Shown here: piece after piece, positions 1 through 64,000 of the stretch
Layout of the letters: each line of letters begins with the position of its first letter
Numbering within the stretch: the stretch's first letter is position 1
Assembly: GCA_963695345.1 (NCBI GenBank)
Contig: OY968769.1
Span: forward strand, 32,001-96,000
From: an uncultured Methanomassiliicoccales archaeon
GTDB lineage: Archaea > Thermoplasmatota > Thermoplasmata > Methanomassiliicoccales > UBA472
Direction of reading: 5' to 3'
DNA: 64,000 bases
The notes under the pieces: model-generated
The model's input: the letters and a program-made list of their open reading frames with translations, nothing else
Databases searched by the model: none
Told to the model about the DNA's origin: nothing
Made by a program: the position numbers and the translations under genes

Positions 1-579
1 CGCCGCGTCAAGTCCGTGCTTGAACTCGTCGGGAAGCATATGCCAGCCGTCAGCGATCTTCTTCGGATAGCCCAGGTCCGCGCGGTCGTTCACCCAGTCA
101 AAACTTATGTAGGAATCGCCTTTGAAGAAATAGCATTTGCCCGCGAATCTTCCGCTACCGTTCAAAGCGGCATCGAAGTCGCTCTCGAACCCGGAGGGCA
201 GGCCAGGCCAATTACCGGCCACCTTCTTCGGGCAGTCAGGGAACGCCCGATCCTCGGTCCAGCTGAACTTGACGTAGGAATCTCCCTTGAAGAAATAGCA
301 GTTGCCCGCGAACGCCCCCTGGCCGTTGACGGCGGCGTCGATGTCGGAACAGAAATCGGACGGCATTCCCGGCCAGTTGCCCTCTATCTTCCTTGGATAT
401 CCCGGGAGCGCCTTGTCTGCGCTCCAGTCATACTTGACATAAGAATCGCCTTTGAAGATGTAGCAATTGCCGGCGAATGGTCCGTCCCCGTTGAGAACGG
501 CATCGAAGTCCCCCTCGAATCCTGCAGGCAGGCCGTGCCAATTGTCAGAGGTCCGCAGGACCGATCCGGCCTTCGTCAT
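1..579 (-). CDS. Hemopexin-like repeat protein (3' end runs off the window)
   Basis: Manual translation from ATG at 579: MTKAGSVLRTSDNWHGLPAGFEGDFDAVLNGDGPFAGNCYIFKGDSYVKYDW..., then repeats of DAAxNG..F.G.CYFFKGDSY..F.W..D...GYPK.I...W.GLP. Open to base 1. Absent from the ORF track because there is no stop in the window. Confidence 0.85.
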   Translation of the reverse strand, partial: MTKAGSVLRTSDNWHGLPAGFEGDFDAVLNGDGPFAGNCYIFKGDSYVKYDWSADKALPGYPRKIEGNWPGMPSDFCSDIDAAVNGQGAFAGNCYFFKGDSYVKFSWTEDRAFPDCPKKVAGNWPGLPSGFESDFDAALNGSGRFAGKCYFFKGDSYISFDWVNDRADLGYPKKIADGWHMLPDEFKHGLDAA

Positions 580-677
580 TCCCTTATTCGCCCCCGAACT
601 TCCTCCGCCCGCCTTCAAAGCCATTTCACCAATCTCCCGCAGAACGAGTTGGGACGGGGAATGCTCCTGTTTTCTAT

Positions 678-1157
678 ATGGCGTTGTCGGAGGACGGTCG
701 GTCAGAATGGGATCTTTCCAGCGATCTACCCTTGGCGGTCATTGTCCCGCGAGACTGGTCAGCGATGAATCCAAACGGTTTATTAGGAGTGCCGGCTCTA
801 ACGGTCGGCAAGGACATGACCGAAGGGAACGAAGACCTTGACATTCTGAGCCACGGTATCCCCCGGATCGCCAAAGGCCTCGCGGTCAGATACGCCAAGG
901 TGCCCGGGGTCCACATCATTGTCAGGAGGGACCGGTGCACGGGGTGCGGTGCCTGCGTGAAGAAGGGGTTCTGTCGATTTAGGGCGATATCGGTGATGGA
1001 ACGGGTGGCGACGATAGACGAGCGGCGCTGCCGCGGTTGTGCCAGATGCACTCACCTTTGTCCCCGTGATGCCTTGGCCATAGAGGTCCGCCCGCATCCC
1101 ATTGTGCGGAGCGCGCTTAACCGCATCGACAACCGGATCACCAGGATCCTGAAGTGA
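678..1157 (+). CDS. 4Fe-4S dicluster (ferredoxin) domain protein
   Basis: CTGCGAC..C and CRGCARCTHLCP motifs; start uncertain. Confidence 0.75.
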   Translation: MALSEDGRSEWDLSSDLPLAVIVPRDWSAMNPNGLLGVPALTVGKDMTEGNEDLDILSHGIPRIAKGLAVRYAKVPGVHIIVRRDRCTGCGACVKKGFCRFRAISVMERVATIDERRCRGCARCTHLCPRDALAIEVRPHPIVRSALNRIDNRITRILK

Positions 1158-1178
1158 GGACGGGGCGTTCCCGAAGAA

Positions 1179-2621
1179 TCATTCTATCCGCGCCTTTGAG
1201 CTCGGCCATATCATATCGACGAACCGTACGATGGTCATCAGGGTTACGAACAGGTCGATGGCCAATAGAACCACGAAATAGTTCATGGTGGTGGTGAGGA
1301 CCGGCCTGTCGATCGATATGGCAAAGTCGTTGGTCATCACCATAACGCTACCGTCGTCTCTCAGATGACCGGCGATGACCCTTGAATCCAGGCGATACTT
1401 CCAGGTCTGTACCCCGTTACCGTCGAGCTTGATGATGAGGGAACCTTCCGCCATCAGCAGTCCGCAGTCCCCGTCGTCGTCCAATATCCGGTTATTGGGG
1501 AAGGAATCGAGCACATGGCCGGAGTTCAGGAGAACGCTTCCGTTCACGCCGAGCTTCACCAATTCTCCATTGATGAGGAAGAGGGAAGCCTCGTCGCTCA
1601 TCGCCAGCGGCCCATTGGTCCACCCTTCCATCTCTTTCAGGTAGTTCAGTGTCCCGGAGGAGGCGTTTACCGAGGTTATGCGACTGGCCATATGGGAGGG
1701 GTATCCCCAAGGCTGATCCTCGTAGACCTCCAGATAGAACACCGAATTGTGAGGCCCTATCGTCCCGGGGAATGCTCCATTCTCATTCTGGATCGCCCAT
1801 ATGATCGATCCGCCGCTATCCAATCCGACCTCGGTCTGGGTATCATTGGTGACGATGAGCAATTGAACGGTATCGTTCCCAAGGACGAACGGGCCTTTAC
1901 AGGTGCCGAGGCTGCCTGTCACGTTGAGGAGGTCCTTCTCCCAAATGACTGAACCCTCGCTGGATATCGAGACCAGGCGGTCATATGTTGAGACCCAGCC
2001 GCCTTCCGGACGTACCGTGTTGTTCCACTCGATGGTGGTTTCCCGGACCAGACATGTGCCGTCCGCTAGTACGACCGGGATAGATCCGGTCATATCGCCC
2101 TGTGAGGGGACGTACTGCCAAATGAGCCGGCCGTCCGGGGCCAGGCATGCCAGGGTCGAATTCGAACCGGGATTCTCCATGAAATAGATGTTGCCGTCCG
2201 CTCCGATCTGCACCGTATACAGCGACCGTTCCGCCTCGAAATTCCAATTAAGCGACCCGTTGGAATACAGGCAGGTGATGGAATCGTTGCTGTTCGCCCT
2301 TTGTTCGATGAAGTATACCCGGCCGTCCGAGCCGGTCGATAGGTCACGGCAACGCGGGGCGTCGTACTCCCATTTCACCGTGCCGTTCCGGTCGATCTCC
2401 CGGATGAGATCGCCGTTCTCCAGGACGATGATCGACCCGTCTAGGGCCACGAGCATCATGCCAAAACCAGTGGTCAGAGGGACCTTCCACTGCACATCCA
2501 AACCTCCGGCCCGGGCATCGGCGGCAAGAAGATAATTTCCCAGCATCGATGAGAGCAACAGGAAAATGGCAAGAGCCACTGCCGACAATATCATCCGACG
2601 TTTGTTCGAACCGTGGCCCAT
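1179..2621 (-). CDS. Membrane-anchored PQQ-like beta-propeller repeat protein
   Basis: N-terminal hydrophobic helix, repeated 'DG.L.W.Y/F' blades, C-terminal TM helix. Confidence 0.75.
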   Translation of the reverse strand: MGHGSNKRRMILSAVALAIFLLLSSMLGNYLLAADARAGGLDVQWKVPLTTGFGMMLVALDGSIIVLENGDLIREIDRNGTVKWEYDAPRCRDLSTGSDGRVYFIEQRANSNDSITCLYSNGSLNWNFEAERSLYTVQIGADGNIYFMENPGSNSTLACLAPDGRLIWQYVPSQGDMTGSIPVVLADGTCLVRETTIEWNNTVRPEGGWVSTYDRLVSISSEGSVIWEKDLLNVTGSLGTCKGPFVLGNDTVQLLIVTNDTQTEVGLDSGGSIIWAIQNENGAFPGTIGPHNSVFYLEVYEDQPWGYPSHMASRITSVNASSGTLNYLKEMEGWTNGPLAMSDEASLFLINGELVKLGVNGSVLLNSGHVLDSFPNNRILDDDGDCGLLMAEGSLIIKLDGNGVQTWKYRLDSRVIAGHLRDDGSVMVMTNDFAISIDRPVLTTTMNYFVVLLAIDLFVTLMTIVRFVDMIWPSSKARIE

Positions 2622-2816
2622 AGTATTCCCAATCGCAAATGTTAGTCCAGATTATTTAACCGGCCAGCCTAGATTATCGATATTAGAAACCAGAGACTGT
2701 GCGATGAAAAATGAATGGTGTGGATCAGAGAAGAGACATGATGGGCATATGGACCTTGAAAATAGATTGCATCAACCAGATTTCTGTATCAAAATCCCGG
2801 TTGGTCATGAGGCTTT

Positions 2817-3140
2817 ATGAGGAAGGAGACGGCATCCGGTGACCGGGTATTCATGTCTCCGCACAAGAAAATCGATGATACCTCCGAAGTTCAAGGTTGT
2901 TACATTTGCGGCCGCAGTGCCGACCAGATCTGCAGGCTCATGGGAGTGGAATCGGTGGATGGATACGAGTTCCGTACCCTCTATATCAAAGAAGGGGGCG
3001 GCCTCGCCGACTCGAAGGTCGTCGAACGCAAGTTGGTCAACCTTCGTGATTCTGAGAGGAAACCGGTCAACCATACTAAGATCGAAGTTATCGTCTGCCC
3101 CATCTGCAAGACGCTGATCGGTTCCCTGGCACAGCGCTGA
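2817..3140 (+). CDS. Small hypothetical protein, putative Zn-binding
   Basis: CYICG and CPICK pairs; start may be 2853. Confidence 0.55.
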   Translation: MRKETASGDRVFMSPHKKIDDTSEVQGCYICGRSADQICRLMGVESVDGYEFRTLYIKEGGGLADSKVVERKLVNLRDSERKPVNHTKIEVIVCPICKTLIGSLAQR

Positions 3141-3202
3141 ACAAACGAACCAGAGGTGCACGGTGATCCAGATCACGTACCCTGCCATGAACCGGTCGAT
3201 GA

Positions 3203-3676
3203 TCACAGCAGATTCTTGAAATTCTCTTCCTTGAGGCGAACCATGCTCCATTCGGTGTGGACCGTGGCGCCGCAGCTTTGATAGAAACCTATCGCCTTCG
3301 AGTTCCAATCGAGCACGTTCCAGTCCATCCTGCCGCATCCGCGGCGTTTGGCCTCAGTCGCGCAGAAAGCCAACAACTTGCGGCCGATGCCATGCCTGCG
3401 GAAACGCTCCACCACATAGATGTCCTCGATGAATAGGGAAGGCTTGGCGAGCAGGGTGGAGTAGGTGAAGAAATAGAACACGTATCCCACTCGTTCCTGT
3501 CCGCTATAGGCGATGTAGGCGTGGAAATAGGGAGTATCGGACGCCACGTCATTCCGCAGCCGTTCGACCGACTCATCCGACGGCGGTTCCAGATGCTCGA
3601 AGATGGCGAGCTCGGTGATCATCTCTGCCAGATCGTCGACGTTCTTCAGGTCGACCTTAGCCATGGTGATTTCCAT
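3203..3676 (-). CDS. GNAT N-acetyltransferase (diamine/SSAT-like)
   Basis: LFIEDIYVVERFRRHGIG..LL, VLDWN..AIGFY; GAGGGAG SD-like sequence upstream of ATG 3676. Confidence 0.9.
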   Translation of the reverse strand: MEITMAKVDLKNVDDLAEMITELAIFEHLEPPSDESVERLRNDVASDTPYFHAYIAYSGQERVGYVFYFFTYSTLLAKPSLFIEDIYVVERFRRHGIGRKLLAFCATEAKRRGCGRMDWNVLDWNSKAIGFYQSCGATVHTEWSMVRLKEENFKNLL

Positions 3677-3851
3677 TGAAATTACTCCCTCATTATTGTG
3701 TTCGTGCGAAATGCACATTCATAGTTAACGTTAGCGCCTTATCAGGACGACAAGGTGACGCGATCCCATCCCAACAGATCTCCGAAATGACACTTGACCG
3801 GCACAATGGTTAAGGGTTGTGTTTACCTTATGCGATGAAGGAAGACGCACC

Positions 3852-4274
3852 ATGGACCTAGACACGTTAAAGCTCCCGGAAGAGGTCCGGGAAAGGCTCC
3901 GCGGTATCAACAACGCCCCTTTCATCCGCACCTTCGGGATCGAACTGGAAAGCATCACCGAGGATGGCGAGGTCAGGGTGACCATGGATGTCAGTGACAA
4001 GCACAACGCGTTGGGTACCGCCCACGGGGGAGCCGTCTTCACGCTGGCGGACCAGGCGTTCGCGGTGGTATCGAACCTCGGACCGGAGGTTCAGGTGGCC
4101 ATGTTCGCAAGCATGACCTTCATAAGGCCTGCCCGGGGAATGCTGGTGGCCGTGGCCAATAAGATCGGCGAGACCAAGCAGACATCGGTCTATGAGGTGA
4201 AGGTCTTTGAAAAGGGCGAACTCGTGGCGGTCTTCCAGGGCAATGGATACAAATTAAAGGACCGCAGCCGTTAG
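3852..4274 (+). CDS. PaaI family hotdog thioesterase
   Basis: HNALGTAHGGAVFTLADQA motif. Confidence 0.9.
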   Translation: MDLDTLKLPEEVRERLRGINNAPFIRTFGIELESITEDGEVRVTMDVSDKHNALGTAHGGAVFTLADQAFAVVSNLGPEVQVAMFASMTFIRPARGMLVAVANKIGETKQTSVYEVKVFEKGELVAVFQGNGYKLKDRSR

Positions 4275-4286
4275 TCATTCGGTGCG

Positions 4287-4813
4287 ATGTCCCTTTATGC
4301 GGTCTTCTCAGGGCGGTCAACGTTGGCGGACGCTCGACCGTAAGGATGAACGAGCTGGTCGAGAACCTGACCAGGTCGGGGCTTGAGGATCTGATAAGCT
4401 TCCGACAGAGCGGAAACCTGCTCCTAGGTTCCTCGACTAGGGACGCCAGGGCGATCATGCAGATGGTCACAGGAATCCTGCAACGGCTGAATGGGATCAA
4501 GACTGAAGTGTTCGTGGTCCCAATGGCGAATAGGCGCCCCTGGTGGATGCCTCTCCTTTTGAAGGTCAACTTGCGGAGGGAGATCGAGGCTTCGCCACAT
4601 TCATCTCCCGTACCGCGGATCGTCCCGGAGTTACCGACATCGATGCAAGAGGGCATCGTCATGATCGGAATTCTCGATGACATGGTCCTTTCGATCGTCA
4701 GGAAGGATGTGGGCTCCGGACCCTTGAACGATCTGTTGGAGAAAAAATTAGGCGTCATCGCCACGACCAGGAACTGGTCCACTGTGACGGGGCTCGTGGA
4801 AAAGGATAGATGA
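4287..4813 (+). CDS. DUF1697 family protein (probable 1-nt frameshift near 4305)
   Basis: MSLYAVF in one frame joins LRAVNVGG...M.EL...QSGNL...TTRNW in another; these are typical DUF1697 motifs. Confidence 0.7.
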
Positions 4814-4972
4814 ACTAACCCGACGTCAGACAGAATAAGCGTTTACTCATGGTCAAGTATGGACCTGTGAGAATTGTAAAAATGGGGGGAGCATACCGCT
4901 CACCGCACCCCCTTCCGGCGGGACCTTCCATGGAGGTTGTGGGGGATCCCATCCGGCACCATCCGCGCTTTG

Positions 4973-5347
4973 TTACTTGTTGCCCCGGGGTTTGAATTTG
5001 ACGTTATAGGCCTCGTCGAGGGTGACCTCGTTCATCATGTCCTTCATGTCCGCCTCGCTCCACGTCACGTCCGGGTGGCTCTGTTCGCGGTGGATGATCA
5101 TGTGGCGCATCAGGTTCTCGTTCTTCGAGTCCGGGTCCATGGCACTCCATCCGCAGATCGTGCACTGGATCTTGGTCCCGAAATAGAAGTCCTTCATCAT
5201 GCTTTTCAGGTCTTCCTCGGTCCATCTCATGTTCTCGTGGTGCTCATCCCGATGAATGATCAGATGCTGCATCATGTTCTCCTGACCCTTGACACTCTGG
5301 ACTGTCCAGCCGCATTCTGGACAGGTGAATCTTTTGGCGTAAACCAT
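4973..5347 (-). CDS. Tandem duplicated small metal-binding (DUF1059-like) domain protein
   Basis: Two copies of CxxCGW-x~13-HxxxHxxxxH..W.E.D.K.MM. Confidence 0.7.
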   Translation of the reverse strand: MVYAKRFTCPECGWTVQSVKGQENMMQHLIIHRDEHHENMRWTEEDLKSMMKDFYFGTKIQCTICGWSAMDPDSKNENLMRHMIIHREQSHPDVTWSEADMKDMMNEVTLDEAYNVKFKPRGNK

Positions 5348-5510
5348 ATTGATCGAAAAGAATTTTGGAGCTAGTACTATATATCGTTTCTTGTAAAGAC
5401 GAAATATATGCGATGACCGATGTGGTCCGATCGAGGATCTAACCCTGACCAAATCCGGCATTTTCGCCTTGGAGATCCTTGGCCTAGCTGGGTTGTCGAT
5501 CCCGCGGCTT

Positions 5511-6674
5511 TCAGGCCTGCTTCATCTTGCAGAGGTCACCGCAGGCCCGGTCCAGCACATCATCCTTCTTCGCGAAACAGAAACGGACCAGTCCTTCGCC
5601 GGCGTCGTCGTGATAGAACGCCTTCCCCGGAACGCTGGCTATTCCGGTCCTGCGGAGGATGTTCATGGCCTTTTCCTTGCTGTCGGTGCCGGGGAGGCCG
5701 CTCACGTTCGCCAGCACGTAATAGGATCCCTCAGGAACATATGGCTCCAGGCCGACGTCGCTCAAGGTGTCGCATATCTGCTTCCTCTTCTCCTGGTATG
5801 AGCCGCAGACGCCCTCATAGTATGAGGAAGGCAGCGAGGCTATTCCCTTGGCCACCCCCACCTGGAGAGGGGACGGGGCACAGACGTACACCAGGTCGTT
5901 GACGTAGCCGATCATCCTGGCCCATTCCTCCTGCGCCACGCAATAACCGATGCGCCACCCGGTGATGCTGAACGTCTTCGAGTAGCCGGAGATGGTGATG
6001 GTGCGGTCGGCTATCTTTGGAAGGGACCCGGGCGAGATGTGCTTCCTCCCGTCGTAGACGAAGTACTCATAGATCTCATCCGTGAAGATGAAGATGTCCT
6101 TCTCCACCGCGAAATCGGCCAGCTGTCCAATCTCCTCCCGTGTGAACACCTTTCCGGAGGGGTTTCCGGGGGTGTTGACGATCACTGCCCTGGTGCGGTC
6201 GGTGATCAATGGCTCGAGCAGATCGGTGCTGAAATGCCAATCCGGCGGGTCCAGACGGGCAAAGACCGGGACGACGCCGACCGCCAACAGGGTGTTGACA
6301 TGGTACCCGTAGTAGGGCTCGATGACGATCACCTCGTCACCGGGATTGAGCAGGGCCATGCAGGTGCAGTAGAACGCCCCTGTCGCACCGGCGGAGACGA
6401 TGATGTTCTTCTCCGGGTCGGCCTCGATGCCGTTGTAGCTGGATATCTTATTGGCGAGTGCCTCACGGATTATCGGCAAGCCGTCGTAGCGGGTGTAGAG
6501 GTTGAATCCATCCCTCATGCCCTGGGCGGCGCCGTTGATGACCTGAGCGGGAACCTCCAGATCGCAGACGCCCTGGGCCAGGTTGATACCTTTGATCCGG
6601 TTGCATTCGATCGTCATGTTGCGGATCTCTGACTGGACGATGAGCTTGGACCGTTCGCTGACTCTCAGATTCAT
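5511..6674 (-). CDS. PLP-dependent aminotransferase class I/II
   Basis: NTPGNPSG, DEIY, SKTFSITGWRIG. Confidence 0.95.
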   Translation of the reverse strand: MNLRVSERSKLIVQSEIRNMTIECNRIKGINLAQGVCDLEVPAQVINGAAQGMRDGFNLYTRYDGLPIIREALANKISSYNGIEADPEKNIIVSAGATGAFYCTCMALLNPGDEVIVIEPYYGYHVNTLLAVGVVPVFARLDPPDWHFSTDLLEPLITDRTRAVIVNTPGNPSGKVFTREEIGQLADFAVEKDIFIFTDEIYEYFVYDGRKHISPGSLPKIADRTITISGYSKTFSITGWRIGYCVAQEEWARMIGYVNDLVYVCAPSPLQVGVAKGIASLPSSYYEGVCGSYQEKRKQICDTLSDVGLEPYVPEGSYYVLANVSGLPGTDSKEKAMNILRRTGIASVPGKAFYHDDAGEGLVRFCFAKKDDVLDRACGDLCKMKQA

Positions 6675-6780
6675 CCTGCACACTCGACCTCAGATTGACC
6701 GAATCGATATTAAATGGATTTCGACCGCTTTTAGAAACCAACAATAACCCTTGAAGGAAATCGCAGGACGCCCTGACCGT

Positions 6781-7407
6781 TCACTTTCTTTGTTGGTAGA
6801 TCAGCGATCGCATCTCGGCCGTCGCTTTTACGATGTCCTTCTGGCCGACGATCGCGGAGATGACCGCCACCCCGTCCGCCCCGGCGTCCATCACCTGGCG
6901 GACGTTGTTCTTGTCTATCCCGCCAATGGCGATGACCGGTATCGAGACCGCCGACTTGATCTCCTTCAGCCTTTCCAGGCCTTTTCCGGGACCGGCGTCG
7001 GATTTGGTGGCGGTGTCGAAGATGGGGCTGAGAGCGATGTAATCGGCCCCTTCGGACTCCGCAATCAAGGCCTCCTGGACGCTCCTCACCGAGGTTCCGA
7101 TGATGAAACCTCTGGGCGTTATCCTCCTGGCGAACGGTACCGGCAGGTCCTCCTGTCCCAGGTGAACACCGTCTGCGCCGCTAGCCAACGCCAGGTCCAA
7201 GCGGTCGTTGACGATGAACGTGATGCCGTAGGAACGGGCTATCTTGCCAATCTCCAGGGCGATCGAAAGCAGGTCCTTCTCGGTGCGTGCCTTGTCCCTC
7301 AGCTGGATGACGTCCGCCCCGCCCTCCGCGACCTTCCTGGCGATGTCCACATGGCTGATCCCGTGAGATGCTCCCTCGTCGGTGATCACGTACAGGCCGA
7401 GCTTCAT
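6781..7407 (-). CDS. thiE: Thiamine-phosphate synthase
   Basis: LYVIT, QLRDK, NDRLDLA, GVHLGQED, AIGGI. Confidence 0.97.
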   Translation of the reverse strand: MKLGLYVITDEGASHGISHVDIARKVAEGGADVIQLRDKARTEKDLLSIALEIGKIARSYGITFIVNDRLDLALASGADGVHLGQEDLPVPFARRITPRGFIIGTSVRSVQEALIAESEGADYIALSPIFDTATKSDAGPGKGLERLKEIKSAVSIPVIAIGGIDKNNVRQVMDAGADGVAVISAIVGQKDIVKATAEMRSLIYQQRK

Positions 7408-8208
7408 CTAAGCCAGCCTCACTCTCGATCTTGTCCTCAGGACCTCGGGTGTCAATGCGGCCGTCTCGTCCAACAGGGCGACCTTGAAGGAGGATGGTGC
7501 GGAGGACTTCATGGCTGCCAGCTCACCGGCGATACCGAAAGCGGCCAGGGCGGCGACGGAACCGATGGTCGGATCCTGGGAAACGGCGGCGAAGGACGCG
7601 ACGATGGACGTCGCCATGCATCCAGTGCCGGAGATCCTCCCCATCAGCTCATGGCCGTTGTCGATCTGGTAGGCCGTTCTCCCGTTGCTCACGATGTCCG
7701 TCTCCCCGCTCATGATGACGATGCTTCCCGACGTTCTCGCCAGCTCTCCCGCGATTACCAGAGGGTCCCCGGTGATGCCTTCCGAGTCGACCCCCCGGAC
7801 GATGCCCCCGGTGCCGGCCAGCACTCCGATCTCCCCGGCGTTCCCCTTGATTATCGAGATCTTCAGCCGGTCCATGAGGATGCGCACGGTCTCTGTCCGG
7901 TATTTCGTGGCCCCGGCGCCCACCGGGTCGAGCACGATCGGTATGTTCTGCTCATTGGCCTTCTTACCAGCGAGCAGCATCGAATCCACCTGGCGGTCAT
8001 TGAGGGTGCCTATGTTCAAGACCAGGGAGCTGGCCATCGAGACCATTTCCTCGACCTCTTCCGGCGCATCCGCCATCACCGGGGAGCCGCCGATGCACAG
8101 GGTGATGTTGGCGCAATCGTTTACGGTGACGTAGTTGGTGATATGATGAATGAGGGGGCGCTTGCTCCTCAACGAGATGAACGCGTCGGATAGTTGCTGG
8201 TTCAACAT
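7408..8208 (-). CDS. thiM: Hydroxyethylthiazole kinase
   Basis: [31 protein letters not shown]; ends in TAG. Confidence 0.97.
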
Positions 8209-8495
8209 TGTATTGCCTCCGTTGACGGCATGCCACCATATTCATAGACTTATTTCAACCATGTTGAGAATGGCCCGCGACCCTCGCCCGATCTCGGATA
8301 ACTAGCTCGATAATACCTGTACGAAAGGAACATACCGGATGTTGAGAAGGACCACCAACCCCCGATGTTATCGGTCCCTATCATGAGGTGTAACAAATCA
8401 TCATCCCTTCTGAGCATTCTCAGACGGTGCTGGATTTTGGCGATTGTCATCGGGAACGACATCATTATGTGCTTGCAAAGCACAATCTGGGATGG

Positions 8496-9533
8496 ATGGA
8501 GCTCGTACTTTTCGTGTTCGCCATGGCGGCCATAGCGCTCGCGCTGGCGTTCTCGTTCACCAATGGTTTCCACGATGCCAGTTCCACCGTTGCTACCCTG
8601 ATCTCCTGCGGGGCGGCCTCTCCACGGAGGGCGGTCATTTTGTCCGCTGCCTGGGGATTCGCCGGGGCCATGCTGGGGGGGACCGCCGTCGCCTTCACCA
8701 TGCTGGGCCTGCTGTCGATACCTTTGGGGACCACCCTCGTCTACGTGATCTTCGCCGCCCTCGTCGGGGCGGTCGCCTGGAACCTCATCACCTGGATCTG
8801 GGGAATACCGTCGTCCTCGACCCACGCATTGGTGGGAGGGCTCATCGGTGCGGGGATCGCCGCCGCGGGCCTGGACAAGGTGAACTGGGGGCTGGAGGAG
8901 CTCCTGTCCGCCGGACATCTGGTCGGCATAACCAAAGTGGTCATCTTCCTTTTCCTTTCCGTCGGGATAGGGTTCATCGGAGGATTCCTGGTGATGAAGG
9001 CCACCAAGGTCCTGCTCCGGAACGCCAAGCGGAGGATCAACCGGCCCCTGATGGCCTCCCAATACCTGACCTCGGGATTGCTTTCGTTCAGCCACGGCGC
9101 CAACGACGCCCAGAAGGCCATGGGCATGATGATACTGGTCATCGCCTCGGTGGGATGGGCCCCGGACACCAGCATCCCGCTCTGGGTGATGCTGGCCAGC
9201 GCGATCGCCATGACGGTCGGCACGCTGGGAGGGGGGTGGAAGATCATGAGGACCCTGGGACGCCGGATATTCCGCATACGTCCGATCCACAGCTTCGATT
9301 CGCAGGTGGCATCGACATCGGCGATCCTGCTGTCGACCGCCGCCGGAGCGCCGGTATCGTCCACCCACGCGGTAGCCTCAAGCATCATAGGAGTGGGAGC
9401 GGCGGACAATTCCAAGATGGTGCAATGGGCGGTGGGGAAGGACATGATGGTCTCATGGCTGCTGACGATGCCCCTGACCGCCATTGTCTCTGGACTCATC
9501 TATATCATATTGAAGGGCAGTTTGAACATCTGA
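8496..9533 (+). CDS. pit: Inorganic phosphate transporter (PiT family)
   Basis: NGFHDA, PSSSTHALVG, SHGANDAQK, PVSSTH signatures. Confidence 0.93.
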   Translation: MELVLFVFAMAAIALALAFSFTNGFHDASSTVATLISCGAASPRRAVILSAAWGFAGAMLGGTAVAFTMLGLLSIPLGTTLVYVIFAALVGAVAWNLITWIWGIPSSSTHALVGGLIGAGIAAAGLDKVNWGLEELLSAGHLVGITKVVIFLFLSVGIGFIGGFLVMKATKVLLRNAKRRINRPLMASQYLTSGLLSFSHGANDAQKAMGMMILVIASVGWAPDTSIPLWVMLASAIAMTVGTLGGGWKIMRTLGRRIFRIRPIHSFDSQVASTSAILLSTAAGAPVSSTHAVASSIIGVGAADNSKMVQWAVGKDMMVSWLLTMPLTAIVSGLIYIILKGSLNI

Positions 9534-9542
9534 GGGGATGGC

Positions 9543-10196
9543 ATGGAACGATCATCTGACAATGACAAGGAAGGCAAGCGCCGAAGCATTCTGGACCTGG
9601 TGTTCCCCACCAACCACGATTTCTACGGGATGTTGGAACAGCAGGCCGACCAGACCGCGGTCGGGGTCAAGACCCTGATCGCATGGCTGGAATCAGGGGC
9701 GAGTTCCGACCCGATCGACCTGATCCGGGAGGAGGACAAGGGGGACCGGTTGAGGCTGGAAATGGAACGCACGCTCCAGGAGGCGTTCTCCACCCCGTTC
9801 GACCGGCAGGACATCTACACCATATCCAGGCAGATGGACCATATCCTGAACTTCTCCATGTCGACCGCCTACGAGATGAGGGCCTTCGGTGTGGTCCCCG
9901 ACGAGGCCACCATGAGCATGGCCAGGTCACTGCTAAACGGGACCGAGCTGGTCTACAGATGCGTGTCCCTGCTGAAGGACAGCCCCATGGAGGCGGCCAA
10001 CCTCATCCGGAGGCTGCGGGAGTACGAGCATGACATCGAGAAGACCTACGTCAGGAACATGGCATTGGTCTTTGCCAAGGATGACCCCATCATGGCGATG
10101 AAGAAGCGGGAGATCTATCATCACCTGAAGGACGCGGGAAGGAACATGAGCATAACGGTCGACGTCCTGCACCGCATCATCGTCGGACTGTCCTAG
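9543..10196 (+). CDS. DUF47 (PhoU-like) phosphate transport regulator
   Basis: E..GD.LR, FSTPFDRQDI motif; adjacent to pit. Confidence 0.9.
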   Translation: MERSSDNDKEGKRRSILDLVFPTNHDFYGMLEQQADQTAVGVKTLIAWLESGASSDPIDLIREEDKGDRLRLEMERTLQEAFSTPFDRQDIYTISRQMDHILNFSMSTAYEMRAFGVVPDEATMSMARSLLNGTELVYRCVSLLKDSPMEAANLIRRLREYEHDIEKTYVRNMALVFAKDDPIMAMKKREIYHHLKDAGRNMSITVDVLHRIIVGLS

Positions 10197-10335
10197 GCAT
10201 GATCGCCGCGGGACAATATGGCTGTCCCGTACCAGGACTCCCTGAAAAAAAGCATCGTCCGGTCGGAATCGTAACTATCTAGGTCAAGGGTTTAGATATC
10301 GCGTTCTTCCATCCTAAGAGGGCTGGTCTGGATGA

Positions 10336-11187
10336 TCACTTGCCGGCCTTCACCTTTTCTTCGTTCCCAGTCTGGATGCCTTTAAGTTTCTTTTCCAGCT
10401 CTGTCTTGGCCCGGCGCAGGTCCTCCTCCATGCGTTTGCGGTCGCTGATGTCGGTTATCATCGCCAAAGTACCGATGTGGTTGCGCGAGTTGTCAAGAAT
10501 GCGGCGGGTCGAGACCACCCCCCACAGTGATGTTCCATCCTTCCGCCGGAACTTGAAATCATTGACGATCGCGGGATCTGGATTGTATTCCAGCCCCTTT
10601 TCCTGCTTCTGTCTTCGCCATTCCGGATCGGTGAACGATATCATCCCTTTCCCGATCATTTCTTCCGGAGCATATCCCAGCATCTCCGCCATCTTGTTGT
10701 TCACGAACACGGTGTTTGAATGCTCGTCCATCAGCCATATGCCCTCGTATGCCGTCTCGACCAGCTGGCGGTACTTCTCCTCGCTCTTCCTCAGTTCCTC
10801 TTCCGCCTTCTTGCGCTCTATGGCATAGCGCATCGTCCGGGCCAGGAGAGCGCCGTCGATATTGCCTTTGACCAGATAGTCTTGCGCCCCTACCTGTATG
10901 GCGTTCAGTCCGGTGGTCTCATCGTCCAAACCAGTGAGCACGATCACCGGTACCGAACTGGCCTTGGACAGGAAGGTCCGGACCGTGTCCAGCCCAACGC
11001 TGTCAGGCAGGTTGAGGTCGAGGAGGACGACATCGAAATGCTCGATGGAAAGCATGCTCAGCCCTTCCCCGAGCCTTTCCGCGCGGGCAAATGTCACCGT
11101 GGCGATGTTCTGGTCGGCCAGTTGCGCACGGATAAGACGGACATCACCCGCGTTGTCCTCGATGATAAGAGCTCTTATGGACCCCAT
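10336..11187 (-). CDS. Response regulator, receiver + PAS domain
   Basis: IIEDN, LLDLNLPD, GAQDYLVK, then a PAS/PAC domain; no DNA-binding output domain. Confidence 0.9.
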   Translation of the reverse strand: MGSIRALIIEDNAGDVRLIRAQLADQNIATVTFARAERLGEGLSMLSIEHFDVVLLDLNLPDSVGLDTVRTFLSKASSVPVIVLTGLDDETTGLNAIQVGAQDYLVKGNIDGALLARTMRYAIERKKAEEELRKSEEKYRQLVETAYEGIWLMDEHSNTVFVNNKMAEMLGYAPEEMIGKGMISFTDPEWRRQKQEKGLEYNPDPAIVNDFKFRRKDGTSLWGVVSTRRILDNSRNHIGTLAMITDISDRKRMEEDLRRAKTELEKKLKGIQTGNEEKVKAGK

Positions 11188-11275
11188 GAATTTCCTTGCC
11201 CCCCGGTCTGTAAAAGCAGTTGTTGCTTTATAACACTTTCAACCGGGGGTATTGACCCATGTCAAACAGGGACGT

Positions 11276-12082
11276 TTACGCCAGTCGGGCCTGCCTCAGG
11301 TTTGCCATCGACTGCACCAAAGAAAGGGCGGTCTTGGTCTCGACCAGGACCCGGGCGTTCCTCTCCCGGGCGAAGTTCAGCATGGCTGGTATATCGATCT
11401 CCCCGGTCATCAGGACCTGGTGGTCGCTCTTCCCGTCATAGTCGTGCAGGTGCATGTGGGCGATGCGGTCCGCGTGCCTCATCAGGACCGGACGCTCCTG
11501 GTAGCGGACCTTGGCGTCGTGCCCGGTGTCCCAGGTGATCTTGAACCCGTCCAGCTTGGAAAGTTCGTCCAGCGCGTCCGAGACGAAAGGGAGCTGGAAG
11601 TTGCTGGAGTTCTCCGTGCAGACCATGACCCCATTGGACTTACCCAGGTCTATCAGGTAGGACATGGACTCGACCAGCGTCTCCTTGAAGCGGTCACGGT
11701 ACTGGTCGAATATCCAGACCTGGTGGTCGGGGAGGGTGAAATAGACGCCCCGGTTGATGTGGATGTTCAAGAGCTTGGCGCCGGACTCGGCGCACCATTC
11801 CAGCGCTTCCACGCATCTTTGCACATGACCTTTCCGTACGGTGTCATGGAACGAGGCCAGGTCGACCTCGTCGTGGGCATGCATGGTAAATTCGATGCCG
11901 TGGGCCTCCGCTGCCTCCCTTACTTTCTTCGCTGGAAGGTTCTCCGGAAAGCTGTAGGGCATGTTCATGTTCAGCTCGATGAAATCGAATCCCAGGCGTG
12001 AGCATAATGCAACGTTCTCTTCCAGGCTCGAGTACTCGATCAATGCCGGCATGCCCAGGGGCAGCCCCTTTTTCGCAGACAC
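11276..12082 (-). CDS. Sugar phosphate isomerase/epimerase (AP endonuclease 2 TIM barrel)
   Basis: GFDFIEL, TEN, WDTGH, HMHLHD..G..DH. Confidence 0.85.
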   Translation of the reverse strand: MSAKKGLPLGMPALIEYSSLEENVALCSRLGFDFIELNMNMPYSFPENLPAKKVREAAEAHGIEFTMHAHDEVDLASFHDTVRKGHVQRCVEALEWCAESGAKLLNIHINRGVYFTLPDHQVWIFDQYRDRFKETLVESMSYLIDLGKSNGVMVCTENSSNFQLPFVSDALDELSKLDGFKITWDTGHDAKVRYQERPVLMRHADRIAHMHLHDYDGKSDHQVLMTGEIDIPAMLNFARERNARVLVETKTALSLVQSMANLRQARLA

Positions 12083-12206
12083 GGGACCTGTGATTCTGGA
12101 GCTTGTATTAAAAAATGGGTGACAAACTTACGCCATTTGATTCCATTCATACTCACCGGATTTCAGGAGGTACCAAGTCGGTTTCGGGCGGCGCGGGAAA
12201 AAGGCC

Positions 12207-13454
12207 TCATTCCCTCCGGATCCGCACCGACCGGGCGTGAGCGTGCAGCCCTTCCGCTGTGGCAAGTCCCTCGACGGTATCGCCTAGCCTCTCCAACCCC
12301 CCTCGGTCTATGATCTGGACGGTGGAGGTCTTGCAGAACATGGCGACGTTCAGACCGGAATAGAGCCGGGCGTAGCCAGCGGTCGGCAGGACGTGGTTGG
12401 TGCCGGAGGCATAGTCGCCGCAGGCCACGGCGGTGTAGGGGCCGACGAAGATCGAACCGGCGTTGCGCACGCCCGAAAGGACGCCCATCTGGTCCCTCAC
12501 CTGGATCGACAGGTGCTCCGGGGCGATGTCGTTGATGATGGCGATCGCCTTGTCCATGGAATCGGTGATGACGTAACCGGCGTTCCCCATGGACCTCTCG
12601 ATGATGACTTTCCTCTCTGCTCCGGGCAACGTTCGGTCGATCTCCCTGCCCACCGCCATCGCCAGATCGGTGGATGTGGTGACCAGGATGCAGGCGGCGT
12701 TGGGATCGTGCTCCGCCTGGGCCAGCACATCCGCCGCCACGAACCTCGGATCGGCCGAATCGTCGGCTATGATGGCTACTTCGCTCGGACCGGCCGGGAA
12801 ATCCATCTCCGCCTTGTCCCGCAGCAGCATCTTGGCGGCGGTGACGTAGACATTGCCAGGACCGACGATCTTCTGCACCGGGGCGATGCTCCCGGTCCCC
12901 ATCGCCATGGCGGCGATGGCCTGGGCCCCGCCGATCTGGTATATCTCATCGACTCCGGCGATGTCCATCGCCACCAGCGTCAGCGGGTTCACCGGTGCCG
13001 GGGTGCAGGCGACGACGCTTCGCACGCCTGCCACCTTGGCCGGGATGGCGCACATCAGAGCGGTGCTGGGATATGACGCCCTCCCTCCCGGGACGTATGC
13101 GCCGATCCGGTCCAGGGGCGTGGTCTTGACCCCCAAGGTTACACCTGGCTCCACCTCTTTCAGCCACAGGTCGTTCGGTTTCTGGAGCTCGTGGAAACGG
13201 CGGATGTTGGCCGCGGCATGACGGATAAGCGCTACCAGCTTCGGGTCGACATGATCGTAGGCCGCTTTGATCTCGTCCTTGCCGACCGCCACACTTGAGA
13301 GCTTCACCTTGTCGAACTGTTCGGTGAAAGCGATGAGCGCCCGGTCCCCGTTCCGGCCCACCTCCTCGATGATGCCAGTGACTGCCGGACGTACGTCCTG
13401 GAGACCTGCCTTCCTTTTCTCCATCCACTGACCGGGCTCGAGCGCCTGCCACAT
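12207..13454 (-). CDS. hisD: Histidinol dehydrogenase
   Basis: YVPGGRASYPST, GPGNVYV, AGPSE, QAEHD, PEHL, GDYASGTNHVLPT. Confidence 0.98.
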   Translation of the reverse strand: MWQALEPGQWMEKRKAGLQDVRPAVTGIIEEVGRNGDRALIAFTEQFDKVKLSSVAVGKDEIKAAYDHVDPKLVALIRHAAANIRRFHELQKPNDLWLKEVEPGVTLGVKTTPLDRIGAYVPGGRASYPSTALMCAIPAKVAGVRSVVACTPAPVNPLTLVAMDIAGVDEIYQIGGAQAIAAMAMGTGSIAPVQKIVGPGNVYVTAAKMLLRDKAEMDFPAGPSEVAIIADDSADPRFVAADVLAQAEHDPNAACILVTTSTDLAMAVGREIDRTLPGAERKVIIERSMGNAGYVITDSMDKAIAIINDIAPEHLSIQVRDQMGVLSGVRNAGSIFVGPYTAVACGDYASGTNHVLPTAGYARLYSGLNVAMFCKTSTVQIIDRGGLERLGDTVEGLATAEGLHAHARSVRIRRE

Positions 13455-13522
13455 GAAGGGGAGATACCTGGACGGGTAAATCTAGGTTTGGGGGGCAGGA
13501 TCGCGACCCGTCCAAGAGAACC

Positions 13523-16500
13523 CTATTTGTTCCTCTCCCTGGGGATCGTAAAGTGGAACGTCGCCCCGTTCCCTTCCTCTGACTCCACCCAGATGCGGCC
13601 CCCATGCCGTTCCACAATCTTCTTTGCGATGGCCAATCCGACTCCGGTCCCCGGGTACCGGTCCTGGGTGTGAAGTCTCTGGAACATCTGGAATATCCTA
13701 TCGGAGTACTCGGTGTTCAGTCCGATGCCGTTGTCCTTGACCGAGAAGGTCCAATCCCTCCCGCTCTGCTTGGCCGTGACCTGGACGATGGGCCTTTCCG
13801 ATCCGCGGAACTTGATAGCATTCCCCACCAGGTTCTGCATCAGCTGGAGCATCTGAGATCCGTCGGCCTTGATGTATGGCAATGGGCCCACGAAGATGTC
13901 CGCCCGGTTCTCCTCGATAGGCACCCTGAGCACCTTCAGGGTATCCTCCAGCACCTCGCCCATGTTGACCGAGGCGAACTCCTTGCCCTTCGTTTCCACC
14001 CTCGAGTATTCCAGCAGGTCGTCTATGAGCTGGCGCATCCTGGCGCCGCCCTCCAGCGCGTTCTCGATGTACTCATGGGCGTTCGTATCCAGTTGGCCCT
14101 TGTACTTTCTCTCCAGCAGGGAAATGTAGCTGACCATCATGCGCAATGGTTCCTGTAGATCATGAGAGGACAGATAGGCGAACTGCTGCAGGTCCGCGTT
14201 GGAGCGGATGAGGTTCTCCTCGATCCTCTTCTGGTCGGTTACGTTTATGTTCACGCCGACCCAACCCAGGATCTTGTTTCCATCGTCCCTTATGGGGGCC
14301 CCTCTGGACAGGACGTAGTGATCTTGACCGTCCTTACCGATAATGTGGTGCGTGCGGTTCCAGAACTCACCGGTCTTGACACACTTTTCCCATTCGGATA
14401 CTGTTTGATCAACCGTATCCTGGTCCAGGGTGTCTAGCCATCCGAGCCTAAGGACCTCCTCTTCGCTCTTGCCCACAAGCTCGCAGAAAGAAGGGCTGAC
14501 GTAGGTGGCCAGACCCCGTGCGTCCGCCGTCCATATGCCGAATGGAATCAGCTCGCCGATGCTCCGGTACGTCTTCTCACTCTTCTTGAGCTCTTCCTCC
14601 GCCTTCTTCCGTTCGGTGATGTCCCTGCTCACTCCCACCAGGTATACCGGTTTTCCCTGATCGTCGCGTACCAGTTTACGCCTGTCGCTGAACCACCGGT
14701 ACTCCCCGCTCTTGACCTTCCACCGGTATTCGACCGGTTCGTTCCATTCCTCCCCTGCGGCGATCCTGCGCTGGTGGGCGACGGACGCTTCGCGGTCGTC
14801 CGGATGCACCCGTTCATATGTTTCTTCAGCGGAGATCCCCTGCAATTCCTTGGCGTCGAATCCAGTGAGCTTCATCTGGGCAGGGCTGAGGAACACATAG
14901 CGACCGGTGGTCAGATCGAGCATATTGATGCCGTCCAAAGAGTTCTCCAGCACCGTCCGGAAGTTATGCTCAGTATCTCTCAGTGCCTCTTCCATCCTTC
15001 TCCGGTCTGTGATGTCGATCCCCGTGACGATGACATTGTCTTTACCGAGCGGTGCAAATGTGACGAGGTAATCACGACCGTTTCCTTCATTGTGTATCTC
15101 CTCGGTCACCGGCTTTCCTTCGGCCTTCATCCACCGGACGTCGTTTAGACCGATTGCCGTCATCTGAGTGGCTGTTGCCTTATTGCTCGCTGCCAGTCTC
15201 GCCTCGTCTAGGGAACTGACACCCATCACCTTGAGGGCGGCGGGATTTGCATCGACAAGAATTGCGTCCGCGATATCCCCTTTTTCATCGTAGATGAGCT
15301 GTCGCAGGATTACCGACTCCTGAAGGTTCTCGATCAGACTGCGATATTTGGCTTCGCTTTCAATAAGAGCGATCTCCGCCAGCTTACGTTCGGTTATGTC
15401 CTCGGACGTGGATACAAAATATCCCTTTTGCGGAGAATACACGGAATAATGAAACCATTTCTTCTCTAATTGGGAGAATACCTCGAAGTCGGCCTGTTCC
15501 ATTTCCTGGGCAACCTTGCCGAACCTGCCTATGAGGTCCATCGGATCGTTCTCGATCCCAGGAAGCACCTGGGTCGCCTTCTTTCCAATGATCTCCCCCT
15601 TCGTGATCGTGAGACCATGGTTCTTTTCGAAAGCCAGGTTTACATCGAGATAGGTGTAGTCGACCGGTTTTCCTATCTCGTCCGTGATGACCTTACAATA
15701 GGTAAAGCCGTTCAACATCTTATCGAATAGGGTGGCTATCTGTTCACGGTCATTTCGGAAAGCGTCCGCCCATCGTTTCGAGACACCAGAATCCGCCTTC
15801 TGCCCGGAACTCCGGTCGAGGACCGCCAGGATGAAGAAAAGACCGGAAAAGTACAGTCCCAGTCTTCCTAACCAGTTCATCGGATCCCCGATATTGACCG
15901 TGAATACAAGGCCGATCAACGATACTGCGAATGAAATGATCCCAAGCGAATACCAGTATAATAACGATGATCTGGATCTGATGTAGGCCCAGCCGAACAA
16001 GCCGCAAGCTACCGCCAGAAGCGCCCCGGATGACGCCAATACTATCTGACGCCATACGGTCGACACTCCATCGGTGAAGAACACCGGAAGCACGCCGAAA
16101 AGGGCTGCTGTAATCACACCTACCATCAGGATGATTACAATGGGAATTGATACGCCGAGGATCAACTTTCTGGAAACATCGGACGGCAATCTTTCTCGAG
16201 GGATGAATAACAGGATCGCACTGATGAACAGAATGAATGAGGAAATCAGTATGCCCATGTTCCCGATGGTGACCGCCTGATTGACTGTGAAGGCCAAACC
16301 TGAGGAGGGGGTGATCGAATATTGGGCGATCATAAGCATCGTGCCGCTGGCCATGGGGGCGATGCCGACGAGCAGCGTGTTCAGGGAACCGAACAGCAAG
16401 TATGCCCTTGCCGAGACAATAGCCAGCAGGATACCAACACAGAATACGAAGACGATCTGCAGGATCAGTGCCAGATAAGGAGGGTCAAAAACCGGTCCCC

Positions 16501-16600
16501 GGAAATCAATAAGCGCCAATAGCCCCGCCAGGACGGCGATGACCGCAACTGGGACGAAACCGGCCATTTTCAATCGCTTCTGCGACCCGGGGCTGTCCAT
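13523..16600 (-). CDS. Membrane sensor histidine kinase (multi-TM domain, multiple PAS, HisKA, HATPase)
   Basis: About 8 TM helices, about 4 PAS/PAC repeats, SHDLQEPLR H-box, NLVGNAIKF, DNGIG, GTGVGL. Confidence 0.95.
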   Translation of the reverse strand: MDSPGSQKRLKMAGFVPVAVIAVLAGLLALIDFRGPVFDPPYLALILQIVFVFCVGILLAIVSARAYLLFGSLNTLLVGIAPMASGTMLMIAQYSITPSSGLAFTVNQAVTIGNMGILISSFILFISAILLFIPRERLPSDVSRKLILGVSIPIVIILMVGVITAALFGVLPVFFTDGVSTVWRQIVLASSGALLAVACGLFGWAYIRSRSSLLYWYSLGIISFAVSLIGLVFTVNIGDPMNWLGRLGLYFSGLFFILAVLDRSSGQKADSGVSKRWADAFRNDREQIATLFDKMLNGFTYCKVITDEIGKPVDYTYLDVNLAFEKNHGLTITKGEIIGKKATQVLPGIENDPMDLIGRFGKVAQEMEQADFEVFSQLEKKWFHYSVYSPQKGYFVSTSEDITERKLAEIALIESEAKYRSLIENLQESVILRQLIYDEKGDIADAILVDANPAALKVMGVSSLDEARLAASNKATATQMTAIGLNDVRWMKAEGKPVTEEIHNEGNGRDYLVTFAPLGKDNVIVTGIDITDRRRMEEALRDTEHNFRTVLENSLDGINMLDLTTGRYVFLSPAQMKLTGFDAKELQGISAEETYERVHPDDREASVAHQRRIAAGEEWNEPVEYRWKVKSGEYRWFSDRRKLVRDDQGKPVYLVGVSRDITERKKAEEELKKSEKTYRSIGELIPFGIWTADARGLATYVSPSFCELVGKSEEEVLRLGWLDTLDQDTVDQTVSEWEKCVKTGEFWNRTHHIIGKDGQDHYVLSRGAPIRDDGNKILGWVGVNINVTDQKRIEENLIRSNADLQQFAYLSSHDLQEPLRMMVSYISLLERKYKGQLDTNAHEYIENALEGGARMRQLIDDLLEYSRVETKGKEFASVNMGEVLEDTLKVLRVPIEENRADIFVGPLPYIKADGSQMLQLMQNLVGNAIKFRGSERPIVQVTAKQSGRDWTFSVKDNGIGLNTEYSDRIFQMFQRLHTQDRYPGTGVGLAIAKKIVERHGGRIWVESEEGNGATFHFTIPRERNK

Positions 16601-17176
16601 TGGGTTCCTCTTTCACTTAATTTGTCATAATCGGTTATCGATCATTTATCTATTGAATGGGATATGAAATCCTCGATGCCGTCAGGGAGATCGGATCCTG
16701 TGCGATGTCAAATCCCAGCCGTTCAATATTGAACACGGAGCTACCTATAACCTTGCCTTATTGGGTCCGTGAGATGGTTGTATCGCGGACGGGCAACGGT
16801 GAGAATGAAACAGGAATCGTCAGTTCATGGGTCAATTCGGTGCCTGCCCATGCATTGAAGGCATAAGACAACAGGACCCTTCACATATCAAGAGTCCAAA
16901 AGGTATGAACCCGAGGACTGGCCTGCGTTTGGAGTCTGATCGTCGAATTCCAAAACATTGTCCTTGGCTGGAGCGCCTGGGTATTTTTGCAGTAGCAGTC
17001 TGGATGAGAGAATACCAATCCTGCAGATAGACCACTAAGTCGCCCAATCCGTTGACTTGTTCCGTGCCGGAAACCACAGATATCCGTCGATCGCCGGGAG
17101 GACGGAATCGATGCTCTGAACCCTATCCGTGTGGCCAGATGAGCCTCGTTTTCAGCCTTCCCGCGTCAAAGTGAGC

Positions 17177-17956
17177 TTATCCAGAACCATTTCCACCCGG
17201 AGCTTCCTTCGTCTCGCCCCCGGTAAGGATGGGCACCTTCACATAGTATCGTCTATCCTTTGTCCCGGTAACTGTCTGGGTCGGCGCCACCATTTTGAAC
17301 TGGAAAGCCGGACCCAACTCCTTGGCCCTGGCCCATTCACTGAGGAAATCGGCCGCTCCCCTCGCGTTCATCTCAACCGCCATCAGAAGCATGTCCATCG
17401 ACTCGTCGTCGGGAATCCTCTCCTCAACATTCGGGTCATCGATATCGAAAAACAGCATCTCCCTGACCAGTCCGGGAATGTCCTTGCCACTTCGGGAGAG
17501 TATGTCCTTGAAGCGGGAGAAATCGATGTCCGATGGTTCCCTGCCCAGCATTTTCTTGACCGACTGGAAAAGCGCCTCGGATTTGCCGGCCTCCCGTAGA
17601 ATCTCATCGACCGCTTCGGCGCTGGTCATCCCGGTGCTCGAATAGTAATCGACAACCTTGACCATGGGGTCTCTGGCCGTCACTGCCCGTTCGCAATCCT
17701 TGAGCAGCCTCATGAGCGTTCCGAGCTCGCTGACGCCCATCAGGAGGTTTGCGTATCTAAGCCTCCGTTTCCCGGCGTACTCCGTTTGCACCGACAATGC
17801 CTTGTAGGCGTTCACATACTCGATAACATGGCCTGCCAATTCAAGCGCCTTGAGATGGGCGGTGTCGACCTTAAGCTCGAGATCGTCCTTGACTCGGGAC
17901 ATTAGGGTTCGCATGGGTCGAGAGGTCATTAATCTTTTGTCATGGTCGAAAGGCAC
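17177..17956 (-). CDS. Hypothetical protein
   Basis: 259-aa ORF with genome-like composition filling a gap; no recognisable motif. Confidence 0.6.
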   Translation of the reverse strand: MPFDHDKRLMTSRPMRTLMSRVKDDLELKVDTAHLKALELAGHVIEYVNAYKALSVQTEYAGKRRLRYANLLMGVSELGTLMRLLKDCERAVTARDPMVKVVDYYSSTGMTSAEAVDEILREAGKSEALFQSVKKMLGREPSDIDFSRFKDILSRSGKDIPGLVREMLFFDIDDPNVEERIPDDESMDMLLMAVEMNARGAADFLSEWARAKELGPAFQFKMVAPTQTVTGTKDRRYYVKVPILTGGETKEAPGGNGSG

Positions 17957-18303
17957 TTAACATGCCATAATGATGTTCCGATCGACACGTTTTCCTGTCA
18001 ATTGGCATTCATATTCCAAAAGTAAAGGGGCGTTCAATAGTTAACAGGCCGAAAAATATCGACAACCGATAATGTAACTATCAATTGTGATAGAGGTAAC
18101 TTTCATCATTATATACGCTAAACGACACAACACACATTGCGGTTCGCCGGGAAGCGAATCAGGGTCAGGACTTATCACAAAATGACCCGGGGAAATGTCC
18201 GTAGAGCGGACAGGTTGGAGATAATCGATGAAAGATGAATTAGCGTTAGCCATTGCCTTTGATCTGAACATGAACGACGTTGGTTCCAGAGGGGGTGCGC
18301 CTG

Positions 18304-20610
18304 ATGGAGTCTAGCGCGGGGATAACCAATGCCTTCCCAGAAAGCTCAGGGAGCGATTTCGCCGAGAACATCATCCGGACGCTGCCCATCCCCATGATAC
18401 AAGTTGACCGGTCCAACGTCATCATCTACATGAACCCGGCCGCCCTGCGAATGGCTGGGAAGAGCGAGGACCAGGTCCTGGGCCGCAAGTGCCGGGACGT
18501 GATGGGACCGCTGTGCAAGAAGGCCGATTGCATGTCCGAACGGTCGATCCGGGAAGGCGCGACGGTCTCGGAGGAGATGGCATTCAGTCTTGCCGGCAAG
18601 GATCATATCTACAATGTTCTGTCCGTCCCGATCACCTCGTCAGAGGGTAAGAACCAGGGCGCCGTCGAGCATTTCACCGATATGAACCAGGAGATGGAGA
18701 TCGTCAAGGACGCGGTGGCGATCAAGGATGCCGCGAACCGAGGTGATCTTTCCATAAGATGCGACCTTTCGAAATATGAAGGGGTCTGCAAACAGGTGGC
18801 AGATAGCTTCAACGCCACGATGGAATCGGTCCTGCGGCCTCTCAATATCGCCATCGAGGTGTTCAGGAAGCTGGCGGAAGGTGCCTCCCCGGGCGCGATC
18901 GAGGAAGATTGGGAAGCCGACCTCAAGAAGCTGAAGGACTGCATCAACACCGTCAGGAACACCATCTCGGCGAGGTCCAAGGACATCGAGATGCTGATCG
19001 GTGCCGCGGATGAGGGAAAACTGTCCCTCCGCGCGGACATCTCCAAGTACAGTGGGTACAACGGGACCCAGGTAGGCGGTATCAACCGGATGCTGGATAA
19101 GATGGTATACCAGATGGACTTCGCCATCAACTCCTTCGATGCCTTGGCCAAGGGAGAGACACCGAAGAGGATAGAGGATACCTGGAAGGGGGATTATGAA
19201 AAGCTCAGGTCCGCAATCAACATGGTGGCGGGAAACGTGGCAATGAGGTCCAAGGACATCGACATGCTCATCAAGGCGGTGCATGAGGGAGATCTGAGCG
19301 TAAGGGCCGACGCCAGCAAGTACGTCGGATACAATGGAAAACAGATCGAGGGGCTGAACGCCATTCTCGAGAACATGCGCCAGCCATTGGTGGAATCGAT
19401 CCGGTTGGCCGAGGCTTATGCAAGTGGAGACCTTACTGCCCGGACAGAGTTGGACTCGAAGGGCGATTTCCAGAAACTGGCATTGGCATTGGACAATGTC
19501 GGCCAGAACCTTATGGGATTGGTCGGAGAGGTCAGGAGGGCGGTTGATGTCGTTTCCTCCACCTCTCAAGAACTGGCATCCTCCTCTGAGGAGATGAACG
19601 CCAGCACGGAGCAGGTCTCATCGGCCATCCAGCAGATAAGCAAGGGAGCGCAGGCACAGTCCATCAAGGTCGATGACTCGGCACGCTCCATGAAATTGAT
19701 CGCCCGATCGGTAGAGGATGCCAACAGACAGATGGAGAAGGCCTCCGGATTGGCCAAGGGGGCCACCGACAAAGCATCCGCGGGTATGATCATAGTGGAC
19801 GGAACGGTTGCCAAGATGGAGATCATCCAGAAGGTGGTATCGGAAAGTGCCGGGGCGATCGAAAGGCTGGGTAAGAGGTCCGAAGAGATCGGGGAGATCG
19901 TCGATGTGATCACCACGATCTCGGAACAGACCAACCTGCTCGCGCTCAACGCCGCCATCGAAGCGGCGAGGGCTGGAGACCAGGGAAGAGGGTTTGCCGT
20001 CGTCGCTGAGGAAGTGAAGAACCTGGCCGAGGATTCCAGGGAAGCGGCCGAGCGCATTGCCAAGATGATCCGGGAGGTGCAGAACGACACCACCAAGGCG
20101 GTCGATGCCATGAAGCGCGGCACATCGGAGACCGCTGAAGGCATGATCCATGTGGCGCAGACCGGCAGCGCCTTCAAAGAGATCCTGGACATCACCAACC
20201 ATTTCGTCGGGTCCATGGATGCGCTCACCAAGCATATGGCGAGCCAGAGCCAGGACGCCGTCCTTGCCGCAAAGGCGGTGGAGAGCATCGCCAGCATATC
20301 CGATGAGACGGCATCCGCGAGCGAGGAGTCGGCGGCATCGACCGAGGAACTGACGGCGAGCATGCAGGACCTGACCGCACGGGCCCAAACACTGGCGGAA
20401 ATGGCGACCAACATGCATGTGTCGGTTTCCCAGTTCATCATTGACGATGCGAATGAGAAATCGGCACCGGCAAAGCAGTCATCGGCGTCAGGCAAGCCGG
20501 TGGTAGGCTCGGGCCGGTCAAAGGAACCGGCCGGAACCAAGGTGCCGGACAAGGTCAAGATGGCCTTGGACCGCAGAGGGGTTGGAGGAGTAGCCAAGGG
20601 AAAAGCGTGA
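18304..20610 (+). CDS. Soluble methyl-accepting chemotaxis protein (PAS, repeated HAMP-like units, MA domain)
   Basis: [34 protein letters not shown] signature; no TM segment. Confidence 0.95.
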
Positions 20611-20617
20611 TACCAGT

Positions 20618-20654
20618 CTGAGACGGAAAGGGGGAACACGCCTTTCCGTCCCAG
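20618..20654 (+). terminator. GC-rich hairpin just downstream of the MCP gene
   Basis: CTGAGACGGAAAGG / CCTTTCCGTCCCAG inverted repeat. Confidence 0.5.
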
Positions 20655-20821
20655 GCCAACGGTGGGCAGTATCGGATCAACCACCCGTCATCGATCCATC
20701 GCTTATTTCGTGCCGTGAGGATGATTCCGATGACGGGCGCCATTCATCCGCCCATCCTTTTTTCCGATGCGAGGTAACAATTAATTCATGCTAAACATTG
20801 GATGCTAAAATTAATCGCAAC

Positions 20822-21328
20822 ATGAAAACATACTGGGCAGCCATCATTCCGAACGTTCTAGGAGCGATCATGGCCGCCGCTCCCTGGACCTTCGCACCGA
20901 TATGCGAGCGGCAGAACATGTGAGTCATGACAGCGGCGGGCAAGCAATTGCCGATGTCCAGCGGATGCACCGCGAGAGCAGAGATGGGCGTGGGATTTAT
21001 GATCATCTTCAGCGGCGCCGCCTTGATGTTCGTCAAGACGGTAAACCCAATGAGAGCGGTTGGCGCGTTCACCGGAGCCCTTGGCGTCCTCGCCATCGCC
21101 TTACCCGCCTACATGACCGGGATGTGCGCCGTCGCCTCCCACTCCTGCAGGACGACCACTGAGCCGACCCTCATATTGACAGGTCTGGCGACGGTAGCGG
21201 TAGGCGTCGGAAAGGTGCTGATCAGACAGAAATGGAAAACTGATCTCAGATGCGCTTCCGGTATTCGTTCAGGAGCGCCTCTGAGTATTCCTTCTCTGCT
21301 TTCGGAGGAACATAGTCACGCTCCTTAA
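20822..21328 (+). pseudogene. DUF4418-like membrane protein interrupted by an in-frame TGA
   Basis: MKTYW...PWTFAPICERQNM*VMTAAGKQLPM...TARAE...TGMC....HSC; TGA at 20921; 3' end overlaps the convergent gene. Confidence 0.65.
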
Positions 21329-21518
21329 TTCGATTCAGAAGTTCACGCTGGATCTCGGTGTCGCCTTCCAAGTTCAATGACAGGACCTCGTTCATCACGT
21401 CGTCAAGGCACGAAATGCCCACGTCCTTACCTCCAACGCTCAGCGTGGCGGTCTCATTGACCGGATACTCAAGCTGGTCGCCGCAACGATGACACTCCTT
21501 TTTCTCTGGCATCTGCAC
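21246..21518 (-). CDS. Small hypothetical protein
   Basis: CxxC N-terminus, VGG..VGI..LD, YVP..AE.EY..ALL.EY. Confidence 0.65.
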   Translation of the reverse strand: MQMPEKKECHRCGDQLEYPVNETATLSVGGKDVGISCLDDVMNEVLSLNLEGDTEIQRELLNRIKERDYVPPKAEKEYSEALLNEYRKRI

Positions 21519-21719
21519 AACTCCTGCATACGAGTTGTTTGGATGTAGTTAAAATGCTTTTCTTATCTTGCACGCCTGGATGCGAAATAACGACGTAGCC
21601 TAGGAACAAATCGCAAAGTGATGATCGCGGATGCAACTGGCCTTAGTTACGGAAGAACAGTTTTCGTAATGGATTTGCCAAGGCATCATAAGTGGAGGCC
21701 AACCAAAAGAAGTTCTAGG

Positions 21720-22328
21720 TCAAATGATCGGTATGATGATCGTGCTGAAATTGTGGACATATTCGATCGCACCGCGCATGATGAACTCCACCGCCATTGC
21801 CGCCAGCAGCAGACCGATTATCTTGGAGAAGATCTCGATCGCCTGGTGCCCGATGATCTTGATGATCGAGGCCGCATTCCGGAGCAGGATCCAGGTGATG
21901 ATCAGCGAGAACACTCCGGCGATCAGTGTCGTCAACAGGTCATATCTCGCTACCAGCAATATCGCCGTGGTGATGACACCCGGGCCGGTCAGAATCGGGG
22001 TGGCTATGATGACCCAGGCTACATCCGCATCCTGGTTCTTGGTGAGGCTGAGGCTGAATATGATCTCGATCGCCATCAACAGCAGGACGATCCCACCGGC
22101 TATCCGGAATCCGTCCAGTGTGACACTGAACACCGCCAGCAGGTTGGTGCCCAGAATGGCGAAGATGACGAAAAGGAGGGCCGCGACCAGGACGGCACGG
22201 TTGGCGGAGGACGTCTTCTGATTTTCGTCCAGGTCCTTGGTCATGCAGATGAAGATGGGTATGCTGGCAAATGGGTCGAAGATGAAGAACAGCAGCGTTA
22301 CCGCGTAGATCAACCCATTTAAGTCCAT
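21720..22328 (-). CDS. MarC family membrane protein
   Basis: DPFASIPIF, FRIAGGIVL, P.LTGPG, GLLLAAMAVE. Confidence 0.93.
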   Translation of the reverse strand: MDLNGLIYAVTLLFFIFDPFASIPIFICMTKDLDENQKTSSANRAVLVAALLFVIFAILGTNLLAVFSVTLDGFRIAGGIVLLLMAIEIIFSLSLTKNQDADVAWVIIATPILTGPGVITTAILLVARYDLLTTLIAGVFSLIITWILLRNAASIIKIIGHQAIEIFSKIIGLLLAAMAVEFIMRGAIEYVHNFSTIIIPII

Positions 22329-22437
22329 CAGCCCGTAGATTCTGAAGGGCCTTATAATGCTTTTTGGACGATATTTCTGGCAAACCTATTTTACCAAGCG
22401 GTTCCAAAGGAGAGGATGAGTAGCCTGTTGGGCTCGG

Positions 22438-23373
22438 GTGATGGATGAATTGGGCGAGGTACGGTTTGATAAGATGGCCCTATCGGCATATGTCCGGACC
22501 CTACGTCCGCAGTTCCTTCCCGGCAGCGCGATACTGTTCTTGATAGGGTCTTTGTTCGCGGGGGATGGAGTCATCCAAGCAAACGTGGAGATGGCTCTGG
22601 CTCTCCTCACCGTGGTCCTGGTCCAATTGGCTGGTCATTTGGCCAATGACTACTTTGACCGGGAGGGTGACCGGCCTTCCCAACGGAGCCTGTTCGCCGG
22701 TGGAAGCGGTGCAATCCAGACCGGCGTCGTCTCTGCCCGTGCGGTCCTCCATGCGACCATGGCGGTCTTCGCTTCCGCCCTATTGCTGGCGGCATTCGTA
22801 GCGATAATATCGGAAAGGCCATGGTTCCTGCCCCTGATAGCCCTGGGACTGTTCGGGGGATACGCCTACTCCGCTCCGCCGTTACGGCTGGCCTCGACCT
22901 GGCTCAATGAGCTGTCGATCGCCCTGCTGTTAGGATTCGGACTGCCCCTCGCCGGATGGTATTTCACCAAGGGCACCTTTGACCTGGATATCCTTAAGGT
23001 CGGCCTTCCCCTGTTCCTTTTCTCGGTCCAGTCGCTGATAGCCGTCCAGTTCCCGGACATGGAGGCGGACCGGGCATCGGGAAAACGGAACATGACGTTC
23101 CGGCTGGGCATCCAACGGTCCAAAATGATACAGACCTCGCTGCTGGGCCTCAGCTACCTGATCGTGGTCGCGGAGGTGGCCATAGGTTATCTGGGGATCG
23201 GGGCGCTGCTGGTGTTGGTCACCATCCCTTTCTACCTGTACTACTCGTGGAAGTTGATCGGGATGGAGCATTATGATTTTAACTTGGCCACGACCGCATC
23301 GAACATGGCGATGGCCCTGAACGGTGTCTCGATGGCGATGGTGCTGATCTATTTGACGGTATTGACACGATGA
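22438..23373 (+). CDS. UbiA/MenA family prenyltransferase
   Basis: NDYFD, GGSG, YSAPPLRL, PD.EADR.SGK. Confidence 0.88.
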   Translation: MMDELGEVRFDKMALSAYVRTLRPQFLPGSAILFLIGSLFAGDGVIQANVEMALALLTVVLVQLAGHLANDYFDREGDRPSQRSLFAGGSGAIQTGVVSARAVLHATMAVFASALLLAAFVAIISERPWFLPLIALGLFGGYAYSAPPLRLASTWLNELSIALLLGFGLPLAGWYFTKGTFDLDILKVGLPLFLFSVQSLIAVQFPDMEADRASGKRNMTFRLGIQRSKMIQTSLLGLSYLIVVAEVAIGYLGIGALLVLVTIPFYLYYSWKLIGMEHYDFNLATTASNMAMALNGVSMAMVLIYLTVLTR

Positions 23374-23433
23374 ATAATGATGGACCGGCGGACGGCGCAA
23401 GGCCGGTCCGGTGATTTAAGAAGGATCAGACGT

Positions 23434-23658
23434 TCAGCTCGTCTTGCACACGTAGTAGCCGGCGGATTTGTCCCTGGACTTACGTTTGACGTAGCCCTTT
23501 TTCTCCAGCTCTTGCAGAGCGTTCATACAGTGCGCTTTCGGAAGCTTGGACATGTTGGTGATCCCCTGGGCATCCTTCATCTTGTCCTCGGAGACCAGAC
23601 CAGCATGGATCATAGCCTTGAATACCTTCTCGGCTGGGTCGCTCAGTCCTTCTGGCAT
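23434..23658 (-). CDS. Small winged-helix protein, putative regulator
   Basis: 74-aa basic protein, ALQELEKKGYVKR wHTH-like pattern. Confidence 0.7.
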   Translation of the reverse strand: MPEGLSDPAEKVFKAMIHAGLVSEDKMKDAQGITNMSKLPKAHCMNALQELEKKGYVKRKSRDKSAGYYVCKTS

Positions 23659-23876
23659 GGTCAGGCCCAAGAACGGGGACCTAATCTAGCTATCCATGAC
23701 ATTATCAAATATGAGAACTACTGAGAATTACTCCGGAACCTAGCACGCAGAGACGTCTCACCATCAGCCCGGTGGGTCAAACGCTACGGATCGGCCGCGG
23801 TCCGAACTATACCCCTCCACCAGTCCCGGGTCGAAATTAAAATATGGAGACGCGTTCCTAGGTGACAGGGAAAGCC

Positions 23877-24446
23877 ATGGACGAAAAGGGTTCGCTGATA
23901 ATAACGGTCAATTCCACCGACGGCAGGATCGATCAGAAGAAGAAGGTGCTGCGTTCGAATCTGATCATCGAATCGCTGATAACGGCGGCACTATTCATCG
24001 TCCTTGCGGTCATCGCCGCCCTGCCCATCGAATATGCCCTCATCATCACGCTGGGGTTCATAATCGCGACGGTGTTCTCCTACTACGCGCTGCACGACAG
24101 CTTCTATGCGGACATCGCGGCCGTGAAGGTCTACTCCAACGGCGTGGAGAACTTCTCCAGCCCCCTGCTCCAGATAAGGAGGATCAGCGGTTTCATCGAC
24201 AAGTCCCGGATCGAGAGCATAGAGGTCGAGTACTACACGTTCACCGGCGAGGTCACCACCAAGAACCACGACCAGGTGATGTTCTTCAAGAACAACAAGA
24301 ACGTCACCCTGAAGCTCAAGGACGGCAGGAAGAAGCCGCTGGGGCGCCGTTTCTCGCACATCGTCGATGAGATGGTGGAGAGGATGTCCAAGGCCTGGAA
24401 CGTGCCGGTGAACCAGAACGAGCGCACGTTCGGCCGGACAAAATGA
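23877..24446 (+). CDS. Hypothetical 2-TM membrane protein with a soluble beta-rich C-terminal domain
   Basis: Two hydrophobic helices, then VYSNG...FIDK..I..I.V...LKLKDGRK. Confidence 0.75.
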   Translation: MDEKGSLIITVNSTDGRIDQKKKVLRSNLIIESLITAALFIVLAVIAALPIEYALIITLGFIIATVFSYYALHDSFYADIAAVKVYSNGVENFSSPLLQIRRISGFIDKSRIESIEVEYYTFTGEVTTKNHDQVMFFKNNKNVTLKLKDGRKKPLGRRFSHIVDEMVERMSKAWNVPVNQNERTFGRTK

Positions 24447-24517
24447 CCTCCGCGAATCGCGGACCAGTCAATTCCTTTATATCTTACCGGATACCTTTCT
24501 TCGCCCTGGTGATTTGA

Positions 24518-24940
24518 TTGAAGTGGCTCTGGCGTTGCAACGTCTGCGGAGATCTGCACTATGGACTGAAGGCGCCGCAGGTCTGTCCGACATGCGGGGC
24601 GAGCATGGCCTTTGTGAGGATCGACGGAGAGGAGGCGTTGAAGACCATCGGAAACCATGGCGGTAGCTACGCCAAGGTCGAGGAGGTGGTCGCCGCTTGG
24701 CGGGAATTCGCCGAGGCCAATCCGTTGATCAAACTGAACCCGAACCTGGAAGAGGTGAACACCCTGGCCACAGGGGTTCTCGAGAACATGAAGAACCGGG
24801 GGATGAAGTACTGCCCTTGCAGGATAACCTCGGGGGATTTCGAAAAGGACCTGGAACTGGTCTGTCCCTGCAATTTCTACCGCCAGAAAGTGTGGAAGGA
24901 GAACGGGGAATGCTGGTGCGGTCTCTACTTTAAGAGGTGA
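24518..24940 (+). CDS. Ferredoxin:thioredoxin reductase catalytic-domain protein with N-terminal rubredoxin-like domain
   Basis: WRCNVCG...CPTCG, then CPC...CPC...CWCGLY FTR motifs. Confidence 0.9.
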   Translation: MKWLWRCNVCGDLHYGLKAPQVCPTCGASMAFVRIDGEEALKTIGNHGGSYAKVEEVVAAWREFAEANPLIKLNPNLEEVNTLATGVLENMKNRGMKYCPCRITSGDFEKDLELVCPCNFYRQKVWKENGECWCGLYFKR

Positions 24941-25239
24941 TATGCGTGTCTGAACAAGGAAACAGATTGATTTGGTTCTATGGAAAGGAATGCCCCCACT
25001 GCCGGGCCCTGATGCCGATGGTGGAGAAATACCAACAGGACTCGAACATAAAGATAGAACACCTGGAGGTTTGGCATAACGATGAGAATGCCAAGCTCAT
25101 GCGGTCGCACGGGGACAAGATATCCGAGGCCTGCGGGGGGGAGCTGGGCGTTCCCGCCTTCTACAATGAGAAGACCGGCAAGGCCATCTGCGGGTCCAGG
25201 ATCCCGCTGGAAAAACTGAAGAAGTGGGCCGAGGAGTGA
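24937..25239 (+). CDS. Thioredoxin/glutaredoxin-like protein
   Basis: CPHC active site, GVP cis-Pro; overlaps the FTR stop (GTGA). Confidence 0.88.
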   Translation: MICVSEQGNRLIWFYGKECPHCRALMPMVEKYQQDSNIKIEHLEVWHNDENAKLMRSHGDKISEACGGELGVPAFYNEKTGKAICGSRIPLEKLKKWAEE

Positions 25240-25249
25240 AAAACGCCAG

Positions 25250-25537
25250 ATGCCGGCCCGCAGATCGCAGATCAAGGTCCCAGATGGGAAACTGGTCCGT
25301 ATGGACGCGATCTGCGAGCAGGGCACGATCTCCAACATAAAATTGTCGGGCGATTTCTTCGTTCACCCGGAGGAGGCGCTTTTCCGGATAGAGCGCGGGC
25401 TGGATGGCCTGAAATTGACCGGGAATGAAGAAGAGATGGTTGAAAAGGTGGGATCGGTCGTCGATGCCAGCGGGGCGGTCCTCATCGGTTTCGGAGTGCA
25501 TGATATCGCATATCTTCTGAGGGAACTGAGATGTTGA
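25250..25537 (+). CDS. Lipoate-protein ligase C-terminal subunit (LplB-type)
   Basis: KVPDGKLVR, LSGDFFVHPEE. Confidence 0.88.
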   Translation: MPARRSQIKVPDGKLVRMDAICEQGTISNIKLSGDFFVHPEEALFRIERGLDGLKLTGNEEEMVEKVGSVVDASGAVLIGFGVHDIAYLLRELRC

Positions 25538-26287
25538 ACCAACGGTGGAGGGTATTGAGATATGAGACGCACCCGGCCAGGATGAACATGGCCATCGACG
25601 AGGCGATAGCGGAGATGATATCGTTCAATGAGGCCAGCCCCACCATCAGATTCTATGGGTGGAACCCCAGCGCCGTATCCATCGGCTGCTTCCAGAACCT
25701 GGAGGACGAGGTCGATGTGCGACGTTGCACGGAGCTCGGCGTCGATATCGTACGGCGGAGGACCGGGAGGCGGGGCGGTCTATCACGACCGGGAGGGGGA
25801 GATCACCTACAGCGTGATCTGCCCGGAGGCCATGATGGACATGGACATCAACGCCGCCTACCGGCAGATCTGCGGCCTCATCGTCAAGGGACTTGCGATA
25901 GTGGGGATAGCCGCCGAGTTCCGGCCCATCAACGACATCGCCGTGAACGGAAGGAAGATCTCCGGATCGGCCCAGACCAGACGGTCGGGGATATTCACCC
26001 AGCACGGGACCGTTCTATACAGCGTTGAACCGGAGATTATGTTCTCGGTCCTGAAGGTGGACCGGGAAAAGGTCGCCTCGAAGGGGGCGTCGGACCCCAC
26101 GGACCTGGTCACGTCGGTGTCCAGGGAATCGAAGGCCACCAAGAACGAGGTGTTGGCCGCCCTGGTCTTCGCCTTCGTCGAGGGGAAGGACTGGTACCTG
26201 GGACCGATGTCCCAGGACGAACTTGCCCGGGCCGAGGCGATCGCGAACGAGCGTTACGGGAACGAGGAGTGGACCCGGTCGCGCTAG
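25531..26287 (+). CDS. lplA: Lipoate-protein ligase A catalytic subunit (1-nt frameshift near 25766)
   Basis: NMAIDEA, RR.TG|GGAVYHD, KISGSAQ, HGT; extra G in GGG at 25765-25767. Confidence 0.9.
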
Positions 26288-27564
26288 AGGAGCAGCAGCG
26301 CCTCGGGATTCTCCAGCCATCTCTTCAGGTCGTTCATGAACTTCGCCGCCCCGGCACCATCGAGCGCCCGGTGGTCGAACGTGAGGGACAGGGGCAGCAT
26401 CTTCCGGGCCTCTATCTTCCCGTCCACCACCATCGGCGTATCCACTATCTTCCCGGTGCCCAATATGGCCACCTCCGGATAGTTGATGATCGGCGTGCCG
26501 TACGTCGTCCCGAACGCCCCATAGTTGGTTATGGTGAATGTGCCGCCCCTCAGGTCCGCCATGTCGATCTTTCGCGTGTTCGCCAGTTCCGCCAGGTTAT
26601 GGATCTCCTCCGCCAGGTCGACGATGCCCTTCTGGTCCGCCATCTTGATCACCGGCACGATCAGCCCGTCCTCGATGGCCACGGCGATGCCGATGTTGTA
26701 GTATTTCTTGACCAGGATCTCGGTCTCCTCATCGTTCACCGAGGAGTTCAGGGAAGGGTTCGATCTCAGCGCGTTGACCACCGCCTTCACGATGAAAGGC
26801 ATGAAGGTCACGTTCACCTTGCGCTGTTCCATAACGTCCTTCTTCACCTTCTCGCGCAGCGCGAACAGCGCGGTGACGTCGGCCTGGTCCATGGCGGTGA
26901 CCTGGGCCGCCCTGGTCTGGGACTCGATCATGTGCTTGGCCGTGGTCCTCCTGATGCCCCTCAGGGGGACCCGGTCCACCCAACCGTAGAGGTCGAACTT
27001 GGGAGCCGCCTTGATGTGAGGAGTTACCGCCTTTGCCGGTGGTGCCTCCTTCGCCTTCTTGACGTCCTCTTCGGTGACCCGGCCGTCTGGCCCGGTCCCC
27101 TTGACCGTTGTGATGTCGACACCCAGGTCCTTGGCCGCCCTGCGCACCGCCGGGGTCGCCTGGACGGCGGTCGCCGGCTTCGCTTCCCTCACCTTTCCGG
27201 TCGAGGAGACGCTAACCTCCTCCATGGGAAGCTCTCCGACCACCGAGTACGACGGTTTCCTGGTCCCCTCGGCAGGCTCCGGCACCACTGGGGTCTCGGC
27301 CGCCGGGGCGGCCGTTACCGCCTCCCCCTTCTCGCCGATCACCACCAGCACCTCGCCCACCTTGACCAGTTCGCCTTCCTTATGGTTCATTTTGAGGATC
27401 GTTCCGGCCACCGGCGATGGCATCTCCACCACCGCCTTGTCGGTCTCCACCTCGGCCAGCGCCTCGTCCTTGCCGATGGTGTCGCCTTCCTTGACCAGCC
27501 ATTTCTTGATCTCACCCTCGGTCACTCCCTCGCCGAGGTCGGGGAACTTGTATTCAGTAGTCAT
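26284..27564 (-). CDS. pdhC: 2-oxoacid dehydrogenase E2, dihydrolipoamide acyltransferase
   Basis: Lipoyl motif VETDKA, peripheral subunit-binding TPAVRR..GTGPDGRV, catalytic DHRALDG. Confidence 0.95.
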   Translation of the reverse strand: MTTEYKFPDLGEGVTEGEIKKWLVKEGDTIGKDEALAEVETDKAVVEMPSPVAGTILKMNHKEGELVKVGEVLVVIGEKGEAVTAAPAAETPVVPEPAEGTRKPSYSVVGELPMEEVSVSSTGKVREAKPATAVQATPAVRRAAKDLGVDITTVKGTGPDGRVTEEDVKKAKEAPPAKAVTPHIKAAPKFDLYGWVDRVPLRGIRRTTAKHMIESQTRAAQVTAMDQADVTALFALREKVKKDVMEQRKVNVTFMPFIVKAVVNALRSNPSLNSSVNDEETEILVKKYYNIGIAVAIEDGLIVPVIKMADQKGIVDLAEEIHNLAELANTRKIDMADLRGGTFTITNYGAFGTTYGTPIINYPEVAILGTGKIVDTPMVVDGKIEARKMLPLSLTFDHRALDGAGAAKFMNDLKRWLENPEALLLL

Positions 27565-27573
27565 TTGATCACC

Positions 27574-28551
27574 TCAGAACGAGACCGTCCTCTCGATCTC
27601 GACCAGTATCCTCTCGGGCGACACGTAGTAGTGGTCCTCTCCCTTCGGCAGAGGTACGACGATGTCCGGCCCGGCCACCCTGACCACCGGCGCCTGCAGT
27701 GAAAGCAGCGCCTTCTCGTTTATCCTGGCCACGATCTCCGCCCCCACCCCGCAGGTCTTGGGCGCTTCCTGCACCACGATCGCCCGTCCGGTTCGTTTCA
27801 CCGATTCCACCACCGAGGCCGAGTCCATCGGCGACAGGGTGCGCATGTCGATGACCTCGCAGGAGATGCCCATCTTGGCCGCCTCGTCCACTGCTTTCTG
27901 TATCTGGACCATCATGGCGCCCCATCCGATGACCGTCACGTCCTTGCCCTCCTGGACCAGGCGGGCCTTCCCGATGGGGATGACGTACTCGCCTTCCGGC
28001 ACCTCCTCCTTCAGCATGCGGTAGCTGCGGGTCGGCTCAAGGAATATCACCGGGTCCGGGTCCCTTATCGCGGCGGTCAGCAGGCCTTTCGCCTCCAGCG
28101 GGGTGGACGGCACCACCACTTTGAGGCCGGGAATATGCACGAACAGCGCCTCGGTGCTCTCCGAGTGATGCTCCAATGCCTTCACCCCCGCCCCGTAGGG
28201 CATGCGCATGACCAGGGGGACGGTCAGCCGGCTCCTGGTCCGGTTCCTCATCCGGGAAGCGTGGGAGATGAGCTGGTTCATGGTCAGGTAGGAGAATCCC
28301 ATGAACTGTATCTCCGCCACCGGCCGCAGGCCGTTGATCGCCATGCCGATGGCCATGCCGACTATGCCGCCCTCCGCCAATGGAGTATCGATGACCCGGG
28401 CGGGGCCGAACCTCTTCTGCAGGCCATCGGTGACCCGGAACACGCCGCCATCGACGCCGATGTCCTCGCCCAGCGCGACCACGGTAGGATCTCTCTCCAT
28501 CTCCAGGGCCAATGCCGAATTGATGGCCTGCACCATGTTCATCGAGACCAT
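27574..28551 (-). CDS. pdhB: 2-oxoacid dehydrogenase E1 beta subunit
   Basis: MVSMNMVQAIN..., GEDIG..GGVFR, DTPLAE, EHHSE; own SD-like GGGGGTG before ATG 28551. Confidence 0.93.
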   Translation of the reverse strand: MVSMNMVQAINSALALEMERDPTVVALGEDIGVDGGVFRVTDGLQKRFGPARVIDTPLAEGGIVGMAIGMAINGLRPVAEIQFMGFSYLTMNQLISHASRMRNRTRSRLTVPLVMRMPYGAGVKALEHHSESTEALFVHIPGLKVVVPSTPLEAKGLLTAAIRDPDPVIFLEPTRSYRMLKEEVPEGEYVIPIGKARLVQEGKDVTVIGWGAMMVQIQKAVDEAAKMGISCEVIDMRTLSPMDSASVVESVKRTGRAIVVQEAPKTCGVGAEIVARINEKALLSLQAPVVRVAGPDIVVPLPKGEDHYYVSPERILVEIERTVSF

Positions 28552-28553
28552 CT

Positions 28554-29637
28554 TCACACCCCCTTCTTGGCCGGTTCGGCCTTGATCTTCTCCATCTGTT
28601 CGACCATGTCCGGAGACATCTCCGCGTACGATGTGCCGGAACACCTCCTCCACGGTCGGCCTGGGATAGTTCTCCGCCTCGGAGACGGCCTTCTCCACCA
28701 GGTCCTGGGCCTCCTTCACCGCCTCGTCCTCCAGTTCGTCGTTCCATATGCCTTTGGCCTCGAGATAGCGGTTGAACCGGTCCAGCGGGTCCTTTTGCAT
28801 CCATTCCGCCAGCTCGGAGTCCAGCCGATACCTGGTGGCATCGTCCGATGTGGTGTGGTCTCCCAGCCGATAGGTGTAGGCCTCGATCAGGGTCGGACCG
28901 AGCCCGCTGCGCGCCCGGTCCACCGCCTCCTTCCCCGCGGCGTACATGGCCAGGATATCGTTGCCGTCGACCAGGATCCCGGGGAACCCGTAGGAGATGG
29001 CCTTCTGGGCGATGGTGGGGCTGCGGGTCTGGTTCCTGCGCGGATAGGATATGGCGTACTGGTTGTTCTGACAGACGAACACCACCGGCGATTGGTAGAC
29101 GCCGGCGAAGTTCGCGGCCTCGTGGAAATCGCCCTCCGAACTCCCCCCGTCCCCGAAGAACGCCACCGATACCGTGTCCTCCCCCCGGAGCTTCGCCGCG
29201 TACGATATGCCGACGGCGTGGGTGAGCTGGGAGCCGACCGGGACCGAGGAGGGCAGGGCCCGCACGTCATCGGGGTAATGACTGCCCATCTCGTTTCCCA
29301 TCCAGTAGAGGAACTGGTTCACCAGGGGCACCTGATGATAGAGGAGGCCGCCCAACTCCCGGAAGGACCAGACGAACCAATCGTCCTTCCTCATGGCCAT
29401 GGCCGGTCCGATCTGCGCCGCTTCCTGACCCTTGCACGGAGGGTACGCCCCCAGGCGCCCCTGCCTCTGGAGCTTGACCGCCTTTTCATCGGCCACCCTG
29501 GTCAGTACCATGGTCTTGTACGCCTGGATGAGGGTGGGGTCGTCGAGCTTGGGGTCCAACCCGTCGACGACTGTTCCATCGGTCTTCAGTATCTGCAGCA
29601 TCTTCCCTTCGAGCGGGTTGAACTCATCGATCAGCAT
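28554..29637 (-). CDS. pdhA: 2-oxoacid dehydrogenase E1 alpha subunit (1-nt insertion near 28630 falsely fuses it to E1 beta)
   Basis: TPP motif GDGGSSEG...NN, HTTSDD; the shifted frame gives a normal end YAEMSPDMVEQ...KKGV* (TGA 28556-28554). Confidence 0.9.
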
Positions 29638-30522
29638 TTATGCCCCTCCGATCTGTTCCAGGATCCCCTGTGCTTTGTAAGATGTACGGACCAGTGGTCC
29701 GCAGGCGATGTATCGGAAACCCATGGCGCGCGCTTCCTGCGCCAGGCCCTCGAACACCGACGGTTCGACATATTCGGTTATTGGCAGGCTCCCGCCCTTG
29801 GGTTTCAGGTATTGACCGATCGCTATCGCATCCACCCCGACGGCGCGCAGGTCGGACAGGGTGCGGACCGTTTCGGACAGGGTCTCACCTAGCCCGAGCA
29901 TGATGGAGCTCTTTGTTACCATATCTGGATACAAACCCTTCAGCCCGGCCAGCAATTTTAGTGAGCTGGCATAGGACGATCTCGGGTCCCTTACACTGGC
30001 CTGAAGGCGCTCCACCGTCTCGATATTGTGCCCGATCACCTCGGGTGCGGAATCAGCCACCAAACGGATCGCGTTCCCCTTTCCGGAGAGGTCGGGGATC
30101 AGCAGTTCCACCTTGCATCCCGATGCTTCGTGTATGGCGCGTACCGTCTCTGCGAACACCGAGGCCCCGCCGTCCTTGAGGTCGTCCCTGGTCACGCTCG
30201 TGATGACCGCGTACTTCAGACCGAGCTCTTTGATGGCCTTGGCAACCCTTAATGGTTCCGAAGTATCGTACGAACCGTCGAGGTAACCGTGCTTGACCGC
30301 GCAGAAACGGCAATGCCGGGTGCAAATATCCCCGAGGATCATGAACGTCGCGCTCCGGTCCGACCAACATTCCCGGATGTTCGGGCAGTGCGAGGCATCG
30401 CAGACCGTGTGCAGGGAATACTTCTTCGTCACTTCCCTGACCTTGTCAAAGTCTCCGCCTACGGCCGCGATGGTCTTCAACCAACCGGGCTTCTCCAGTT
30501 GGGGCGTTCTCAATTCACTCAC
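29638..30522 (-). CDS. lipA: Lipoyl synthase
   Basis: CDASHCPNIRECW and radical-SAM CTRHCRFC; C-terminal VRTSY. Confidence 0.96.
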   Translation of the reverse strand: MSELRTPQLEKPGWLKTIAAVGGDFDKVREVTKKYSLHTVCDASHCPNIRECWSDRSATFMILGDICTRHCRFCAVKHGYLDGSYDTSEPLRVAKAIKELGLKYAVITSVTRDDLKDGGASVFAETVRAIHEASGCKVELLIPDLSGKGNAIRLVADSAPEVIGHNIETVERLQASVRDPRSSYASSLKLLAGLKGLYPDMVTKSSIMLGLGETLSETVRTLSDLRAVGVDAIAIGQYLKPKGGSLPITEYVEPSVFEGLAQEARAMGFRYIACGPLVRTSYKAQGILEQIGGA

Positions 30523-30640
30523 GGGGCATCATATTGTAGCCATGGGGTTTTACTAATTTTCCTTTTCGAAGCGTCACGGGCCCAAGCCGCTGAACTCCGC
30601 CTTTCTGAAGTTTTTCCTTGGGCCAGTCGCTGGCATTGCG

Positions 30641-30648
30641 TTTAAATA
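30641..30648 (+). promoter_or_regulatory. TATA box of the SRP RNA
   Basis: TTTAAATA about 25 nt upstream of the inferred RNA 5' end. Confidence 0.6.
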
Positions 30649-30665
30649 GCTGGTATGCTTAATTG

Positions 30666-30983
30666 GGGGCGCTAGGCTAGACCGGGACGCTCGGCGTGTC
30701 CTTATACACCGAAATCGTCGCTGCGGGGGTGACAGCGAGGGGCGTCGTATCCGGGGAGGCATAGGCCCAACCGTTGATGTTGAGGCTCTGTCCTACGGGG
30801 TCGGTGGCAGCTCTGGGGTGCAGCTGGAGGGTTGCACTCCTTGCTCTGATCACGGGGAACGGGTCAGGCCCTGACGGGAACAGCCTTACCGTGGACTACC
30901 TACGCTCGAAGGGGAGCGGGGCTGAGTCAGCGGTTGGATCACCTGTGCCAAACTGAGCGGCCACCCTTGTGGCCTAGCACTCC
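30666..30983 (+). ncRNA. ffs: Archaeal signal recognition particle (7S) RNA
   Basis: About 318 nt, GC-rich; termini pair (GGGGCGCTAGGCT / GGCCTAGCACTCC); helix-8 core GGGTCAGGCCC-TGAC-GGGAACAGCC; pyrimidine run after the 3' end. Confidence 0.88.
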
Positions 30984-31141
30984 TTTCACTTCCTGACGAT
31001 GGTCAGGATGATTCAGAAAAAATATGGAACGGTCCATCCCCCATCTGGACCCAATAAAAAGGGGGGACCTGATCGACTGGACCGGAAGACAGGAACCTTG
31101 TCGATCAATGTTCCTATGATGCCTATGGACCTTCCGGTGCC

Positions 31142-31927
31142 TCATCCATAGAACCTGATCTTCCTGAGGACATTTTTCTGGCCAGCAACGGCAGGCTCCT
31201 TTTTCCTTAGGACCTTGGGCCGGGTCACGATGGGAACCCGTACAGTGGGCGGCCGATCGTCCGGCTTCATCAGCTCTATCATAATCCTCGATTGCACCTT
31301 CGGATTGAACATCAACGCCTGGACCGGCTGTATGGCTATCCGGTTCGGGACGATACCCTCATCACTGATCTCGACCAGGACCGGTTCCATCCTCATCCTC
31401 AGCTTCTCCCGGTCTGGATATTCTACGGTCAGCTCCGCCTGTCCCTTTCCTTCGATGTTCCTGATGGAATAGATGCCCGGCCGCAGGATGTGGGCGACGA
31501 AGAGATCGCCAGACCCCAGCGCTCTGCTGTCGAAGACCTTCACCGACGCCTTTCCCTTCTCGCGGCGAAGGAGCTCGACCGCATAACCCCCGGGACCGGT
31601 CGGGGCGCTGAATATGATATTACCGCCGGTGCGGAGTGCGAACCGGTTGTCGCAATCCTCCGTCGCTTTGCCCAGGGAACCGTCCAGGCCGGCCAGGTCG
31701 ATGTTCGCCAACCTGGGGAGGTCTTCACACCCGGATGGTTCGCCTTCGCTTTCAGAAACGGTCAGCGAGAACGTGCCGACCTTGGCCGCCCCCCGGTATA
31801 CCATGCCACAGTATTTCCCGCTCTCGGCGCACTTGTGCATGACCGAGCTCAGCGTGGCCAGCGAGCCGCTGTCGACCGTATCATCTCGAAGGACCATAGA
31901 TTTGTCAAATGTCGATTTCGTGATCAA
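31142..31927 (-). CDS. Hypothetical beta-rich protein with an internal duplication
   Basis: DSGSL...H....GKY and DSRAL...H...PGIY repeats; TTG start overlaps the upstream stop. Confidence 0.75.
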   Translation of the reverse strand: MITKSTFDKSMVLRDDTVDSGSLATLSSVMHKCAESGKYCGMVYRGAAKVGTFSLTVSESEGEPSGCEDLPRLANIDLAGLDGSLGKATEDCDNRFALRTGGNIIFSAPTGPGGYAVELLRREKGKASVKVFDSRALGSGDLFVAHILRPGIYSIRNIEGKGQAELTVEYPDREKLRMRMEPVLVEISDEGIVPNRIAIQPVQALMFNPKVQSRIMIELMKPDDRPPTVRVPIVTRPKVLRKKEPAVAGQKNVLRKIRFYG

Positions 31928-33722
31928 TTTCCCACGTCTCCTTGTATCACCATCTCATGGGAATCAACGCTGACCCCGATGAACTCGATAGGGATCTTGA
32001 CCGGTATCAGCCCGCCTTCCTGCTCCATTACGGTAAAGGGGTCCGCTAGCTCGAACGCCGCCGGGATCAACAGGGCGATGTAGTCATAGAGGGCGTTCAG
32101 CAGGGCGCTGAAGATCCCGATCTGACCTATCATGTCCATCAACCATTCTCCAATGTCGTCGGGAATGTCCAGGATGACCCGGATTATGTTCTCGATCCCT
32201 CCCAGTATGCCGTCTATCAGGTCTATCGCCCATCCCGGGGCACCGAGCGAGCTGAGGAGGTTGTCGATGGCCCCCTGGACGAGGTTCTTGAACAGGTCCC
32301 CAACGGTGTCCGCGATGTCTATTATGTCAAGGTCCAGCGGCAGAGTCGGCACCACCACGATCTGCCATCGGTTGTGCGTGCCAGAGCCGACTCCGTAGAA
32401 CGATCTCATCCGGGCACTGACCGTGACCTCGGATGTGATCAGCCCGCTCAGGTCGATCGGTACGCTGATGTCTGGATCGCCGGTGAAGAAACAGAAACTG
32501 GGCAGGGTAACGCATTCCCCGCAACCGACAAGGGGGACGTCGCAGGAAGGGTACGGCGGCAGCACGCAAACCTGCCCGCCTCCGACGCACTGCTTCGGGA
32601 TGTCGATCCCTATGTCGAGCCTCAGCTTGTCCCACTTGAGGTCCAGCTCCTTGATTATGATGGAACCGTCGTCGCGCATCTCCAAGGAACCTCCCTCGAG
32701 ATGGGCGGCCACGTTGTAGCTGGCGGTGAAGGGTCCGAAGCTCCCGGTGCCGGTCTTCTGGAAATGGAACCCCTTGACGATGGCGGTGAATATCTTCCCG
32801 AAGGCATCCGCCGAAACAGCGGCCGTCAGGTCGAACGTCCCGCTCCTGGTCCTCGGGCGGGTCGTCCGCGTCACCGTGCCGCCGCCGGAACCGGAGGATC
32901 CTCCCCACCGGACGAGGGCGGCGGCAGGTTGAGCGTGACACTGTCCAGGTTGATGAACGCCTTGAACTGGTTCTCCTCCACGGCCGGGTTGTGCGGGACG
33001 GCCGTCGACCCGGACAGCGTCAGGCTGCCCAATCCCTCGGGAAGGCTGATGGCGTGGAACGCCACCGCCGATATGGCCTCGGCGGCCTTCGGCAGGATGC
33101 CTCTGTTCATGACCAGGAGCGCATAGCACTCGATCGCCTCCTCCAGGCCATCCGGCTTCAGTTCAGGTATCTCGATCCCGGACACGTTCATGGAGATGGA
33201 TTGGTTCCCTGGCTGGCCCACGATGCTGAGCGAACCGGTGGCGAAAAGGCCGAGGCAGAAGCAGGTTATGTCCGTTCTCTTGTCGCCCCTGACCGGGCGA
33301 AGGGGGGTGGGCCAAAGACGCGTCCTGGGTTGACAGATCAATCCCGCGCACACCTCGAAATGGACCGCGAAATTCTGGTCGGCGAGGGGAGGGTTCAGCT
33401 CTGGAGGGAGGCTGATGACATTTCCGGGAAAAAAGTCGACCGCGCCTTTCGTCAGCTGGACGATGTAGTCGAGGGTTATCGCCGGGATGGCCGGGGTCAT
33501 GAGAACCGGCAGCGGGTCCATCTCGGTCATCAGCGGGTTACCCGCCCGCAGGACGGCCGGAACCGCCGGGATCGCTCGGCAGATGGGCAGTGGATTCGTT
33601 GCCGGTTGGATCGACCCATAGTTGAAGAGGGAAGGCCTCTGCAGCATGACATGACGGAGGATGCGGTTGATGCAAGCATCCTGGACGGCAACATAGAAAT
33701 CGGAGAACTGGGTGAACGTCAC
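31924..33722 (-). CDS. Hypothetical ~600-aa two-domain protein (split by a probable missing G near 32905)
   Basis: Adding one G in GGTGGGGAGG joins ...LNLPPPSSGG to GGSSGSGGGTVTRTTRPR...; the second ORF has no credible start of its own. Confidence 0.7.
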
Positions 33723-34109
33723 GGCCGATCACCAGACTTGAGGTGTGAAGACGATGTTCTGTTCATGTTCGGTCCCCATTTTGAACGATACGGTCTGGTC
33801 CGACCGCGAAATATAAAGAACATCGTCGCCACGATAGCGGGAAACCAGGGTCATGAGCAATCTGGGCCATGTCCAGACAGGAACCCGATCCTGATTCTTT
33901 GTCCAGGACGTCGGACCTCCTGCTTTCCCCATTGAGCATTCTTCAGCCGATCTTTGCTCGATGGGCGCTGCTTTTCCTTCCTAGGTCTCTTCCGAAAAAA
34001 TGGTCAAAGCCCGGCCATCCCTGCCAACGACCCGCTAAGCTGATGCATGACGATCATGAAAGGAAACGACCTAAGGTCCGCTAGTCATGCTGGACCCACC
34101 GTCCTTTCC

Positions 34110-35117
34110 TCATTTCCCCAGCGCGATCTCTTCCCATCCGACGGTGGAGGCGGGTTTGCATCCGGTTATGTTCTCGGTGTTCAGATCGAACAGGGTCGAC
34201 GTCTCATCGCCGTCGGTGACCTTGAAGACGTTAGTTCCATCCACCTCTCCGATCACCGAACCGGTAATGCCAACCGTGCTGAACTGATCGACTACCTGTT
34301 GGGAATTCCTCGGATCGCAGGTGACCACGAACCCTGCCCCCTGGTAGGACTTGAGCCACTGGGAGAGATCGATCCCCTTGGGTATCGGGATCCTGTTGAT
34401 GTCCACCAACGCCCCCTTCCCGCTGGTCTCCAGCAACATTCCCAGCGTACCAAGGGATCCTGGGTTGCTGATGTCCTTTCCGGAGCGGAGCAGCTTCTTC
34501 TTGGCGATCTTGTTCATTATCATAATCTGCTGCCGGGCTATGGTCGAATCCTTCTTCGAAGTGGTATCCCAGGCGTAGGTCAGTCCCTCGGGATAGAACC
34601 CGTCCAGGTCCATCGCCATGATGATGTCGTCCCCGGACTGGGCGGTGTGGGAGTAGATGACCTCATCGAGCTTGGCGGTACCGATGATCGCCACATCGAT
34701 GGCGTTGTAGGTGCAGTCCGGATGGGTATGCCCGCCGACGATCGGCACACCGAACTTCTTGACGGCGGTCTCCATGCCGCGCATGACGTTCGCGCAGACC
34801 TTCTCTTCCTTGATCGATAGAACGTCGAGCATGGCCAACGGGACCCCGCCCATCGCGGAGATGTCGTTGAGGTTGACGAGAACGGCGTAGTAGCCGGCAA
34901 AGAACGGATTGGCCTTCATCAGCGGCTGCATGATGCCGTCCGCCGCGAGAAGCATCGCCTCTCCGTTGTGCTCCATCACCGCCGCATCCTCACCGTAGGA
35001 CGCGAGCACCTTTGACGACGAGACCTTGGGGAAGAAGTTGATAACACTTGAGATTGCTTTCTTCCTAGTGATTCCTGGGTACGCCTTAATATCGGACACC
35101 AGGTCGTTAAGAGTCAT
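34110..35117 (-). CDS. Methanogenesis marker 2 protein (AIR synthase-related)
   Basis: YPGITRK, GEDAAV, LLAADGI, NDISAMGG, VGGHTHPD, KDISNPG. Confidence 0.88.
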   Translation of the reverse strand: MTLNDLVSDIKAYPGITRKKAISSVINFFPKVSSSKVLASYGEDAAVMEHNGEAMLLAADGIMQPLMKANPFFAGYYAVLVNLNDISAMGGVPLAMLDVLSIKEEKVCANVMRGMETAVKKFGVPIVGGHTHPDCTYNAIDVAIIGTAKLDEVIYSHTAQSGDDIIMAMDLDGFYPEGLTYAWDTTSKKDSTIARQQIMIMNKIAKKKLLRSGKDISNPGSLGTLGMLLETSGKGALVDINRIPIPKGIDLSQWLKSYQGAGFVVTCDPRNSQQVVDQFSTVGITGSVIGEVDGTNVFKVTDGDETSTLFDLNTENITGCKPASTVGWEEIALGK

Positions 35118-35556
35118 GGTATGGTGTATCGTGGAAGCGATTATAACCTTTATCACGCCGCGGTTGACTGGCATGACAAAAAGGGACACGCCTCAAGAAC
35201 GTCCTAGAACAGCTCGATTCATTTAGAGAAATGGTCGATGCCTCGATTGGCTCCATCTGTTTCGGTCAATTTCGAAAAGGATGATGAACATTTTTTTTTC
35301 CGAAATTTTCTAGTCAGAACAAGAATAACAAAACATATAACAGCAATTATTAGGAAATCCACCGAGTAACTTAGGACAGCGGTCATGCCATCTCCAGCAT
35401 TCTTGTATTTCTATGTTCATTTTTATAGTCTGCTGTGAAAAAGTCCTTTGAACCAAATCTGAGATCCTCCTCGCAATAAGTTATCATCCACATTCTTCTC
35501 ACTTGATCGATACATGGACATGTCTGCATTATGACCTATTCCTTCCAGCCCGGGTC

Positions 35557-36135
35557 TCAGACCAGTTTCGTCTGCTTCGTCTCCCTGACCAGATAGGATA
35601 TGTCCAATTGGTTTGCGACGATCGTCTCGAGCAGGGTTTGATAGTCGGCGCCGAGGTCGCTCGCTTCCGGCACATAGGCCCGGCTGCTGTCCGGGATCTT
35701 GAAACCGGATCGGACCAGGACCTTCTTTGCCTCCTGACGCTCCTCCTGAGTCGCCTGCCTTCCCCGCGGTTCGCCGGATATTCCCGCCCTGATCAGTTCC
35801 TCGGCGAAGATCGGGCGCTTGAAAAGTCGCCACATAGCGTAGAGGCTGAGCTCTTCGGCCCTCCGCCCCTCGGCGAGGTCGTGGGCCGCTTCATTTATGA
35901 CGTCATAGATATCTTTCTGACGTCCCTTCACCGGCACATATATCTTGGCTGGAGGGACGTCCTTTTCCTTGAGGACGTGTTGATCGGTCAGCGCGCGGAG
36001 ATAACCGGTAAGTATCAATCTATGAAGATCGTAACCGTTTTTCTCCAGTTCCCTTGACAGAGAACTGATGGAACGACCCTCATCTGTCAGGAGTTCGAGG
36101 ATAATGAACTTCAAATCACGTTCTGGATGGAACAT
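35557..36135 (-). CDS. Hypothetical protein with N-terminal winged helix
   Basis: SISSLSREL...HRLILTGYLRAL; divergent from nrdD. Confidence 0.75.
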   Translation of the reverse strand: MFHPERDLKFIILELLTDEGRSISSLSRELEKNGYDLHRLILTGYLRALTDQHVLKEKDVPPAKIYVPVKGRQKDIYDVINEAAHDLAEGRRAEELSLYAMWRLFKRPIFAEELIRAGISGEPRGRQATQEERQEAKKVLVRSGFKIPDSSRAYVPEASDLGADYQTLLETIVANQLDISYLVRETKQTKLV

Positions 36136-36136
36136 G

Positions 36137-36201
36137 TGGTAACAAACCTGGTAACAGACCTGGTAAATAATAAAGCTTTCTTAACGGGGCTTTATTTACC
36201 A
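36137..36201. repeat. 12-bp direct repeats TGGTAACARACC (x2.5) plus an inverted TTACCA
   Basis: TGGTAA at 36137, 36149 and 36161; TTACCA at 36196-36201; lies in the wHTH/nrdD divergent intergenic region. Confidence 0.6.
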
Positions 36202-36322
36202 CACCGAGTTCAAAAATGCCTTTAAACCCCACAACGCCAATGTCAGAGGCCTGTAAAACAGAACAGCATTTGGGACACACGTTCTCGGGGAGTTGGGTGT
36301 GCCCTTCTTAAAGGTGAAACTC

Positions 36323-38446
36323 ATGAAATCAATAGAGAACTCACGCGATCTTAGGGGAACAGAACCAGGCGTAATCTGGTCGGACGAGAAGGAATCGACT
36401 GAGCTGTCGCTCTTCGTGCGCACTTCTGATGAAGAGATCAAGGAAATGGGACAAGCAGCGCATATTCGACGCACTGATGAGGGAGACGACCATCAGCGAG
36501 GATGCCGCCGCCATCGTCGCACGCGAGGTCGAGAAGATGATCTCCGAGCTGGAGCTCGATGTTATCACGGCACCGCTCATCCGCGAACTGACGAACGCCA
36601 AGCTGGTCGAGTACGGTCTGGCAAAGATCCGCAGGCAGCACACCCGGTTGGGCGTCCCGCTGTATGATGCACGTCAGATCATCATGAACCCGAACAAGGA
36701 GAACGCCAACGTCCCGCACGGACCGGAGGCCACGAACCTCACGCTCGCCGAGAGGATCAAGAAGGAGTTCGCTCTGCTCGAAGTGTTCTCGCAGGACCTG
36801 GCCGATGCGCATATGCGCGGCGACATCCACCTTCACGACCTCGGCATGGTCGACCGCCCGTACTGCAGCGGCCAATCGATCGAGTACGTGAAGAAGTTCG
36901 GTCTGAACCTGCCCAACGCCATCTCCATCGCCAAACCGGCAAAGCACCCGGAGGTGCTCATCGAGCAGGTGGTCAAGTTCTCCGCGGCACTGCAGGGCAA
37001 CTTCGCCGGAGCCATCGGCTGGGACGCGTTCAACCTGTTCCTCGCGCCTTACCTCGTCGGCTGCGACGACCGCAGGATGAAGCAGCTCGCACAGATATTG
37101 ATCTACGAGTTCGCACAGCAGGCGGTGGCCCGCGGCGGACAGTCGATCTTCTCCGACCTCAACCTGTATTGGGAATGCCCGGACCATTTCATGGGCGTTC
37201 CGGCCATCGGCCCGAACGGCACCTTCACCGGCAAGAACTATGAGGACTACCTGCCTGAATCGCAGCGCTTCATCAACGCGCTGTTCGACGTGTACCTCGA
37301 GGGGGACGCCCTCGGAAGGCCGTTCTTCTTCCCCAAGCCGAACGTGCACATGACCGAGAAGTTCTTCAAGACCGAGGGTCACGAGGAGTTCCTGAACCAC
37401 ATCTCCAACGTCGCGACGGAGAAGGGCAACACCTACTTCGTGTTCGACCGGGGCAACACCGCCAAGATATCCGAGTGCTGCCGTCTGACGTTCAAGCTGG
37501 ACAAGAGCGACCTGGATGACGCCAAGACCCCGTGGAAGATGAGGTACTCGGCGATGCAGAACGTCACCATCAACCTGCCGCGGGTCGCCTACGAGGCGCA
37601 CCAGGACGATGCCAGAAGCTGTTCGAGCTGCTCAGGGAGAAGATCGAGCTGGTCGCCCAGGCCCACGTGCAGAAGAGGGACTTCATCAAGCAGCTGCTCG
37701 ACATGGGCAAGCACTCGACCCTGGCGCTGCTGACCATGAACCTGGACGGCGAGCCGTACTACCGGTTCAACAAGGCCTCGTTCCTGATCGGCATGGTCGG
37801 CCTGAACGAACTGGTCCAGTACCACACCGGTCAGCAGATGCACGAGTCGAAGGACGCGACCAAGTTCGGCCTCAAGGTCATCTCGACCATGAAGAAGTAT
37901 GCCGAGGAGATCGGCGAGAAGTACGGCATCCGCATGCCGCTGGAGCAGACCCCGGCCGAGTCGACCTCCTACCGCTTCGCCAAGCTGGACATGAAGTACT
38001 ACCCGCTGCAGGCCCCCACGGTGATCAGGGGGAACAAGTCGGTCGGCGAGATCTACTACACCAACTCGACCAACCTGAACGTCGGCGCTCCGATCAGTGC
38101 CATCGAGAGGACCAAGGCCGAGGGCCTGTTCCATCCTCTGATCGAGGCCGGTTCGATGACCCATGTCTGGCTCGGGGAGCACAAGCCTCCAGCAGAGTCC
38201 ATCGCCGCCTTCGTCAAGAAGACGTTCGAGAACACCCAGAACTCGCAGATATCGTTCAGCCCGGAGTTCACCGCCTGCCTGAACTGCGGCAAGACCACCC
38301 GCGGACTGAGGTCGACCTGCCCCTTCTGCGCATCTCCGGACGTCGAGGGCATCACCCGTGTCACCGGGTTCTTCTCCAAGACCACCAGCTGGAACAAGGG
38401 GAAGCTCGGGGAGCTTAAGGACCGGCTGAGGAACAACATCTCCTAA
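36323..38446 (+). CDS. nrdD: Class III anaerobic ribonucleoside-triphosphate reductase (two frameshifts, ~36443 and ~37613)
   Basis: ATP cone, HLHDL..RPYC, SECCRL, EQTPAES, YYTNS, CxxC..CPxC, RVTGF glycyl-radical motif; AGGTGA SD. Confidence 0.93.
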
Positions 38447-38631
38447 ACCGGTCAGGATCCGCGGTCAAACGCCTTACCTTTCCTTCTTTTATCTTTATTG
38501 ATAATTATATATTGGCGAGCCAGTCAGTTTCCTCAGAACAATAATGATTATCTTTATTGGCGATTGTTTGCCAAAGAATAAATACTCACACGGGGCTCAA
38601 AAACTATCTCCACAAGGTAGGGATAACAAAA

Positions 38632-38922
38632 TTGACAAGAGTTCAGATCAGCGAACATGTATGGGTCAACATCAGCCGGCGCAACCTATGTGACAATTGT
38701 GTGGCCGATGTATGCTTGAAGAGGACCGGGGAGAACATCGAGCAGTGCGCACTTTTCAAGTCCGCGTACATCGCGTTCAAGAAATGCAATCACTGCGGAG
38801 AGATATACGAGCTGTTCTCGAGTTTCAAGTCCTTGGATTACGACATGTGCCCTGTCTGCAACGAGAAGATGAAGGACATACAGGTCGTCAATTCCGGTGA
38901 GCCGCTGAGCTCGCAATGCTGA
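38632..38922 (+). CDS. Small Cys-rich putative Zn-binding protein
   Basis: CDNC...C...C and CNHCG...CPVC. Confidence 0.7.
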   Translation: MTRVQISEHVWVNISRRNLCDNCVADVCLKRTGENIEQCALFKSAYIAFKKCNHCGEIYELFSSFKSLDYDMCPVCNEKMKDIQVVNSGEPLSSQC

Positions 38923-39104
38923 ATTTTTTCCCTCTTCTTATTACTTGATCAGTATCCTCATTTCCTGTTCGATAGTTTGATCCATCATTCCCATCAGCAA
39001 ACCCCAATGGATCATAATTGACTATCTCGCCCCCGCAGGCAAATTTTATATTGACACAATAATGTCTCATACAACCAACAGTGGGGAAGGTTGGGGGCAG
39101 GTCT

Positions 39105-40679
39105 ATGCGATGTAGGATTATTGGGGGAGCACTTTCTGCAATAGTAATGCTATCAGCGGTCGCCATGGTCACAGGCGACTATTCGACGTCTTCGGTTTCA
39201 GGGTTGAATGGTCAAGAGTTTCAATACAGATACATCGAAAATGGAACCGCTGTCGAGATATTCAACTGGTTGGGGCAGGGGACGGATTTCGTCGTACCGG
39301 ATCTGATTGACGGAAAACCGGTAACAAGTATCGGCATCTTCACTTTTCATGGGTCGCCCTATTTGATCAATGTAACGGTCCCTGATAGCGTGAAGAACAT
39401 CGGAGATTATGCATTCTCAGCTTGCCCATCTCTGAATAAGGTCGCCCTGGGCAGCGGAATCAAGCGGATAGGCGATCATTCTTTCATGGATTGTAAGGCC
39501 CTTTCCTCAATTACGATGCCGGAAGGTGTGACGAGAATCGGTAACGAATCTTTCAAGTCCTGCTCTAACCTAACGTCCATTTCAATCCCGGCAAATGTAA
39601 CGACGATCGGTGAATGTGCATTCACTCTGTGCACCAATCTGTCAGAGATCCTTGTCGAAAGCGGCAATACAAAATATGCCAGCATCGAGGGTGTCCTTTT
39701 CGACAAAGATATCACAACCCTTATTGCCTGCCCAGCATTGAAGAAAGGGAGCTATGAAGTTCCTGACGGTGTCATAAGGATTGAAATCAATGCATTTCAA
39801 CGCTGCGTAAACCTCAATTCCGTGGTTCTGCCCGAAGGGGTCATCGGTATAGGCAGCCACTCATTTTCGGATTGCTATGAATTGGCATCAATCAACATCC
39901 CGAGCACAATCGAAAGGATTGACGGCTACGCCTTCTCCGATTGCTGGTCACTTACTTCATTGGTCATTCCTGGAAACATATCTACGATTCAGTCAGGCAG
40001 CTTCTGGGGATGTACCGCTCTGACTTCGATTGACATTCCTGCAAGCGTTTACTTCATCTCAGATCGCGCATTCATGAATTGCACAAGTCTGAGAGCGGTC
40101 ACCATTCCCAGCGAAGTTATCGGCATAGACGCATTCGCGTTCACATCATGCACCGATCTCACTACAATTACATTCAAAGGGGACGCTCCTTACACCAAAA
40201 TATTCTGGACTTCTCTCACAGACAACAATCTAGTTGTTTACTACCAACCAGGAGCAAAGGGTTTCTCGACCCCTATGTGGAATGGATTGCCAACCTTTCC
40301 GACCACGGTATCGAATACCACCCAGATCTGTTCTGTAACTACTGGCGATGGTCAGGCCACGCTATCTTGGGCAACACCGAGGAACGTTGGTGACAGCCAG
40401 ATCGATCATTATACTATCTTTATGGATACAAATCCTATCAGACAGACCAACGAAACCACGACCACTGTGTATGGGCTGACGAACGGACAGACCTATTCTT
40501 TCAAGATTGTCGCCCACGGTTTCGATGGCTACGAAACAACAGCGGAGGTTTCAGTCACTCCTATCAGAAATGAGGCAGGGACCTGGTTGACCGTTCTGGT
40601 ATTGTTCGACGCCGCAATTGCCGCCATGATAATCTCATATCTACTGGTCAAGAGGATGCGTCAAGAGAGAAACCAGTGA
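39105..40679 (+). CDS. BspA-type leucine-rich-repeat surface protein with FN3 domain and C-terminal TM anchor
   Basis: Repeats IPxxVxxIGxxAFxxCxxL, FN3 (W..P..G...I..Y..GLTNGQTY.F), signal and TM helices; lower GC than the flanks. Confidence 0.92.
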   Translation: MRCRIIGGALSAIVMLSAVAMVTGDYSTSSVSGLNGQEFQYRYIENGTAVEIFNWLGQGTDFVVPDLIDGKPVTSIGIFTFHGSPYLINVTVPDSVKNIGDYAFSACPSLNKVALGSGIKRIGDHSFMDCKALSSITMPEGVTRIGNESFKSCSNLTSISIPANVTTIGECAFTLCTNLSEILVESGNTKYASIEGVLFDKDITTLIACPALKKGSYEVPDGVIRIEINAFQRCVNLNSVVLPEGVIGIGSHSFSDCYELASINIPSTIERIDGYAFSDCWSLTSLVIPGNISTIQSGSFWGCTALTSIDIPASVYFISDRAFMNCTSLRAVTIPSEVIGIDAFAFTSCTDLTTITFKGDAPYTKIFWTSLTDNNLVVYYQPGAKGFSTPMWNGLPTFPTTVSNTTQICSVTTGDGQATLSWATPRNVGDSQIDHYTIFMDTNPIRQTNETTTTVYGLTNGQTYSFKIVAHGFDGYETTAEVSVTPIRNEAGTWLTVLVLFDAAIAAMIISYLLVKRMRQERNQ

Positions 40680-40838
40680 CCAAACATTCCATATCGGAAG
40701 TAAGATTGGTTCCGCCAAGTCCCTTGCCGGAATGGCCGTACAAATCCTATACCAAAGATGTCACAATTCGAGCGGAAGAAGAAGAAAGACGGGATTGCTC
40801 CCGCTATTCAACCCCCCCCTATGCTATCGAGAATCGTC

Positions 40839-42446
40839 TCAAGCGTTCAATCGCGGCCCGATGAACTGGTAGACGATCAGGAACAGCACGAACAGGGCCA
40901 AGGCGATGGTTATCCTCGAGACGTACCTGGCCCTCTGCTCCTCGGTGGCGTTCTTCCTTATCTTCTGGACGAAAGCGTCCAGCCCGTCCTTGAACAGGAA
41001 CCCTCCGTCCAGCGGGACCGCCGGCAAAACGTTCGTCATGCCGACCATCAGGTTGATCCAGAACACCCAATAGAGGATGTTGGCGGTGATCCAGAACGCG
41101 TCCGCACCGAACGGAGCGACCAGGCCGGTCGGGTGGAACAGCTCGGTGACCGGGGACTGGACCGGTGCCAGCCCTACGAACGGGAGCGATATGAAGCGCA
41201 GGGTGTCGGTGATGAAGTCCCCCGGGCTCTGCATGTTCGCGTACGGCGAAGCAAGGCGCTGGGAGAGGACTTGGATATTGACCACGCCGGCGCCGAGGTA
41301 GGCGCTGTTGATGCCCATGAACCCATAGTCCGCGAATCCGGATGGGACCGACACGCCGGACGAACGCAGATACTCCGCCCGGCTGAGCAGAGTAACATTG
41401 TTGATGCTGCTGACGTTCTCGTAGGCCTGGGTGTCAGCGTGGTAGGACATCACCGTGATATTGACGGTCTGGCCTCCCTGGGTGTTGCGCAGGGCGACCC
41501 GGAGATCGTTCTCGTTGCGGACCGAGGTGTCGTTCAACGAGGAGATCAGCATGCCGGATTGTATGCCGACCAGGTTGGCCGGGTATCCCTTGGTCACGCT
41601 GGTGACCTGGACGCCCGAGACCAGGGAAGCGTTGTATTGGGTGCTCTTGTAGTAGTACGACAGACTTACCACGGAACCGGCATTGGGAGCGGTGGCGTTC
41701 TGCCAGGAATAGATGTCAGTGACCGGGGCGCCGTTCACCGATACCACCTGTGCTCCGAACTGGAGGTCGCTCATGGAGGCGATGCTGTTGTCGGCGACGG
41801 TCGCGACCACCGGCCCTTCCCGGACCGGCTCGACGGAGCTGAGCATGACCGACGAGAACAGGACGGCACAGATGACCGCCAGGATGATGTTGGTGCCCGG
41901 ACCGACCGCGTAGATGCTGGTGCGGCGCTTACGGTCCGACTTGGTGATGGCCTCCTCGTCCGGTTCCACGAACGCGCCGAGAGGGATGACCAGGAACACT
42001 ATGCCCAGCGATTTGATGTCCATCTTGCCGACGCGCGTCAGAATGCCGTGGGCGAACTCATGGACCACGACGGCGACGATCAGGCCGATGATGCCGTACC
42101 AGATGGGGATGATCGGGTTGAGGCCTGGTATGCCCAGTATCATCTCCGGCCCGGGTGCGGCGGACGCCGGTATCTTGGAGACCAGGGTCGCCTCCCAGAT
42201 CAGCAGCGCCATCATGAAGATGGCGACCGCCAGGCATATCCATTTGGCCGCCGCGGCGTAGAACAGCCAGAATCTCCTGAATTTGGAGAGCTTCTCGATG
42301 ACCTTCTTCCCGCCCTCGGTGCGCCACATCAGGAAGATCATCCCCTGAGTGAAGTGGTACTTGGCCAGTATGCCCCTCTTGTTCAGAAAGTAGATCAATG
42401 CGAAGTAGGCGATAACTACCAGCAAAACGATGACATATTCAATCAT
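40839..42446 (-). CDS. Site-2 protease (M50) with PDZ domains
   Basis: HEFAH, GAFVEP, GP.TN, N.LP..PLDGG. Confidence 0.95.
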   Translation of the reverse strand: MIEYVIVLLVVIAYFALIYFLNKRGILAKYHFTQGMIFLMWRTEGGKKVIEKLSKFRRFWLFYAAAAKWICLAVAIFMMALLIWEATLVSKIPASAAPGPEMILGIPGLNPIIPIWYGIIGLIVAVVVHEFAHGILTRVGKMDIKSLGIVFLVIPLGAFVEPDEEAITKSDRKRRTSIYAVGPGTNIILAVICAVLFSSVMLSSVEPVREGPVVATVADNSIASMSDLQFGAQVVSVNGAPVTDIYSWQNATAPNAGSVVSLSYYYKSTQYNASLVSGVQVTSVTKGYPANLVGIQSGMLISSLNDTSVRNENDLRVALRNTQGGQTVNITVMSYHADTQAYENVSSINNVTLLSRAEYLRSSGVSVPSGFADYGFMGINSAYLGAGVVNIQVLSQRLASPYANMQSPGDFITDTLRFISLPFVGLAPVQSPVTELFHPTGLVAPFGADAFWITANILYWVFWINLMVGMTNVLPAVPLDGGFLFKDGLDAFVQKIRKNATEEQRARYVSRITIALALFVLFLIVYQFIGPRLNA

Positions 42447-42517
42447 CCAGGCCCTCTGCCAGCACTAACGACCACGTGCTATAAAAAATCTCGTGGTTTT
42501 ATTTTGGGCCACGTCAT

Positions 42518-42895
42518 TTATTTTCTGGTCCAGCAGTCCTCGGGAACGTCGTCATAGGTGGCGGCGGCATCGTCCTTGTTGCGCGATGCCGGGTCCTCCT
42601 TCATGGCCATCCTCATGATCTGGTCGGTCTTCAGGACCCAGTAGTGGATGCGCCAGAGCTTCCCCTTCTTTAAATGGACCTCTTCCTGCCAGGTGGTAAG
42701 GAAACCTTCCTCTTCCAGCATATAGAAGACGTCCCGGTCTTCCGAAGTAAGTCGGTTGTCGATGGTCTGGTCGGTGAATCCGAAAAAGCTCATCAAATAC
42801 TCTGCCAATTTGTTGATGTCACTTTCGGACATGCCTTTCTTGCCCAAGGTGTTACCCAGAGCTAGGCAGACTTCGCTCATGCTCACGACCGTCAA
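42518..42895 (-). CDS. Conserved hypothetical protein (DUF6015-like)
   Basis: FFGF....IDN.L..EDRDVFYMLEEEG, G..WRIHYW; start uncertain. Confidence 0.75.
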   Translation of the reverse strand: MTVVSMSEVCLALGNTLGKKGMSESDINKLAEYLMSFFGFTDQTIDNRLTSEDRDVFYMLEEEGFLTTWQEEVHLKKGKLWRIHYWVLKTDQIMRMAMKEDPASRNKDDAAATYDDVPEDCWTRK

Positions 42896-42980
42896 TACGT
42901 TCCCCAGGCCTGATTGCGCTTCTGCAAAATAATACTTATGCAGGCTGGATGCGATTCTTGATAACACCCATCTAACGAAT

Positions 42981-43292
42981 CTAGGTTTTCTTCCATCTTC
43001 CGTCCCTGCCCCAGAGGGCTAGATACAGTAAGGCTTCGGCTATGACCATGGCGACCAGGATGATGATGGGGACCGAGACCGACAGCCCTGGTTCGACCAT
43101 CTGCCACACCTGCAGCAAGATGAAAGCGTCGACCATCAGGCAGCCGATGAAATACCAGTATCGGAGGTAGTCCCCCAGGAACCATCCCCTCCATCCCGGA
43201 TCGCGACGCATTACGACCGGCTTCAGACGATCCTCTGTCTCCTCGACCTCCGGAGGGGGGACCTTGACCGTGATCTTGCGCTTCGTCGCCAT
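42981..43292 (-). CDS. Small 2-TM membrane protein
   Basis: Two hydrophobic helices; directly downstream of oppF. Confidence 0.7.
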   Translation of the reverse strand: MATKRKITVKVPPPEVEETEDRLKPVVMRRDPGWRGWFLGDYLRYWYFIGCLMVDAFILLQVWQMVEPGLSVSVPIIILVAMVIAEALLYLALWGRDGRWKKT

Positions 43293-43301
43293 CGTCGCGA
43301 T

Positions 43302-44411
43302 TCACCGGAAGTGACAGGCGACAAAGTGCTCGCCACCTTTGTCTATCAGCTGCGGTTCCATCTCCTCGCAGATCGCCTCACGGTACCGACAACGGGTGTG
43401 GAACCGGCATCCAGAGGGCGGATTGGCCGGACTGGGCACGTCGCCGCTCAGGACGATCTTGTCCCGTTTCACTTCCGGGTCGGGTACCGGTATGACGCTG
43501 AGCAGAGCCTCGGTGTACGGATGCAGCGGCTTGCCGAACAGGTCCTCCTTTTTCGCCGACTCCACGATCTTTCCCAGGTACATGACGTTGACCCGGTCGC
43601 ACATGTACCGGATGGTGCTCAGGTCATGGGATATGAACAGATAGGTCAGGTTGAAGTCGGCCTGAAGGTCGTTCAGCATGTTCAGGATCTGGGCCTGCAC
43701 GGAGACGTCCAGCGCCGAGGTCGGCTCGTCCAGCACCACCAGGTCCGGGTTAAGCGCCAGGGCCCGGGCGATGCCGATCCTCTGCCTCTGGCCGCCACTG
43801 AACTCGTGCGGATAGCGGTACATGTGCTCCGGATTGAGACCGACATGCTCCAGCAGGGACTGGACCCGCTCGGTCAGCTCATCGCCGGTGGCGATACCGT
43901 GGACGTGCAGCGGTTCTCCCAGAGTGTCCCTGATCAGCATGCGGGGGTTCAATGAGGAGTACGGGTCCTGGAACACGATCTGCATCTCCCGGCGCAACCG
44001 CCGAAGATCGTCTGGTCTTCGTCTCGCGAGGGAATACTTGTCCCTTATCTCCTCAAGCTCTTCAATTTTAGGCGCTCTGTGGCTGCTCCAGCGGGAGGAT
44101 GATGCGCCGTTCTGTTCCAGCGCGGCCTCTTCCTCCTCCAGTTTGACCACCTTCGACCGGACCTCCGCCGGCATTTTGTAGTAGATATCCCCGTCCGTCG
44201 GTTTGGTGAGCATCAGCATGCATCTGCCGGTGGTGGTCTTCCCGCAACCGGATTCGCCGACCAGTCCGATGGTCTCCCCTTGCCTGATGAAGAAGTCGAT
44301 CCCGTCTATCGCCTTGACCGCTCCCACCTGCTTCTTGAGCAGCCCTCCCCGGAAAGCGAAATGCTTCTTCAATTGCCTGGCCTCGATCAAGATGTCATGG
44401 TCCGCCATCAT
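43302..44411 (-). CDS. oppF: Oligopeptide ABC transporter ATP-binding protein
   Basis: GESGCGKT, FSGGQRQR, DEPTSALD, oligo_HPY C-terminus. Confidence 0.93.
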   Translation of the reverse strand: MMADHDILIEARQLKKHFAFRGGLLKKQVGAVKAIDGIDFFIRQGETIGLVGESGCGKTTTGRCMLMLTKPTDGDIYYKMPAEVRSKVVKLEEEEAALEQNGASSSRWSSHRAPKIEELEEIRDKYSLARRRPDDLRRLRREMQIVFQDPYSSLNPRMLIRDTLGEPLHVHGIATGDELTERVQSLLEHVGLNPEHMYRYPHEFSGGQRQRIGIARALALNPDLVVLDEPTSALDVSVQAQILNMLNDLQADFNLTYLFISHDLSTIRYMCDRVNVMYLGKIVESAKKEDLFGKPLHPYTEALLSVIPVPDPEVKRDKIVLSGDVPSPANPPSGCRFHTRCRYREAICEEMEPQLIDKGGEHFVACHFR

Positions 44412-45937
44412 TCCACCCCGTTATAGAGGAAGCAGGCCACGAAATGTCCTGGCCTGACCTCGGTCAGTTCGGGTTTCTTGGCCTTGCAGTTCTGCATCGC
44501 GTAGGGACATCGTGGATGGAAACGGCATCCCGAGGGCGGTTTGACCAGATTGGGGACGCTTCCTTCGATGGTTTCCAGCCTTCCCATGTCGACATTCACC
44601 CTCGGGATGGAGTTCATGAGACCCTGGGTATAGGGGTGGAGCGGTTCCTTGAATATCTCCCGGTTGGTTCCGATCTCGGCAATGGTACCGGCATACATCA
44701 CGCCCACCCGGTCGCAGATCTCCGCCACTACCCCGAGATTGTGGGTTATCATCAGGATGGAGGTTCCGGTCTCCTCCTGCAGATCCTTCATTAGCTTGAG
44801 TATCTGGGCCTGTATGGTCACGTCCAACGCGGTGGTGGGTTCGTCGGCGACGAGCAGGTGGGGTTTGCAGGCCAGCGCCATGGCGATCATCACCCGCTGC
44901 TGCATTCCGCCGGATAGCTCATGCGGATAGGAGCCGACGACATACTCGGGGTCAGGGATGCGTACCAGCCGGAGCATCCGTTCCGCGCGGTCCAGCGCCT
45001 CGGCCTTCATGGGCAGTTCGAAACGGCGGACTATCGGAATCTTCGCCATCAGCCGATAGGACCGCCGGTCCGGGTTCTTGGCCATGTTCTTGTACAGTCC
45101 CCGATACAGACGGTATTCAAAGCCGGATATCGATCTGGTCCGCCTACTGTGGAAGCTTCCGCCGCAGTAAGGGCAGGTCAAGGCACCTTCGGTCAGGACC
45201 GCATGGCAATTTGAGCATACGTCTTCGTTCTTGTCGTTCTTCTCTTTGCTCACTTTCTTGTACTGGTCGACCTTCTTGATCCCTTCCTCGATCTTGTCCA
45301 ACGCGCTCTCGCAGAGCGACTTCTTCTCGTGAAGCAGGAGAACCTCGGAGATCTGGTCCCCCACCTTATACACTGGATTGAGAGCGCTCATGGGCTCCTG
45401 GAATATCATGGAGATGTATTTTCCCCGGATCTTCTGCATGTAGTCCTTGCCTCTTTTCAGGAGGTCGTACCTGGATTCGAGCTGGAGCAGTTCGGCCTTG
45501 AGGTCCTTCACTTTTTGGTCTTCCGGACTGACCTTCGCTTTCTGCAGTGACCCGAGCTCGTCGGTTATCTGCTTGCGTCTTGCCAGCTCCTTCAGGTCCT
45601 TCTCGATCCGAACCAGCTGTGGATCGTCTTTGGAGGCGGTGGGGTGCGACCCCAGGTATCCGGCCTTGGCATCCTCCATCGCCTGGATCGATTCGTCATT
45701 GGCCAGGGGTTTCATGAAATAGATCTGCCCCTTCTCTATTCGACCAGGTGGCTGGGGGATAAGCCTCATCACGGTGTTGGCGGTGACGCTCTTGCCGCAG
45801 CCGGTCTCGCCCACCAGACCAAGGGTCTCTCCCTCATAGATCGTCAGGTTGATCCCGTCCAGGGCTCTGACGATTCCCGCCTGGGTGTAGAAATTCACGT
45901 AGATGTCCTTGATCTCGATCATCGCATCTTTGGACAT
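44408..45937 (-). CDS. oppD: Oligopeptide ABC transporter ATP-binding protein with large insertions
   Basis: [27 protein letters not shown]; two insertions, one with CxxC..CPxC. Confidence 0.92.
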
Positions 45938-45941
45938 TCAT

Positions 45942-47033
45942 TCACCTCCTCATCCGCGGGTCCAATATGTCTCTCAGAGAATCACCCAGGAGGCTGAATC
46001 CCATGACGAACATGAAAATGAATCCAGCTGGGAAAACCCATGCCCAGTACGGGTTGTACAATGTCCCATTCGGGAAGGGATAGGGGATCTGGGAGAACAT
46101 CATCTGTGAGCCGGCGGAGACCATCCTCCCCCACTCGCAGAGACCCGGGGTGGAGAATCCGATGAAGGATAGCGCGGCGGCCACCAGGACCACGGTACCG
46201 AAGTCCATGGTTATGGAAACAGTGAGCGGGGATATTGTGTTGGGGACGATGTGACGGAACAATATCCTGTTCTTTTTTGCGCCGATGGCACGAGCCGCCT
46301 CCACGTAGGTCGACTCCTTGATAGAGAGGACCTGCCCGCGTATCAATCTCGCATACGACGGCCACCACGTTATCACCAAAGCCAGAATGATGAATTCCAA
46401 TGATTTGCCCAATATCGCGACTATGCCAAGTGCCAGGATAAGGGAGGGTATCGAGAGGAAGACATCGGTCATCCTCATCAGTATCTCATCCAGGACCCCG
46501 CCATAGTAACCGGCGATGGCGCCGACCACCACTCCAATGATCGCGGCGATTCCGACGATCGCCAACGCGATGTAGATCGAGGTCCTTGCTCCCCAGATCG
46601 TCCCGTAGTAGACGTCCTCACCGGACTGGCCAGTACCCCAGACGAAGTTCACGTGTTTGCCCATTGATGATGCCCGTGGCTCCTGGAGGTTTGGCGGTGA
46701 GAGATCGAAGCGATTGATTATCGGATCTGGCTGGGCATTGCCCGACAATGGAGGTGCCAGCCATGGTGCCGCGACGGCAATGAATACGATCGACAGAATG
46801 AGGGCTAGACCAAATATCCCCAACGGATTCTTCCTGAAGACCCTTATGTAATTCTTGAACTCCCTGAGCCGAGGGCGCAATCTGTTGTACGTCTTAGACT
46901 TAAGGGTCTGTTTTTGCCTTATGTCATCGATTGGAACGCAGACCGGTTTTTCCATATCGGCGATTATTGTTTGGTCTTTGTGGCCGCCAGCGGTTCCGTC
47001 TAGTTTCTCCTTCTCATCCTTCTTGAACAGCAT
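45942..47033 (-). CDS. oppC: Oligopeptide ABC transporter permease
   Basis: GARTS, YVEAARAIGA EAA loop, RDILDP. Confidence 0.92.
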   Translation of the reverse strand: MLFKKDEKEKLDGTAGGHKDQTIIADMEKPVCVPIDDIRQKQTLKSKTYNRLRPRLREFKNYIRVFRKNPLGIFGLALILSIVFIAVAAPWLAPPLSGNAQPDPIINRFDLSPPNLQEPRASSMGKHVNFVWGTGQSGEDVYYGTIWGARTSIYIALAIVGIAAIIGVVVGAIAGYYGGVLDEILMRMTDVFLSIPSLILALGIVAILGKSLEFIILALVITWWPSYARLIRGQVLSIKESTYVEAARAIGAKKNRILFRHIVPNTISPLTVSITMDFGTVVLVAAALSFIGFSTPGLCEWGRMVSAGSQMMFSQIPYPFPNGTLYNPYWAWVFPAGFIFMFVMGFSLLGDSLRDILDPRMRR

Positions 47034-47038
47034 TTGGC

Positions 47039-48067
47039 TCACTCCAGCTTGACCCGCGGGTCCAGGTAGACATACGATAGGTCGACGATAAGATTCGCCA
47101 GGACGAATATGATCGACGTGAACAGAACGAATCCCATGATCGAGGCGGAGTCGAACGTAACCATTGCCCGGGTGGACCACGATCCTAGGCCTGGCCAGGC
47201 GAATATGGTTTCTGTAAGGACCGCGCCGGACAACAGTCCGCCGAACATCATACCCACGACGGTCGTGGTCGGTATCAACGCGTTGCGTCTCGCGTGCTTC
47301 TTCAGTACCACCCTTTCAGGCAGCCCCTTGGAACGGGCGGTCTTCACGTAATCCAGGTTCATTACCTCCAGCATAGAGGATCGCATCAGGCGAGTGATCA
47401 CCGCCAACGAGCTGAAGCTCAGCGCCACTGCCGGCAGAATCAAGTGCTTCAGTGCGTCCAAGAACATCGTCAGGTTGCCGTTCAATAACGAATCGATCAA
47501 GAAGAATCCGGTATAATAGTGCCAACCTGAGGAATACTGGATGAACAGCACATCGTCAAATCGACCAGCCGCCGGCAACAAGTGAAAACTGAAATAGAAA
47601 ACGTATTGCAATAGCAACGCCAGCACGAATATGGGGAGGGAGACTCCGACCAGAGCAAGGACCCGGGTTGAGTGATCGATCGGCCTATCCCTCCTTACGG
47701 CCGACAGGGTACCGAGGAATATGCCCAAAGGAACGGTGATGAAAATGCTGACGAGGGTAAGTTCGAATGTCGCGGGAAAGAAATACAGTATGGTATCAAG
47801 GACCGGGCGGTCCCCGTTGGTAGCTGCCAAGCCCCAGTTTCCTTGGATAACTTGACCAAGCCAAGACAAGTATTGGGTCAGGATGTCATCGTTCAGATGC
47901 AGCATCTGGCGGATCGCTTCCTTTTGAGCCAACGTCATGTTATGGCTGTAGTACATCGCCCCTGGATCCCCTCCAAGCCGCGTCAGAGTGAAAACAACGA
48001 CGGTGATTCCCAGTAGGACAGGTATCAGGAGAAGGATTCTGCGAAGGATGTAGGTTCGCATTTTCAC
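47039..48067 (-). CDS. oppB: Oligopeptide ABC transporter permease
   Basis: YILRRI, PATFEL, DYVKTARSKGL, ETIFAWPGLG, LDPRV. Confidence 0.94.
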   Translation of the reverse strand: MKMRTYILRRILLLIPVLLGITVVVFTLTRLGGDPGAMYYSHNMTLAQKEAIRQMLHLNDDILTQYLSWLGQVIQGNWGLAATNGDRPVLDTILYFFPATFELTLVSIFITVPLGIFLGTLSAVRRDRPIDHSTRVLALVGVSLPIFVLALLLQYVFYFSFHLLPAAGRFDDVLFIQYSSGWHYYTGFFLIDSLLNGNLTMFLDALKHLILPAVALSFSSLAVITRLMRSSMLEVMNLDYVKTARSKGLPERVVLKKHARRNALIPTTTVVGMMFGGLLSGAVLTETIFAWPGLGSWSTRAMVTFDSASIMGFVLFTSIIFVLANLIVDLSYVYLDPRVKLE

Positions 48068-48218
48068 GGCGACATCACCCTTTGTTCATCCATATCATAC
48101 TATTAAAGCGTTATCTAAATTTATTAGCATCTGGCTAATGAAAAAATGATATGGGTCAAACTGATTGATAATATAAAAAGAAAAATTTAGAAAAGGTTTG
48201 GTCCGACCCTCCTCGATC

Positions 48219-50651
48219 TTAGGACTTCGAGAAGTGATAATAGATCTGTTCCGAGTACATTGGGTTGAAGATGTACCCTTTCACCCATGTCCTTTCCGCG
48301 TGGAAGTTGGTCGCTATGTCCGTGTAGATGTATATCGCATTCTCGTATGCGGATAAGGATATCTCCGCATACATCTCGCCCCTCTTGGTCTGATTCAGTT
48401 CCTGTGAGGCTGCGATAATCAAGGCATCTAACGTGTCGTTATGTAGACCAAGCGGCCCACCATATATACCGGTCGACAACAGGAATGGCTGTACATAGTC
48501 GTCGGCGTCGGCGTAGTCCGGCATCCATCCCAGGTAGAACAACGGCATATTGCCAGCATCGTTGGCGTTATTGAACGCTGACCATTCCATCGAATTGACA
48601 TTGACGACGATACGGTGGGTAGAGTCCTTCGACGCATTCTCCAGAGCGGCCTTCATCATTAGGCAACCAGCCATACGGTTGGTGTTGTCGGCGTTGTAGT
48701 ACATCTCGATGGTGAACCCATTGTCCCAATAGGAACCGGTGTGCCCTGGTCGCGTGTCATTGGCCAGTTTCAGCTCGGCGACAATCGTATCTGGGTCGTA
48801 CATCTGGTAGGGCGTATCGTTCGTCCATCCGAACATTCCATTGGGAATAACGCTGTTCGGTTGGACCGCTGCACCCTGCAGGACATCCCTTATGTATTTC
48901 TGGTCGTCGAATGCCGCCACGAATGCTTTCCTCAAGTGTATGTCACTGAAGAAGTTGGCAGGTATGTCGCCAATGGCCAAGTTCGGGTCGACGGTGATGT
49001 TCTGGGTCAGACCGATGAAACCGATATTGTATGTGGTCAAGCCCTCGACTATCCTTACATCCGCCCTGTTCCTGACGTCATTGCGGTATTCGGCATTCAC
49101 TGCGATCATGTCAGCATCGCCGCTGAACAGCAACATCTCTCGGGTGGCCTGGCTGCTGATCTGCTTGATCAGGACATGCGCCAACTTGGCTGGTCCTTGC
49201 CAATAGTCGTCGAACCGGTCCAGCCTGATGTACTGCTTCTGTGCCCAGTCGGCCAATTTGAACGGTCCGGTACCCATTATATGGGTGCTCAGATAGGTCG
49301 TCCTGACCCCGAACTGGTCTCCCTGGGGCATGTTCGCCTGGACCCAGGCCTTCTCGGTAACCGAGGCGACCGTATAAGCAAGCCCCTGGATGAACGCAGG
49401 GTATTTGATCGCCAGGTGGAACGTCACGGTCATGTTCGTGTTGTCATAGCTGACGCAGTCATTGATCAATGCGCTGTCGATCGCCACTCCGTTCACATAT
49501 CCCGGGATCAACGCCTGACCCAGGATCCAGCTCGGGGCTCCGAGGTGATTGATCTTCAATGTCCTCTGGATCGAGAATGCCACATCCTCGGGGGTCATGA
49601 CGTTCCCATCGTGGAACTTGACACCAGAGCGGATATGGAAGGTCCAGTTCAGTCCGTCCTCCGATATTCCCCCGTTCTCTACTGTCGGAATCACAGTTGC
49701 CAGAACTGGAATCAGATCGGTCGTGCTCGAACCGTTGTAGAACACCAATGTCTCATAGCAGTTCTGGAGGATCTCATTTCCAGCTGATTCGTAGTCTACC
49801 GCCGGGTCAAGCCATCTGGCATCGCCGTAGGTGGCCACAACAAAGGTATCGGGGTTCTTGACACCTGTGGACATGTCGAGGTCCTTCGGGAGCATTACGA
49901 TCGTTATAGCATACTGTGCTATGGGCGCTTCGGCATGCTTACTCTCAACACCCATGAGAACGGTATAAACGACCCCGTCTCCGGTGAAGGTGTGGTTCTG
50001 AGCACTGGCTGTGGAATAGGTACCAGTAACGAGCGCAGATCCGTCTCCAAACCACCACGTCATGTTTGCTATGTCTGCTTTGGTCAAGACGACCGCGTAG
50101 CCGCTTGCCCCTAGGTCATTTCCCCAGGCTGCTGAGGAAGATCCATCGAACGCAACGGATGCGCCGGTCTTCATGGACGTAACATTTGCCGCTGCGAACG
50201 CGTATGGCCGAGTGGCGTTTGCGACGTCCTTGGCCGGTGTCGTCTGGGGATATGTCACATCCAGAGCGATCAAGCTCTTCCAGTTCGTTCCGCTGTTGCC
50301 TTTATCGTCCTTCACGGTCAACAGTACCAGATACTTACCGGCCATTGTATATTGATGGGTAGTAGAAGGGCCTGTATATCCAAACGTACCGTCACCGAAG
50401 TTCCAAGTATAGTTGTTGATCGTTCCTGTAGCCTTGCTCGCAGCGCCGTTGAAAGTAACGGTCTCAGAAGTCGTTGCGACTGATCGATCCGCTGTCGCTG
50501 ACGCTGTTGCACTTCCCGTTCCTCCAGTGAGGACCAAAGCCGCTCCGATCGCCACGACAAGCAAGATCACGACAACAACAATCGCAATCAATTTTGTACG
50601 GGATTTCTTCGGGCTCTCCTCAATGGGAGGCGATCCAGATGAACCTTCCAT
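48219..50651 (-). CDS. oppA: ABC family-5 substrate-binding protein with N-terminal TM anchor and PKD domains
   Basis: WNFGDG / WWFGDG PKD motifs, LDPA..YE, FHDG..MTPEDV, GTGPF, GW.PDY. Confidence 0.9.
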   Translation of the reverse strand: MEGSSGSPPIEESPKKSRTKLIAIVVVVILLVVAIGAALVLTGGTGSATASATADRSVATTSETVTFNGAASKATGTINNYTWNFGDGTFGYTGPSTTHQYTMAGKYLVLLTVKDDKGNSGTNWKSLIALDVTYPQTTPAKDVANATRPYAFAAANVTSMKTGASVAFDGSSSAAWGNDLGASGYAVVLTKADIANMTWWFGDGSALVTGTYSTASAQNHTFTGDGVVYTVLMGVESKHAEAPIAQYAITIVMLPKDLDMSTGVKNPDTFVVATYGDARWLDPAVDYESAGNEILQNCYETLVFYNGSSTTDLIPVLATVIPTVENGGISEDGLNWTFHIRSGVKFHDGNVMTPEDVAFSIQRTLKINHLGAPSWILGQALIPGYVNGVAIDSALINDCVSYDNTNMTVTFHLAIKYPAFIQGLAYTVASVTEKAWVQANMPQGDQFGVRTTYLSTHIMGTGPFKLADWAQKQYIRLDRFDDYWQGPAKLAHVLIKQISSQATREMLLFSGDADMIAVNAEYRNDVRNRADVRIVEGLTTYNIGFIGLTQNITVDPNLAIGDIPANFFSDIHLRKAFVAAFDDQKYIRDVLQGAAVQPNSVIPNGMFGWTNDTPYQMYDPDTIVAELKLANDTRPGHTGSYWDNGFTIEMYYNADNTNRMAGCLMMKAALENASKDSTHRIVVNVNSMEWSAFNNANDAGNMPLFYLGWMPDYADADDYVQPFLLSTGIYGGPLGLHNDTLDALIIAASQELNQTKRGEMYAEISLSAYENAIYIYTDIATNFHAERTWVKGYIFNPMYSEQIYYHFSKS

Positions 50652-51065
50652 ATGCTTTCCTCCTTTCTCCCATAACAAAACAATCGGGAGATTGACATTT
50701 GATAACAGTTTGAAGCTATTTATAGCTTATCAGTTTTGATAATAAGCGTTTTCTGTTATCCAGTATCCGAAATATGTGCTTAACGATTTCAATTGTGTAT
50801 TTAAATGGCAGTTTTCTCTTTATCAAAAGGAATAATGACACTTTGCACCAAATATTCAATATAAAGCAACAAAACGTCCAAATTATTGGATATAGCATCG
50901 GTTGCATTGGAAAGCGCTTATGAGAATGTTTATATATTAGAATACTCCGGACCAATCGTTATTCTCCCAATTGTAACCTGCTCGGTACATATCGGTTTTT
51001 TTCAGGAAATGAACCTCATTCATGACCGGTTTGATACAATCCTATTGTTGTCAATGTGAAAAGCA

Positions 51066-51731
51066 TCACAGATATTCCATGAGAAGGTCGTCCTTATTGA
51101 CCAATTGTTCGATCAAGCGTTCGGCCCATCTCAATTTCTTGGCCTTGGTCACGATCGATGAACCTTCCTTGACCCTTGGGCGGACCAGGTCGAATCCGAT
51201 GAGCCTTATGTTGTGCGTTCCGAAATGTGCGGCCAAGGCTACTGCCCTGTCACCGTCGGTGAACCCGCCGAAATTCCTGACGGTAGCAAACGGTGTGGAC
51301 TGGGTCGTCAGGACCGCACACCCCTTGACTAAAGGTATGTAACGACGGATTGCCTCGATGTTGTCCCCGTGGGCATGGATGACCATGGTGGCCCCCCCTT
51401 CATTCGCCGACAGGTCCGTCGCGACATCTCCGTCCAGATCGGTGACCACGAAGTCGGGGACCGTGCCTTCATCCAGCAGCAATGCGGTGCCGATCCCCAC
51501 CGTCAGCGTGGTCCCTTTGAGCAGATCAGTGAGCCGGCCTCCGTTCTTCGACGGTCCGGCGATGATCGTGGCGCAGCTTCCGAACATCCCGGTCAGGCAG
51601 ACATCGTCGCATTGGGGGATGTCCGAGGCCAGGGCGGACAGTATTCGCGCCGCCCTCTCGTCCTCCTCCCTGGAGTAGCCGAAATCATCGATGATCTGTT
51701 CGTAGACCGGTTCCCAGTCCTTGAACCCCAT
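51066..51731 (-). CDS. mptE: 6-hydroxymethyl-7,8-dihydropterin pyrophosphokinase (DUF115)
   Basis: VTDLDG, HAHGDN, NFGGFTDGDRA, KKL.WA. Confidence 0.9.
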   Translation of the reverse strand: MGFKDWEPVYEQIIDDFGYSREEDERAARILSALASDIPQCDDVCLTGMFGSCATIIAGPSKNGGRLTDLLKGTTLTVGIGTALLLDEGTVPDFVVTDLDGDVATDLSANEGGATMVIHAHGDNIEAIRRYIPLVKGCAVLTTQSTPFATVRNFGGFTDGDRAVALAAHFGTHNIRLIGFDLVRPRVKEGSSIVTKAKKLRWAERLIEQLVNKDDLLMEYL

Positions 51732-51740
51732 CCTTCTCCC

Positions 51741-52895
51741 TCAGGCCTCCGGATGACGGACCTGCTCCTTGCTCTCTTCCTTTTGGATGGCCTCTTTCAG
51801 CGTGGTCTTCAGGTTGGTGTTGATCAGCCCGCTGAAACCCATCAGGAGGAAACCAGACAGTATCTCCAGGAAGATGACGTTCTGATTGAGCTTGGAATAT
51901 CCCAGGAAGAACAGGGAGGCATCCAGCGAACCCTGCACTATGAAGCTGATGGCGAAGACGGTGACCGATATCACCAGATAGGCCCAGTATACCTTGCCGG
52001 TGGAGGCGTAATGGCTCACGAACCGCCCGGTCTCGAAGGAGAAGATCGCGAACGCCCACATCCACAGGGTGGCGTTGATGAACAGGAGCACCTTCTGGAC
52101 GATGTCGATGTCCGGGTTGGCGTTGGCCGCCTCGACACCGAAGAACACGCCTATGAAGATGCAGGAGATGGTCAGTATGGCGAACGGGATCATCAGACTA
52201 CCGGAACGGATGGCACGACCGGTGCTGGTATACCAGGATGCAATCCTATCCGCCACCTTGTAGGCGTAGAAGATCAGATAGACGCCCAGGACCAGGGCGA
52301 TGGAGCCGAATGCCATGTCCGATATGAGGCTGATCATGGTGGGGTCCATGTAAAGCTCCACCAGTTTCGGCAACAACGCGAAAATGCCCAGGACGGTCAG
52401 CACCAGTCCGATCGGCGTCAGGACGCGCTTGCGCACCTTGTCGTCCTGCATCATCTTGAGCAGGATGTAATAGGTACCTTCGACCGTGGGCGCCTGTTTC
52501 ACCCAGACGCGGCGCACCGAATCGACCTTGACCCGGGAGAAGACCATCGGATAGATGAACTCGTCCTCCGCCCCGTCGCTGACCAGGACGACCCTCTCCG
52601 GCTTGATCATCTCCAGCACGTTCTCGAGCTGGGTCGCCAATGCCAGATCGGACTCGAAGCCCACCTTCGGGTCGCCGCATATGGTGGCGATCTCCACGTC
52701 CATGCCCTTCTTGGCCATGTCATCGTAGATGCTCAGGGCGGCCAGGACCGTGTTGACGTCGCAGTCCTCGGGGTCCTTCAGGCCCAGCGCGAGGGCTGCC
52801 TCAAGGTTCTCCGTCCTGCCGATGAACGGGCTGTTCATGCCCGCCTTGACGCCGAAATCGTCGTCCCTGTCCACGCTGAGGACCAGTATCTTCAT
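51741..52895 (-). CDS. DUF373 family archaeal membrane protein
   Basis: LVL.VDRDDD.G, DPED.D.N, VSDGAEDE, multiple TM helices. Confidence 0.9.
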   Translation of the reverse strand: MKILVLSVDRDDDFGVKAGMNSPFIGRTENLEAALALGLKDPEDCDVNTVLAALSIYDDMAKKGMDVEIATICGDPKVGFESDLALATQLENVLEMIKPERVVLVSDGAEDEFIYPMVFSRVKVDSVRRVWVKQAPTVEGTYYILLKMMQDDKVRKRVLTPIGLVLTVLGIFALLPKLVELYMDPTMISLISDMAFGSIALVLGVYLIFYAYKVADRIASWYTSTGRAIRSGSLMIPFAILTISCIFIGVFFGVEAANANPDIDIVQKVLLFINATLWMWAFAIFSFETGRFVSHYASTGKVYWAYLVISVTVFAISFIVQGSLDASLFFLGYSKLNQNVIFLEILSGFLLMGFSGLINTNLKTTLKEAIQKEESKEQVRHPEA

Positions 52896-53069
52896 CTATC
52901 CGCTCCATCCAAGTTTTCGCTATATGAAGGTTTTGCTGAGCGTTCGCATCCTGTATGAACGAAGATGGCCAGTCTCCCCGAAATCGAAGGCACAAATGAT
53001 ATGTCTGGATTATCAAAGGATGGAATATGATGCAAAAACAATATAACAGGGAAAGGAATGTAACGACAA

Positions 53070-54065
53070 ATGGACAGGAAGGCCGGATATAAGGAATGCC
53101 CACGCTGCGGTCTTAGGAACAAGCCGTCGGCACTTCAATGCGATTTCTGTGGACTCAGATTCATCGCAGGAGAGGACTGGGATGACAATATCCAGGCACT
53201 GGAAAAGATGGGTGACAATGACGAGAAGGTCCTGGTGGACGAGGACGTGTCCAAGCGTATCGAGGCCACCATAGTCAAGCGGGACAAGTTCGAAACACCC
53301 GTCAAGACCAAGGACAGAGAGCCTGAAAGGCAGAATAGCGTTTATTATGGCAACGTCAAGGAAACGGCAGCGAGCGCTGCCCCTGCCGTTGTTCCACCTG
53401 CACCATCGATAGCGGTCTCCCGGGGAACCGTCATACAGAAGCCTGCGGAGAGCCGCCCGGTGGAGCGCGTCCCAGAGCCGGTCAAGGCAGATCCAGTACC
53501 GGAAAGGATCGTGATTGCGGATCAGCCGATGATGACGGCGCCCGCGCCCGAGCCGAAGATAGAACTTAAGGCATCACCAGTTCCGGAACTTGTTCCCGAC
53601 CCGTCGTCGAAACAGAGACCGACCCATGATCTGGAACCGGTTGCGGAACCGAAGCCTGAAAAGAAGTCGGTACTGAAGCCGTCGAAGGAGAGAAAGGTGG
53701 TAAGGCGGGTGGTGAGGACCAGGCCCCAAGTGCTCACGCCGGTGAAGAGCACTGTCAACAGGACCGCATTGACCGCAGTCCTGGCCCTCGGTGTCATATC
53801 ATACCTGGCAGCCCTCATGTTCGGCGATAGCAGCCTGGGAAGGCCAGGAGGCTGGGCGATGGTCACGGTATCGTCGATGATTGTAGTGGTCGGGGTCGCC
53901 GGGCTCTTCATTCCCGGCCCGGACAGCAAGACCGTCCCGGTTGACGTCCAGAAGCCTGAGGCCAGACCTAACCGGGAAGTCCTCATCTGCCCGAAATGCC
54001 ACGAACTGGTCAAGGAGAGCGACAGGGCCTGCCCGGATTGCGGGGCAGAGTTCCGGGGCGAGTGA
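53070..54065 (+). CDS. Membrane protein with terminal zinc ribbons and a Pro/Glu-rich linker
   Basis: CPRCG..CDFCG at the N-terminus, CPKC..CPDCG at the C-terminus, 2 TM helices. Confidence 0.75.
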   Translation: MDRKAGYKECPRCGLRNKPSALQCDFCGLRFIAGEDWDDNIQALEKMGDNDEKVLVDEDVSKRIEATIVKRDKFETPVKTKDREPERQNSVYYGNVKETAASAAPAVVPPAPSIAVSRGTVIQKPAESRPVERVPEPVKADPVPERIVIADQPMMTAPAPEPKIELKASPVPELVPDPSSKQRPTHDLEPVAEPKPEKKSVLKPSKERKVVRRVVRTRPQVLTPVKSTVNRTALTAVLALGVISYLAALMFGDSSLGRPGGWAMVTVSSMIVVVGVAGLFIPGPDSKTVPVDVQKPEARPNREVLICPKCHELVKESDRACPDCGAEFRGE

Positions 54066-54072
54066 CGGTGCT

Positions 54073-54708
54073 ATGAGGGTCACCTGGCACGGCCATTCCT
54101 GTTTTGAGGTGAGAAATGGAGTGACGGTCGTCACCGACCCTCACGACGGCAAGTCCATCGGGGTCAAGCCGCCGGTCGTCAAGGCGGACGTCGTTCTCAT
54201 CAGCCACGAACATTTCGATCACAACTGCGCCCGCATCGTGCGGGGCGATTTCAAATGCGTCAGGGAATCCGGCCAGCGGACCGAGCGGGGTGTGGACATT
54301 TTAGGAGTTCCCGCCTTCCATGACGACTGCGGCGGAGCCAAACGCGGCAAGATCAACATCTACCGGTTCACCTTGAACGGCGTGGTGTTCTGCCACCTGG
54401 GAGACCTGGGCCACATGCTGGACCCGGAGACGGTGGCGGCGCTCCAGCCGGTGGACGTCCTTTTCCTACCGGTGGGCGGGGTCTTCACCATCGACGGTAA
54501 GCAGGCCCGCGAGCTGATCGGGATACTAAAGCCCAAGGTGGCGATCCCGATGCACTTCCGCATCGGTGGTCTATCGATGTCCATTCACACCATCGATGAT
54601 TTCCTCGAGGGGCTGCCGGAGGACAAGGTCGTCCGGGTCGGGAACGAGATCGAGTTCATGCCCGACGAACTGCCCAACGCGACCGCATATTGGATCTTCT
54701 CGCCCTAG
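54073..54708 (+). CDS. MBL-fold metallo-hydrolase
   Basis: GHSCF, SHEHFDH, HLGD, PMH. Confidence 0.9.
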   Translation: MRVTWHGHSCFEVRNGVTVVTDPHDGKSIGVKPPVVKADVVLISHEHFDHNCARIVRGDFKCVRESGQRTERGVDILGVPAFHDDCGGAKRGKINIYRFTLNGVVFCHLGDLGHMLDPETVAALQPVDVLFLPVGGVFTIDGKQARELIGILKPKVAIPMHFRIGGLSMSIHTIDDFLEGLPEDKVVRVGNEIEFMPDELPNATAYWIFSP

Positions 54709-54764
54709 GGCGGCAGAGCATCATTTCTAGAATAGTATCGGAAAAAAAGGAATGGCCGGGACGA

Positions 54765-55428
54765 TCAATAGATGCCCAGCGCGTCCTCGACACGGCCCAG
54801 TTCGATCGGCGTGCTCCTGAATCCGACCGCGCCCCCTTTCGAGTTCGCGACGATGCAGGCGCCCACCATTCCCGAACCGTAGTTCAGGGTGCCGATGGCC
54901 GGCTTGACCTTGAGGACCGAGCTGCAGCACCTCGAACTCCGCCTTGGTGGATTCGGGGTGGCACAGCATGCCCTTGTTGGTCGCGCAGCACATCGAACCG
55001 ACGATGTTCTGCCCGGCGATGGTGCCGGGAACGACCTCCACCTGGAGTGTCTCCGCGATGGCGCGAGTACAGCGCCGGGTCGATCTCCGGGTTGATCAGC
55101 GCGCCCTTGTCGTTGGCCAGGATGTTGTTGCCGGCGGCGTTGTAGCGGTCGTCCAGCCTGTAGACGGTCAGGTGCTTCGAGAGATTCTCGATCTCGACTT
55201 CGGAGGCCATCGACGCCACCATCGGCACCGTACGAGTTCATCGCTACCAGCGCACCGATCAGGTTGGTGTTGGCTATCGTTCGTCTTGATGCATTTGACC
55301 TGGAGCGCCGTCTCCATGTCGTTGACCAGGGTGTCGGACGAGTCGACCGGTATTAAAGAAATGTTCTCGTTGGCGCAGGAAAATACGCCAACGTATTGGT
55401 TTCCGTTATAGCTCGACAGGTTTAACAT
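54765..55428 (-). CDS. eif6: Translation initiation factor aIF6 (several frameshifts)
   Basis: Fragments across frames: GNQYVGVF, AAGNNILAND.GALINP, GTIAG..VGS, TNKGMLCHP, GTLNYG..VG..ANSKG, STPIEL. Confidence 0.88.
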
Positions 55429-55441
55429 GAATTTCCGAGCT

Positions 55442-55714
55442 TCACTGTTCCGGGAGAGAGACCTCTACCAGCCCATCCTCGAACTTTACCGCCTTGACGA
55501 TGATCTTCGACGGTGGTTTTTGGATGCTCCGGCTCCAGATCGCTTCGTTGACCTTTGTGTCGATCCAGACGTTGCTCTCATCGGTCTTCATGTGCCTCAT
55601 TATGTATGTCCTGATCTCAATGATGGCACGGTTCGCCCTCTGTGTGTAGGGAACGATCTTCATCTTCCTCAACGGGATGGTGAAGACAACCTCTTTCTCG
55701 CTTGCTTCTGCCAT
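55442..55714 (-). CDS. rpl31e: 50S ribosomal protein L31e
   Basis: TIPLR, RA.RA, RHMK, NEAIW.RSI..PP. Confidence 0.95.
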   Translation of the reverse strand: MAEASEKEVVFTIPLRKMKIVPYTQRANRAIIEIRTYIMRHMKTDESNVWIDTKVNEAIWSRSIQKPPSKIIVKAVKFEDGLVEVSLPEQ

Positions 55715-55721
55715 GTTGTCC

Positions 55722-55877
55722 CTACTCCTTTATCTTGCTGTATCTCCAAGACCTGCGCTTCGGGTGCCGGAGGAAAGTCCTGTTCGTTCGAAGCATGACC
55801 CAGGCAGGAACCCTCCTGTTCTGGTTCACCTTCTTCATGAGCCTAATCTTCATTGCGCACGGTTTACTGTGTGACAT
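55722..55877 (-). CDS. rpl39e: 50S ribosomal protein L39e
   Basis: Manual translation: [51 protein letters not shown] (below the ORF-track length cutoff). Confidence 0.95.
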
Positions 55878-55878
55878 T

Positions 55879-56217
55879 TCAAACCCTCTCAATAGTGATA
55901 TCCCTTTTTTGGGGGGCTACCTTTCTCAGTATCGATTTTAGAGTCGGTTCATCGATCTGGCGGCTTATCTGACCCGCCTGGACCAAACGTATCAGCTGGT
56001 CCTCGACCGCGCGGGCGACGTCAGGGTAGGCCATCTTTACCGTTGCGAGCCTGTCCCTGGCCTCGGGTGTTAGGATCTGCCGCATGATCGCCGCCTTCTG
56101 ATCGTCGATCTGCTTCTGCTGGTCCTGCACCGCCGCCTGCTGGTCACGCTGCCTCTGCAACTCTGCCATCTTCCGCCGGCGTAGCTCCTCGAGTTCAGCG
56201 TCTTCCATCGATGTCAC
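55879..56217 (-). CDS. PDCD5-like DNA-binding protein
   Basis: [23 protein letters not shown]; conserved position in this operon. Confidence 0.92.
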
Positions 56218-56220
56218 CCC

Positions 56221-56649
56221 TCACTGCTTGATACTGTCAGCCACTTCCTTGGCCACGCTGTCCAGCAGCGCTTGTCCCTTCGCAGACACGACCCTTCCGT
56301 TGTTCTTGTCCTTCTGGATAAGACCGGAGGATTCCAGCTGCATCAGGCATTTTCGTGCAATAGACCTGCTACCCTTCACTGCATGGTTTGGTCGGGAGCC
56401 ACGGTCAGCAAACCCGCCGTACTCGGCGGATAATCTTGAAGTCCCGATCGGTCCCTTAATGTAGACCTTTCTTAGGACGGATGCTGCTCTAGTGTACCAC
56501 CAATCAACTTGCAAGGGCGCCTTTTCAGTATGCCTTCCGGTCTTAACGAAGTCAGCCCACTCAGGAGGCGCGATCGTGTTGATCTCCTTGAGCTTGATTG
56601 CTGTCTTCTCGATCAGCTTGTCGGAAGGTACGTCATATACCGTTACCAT
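56221..56649 (-). CDS. rps19e: 30S ribosomal protein S19e
   Basis: PPEWA.FVKTG.H.E, WWY.RAAS.LRK. Confidence 0.96.
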   Translation of the reverse strand: MVTVYDVPSDKLIEKTAIKLKEINTIAPPEWADFVKTGRHTEKAPLQVDWWYTRAASVLRKVYIKGPIGTSRLSAEYGGFADRGSRPNHAVKGSRSIARKCLMQLESSGLIQKDKNNGRVVSAKGQALLDSVAKEVADSIKQ

Positions 56650-56809
56650 TTTTTCTACCTTCTTTGGCGAGCGTTGGCTCGATGGCCTAGACTGCGCCGG
56701 ACGCCACTAATAAGATGAACATATAAATAGTCTTTCCCGCCCGCTGGACGTATGGCCAACGTCCGCCCCCCGCATAGGATAAAATACGGTTTACTCCCTT
56801 TGGAGCACC

Positions 56810-57352
56810 GTGAGATACGTCATTGCCGTGACCGGGGCGTCGGGCATCGCCTATGGGCTCAGGCTACTTGAATGCATCGAGGGAGAGAAGGTACTGGTGC
56901 TCTCCGAGATGGGCAAGCGGGTGCTGGTCGAGGAGACCGGCCAGAAGATCTATGACGTGGAGCGCAAGGCCACGGTGGTCTACGGCGATGAGGACCTGTT
57001 CGCCCCCATTGCGTCCGGTAGTTACAAGCATGACGGGATGATAATCTGCCCCTGTTCGGAATCGACCATGGGCAAGATCGCCTCGGGGATCGCCGATACG
57101 TTGATCACAAGGGCGGCGGCGGTCGCCATGAAGGAAGGCCGGAAGCTGATCATCGTGCCCCGCGAAACACCGCTGAGCACCATCATGATCGAGAACGAGC
57201 TCAAACTGGCGAGAGCGGGGGCGATCATCCTGCCGGCGTCGCCTGGATTCTACAGCAAGCCGACCACCGTCGCCGAGATGGTCGATTTCGTCGTCGGCAA
57301 GATTCTGGACCAGCTGGGGCAGAAGAACGAACTGTTCCACCGTTGGGGATGA
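56810..57352 (+). CDS. ubiX: Flavin prenyltransferase
   Basis: TGASG, APIASGS, PCS..T, VPRETP, PASPGFY. Confidence 0.93.
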   Translation: MRYVIAVTGASGIAYGLRLLECIEGEKVLVLSEMGKRVLVEETGQKIYDVERKATVVYGDEDLFAPIASGSYKHDGMIICPCSESTMGKIASGIADTLITRAAAVAMKEGRKLIIVPRETPLSTIMIENELKLARAGAIILPASPGFYSKPTTVAEMVDFVVGKILDQLGQKNELFHRWG

Positions 57353-57446
57353 AGGGCGAGTCGCCGTCCGAAGACATAGCATCCGTTCCCGGCAATCAAT
57401 AGTCATGATAGGTCATACTCAGGTTCATGAGTGGCGGATAATTATC

Positions 57447-57985
57447 GTGGAGAGAGGCTCGTTGATCGGTCTGATGGGACCGATCCGAATGCGGTCAGAT
57501 TTGAGAGATGTATGCCAAGATAGTGCTCCGTCCTGATCATTCTGGATGTCGTCATTGCAGGATGTTATTTCCTGATCTATGCGATTCAATTGGCCGTTGA
57601 CTGCAAGTCTAACGCTGTTCATTTTCATTTTATCGACTGTCGGGGCCTATTTTGTTATAAGATCTAAGTGCAGCTGGATCGGGAAAATCCAGGCTTTCGT
57701 TCTACACGAATGGTGATCTACTTCCATCCAGTTCATTGACTACAAGATTGGGTAGGAGGAACTTTCATCGAGAAGGAAGATGATCAAGCACATTAAATTG
57801 GAAGGCAAGACTGGAAAAGTAGTCAAGATCTTTCTTGAGCCTGGTCCTTGTTAATGGTCGGAGTCAATATATCGGCGCTCCGAGGGATGCCCGAAGATTA
57901 TCCGACAAGAGAGCGCTTTCAAGGGACCTGGCTTCGAGCTCTAGGAACGTTCCGGTATGTCTGAAGTCGGACGATAGAATGAATG
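57447..57985 (+). pseudogene. Multiply frameshifted paralogue of the 23877-24446 membrane protein
   Basis: Cross-frame fragments MERGSLI, two hydrophobic helices, YTNG, FIEKE, MIKHIKL, LVLVNGRSQYIG and NVPV mirror MDEKGSLI, 2 TM, YSNG, FIDKS, IESIEV, LKLKDGRKKPLG and NVPV. Confidence 0.55.
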
Positions 57986-58002
57986 AATTCTTCAATCGCC
58001 GC

Positions 58003-60887
58003 TCACTCGATGTAGATCGCCGGGCGTTTCGGCTGGGCGTGCCGGGCCTTGTTCATCGGGTCCTCCTTTCCGGCGTCGTCCGCCGAGAACACCGATACCT
58101 GGCATCCGAGCTCCGCTCCCAGGAAACCGACCACGCCGGACAGGTAGGCATACTCGTCTATCGCTGTCTCCAGCTTCTCGATCTCGATGCCGGTACGCTT
58201 CATCAGCTCCTCGGCCAGCTTGCGGGCGTAGTCCGGCGCCTCCTTCCCGTAACTGCTTGATCTCCTCGTCCGCCATCGCCGCCTTGGTCAGGGTCGGGAT
58301 CTTCAGCTCGCCCTTCTTGTGCAGCTCCACCGCCATCCGGTAGACCTTGAACTTCCAGGCGGGGGACGTGTAGAGTATGATGCGCTTGGGGCTGATCTTC
58401 GTCACCCTGATGATGTTGTTGGTATCGTCCATCACCTCGCGCAGATAGTCCTCGGCCAGCTCGGCCGCCAGGGCGGAATGGGCCGCTTCCGGTTTGGGGT
58501 ATGATTCGGAGGAGACCAGGTTCGTGTTGCCCAGCGCCGACCACAGTTCCTCGGCCATGTGCGGGGTGATCGGCGTCATCATCCTGATCCAGGTGTCCAG
58601 CGCCTGGCGGACCGCCCTGCCGTTGTTGCCGCCCCGCCGGGCGTACCAGCGGAAATCGTTGGGGGTCTCGAAATAGACCTCGTTGGACATGACCCGGAGG
58701 TCGAACTCGTCCATCGCCTCGGTGACCTTGGCGACGCGGGACGACATGCGCGAGAGGAGCCACTGGTCGATGCCCGACAGATCCCCGGACTCGGTGATGC
58801 CAGCGTTCTCGGTGACCGTCCTCGTGATGCGGTCCAGCCGGGAGACGTAGTTCTCCAGTGATCTCCTCGTCCCATTCGACGTCGGCGAACGGCGAGGCGA
58901 TGTGCGCATAGTACAGCCTCAGTGAATCGACGCCGTACTTCTCCGCGGCACCGGGAATGGGCTGCGCTCCGCCCTTGGACTTGGATATCTTGCCCGCCTT
59001 GCCGATGACGTACCAGTTGACGAAGATGCCCCTCGGCCACTTCTCCTTCGGCAGGATGGCCACGTGGTTCATCAGGAACGCCGGGAAGTGCACGGTCATG
59101 TGCTCCTTGCCGCCCAGGTTCAGGTCCAGCGGATACCAGTAGTCGACGTCGGCCCGGATGTGGTCCAGCAGCGAGGATGGGACGCCGGTCTCGTTGGCGA
59201 CGGACGCGCTCTCTCCTTTGCCCAGGATGACGTAGTCGAAGAACGCCTCGGTCATCTGCTCCGCCCTGATCTCGCCGGAGTTCACGTACTTGGATATCAG
59301 ATAGTATACCGGATAGAGCGTCGAATCGGATATCGCCTCGATGATCCACTTCTCGTCGAACGGGAACTTCGTGCCCAGCCAGTTGCCCTGACGGACGCAG
59401 GCCCGCTCCCGGAACCAGTCCAGCACCGGCTGCACGTTGGTGTAATAGTCGTTTGGAAGGATGTGCATCGACTTGCAGTGCTCCTTGGTCATGTCGGTGA
59501 ACTTCTGGTTGGCGTAGTCGATGAACCACTGGTCGGTCACCTTCTTGATCAGCACCGGCTGGCCGCAGCGGCAGACGACGTCCTCGGACAGGTCATAGAA
59601 CAGCGCCCCCTCGTTGGCGGACAGCATCTCCTGCTTCATCAGGTCCTTGGCCTGCACCACTGACATGCCGGAGAACTTGCCGCAGTTCTGGTTCATCCGG
59701 CCCTGGTGGAAGCCCTCCTTGTAGACGGTCTTCTTCGCCTCCTCCAGACGCGGATCGCCGGTCTGGGTGATGCCCAGCTTCTCGATGATCTCGATGGCGG
59801 GCATCGGCCCCCAGCCCTTGGTCTCGATGATGGCGATGGGCTTGATGCCCTTGACCATGGACGGCTCGAGCGCGTACTTCGCGATCATCTCGTCGTCCTC
59901 CTGGATGGTCTTCAGCGCCATCCAGTCGTCCGGCGCGTCGGACGGCACGGAAACCACCAGGCCGGTACCGACGTTCGGATCGCAGAACGTCGCCGGCAGC
60001 GCCGGTATCTCGCGGTGGGTCATCGGCGTAGTGCAGTTCATGCCGACGATCTCGGCGCCCGGTATCTTGCCGATGACCGTGACGTCGTCCATCTGGTACT
60101 TCATCTTCTCGGCGGCCGGGGCGCTCACCACCCAGATCTCGCCGGCATGCTTGACCTTGACGTACTCGACGTCCGGGTTCACCCAGAAGTTGGTCTGGCC
60201 GAATACGGTCTCCGGACGCAGCGTCGCGGCCACCAGGAACATGTCGCCGACGCGGAACTTCATCAGCGTGTACTCGGTGGTCTCGGCGCCCCCGCCGCAC
60301 ATGATGTCCGTTTCCGACGCGTCGATCGCCACCGGACCGCAGTTGACGCAGGCCGGGGCGAAGTACGGTTTCTGGATCAGCAGCCCCTGCTCCATGAGCT
60401 TGCGGAACTGCCACTGTATGAACTTGCCGTAGTCCGGGAAAATGGTGCAGGTGAACCTTCTCCAGTCGGACAGGAACCCGAACCTCTTCCAGTACTGGTT
60501 CACGTAGACGTCGTTGAAGAACTCCACCACCTTCCGGGGTTCGGTGAGCGTCTCCAGCACATCCTCCGGGCAGCCGTTCCGGAGCATGTACTCGACCATG
60601 TTCTGGTCCTTCTTCCTTATCCGGGTGGCCAGGCCGACCGCCCCGTTGCCGGTGGCGTGCGTGCCGACCGGGAAGAGCACGTTGAAGCCCTGCATCCGCT
60701 TGAACCGGGAGAAGGCGTCGACGTAGGAAAAGCCGCGCATGTGTCCGACATGGAGGTAGCCAGTGACGCCCGGGTAGGCGAAAATGATCATGAACTTGGG
60801 GCGGGAATCCCTCTCCGACTCATTGATTCGTTCGGAGTACCATCTCTCTTGCCATTTTGCCTCGATCTCCGACGTCCGGTTGGTCAT
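58003..60887 (-). CDS. leuS: Leucine--tRNA ligase, archaeal type (frameshifts ~58858 and ~58250)
   Basis: HVGH (HIGH), TLRPET, KISKS (KMSKS), archaeal C-terminus KA..AQP.RPAIYIE. Confidence 0.95.
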
Positions 60888-61201
60888 CAGTGCACCCACA
60901 TCGTCATTGCGAGTGCGGGTTATCGGGGTTTGGTCTTAATAGGATTTTGGATGGGGGCGGACTGGGGAAGATGAGGATATATTGGATTCCTTTCAGAAAG
61001 CCCCACAGTAGCTACCAGCCGACAAATGAGGCGCAGCGACGGAACGTGTCCGCCCATCGACCGGTCAATCGAATGTCCCATTTCCATTAGACCCGTCATC
61101 GGACCATGTTCATTCATAGGGCAAAATAAATAATAGGCCCAATTGCATATAGGTAATGAAGCTCGCCGATCAGATTGTATGCTAGTCGGGTTGGAATCGG
61201 T

Positions 61202-61303
61202 ATGACATTGTCATCCGGATGCCTGGCTCGTAAAATTGGCATACTTAATGTGACTTTCTGAGACTTAGGGAGCTAGTATTTTATAATGGATAAGACAATG
61301 TCA
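61202..61303 (+). promoter_or_regulatory. Two GACAwTGTC palindromes flanking a TATA box
   Basis: ATGACATTGTCAT at 61202-61214; TTTATAA at ~61280-61286; GACAATGTC at 61294-61302. Confidence 0.55.
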
Positions 61304-61311
61304 TATTACTC

Positions 61312-61713
61312 GTGGCGACAATGAAGGCCAACACAAATGATGGGGAAAGAATAACTCTCAGGCTTGAGCCGGAGGACCTTACGCTCATCGATGAATATCT
61401 CGATGGGCACCCGGAGTTCTCGAGCCGGTCACATTTGGCAAGAATCGCCATCCGCTCAATGATCGTGGAGGACGATAGAGCGGAGGAGACGGTTGAAACG
61501 TCTCCAAAGAGGAACACGATCACGGTCGAGATCCCAACGGCCATCTTCGCGGTCATGGAGGACAGCATAAGACGGGGCGAATACACGTCCTTCCAGACCG
61601 TCATCGAAGAACTGGTCAGGGGAAGATTCCTGTCGAGGGAAGTGAGCACGGCGCTCAACGCCGAGGTGCAACAGCGCTCTGCGAAGACTCTCGACGTCAT
61701 GTGGACCGATTAA
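61312..61713 (+). CDS. Ribbon-helix-helix regulator with two RHH-like units (CdrS-like context)
   Basis: ERITLRL...L..ID....EFSSRS...R.AIR and ITVEIP...GEY.S; directly upstream of ftsZ. Confidence 0.8.
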   Translation: MATMKANTNDGERITLRLEPEDLTLIDEYLDGHPEFSSRSHLARIAIRSMIVEDDRAEETVETSPKRNTITVEIPTAIFAVMEDSIRRGEYTSFQTVIEELVRGRFLSREVSTALNAEVQQRSAKTLDVMWTD

Positions 61714-61828
61714 GGAAAAAGGTAGCACAAGGGTAGCTTGTGGAAGGGATGGGATGCACTACCTTGCAGAGCGAAAGCTCTGCAAGGAACAACCTGGATT
61801 AGGGGTTCAGGGTTCGGGATGGGGTATA

Positions 61829-62689
61829 ATGGAAACCGGGGCAATAGAGCAAACAGTCAGGACCGAGCAGCTCATGGAGGTGCTCGAGCGGGGCATGATG
61901 AACCCTAAGATCGGAGTCATCGGTCTAGGGGGAGCTGGGAACAACATCGTGAACAACATTTACGATGGCTGCAAGGGCAACGTCCAGATCATAGCGATCA
62001 ACACGGACGAGAAGGCCCTGCAAGGGATCAGGGCGCACAAGAAGCTGCTCATCGGCAAGGACGTCACCCAGGGGAAGGGGGCCAACGGGTTCCCGGAGGT
62101 GGGAGAGTACTGTGCCGAATGTGCAAAGGATGCGATCAAGGAGTCGATGAAGGACAGGGACGTAGTGTTCATCATCGCCGGAATGGGAGGCGGTACCGGC
62201 ACTGGCACCGCACCGGTAGTGGCCCGGATCGCAAAGGAGCTGCGCACCATTACCTTCGTCATAGCGATCAACCCGTTCTCGTTCGAGGGCGGGAGAAGGG
62301 AGAAGGCAAAGGAAGGGCTCATCAAGCTGAAGGGCGTCGCGGAGACCACGGTCATTGTGGACAATGACAAACTGCTGGCCATGGCGGAGAACATGCCGAT
62401 CGGAAAGGCATTCGCCATCATCGACAGGAATGTGGTGAAGATCATCGATTCCTTTTGCAGCCAAGTGAACAACCAGTTCGTCAGCCACCTGACCAAGGAG
62501 GTCAACGAGTGGATGGCCGGCAGGAACCAGGAGCCGGTAGCGGCACCGGCCCCGGCCAGGGCGAAACTGCCCGAGATCACGGTATCTCAAGCGGCCCACC
62601 CTCTCCGGGGCGGAGGCCAAGCTGGATGGCGTGGCCAACATGGAAATGAACAACAGAGACCCGATGATACAGTGATCGTCGAGGCCTGA
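61829..62689 (+). CDS. ftsZ: FtsZ-family GTPase, N-terminal domain only
   Basis: GGAGNN, INTD, GMGGGTGTG, PFSFEG, DNDKLL; no NxDxxD T7 loop or C-terminal domain; the tail may be frameshifted (alternative stop at 62675). Confidence 0.8.
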   Translation: METGAIEQTVRTEQLMEVLERGMMNPKIGVIGLGGAGNNIVNNIYDGCKGNVQIIAINTDEKALQGIRAHKKLLIGKDVTQGKGANGFPEVGEYCAECAKDAIKESMKDRDVVFIIAGMGGGTGTGTAPVVARIAKELRTITFVIAINPFSFEGGRREKAKEGLIKLKGVAETTVIVDNDKLLAMAENMPIGKAFAIIDRNVVKIIDSFCSQVNNQFVSHLTKEVNEWMAGRNQEPVAAPAPARAKLPEITVSQAAHPLRGGGQAGWRGQHGNEQQRPDDTVIVEA

Positions 62690-62703
62690 TGACCCCAACT
62701 ACC

Positions 62704-62744
62704 GGTGCGGGCGGGTCCCGGTCCCGCCGCACCTTCAATTTTTT
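62704..62744 (+). terminator. Hairpin plus T-run terminator after ftsZ
   Basis: GGTGCGGGCGGG...CCCGCCGCACC followed by TTCAATTTTTT. Confidence 0.65.
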
Positions 62745-62875
62745 ACAATTTCTAACATCTCCGACCTGATCCAATACGTTCTCTGTCATATTCGACCGTC
62801 TCAGTGATAGACCGGTCAGGGAATGTACGGCGACCACCCAAAGCCATATCATACCGGAAGTGCCCTGCCATCTCG

Positions 62876-63988
62876 ATGTTGGTAGGGCTGGTCATCAATC
62901 CGATCGCCGGTATGGGCGGTTCCGTAGGCCTCAAGGGGACGGACGGCAGGGACGTCTATCAGGAGGCGGTGCGGAGAGGCGCCCATGCCGATATCCGAGG
63001 AGCGTGCGGTCGCCGCCCTCCGGTCGGTACCTTCCTCACTGGATGTCCAATTCCTGACCGCCTCGGGCGATATGGGCGGAGAATGCCGCCACCCGGGCAG
63101 GCGTCGCCTTTCCAGAATGTCTATGATATGCCGGGGGAGACCTCTCCTTTCGAAACGATGGAAGCATGCGCCGAATTCGTTCGGAAAGGCGTCTCGCTGA
63201 TCGTCTTCTGCGGCGGGGACGGGACGGCCAGGGACGTGCTGGACGCGGTGGGCGACACGATGCCCATCGTCGGCATCCCGGCCGGGGTCAAGATGCATTC
63301 CGGTGTCTTCCTGAACTCGCCGTCGGGTCTGGGCCCGTTGCTCGAGCATTTCCTCATCGGCGACTATCCGACCGAGATGGCAGAGGTCGCCGATGTCGAC
63401 GAGTCGGCCGTTCGAGACGGACGGATCAGCGACCGGGTCTACGGCTATGCCCTTACCATAACGCGCCGAAGGACTGGTCCAACCGTCCAAGGGCGAGATC
63501 GCCGGCTCGACCGACGACGGAGGAAAAGGAGGAGATCGCCCAGTACTTCGTGGAGAACATGATGAAGGGACGTTCTCTACATCATCGGACCGGGCACGAC
63601 GACGAAGGCGATCGCCGATGAGATGGGCTGGACAAGACGCTGCTCGGAGTCGATGTCATACAGGATCGGAACAGTGGTCTGCAAGGATGCGAATGAAATG
63701 GCTGCTTGATCGACCTGCTCGGAGATGTCCTCGCGATCTCGAGATCGTGGTCACTCCGATCGGCAGGCAGGGATTCATCTTCGGCCGGGGGAACCAGCAG
63801 ATCAGCGCCGAAGGTGATCCGGAAGGTGGGCACGGACAGCATCCGGATAGTCGCCACACCGACCAAACTGAGAACCCTGAACAAGTTGAGGGTCGACACC
63901 GGGTGACCGGGAATTGGACGGACGGCTGAAAGGATTCCGCCGGGTCCTGGTCGGTTATGGCAGGGAACGATTGACGAAGGTGGAATGA
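62876..63988 (+). CDS. ATP-NAD kinase family protein (AcoX-like), several frameshifts
   Basis: NPIAGMGGSVGLKGTDG, GGDGTARD, GVKMHSGVF, TLLGVD, GRQGFIFGRGNQQIS, L.VDTG across frames. Confidence 0.85.
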
Positions 63989-64000
63989 GATCCGGATATG

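Follow-up and report, generated by a model that had tools for sequence, protein, structure and literature searches.

An uncharacterised two-component cassette in a Methanomassiliicoccales archaeon: a predicted BPI-like double TULIP protein and its beta-sandwich partner

Genes and features of the locus

The window (the whole stretch of DNA analysed here, 64,000 nucleotides from an uncultured Methanomassiliicoccales archaeon) holds three coupled open reading frames, ORFs A, B and C, all on the minus strand and flanked by the methanogenesis marker 2 gene (mmp2) and the SRP RNA gene ffs (Table 1). ORFs A and B encode the two halves of a protein for which we predict a TULIP fold, and ORF C encodes its partner. 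The initial annotation had described coupled genes between these two neighbours, and this was borne out by the Archaea_SRP match, by the TIGR03267 match of the methanogenesis marker (383.8 bits against a cut-off of 365) and by the 4-nt TTGA overlap, where the TTG start of ORF C lies on the stop codon of ORF B. ORFs A and B also overlap by 4 nt (GTGA), with the stop codon of ORF A on the GTG of ORF B, and the final ~16 residues of ORF A are the linker read out of frame.

Table 1. Features of the cassette and its borders (positions in the window)
Feature	Position	Strand	Remark
Archaea_SRP RNA (ffs)	30670-30979		158.6 bits
Cassette, 3.13 kb	30980..34109	-	between mmp2 stop codon and ffs 3' end
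Hairpin and T-run, terminator-like	31017..31040	-	downstream of partner gene
ORF C, 261 aa, partner	31142..31927	-	TTG start; two beta-sandwich domains and basic tail
Basic C-terminal tail of partner	31145..31261	-	disordered (pLDDT < 50 modelled alone); conserved end motif
ORF B, 316 aa, C-terminal TULIP domain (predicted)	31924..32874	-	GTG start
Acidic multi-helix insert, ORF B residues 191-275	32050..32304	-	replaces single TULIP helix B
Cys-rich loop, ORF B residues 89-137	32464..32610	-	nested co-varying Cys pairs
ORF A, 283 aa, N-terminal TULIP domain (predicted)	32871..33722	-	aligns to residues 1-~270 of 603-aa orthologue
GGGG run, frameshift site in Gly/Ser linker	32903-32906	-	one G fewer than relatives
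TATA-box-like element, possible own promoter	33809..33820	-	~90 nt upstream of ORF A

The TATA-box-like element is a possible promoter of the cassette: its A/T block is kept in three congeneric upstream regions, whereas most of the surrounding spacer is not. Downstream, terminator-like sites in the region were not above chance (4 found vs. 2.7 +/- 1.9), and a consensus scan for promoters and terminators gave counts not clearly over chance.

The three proteins had been reported to lack a signal peptide. This agrees with the absence of an N-terminal hydrophobic segment in ORFs A, B and C by Kyte-Doolittle means, where the highest 19-residue mean over the first 15 windows was 0.84, 1.17 and 0.41, respectively. 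The N-halves of the family also lack an N-terminal extension (alignment of 74). Because there is neither such an extension nor a hydrophobic segment, we infer a cytoplasmic location.

When we looked for the cassette in close relatives, the fused gene was present in two of the seven other genomes of the genus and the site was empty in four (G004-G007), where ffs starts ~11-15 bp after the mmp2 stop codon. Thus, the cassette of 3.1 kb is an insertion, and in the window the sequence GAAAGGA is present at both of its borders. The earlier suspicion of horizontal acquisition is supported by these four empty sites together with protein identities that are discordant with those of mmp2. Using the orthologue of a congener (G003) as query, which is 87% identical to the C half encoded in the window, the TULIP protein showed 74-80% identity in Methanoregula and 48% in another Methanomassiliicoccus MAG; the mmp2 of the window shows the reverse, 46% against Methanoregula and 63% against the Methanomassiliicoccus MAG. 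The GC content of the cassette (0.55-0.65) is the same as that of its flanks, and composition gives no sign of foreign origin. At a broader level, the TULIP family comprises 700 representative clusters from archaea and bacteria, with a patchy distribution centred on soil and sediment organisms. Cultured carriers include Methanosarcina spelaei and M. hadiensis. The pair appears to be widespread yet undescribed among the archaea and bacteria of soils and sediments.

Reading frame and fold of the TULIP protein

One restored G had been proposed to join ORFs A and B through a Gly/Ser/Thr linker, and four sequences confirmed it. Two are the congeners with the fused gene, where a Gly/Ser linker connects A and B in a single ORF (603 aa in one genome, 623 aa in the other). 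The other two are near-identical environmental contigs from two sequencing runs that carry a fifth G in the run (an extra C behind position 32902 of the plus strand), one of 151 nt and otherwise identical, the other of 261 nt with 6 differences. The source strain was in none of the sequencing runs compared (best share of words, 0.14). The absence of the G goes back to an error in the assembly or to a mutation of recent date. Programmed frameshifting was considered and set aside: no slippery heptamer is evident at the site and the relatives simply have one more G.

The initial annotation had raised the question of whether the domains occur together, fused or split, across taxa, and we found both forms: 29 of the 82 loci carry a natural split, at the very junction that is broken here. 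Moreover, single halves accounted for 118 among the best 150 of the 700 representative clusters (65 N-terminal and 53 C-terminal). Two-gene versions are common in nature, so the frameshift does not necessarily cost the protein its activity; and since both domains are intact and coupled by the GTGA overlap, the missing G probably does not abolish function. The break in the window appears to mimic the natural split form, and we expect the split protein here to be active. For annotation, the lesson is that the 'frameshift' in the window falls on a natural domain boundary.

It is quite improbable, in our judgement, that the large gene is a decaying pseudogene in this genome, with a real loss of the G, an untranslated ORF B and a system that works in relatives only. 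In favour of this reading, the assembly is a single contig and shows four G, against five in two congeners and in two environmental contigs, and the module is dispensable in the genus (A+B and the partner were not found in five of the eight genomes, one of them only 55% complete). However, the sole lesion lies in a non-conserved linker, with no other stop or frameshift in ~1.8 kb, and ORF B is 87% and 82% identical to its congeners over all 316 residues. Furthermore, the break reproduces the split junction seen in nature, with overlapping start and stop codons, and a homopolymer length error is an equally likely cause.

A TULIP domain is a tube in which a long twisted beta-sheet surrounds a long helix. 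At the structural level, a tandem TULIP/BPI-like fold had been suggested, and the AlphaFold model of an intact congener orthologue (pLDDT 81.3, pTM 0.71) supports this in both searches performed. Foldseek gave 14 matches at E <= 0.001, and all of the 13 listed were BPI, LBP, CETP, P47 or OrfX, with an E-value of 2.6e-11 for BPI. VIA-align gave Z scores of 12.3 for BPI, 12.1 for CETP, 11.5 for P47, 9.9 for LBP, 9.7 for OrfX3 and 7.8 for YceB; 11 chains reached Z >= 8, and P47, OrfX2 and OrfX3 ranged from 8.8 to 11.5. The BPI alignment covers the full length (366 aligned residues, rmsd 4.4, model residues 5-603 against chain residues 1-455), and single-domain TULIPs match each half separately: YceB the N half (Z 7.8), and JHBP, Takeout, Der f 7 and Mdm12 the C half (Z 6-7.4). 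This is the tandem pseudo-dimeric arrangement of BPI, and A+B in the model is a double TULIP that resembles BPI. Feature scores in the Atlas against known TULIP family clusters were 0.78-0.83, which we take as a lead only. From the fold and the gene context, we expect A+B to bind lipids.

Sequence comparisons were silent on this fold. The two halves had been described as starting similarly, but their likeness was not significant (hhalign probability 2.5%), and we claim internal duplication at the fold level only. A sequence search of solved structures with the large protein gave a best E-value of 0.37. The proteins had been presented as uncharacterised, and no known family was found for them: a Pfam search with each of the three ORFs returned no family at E <= 0.1, PF01273, PF02886, PF06597, PF14356 (DUF4403) and DUF1439 included; NCBIfam gave none at E <= 0.1 for the three ORFs and none at E <= 0.01 for the intact orthologue; and none of the 120 homologues listed carries a precomputed Pfam domain.

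Both additions noted before in the second half, the Cys-rich loop and the acidic helical stretch, are present. The acidic insert has five helices in the model and 12 D+E vs. 2 K+R. Across 76 C-halves, the Cys pairs 89/137, 96/128 and 111/121 of ORF B are never single, and the pair 103/118 occurs together in 65 and single in 6. Six further cysteines of ORF A (48, 125, 130, 154, 156 and 199) are kept in 70-74 of 74 N-halves, from archaea and bacteria alike, and represent a large share of all invariant positions. These six and the nested pairs of the C-domain look like disulfides, which are not easily squared with a cytoplasmic location in a strict anaerobe. A Cys4 metal site in the C-domain loop was ruled out, as its cysteines come and go as independent pairs.

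The conservation of the six N-domain cysteines would also suit a redox- or metal-dependent protein, in which they bind Zn or an Fe-S cluster and the TULIP fold is a scaffold or sensor rather than a lipid carrier. Many of the hosts are strict anaerobes and the protein has no export signal, which is in line with this idea. Nevertheless, we give it little credence: the C-domain cysteines vary as independent pairs, which suits disulfides or paired packing but not a Cys4 site, the family searches matched no metal-binding family or motif, and the tubular fold is otherwise known from lipid binders only, as judged from the Foldseek and VIA matches.

The partner and its predicted complex

The accessory subunit proposed by the initial annotation is supported by gene order and by modelling. 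Using a family HMM, the partner gene was found directly downstream of the TULIP gene in 73 of the 82 loci, and this pairing spans Methanomassiliicoccales to Cyanobacteria while the flanks vary. The 4-nt overlap between both genes is seen in the window and in three related loci. Four loci (L008, L009, L073 and L076) had enough downstream sequence and gave no partner match.

The fold of the partner is predicted to be a generic Ig/FN3-like sandwich. Foldseek gave nothing at E <= 0.001 (best 0.021), the best Z from VIA, run on 48,161 chains, was 3.4, to unrelated sandwiches, with none at Z >= 5, and a sequence search of solved structures gave no match. Both conserved copies of the duplicated motif described earlier are present, and the likeness of the two partner domains in sequence was not significant (hhalign probability 2.7%). 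The suggested resemblance to cupredoxins found no specific support: a permuted azurin reached a Z of 2.7 only and the cupredoxin clusters of the Atlas scored 0.77, so with a best VIA Z of 3.4 we dropped this specific assignment.

We modelled the complex on the orthologues of a congener, not on the window's own chains, and obtained ipSAE values of 0.68, 0.67 and 0.68 against 0.01 for the best control. The runs share at least 81% of contacts, and the partner has a pLDDT of 75-77. In the benchmark, 116 of 157 solved complexes attained this mark, as did 2 of 215 mismatched pairs; these counts are approximate since own alignments were used. The modelled interface lies on the C-terminal domain of the TULIP protein (residues 384-550) and includes the Cys-rich loop and the acidic insert. 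Partner residues 251-261, at the end of the tail, pair in the model with the strand 467-471 of the C-domain. The tail contains 11 K+R vs. 3 D+E, a charge complementary to that of the acidic insert, and its end motif is conserved in the archaeal subset only. Thus, the partner is predicted to bind the C-terminal TULIP domain.

Proposed role and comparison with known systems

Hints on the ligand come from bacteria. Two coupled genes follow the TULIP-partner module in 13 of the 82 loci, all of them bacterial and all split; the resulting five-gene cluster occurs, for example, in Actinoplanes and Nitrosomonas. The first encodes a DMATS-type prenyltransferase (profile vs. PDB 6zrz, E 8.8e-13, nearly full length), and the other a squalene-cyclase-like alpha/alpha-toroid protein (PF13243 above the cut-off in 11 of 11 members scanned). 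Besides, one representative has an alpha/beta-hydrolase (esterase-like) domain fused to the N-half, and a patatin phospholipase is encoded 123 nt downstream in a single locus. No functional hint recurred in the archaeal neighbourhoods, and the prenyltransferase profile found no match in the window's own genome, in a search without a positive control. The prenyltransferase and cyclase-like neighbours hint at an isoprenoid ligand.

We consider it rather likely that the cassette is a soluble cytoplasmic two-component binder of hydrophobic ligands. A+B would form a BPI-like double-TULIP tube, made in relatives as one 600-aa chain or, no less often, as two chains split at the same junction. ORF C would be a dedicated adaptor that clamps onto two features particular to the family in the C-terminal TULIP domain, the Cys-ladder loop and the acidic insert, with its basic tail adding a strand to the edge of the TULIP sheet, and by analogy with TipB on TipA it may control the opening or loading of the tube. 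The ligand would most likely be an isoprenoid-type lipid or a prenylated metabolite. The cassette may be transcribed on its own and spread by horizontal transfer among archaea and bacteria; in the window, its insertion site lies between mmp2 and ffs.

More tentatively, and with considerable doubt, the pair could be an ancient, self-contained and horizontally mobile system that carries isoprenoid-type molecules inside the cell. Bacterial pairs would retain or pass on what the DMATS prenyltransferase and the cyclase-like protein make; in archaea, the pair would handle isoprenoid membrane lipids or quinones. The tube would be gated by the adaptor together with a redox-sensitive ladder of cysteines.

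An alternative, which we regard as unlikely, is a membrane-active or conflict agent that works outside the cell like BPI or OrfX/P47. It would leave the cell without a signal peptide, through lysis or an unconventional export route, disulfides would stabilise it, and the partner would target or activate it. P47, OrfX2 and OrfX3, among the best structural matches (Z 8.8-11.5), are likewise not known to have signal peptides. The nested co-varying Cys pairs and the six invariant cysteines look like disulfides, and the distribution in soil and sediment organisms is patchy and driven by transfer. TipA is reported to bind and destabilise bilayers (10.1101/2025.09.09.675085). On the other hand, neither protein has an export signal, and biosynthetic enzymes are the only recurrent neighbours among those scanned. 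No toxin or neurotoxin-cluster gene was found among 49 neighbouring proteins scanned with Pfam, a subset of the neighbours in the 82 loci, and no toxin, secretion or lysis gene recurred among them. PADLOC gave no match among the seven proteins tried and Pfam no OrfX-like match.

TULIP proteins have central roles in the lipid transport and innate immunity of eukaryotes but, to our knowledge, prokaryotic TULIPs are thinly described. The word 'archaea' is absent from a 2017 TULIP review (PMC5507252) and from a 2019 remote-homology study (PMC6791001), and a full-text literature search, with most subscription-journal papers outside its scope, found no paper on an archaeal TULIP. The family provides many natural examples of double TULIPs, both fused and split, and a possible handle on the cytoplasmic handling of hydrophobic isoprenoids in archaea and in ecologically important nitrifiers and methanogens. 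If the carrier reading is true, archaea would gain their first described lipid-transfer-protein system, and prokaryotes their first double TULIP of the cytoplasm.

Several known systems share parts of this architecture. BPI, LBP and CETP have two tubular domains in a pseudo-dimeric arrangement and match A+B structurally over the whole length, but they are secreted, eukaryotic and without a partner subunit; A+B has the Cys loop and the five-helix insert, is ~150 residues longer and shows no match to them at the sequence level. P47, OrfX2 and OrfX3 of the Clostridium botulinum toxin clusters are also prokaryotic tandem TULIPs in small operons with accessory proteins, whereas the partner here is of another kind and PF06597 was not matched. 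YceB/DUF1439 resembles the N half (Z 7.8 in VIA-align). Unlike DUF4403 and YceB, however, our proteins have no lipobox or signal and no Pfam match, and the family has archaeal members too. Most DUF4403 and YceB/DUF1439 proteins are, according to the 2019 study (PMC6791001), lipoproteins or secreted proteins that belong to the diderm envelope.

The closest analogue of the pair is TipA/TipB of Bdellovibrio bacteriovorus, a likeness judged from the published description and not from sequence. TipA/TipB chains were absent from the matches of our PDB searches. The description (10.1101/2025.09.09.675085) reports a BPI-like double TULIP gene immediately upstream of a beta-sandwich adaptor gene with a 4-nt overlap, as found here. 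It also reports that TipB binds TipA directly, whereas the binding of our partner is modelled, and that TipA carries a signal peptide, with the periplasm or the prey as its presumed site of action, whereas no export signal is present here. TipB, in the same source, is a single small C2-like domain that inserts its loops into the N-terminal TULIP domain; our partner, by contrast, has two sandwich domains and a basic tail and is modelled on the C-terminal domain. After TipA/TipB, the pair described here would be the second case, and an independent one, of a TULIP controlled by an adaptor.

Gene layout and the break in the reading frame

Three consecutive minus-strand ORFs lie between the methanogenesis marker 2 gene (mmp2) and the archaeal SRP RNA gene (ffs): A and B, the N and C halves of a double-TULIP protein, and C, its partner. 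Their coordinates bear out the site and the B/C coupling by a TTGA overlap in the initial annotation; the stop of ORF A also overlaps the GTG of ORF B by GTGA. Pfam and NCBIfam gave no family match for any of the three at E <= 0.1. A TATA-like A/T-rich block about 90 nt 5' of ORF A, conserved in three congeners, and a hairpin with a T-run 3' of ORF C would fit an independent transcription unit for the cassette.

Features of the cassette and its flanks in the window
Feature	Position	Strand	Detail
Fused alpha-beta E1 component of 2-oxoacid dehydrogenase	27574-29637	-	single 687-aa ORF with E1_dh, Transket_pyr and Transketolase_C
Lipoyl synthase-like radical SAM gene	29638-30522	-	directly upstream of the E1 ORF
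Archaeal SRP RNA	30670-30979	+	158.6 bits
GAAAGGA, first border	30980-30986	-	minus-strand reading; directly before ffs end
ORF C	TTG at 31927 to 31142	-	261 aa
ORF B	GTG at 32874 to 31924	-	316 aa
Cys-rich loop	ORF B residues 89-137		
GGGG run	32903-32906		on the coding strand
ORF A	33722-32871	-	283 aa
GAAAGGA, second border	34100-34106	-	minus-strand reading; directly after mmp2 stop
mmp2	34110-35189		TIGR03267, 383.8 bits vs cut-off 365
Low-GC stretch	35000-35500		upstream of mmp2; GC 0.42-0.46 vs ~0.6 around; includes a 55-aa ORF in which one segment is hydrophobic

The gene was detected in three of 41 genomes searched in the order, all from the window's genus and including its own. In the two congeners the matching open frame spans 605 and 625 aa (ORF listing gives one gene in each, 603 and 623 aa), with a Gly/Ser-rich linker where the window's A and B meet and a 261-aa partner next, overlapping by 4 nt. 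No public sequencing run matched the source strain (best share of words, 0.14). Two run contigs cross the frameshift site, one of 151 nt and otherwise identical to the window, the other of 261 nt with six differences (depths 3.9 and 3.3). Since both carry an extra base exactly at the GGGG run, and the congeners have single ORFs, restoring one G to join A and B, as proposed earlier, is correct. The missing G is either a homopolymer assembly error or a real recent mutation.

Both halves occur in one ORF in 49 of the 82 loci examined (L002-L083), and in 3 more the one ORF is broken elsewhere; in 29 the halves are neighbouring genes, separated at this very junction, and one locus is partial. Of the 150 best representative clusters, 65 held the N half only, 53 the C half only and 15 were complete fusions. 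By these locus and cluster counts, the split form is a natural state and more diverse than the fusion. The window's break coincides with this natural domain boundary. Because it sits in a non-conserved linker, keeps all conserved positions of both halves and creates a start/stop overlap, we infer that function would not necessarily be lost.

Fold of the double-TULIP protein and model of the complex

The AlphaFold model of the intact 603-aa congener orthologue (which shares 87% identity with the C half in the window), built from 52 homologues, had a mean pLDDT of 81.3 and a pTM of 0.71. Foldseek against the PDB returned 14 matches at E <= 0.001, and all 13 listed were tandem TULIP proteins: BPI (2.6e-11), LBP, CETP, C. 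botulinum P47, OrfX3, and OrfX2. VIA-align matched BPI with Z 12.3 (366 aligned, rmsd 4.4, model residues 5-603), CETP with 12.1, P47 with 11.5, LBP with 9.9, OrfX3 with 9.7 and OrfX2 with 8.8. Of the single-domain TULIPs, YceB matched the N half (Z 7.8), and JHBP, Takeout, Der f 7 and Mdm12 the C half (Z 6-7.4). These matches support the predicted tandem TULIP/BPI-like architecture at the fold level.

By sequence, the protein falls into no described TULIP family in Pfam, NCBIfam or a search of solved-structure sequences. The likeness once noted between its two halves was not detectable by hhalign (probability 2.5%). The Cys-rich loop and the acidic helical stretch described in the second half are both present; there, a five-helix acidic insert replaces a single long helix (12 D+E vs 2 K+R).

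The partner was modelled as two beta-sandwich domains with a disordered basic tail (pLDDT 77.3, pTM 0.73). No solved structure stood out as a match (best Foldseek E 0.021; best VIA Z 3.4 among 48,161 chains), which leaves the suggested cupredoxin likeness as a weak lead at most. Its two motif copies are real and conserved, each at the start of one domain; a sequence-level duplication was not significant (hhalign probability 2.7%).

In 73 of the 82 loci a family HMM placed the partner directly 3' of the TULIP gene, which demonstrates their linkage across taxa; other flanking genes vary. Of the nine loci without it, three end at a contig edge (L007, L016, L067), one is partial (L041), one is apparently interrupted (L035), and four have room downstream (L008, L009, L073, L076). 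At L035:6001-8648, from Methanosarcina sp. DH2, the TULIP match spans 2.6 kb, the ORF stops at 7644 with no partner match, and the gene looks interrupted.

Complex prediction with the congener's two proteins (alignments of 52 and 47 rows) gave ipSAE values of 0.68, 0.67, and 0.68 vs 0.01 for the best control; partner pLDDT was 75-77, and the runs had at least 81% of their contacts in common. This mark was attained by 116/157 solved complexes and 2/215 mismatched pairs, counts that are rough because our own alignments were used. In the model the partner contacts the C-terminal TULIP domain at the Cys loop (384-418), at strand 465-474 and at the helical insert (476-550); the last 11 partner residues pair with strand 467-471, and the basic tail (11 K+R vs 3 D+E) lies opposite the acidic insert. 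The model supports binding of the partner to this domain and, together with the linkage, its proposed role as a putative accessory subunit.

Distribution and acquisition of the module

A word-indexed search retrieved 156 clusters at 90% identity, with no Pfam domain among the 120 listed; every named member was annotated 'hypothetical'. When 1.84 billion representatives were searched with a profile, 700 clusters scored E <= 0.001, of which 547 reached E <= 1e-10. Scanning one genome per species yielded 193 loci, and the best 80 were kept. Their archaeal hosts were Methanomassiliicoccales, Methanoregula, Methanosarcina, Methanospirillum, an ANME-2 archaeon, Bathyarchaeota, and many Nitrososphaerota; their bacterial hosts were Chloroflexota, Acidobacteriota, Actinomycetota, Nitrosomonas, Nitrosospira, other Proteobacteria, Bacteroidota, Cyanobacteria, and Fibrobacteres. 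The double-TULIP proteins form a widespread, previously undescribed family with an apparently obligate partner.

Seven of the eight genomes of the genus carry mmp2, and the remaining one is 55% complete. In the four with mmp2 and without the module, the SRP RNA gene begins about 11-15 bp past the mmp2 stop; in the window, 3,130 bp separate them. TULIP identity to the orthologue of G003, a congener genome, was 74-80% in Methanoregula, 59-65% in Methanosarcina and 48% in another Methanomassiliicoccus MAG, whereas identity to the window's mmp2 ran in the opposite order (46%, 45-46% and 63%). The conflicting identity orders, the sites that lack the module and the spread over archaea and bacteria show a mobile module and support the horizontal acquisition suggested earlier, with the window's cassette recently inserted. 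Base composition of the cassette gave no support for it.

GAAAGGA at both insertion borders was considered as a target-site duplication and is too short to call; the empty site read in one congener differs from these borders. The Methanomassiliicoccus sp. MAG at locus L045, a closer relative than Methanoregula, carries a divergent form of the module, the second known in the order, with 48% identity to the congener's protein, which suggests separate acquisitions within the order.

Clues to function and known TULIP systems

Thirteen bacterial loci, spanning four or more phyla and all of the split form, have two extra genes after the three, with gaps of -36 to +27 nt across the 10 loci in which that gene was called. 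The first encodes a DMATS-type (ABBA) aromatic prenyltransferase (profile vs PDB 6zrz: E 8.8e-13, residues 23-360 vs 11-344 of 360; TIGR03429 match below cut-off), and the second a protein of ~330 aa whose alpha/alpha-toroid domain is of the squalene-cyclase type (PF13243 above cut-off in 11/11 scanned members). In the representative cluster P0252 (681 aa), an esterase/lipase-like alpha/beta-hydrolase (DUF676, PGAP1-like) is fused ahead of an N-half TULIP domain, and in a single case, a Nitrosopumilales MAG, a patatin-like phospholipase lies 123 nt 3' of the partner (L017:8911-10218, +). Proteins that bind a sesquiterpenoid hormone or beta-carotene are among the solved TULIPs that matched. Taken together, these associations suggest a hydrophobic ligand, probably isoprenoid-type. 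The prenyltransferase profile had no match in the window's own genome, and the window's surroundings added no functional hint.

In seven loci, mostly Bathyarchaeota (L013, L015, L028, L036, L054, L060, L073; ~8640-9180 in most), the module is followed by a conserved ORF of ~140 aa that matches no Pfam family.

Six cysteines (ORF A residues 48, 125, 130, 154, 156, 199) are conserved in 70-74 of 74 N-halves. The C-domain loop has four nested pairs, in ten distinct patterns among 76 C-halves, whose related sequences are not independent.

Occurrence of the loop cysteine pairs in 76 C-halves (ORF B numbering)
Pair	Both	One only	Neither
89/137	25	0	51
96/128	55	0	21
103/118	65	6	5
111/121	11	0	65

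This is the pattern expected of disulfides, which the loop cysteines may form; a Cys4 metal site is disfavoured, the cysteines being present as pairs or absent. In line with the lack of a signal peptide in the initial annotation, the N termini of both proteins show no extension and no hydrophobic segment (41/74 N-halves begin at the first aligned residue), and many hosts are strict anaerobes. The disulfide-like cysteines, set against the missing export signal and anaerobic hosts, keep two rival readings in play, both less likely than a binder of hydrophobic ligands: the pair may be extracellular and membrane-active, or it may have a redox or metal role.

Among bacterial TULIP families, Levine 2019 (PMC6791001) names P47/OrfX2, YceB/DUF1439, DUF4403, DUF2140, and DUF2993. 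Neither that paper nor the 2017 review PMC5507252 contains the word 'archaea' (0 occurrences in each). Searching TULIP terms with archaea/archaeal in a literature that mostly excludes subscription journals, we found no paper on an archaeal TULIP.

The closest analogue of the module is TipA/TipB of Bdellovibrio, reported as a BPI-like double TULIP whose beta-sandwich adaptor opens the tube (bioRxiv 10.1101/2025.09.09.675085). Both have a double TULIP with a beta-sandwich adaptor gene downstream, overlapping by 4 nt. However, as described there, TipA is exported, whereas the module's family lacks an export signal, and TipB is one small C2-like domain on the N-terminal TULIP domain, whereas the module's partner has two domains plus a tail and is modelled on the C-terminal one. 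Unlike TipA/TipB in that account, the module's family is both fused and split across both prokaryotic domains.
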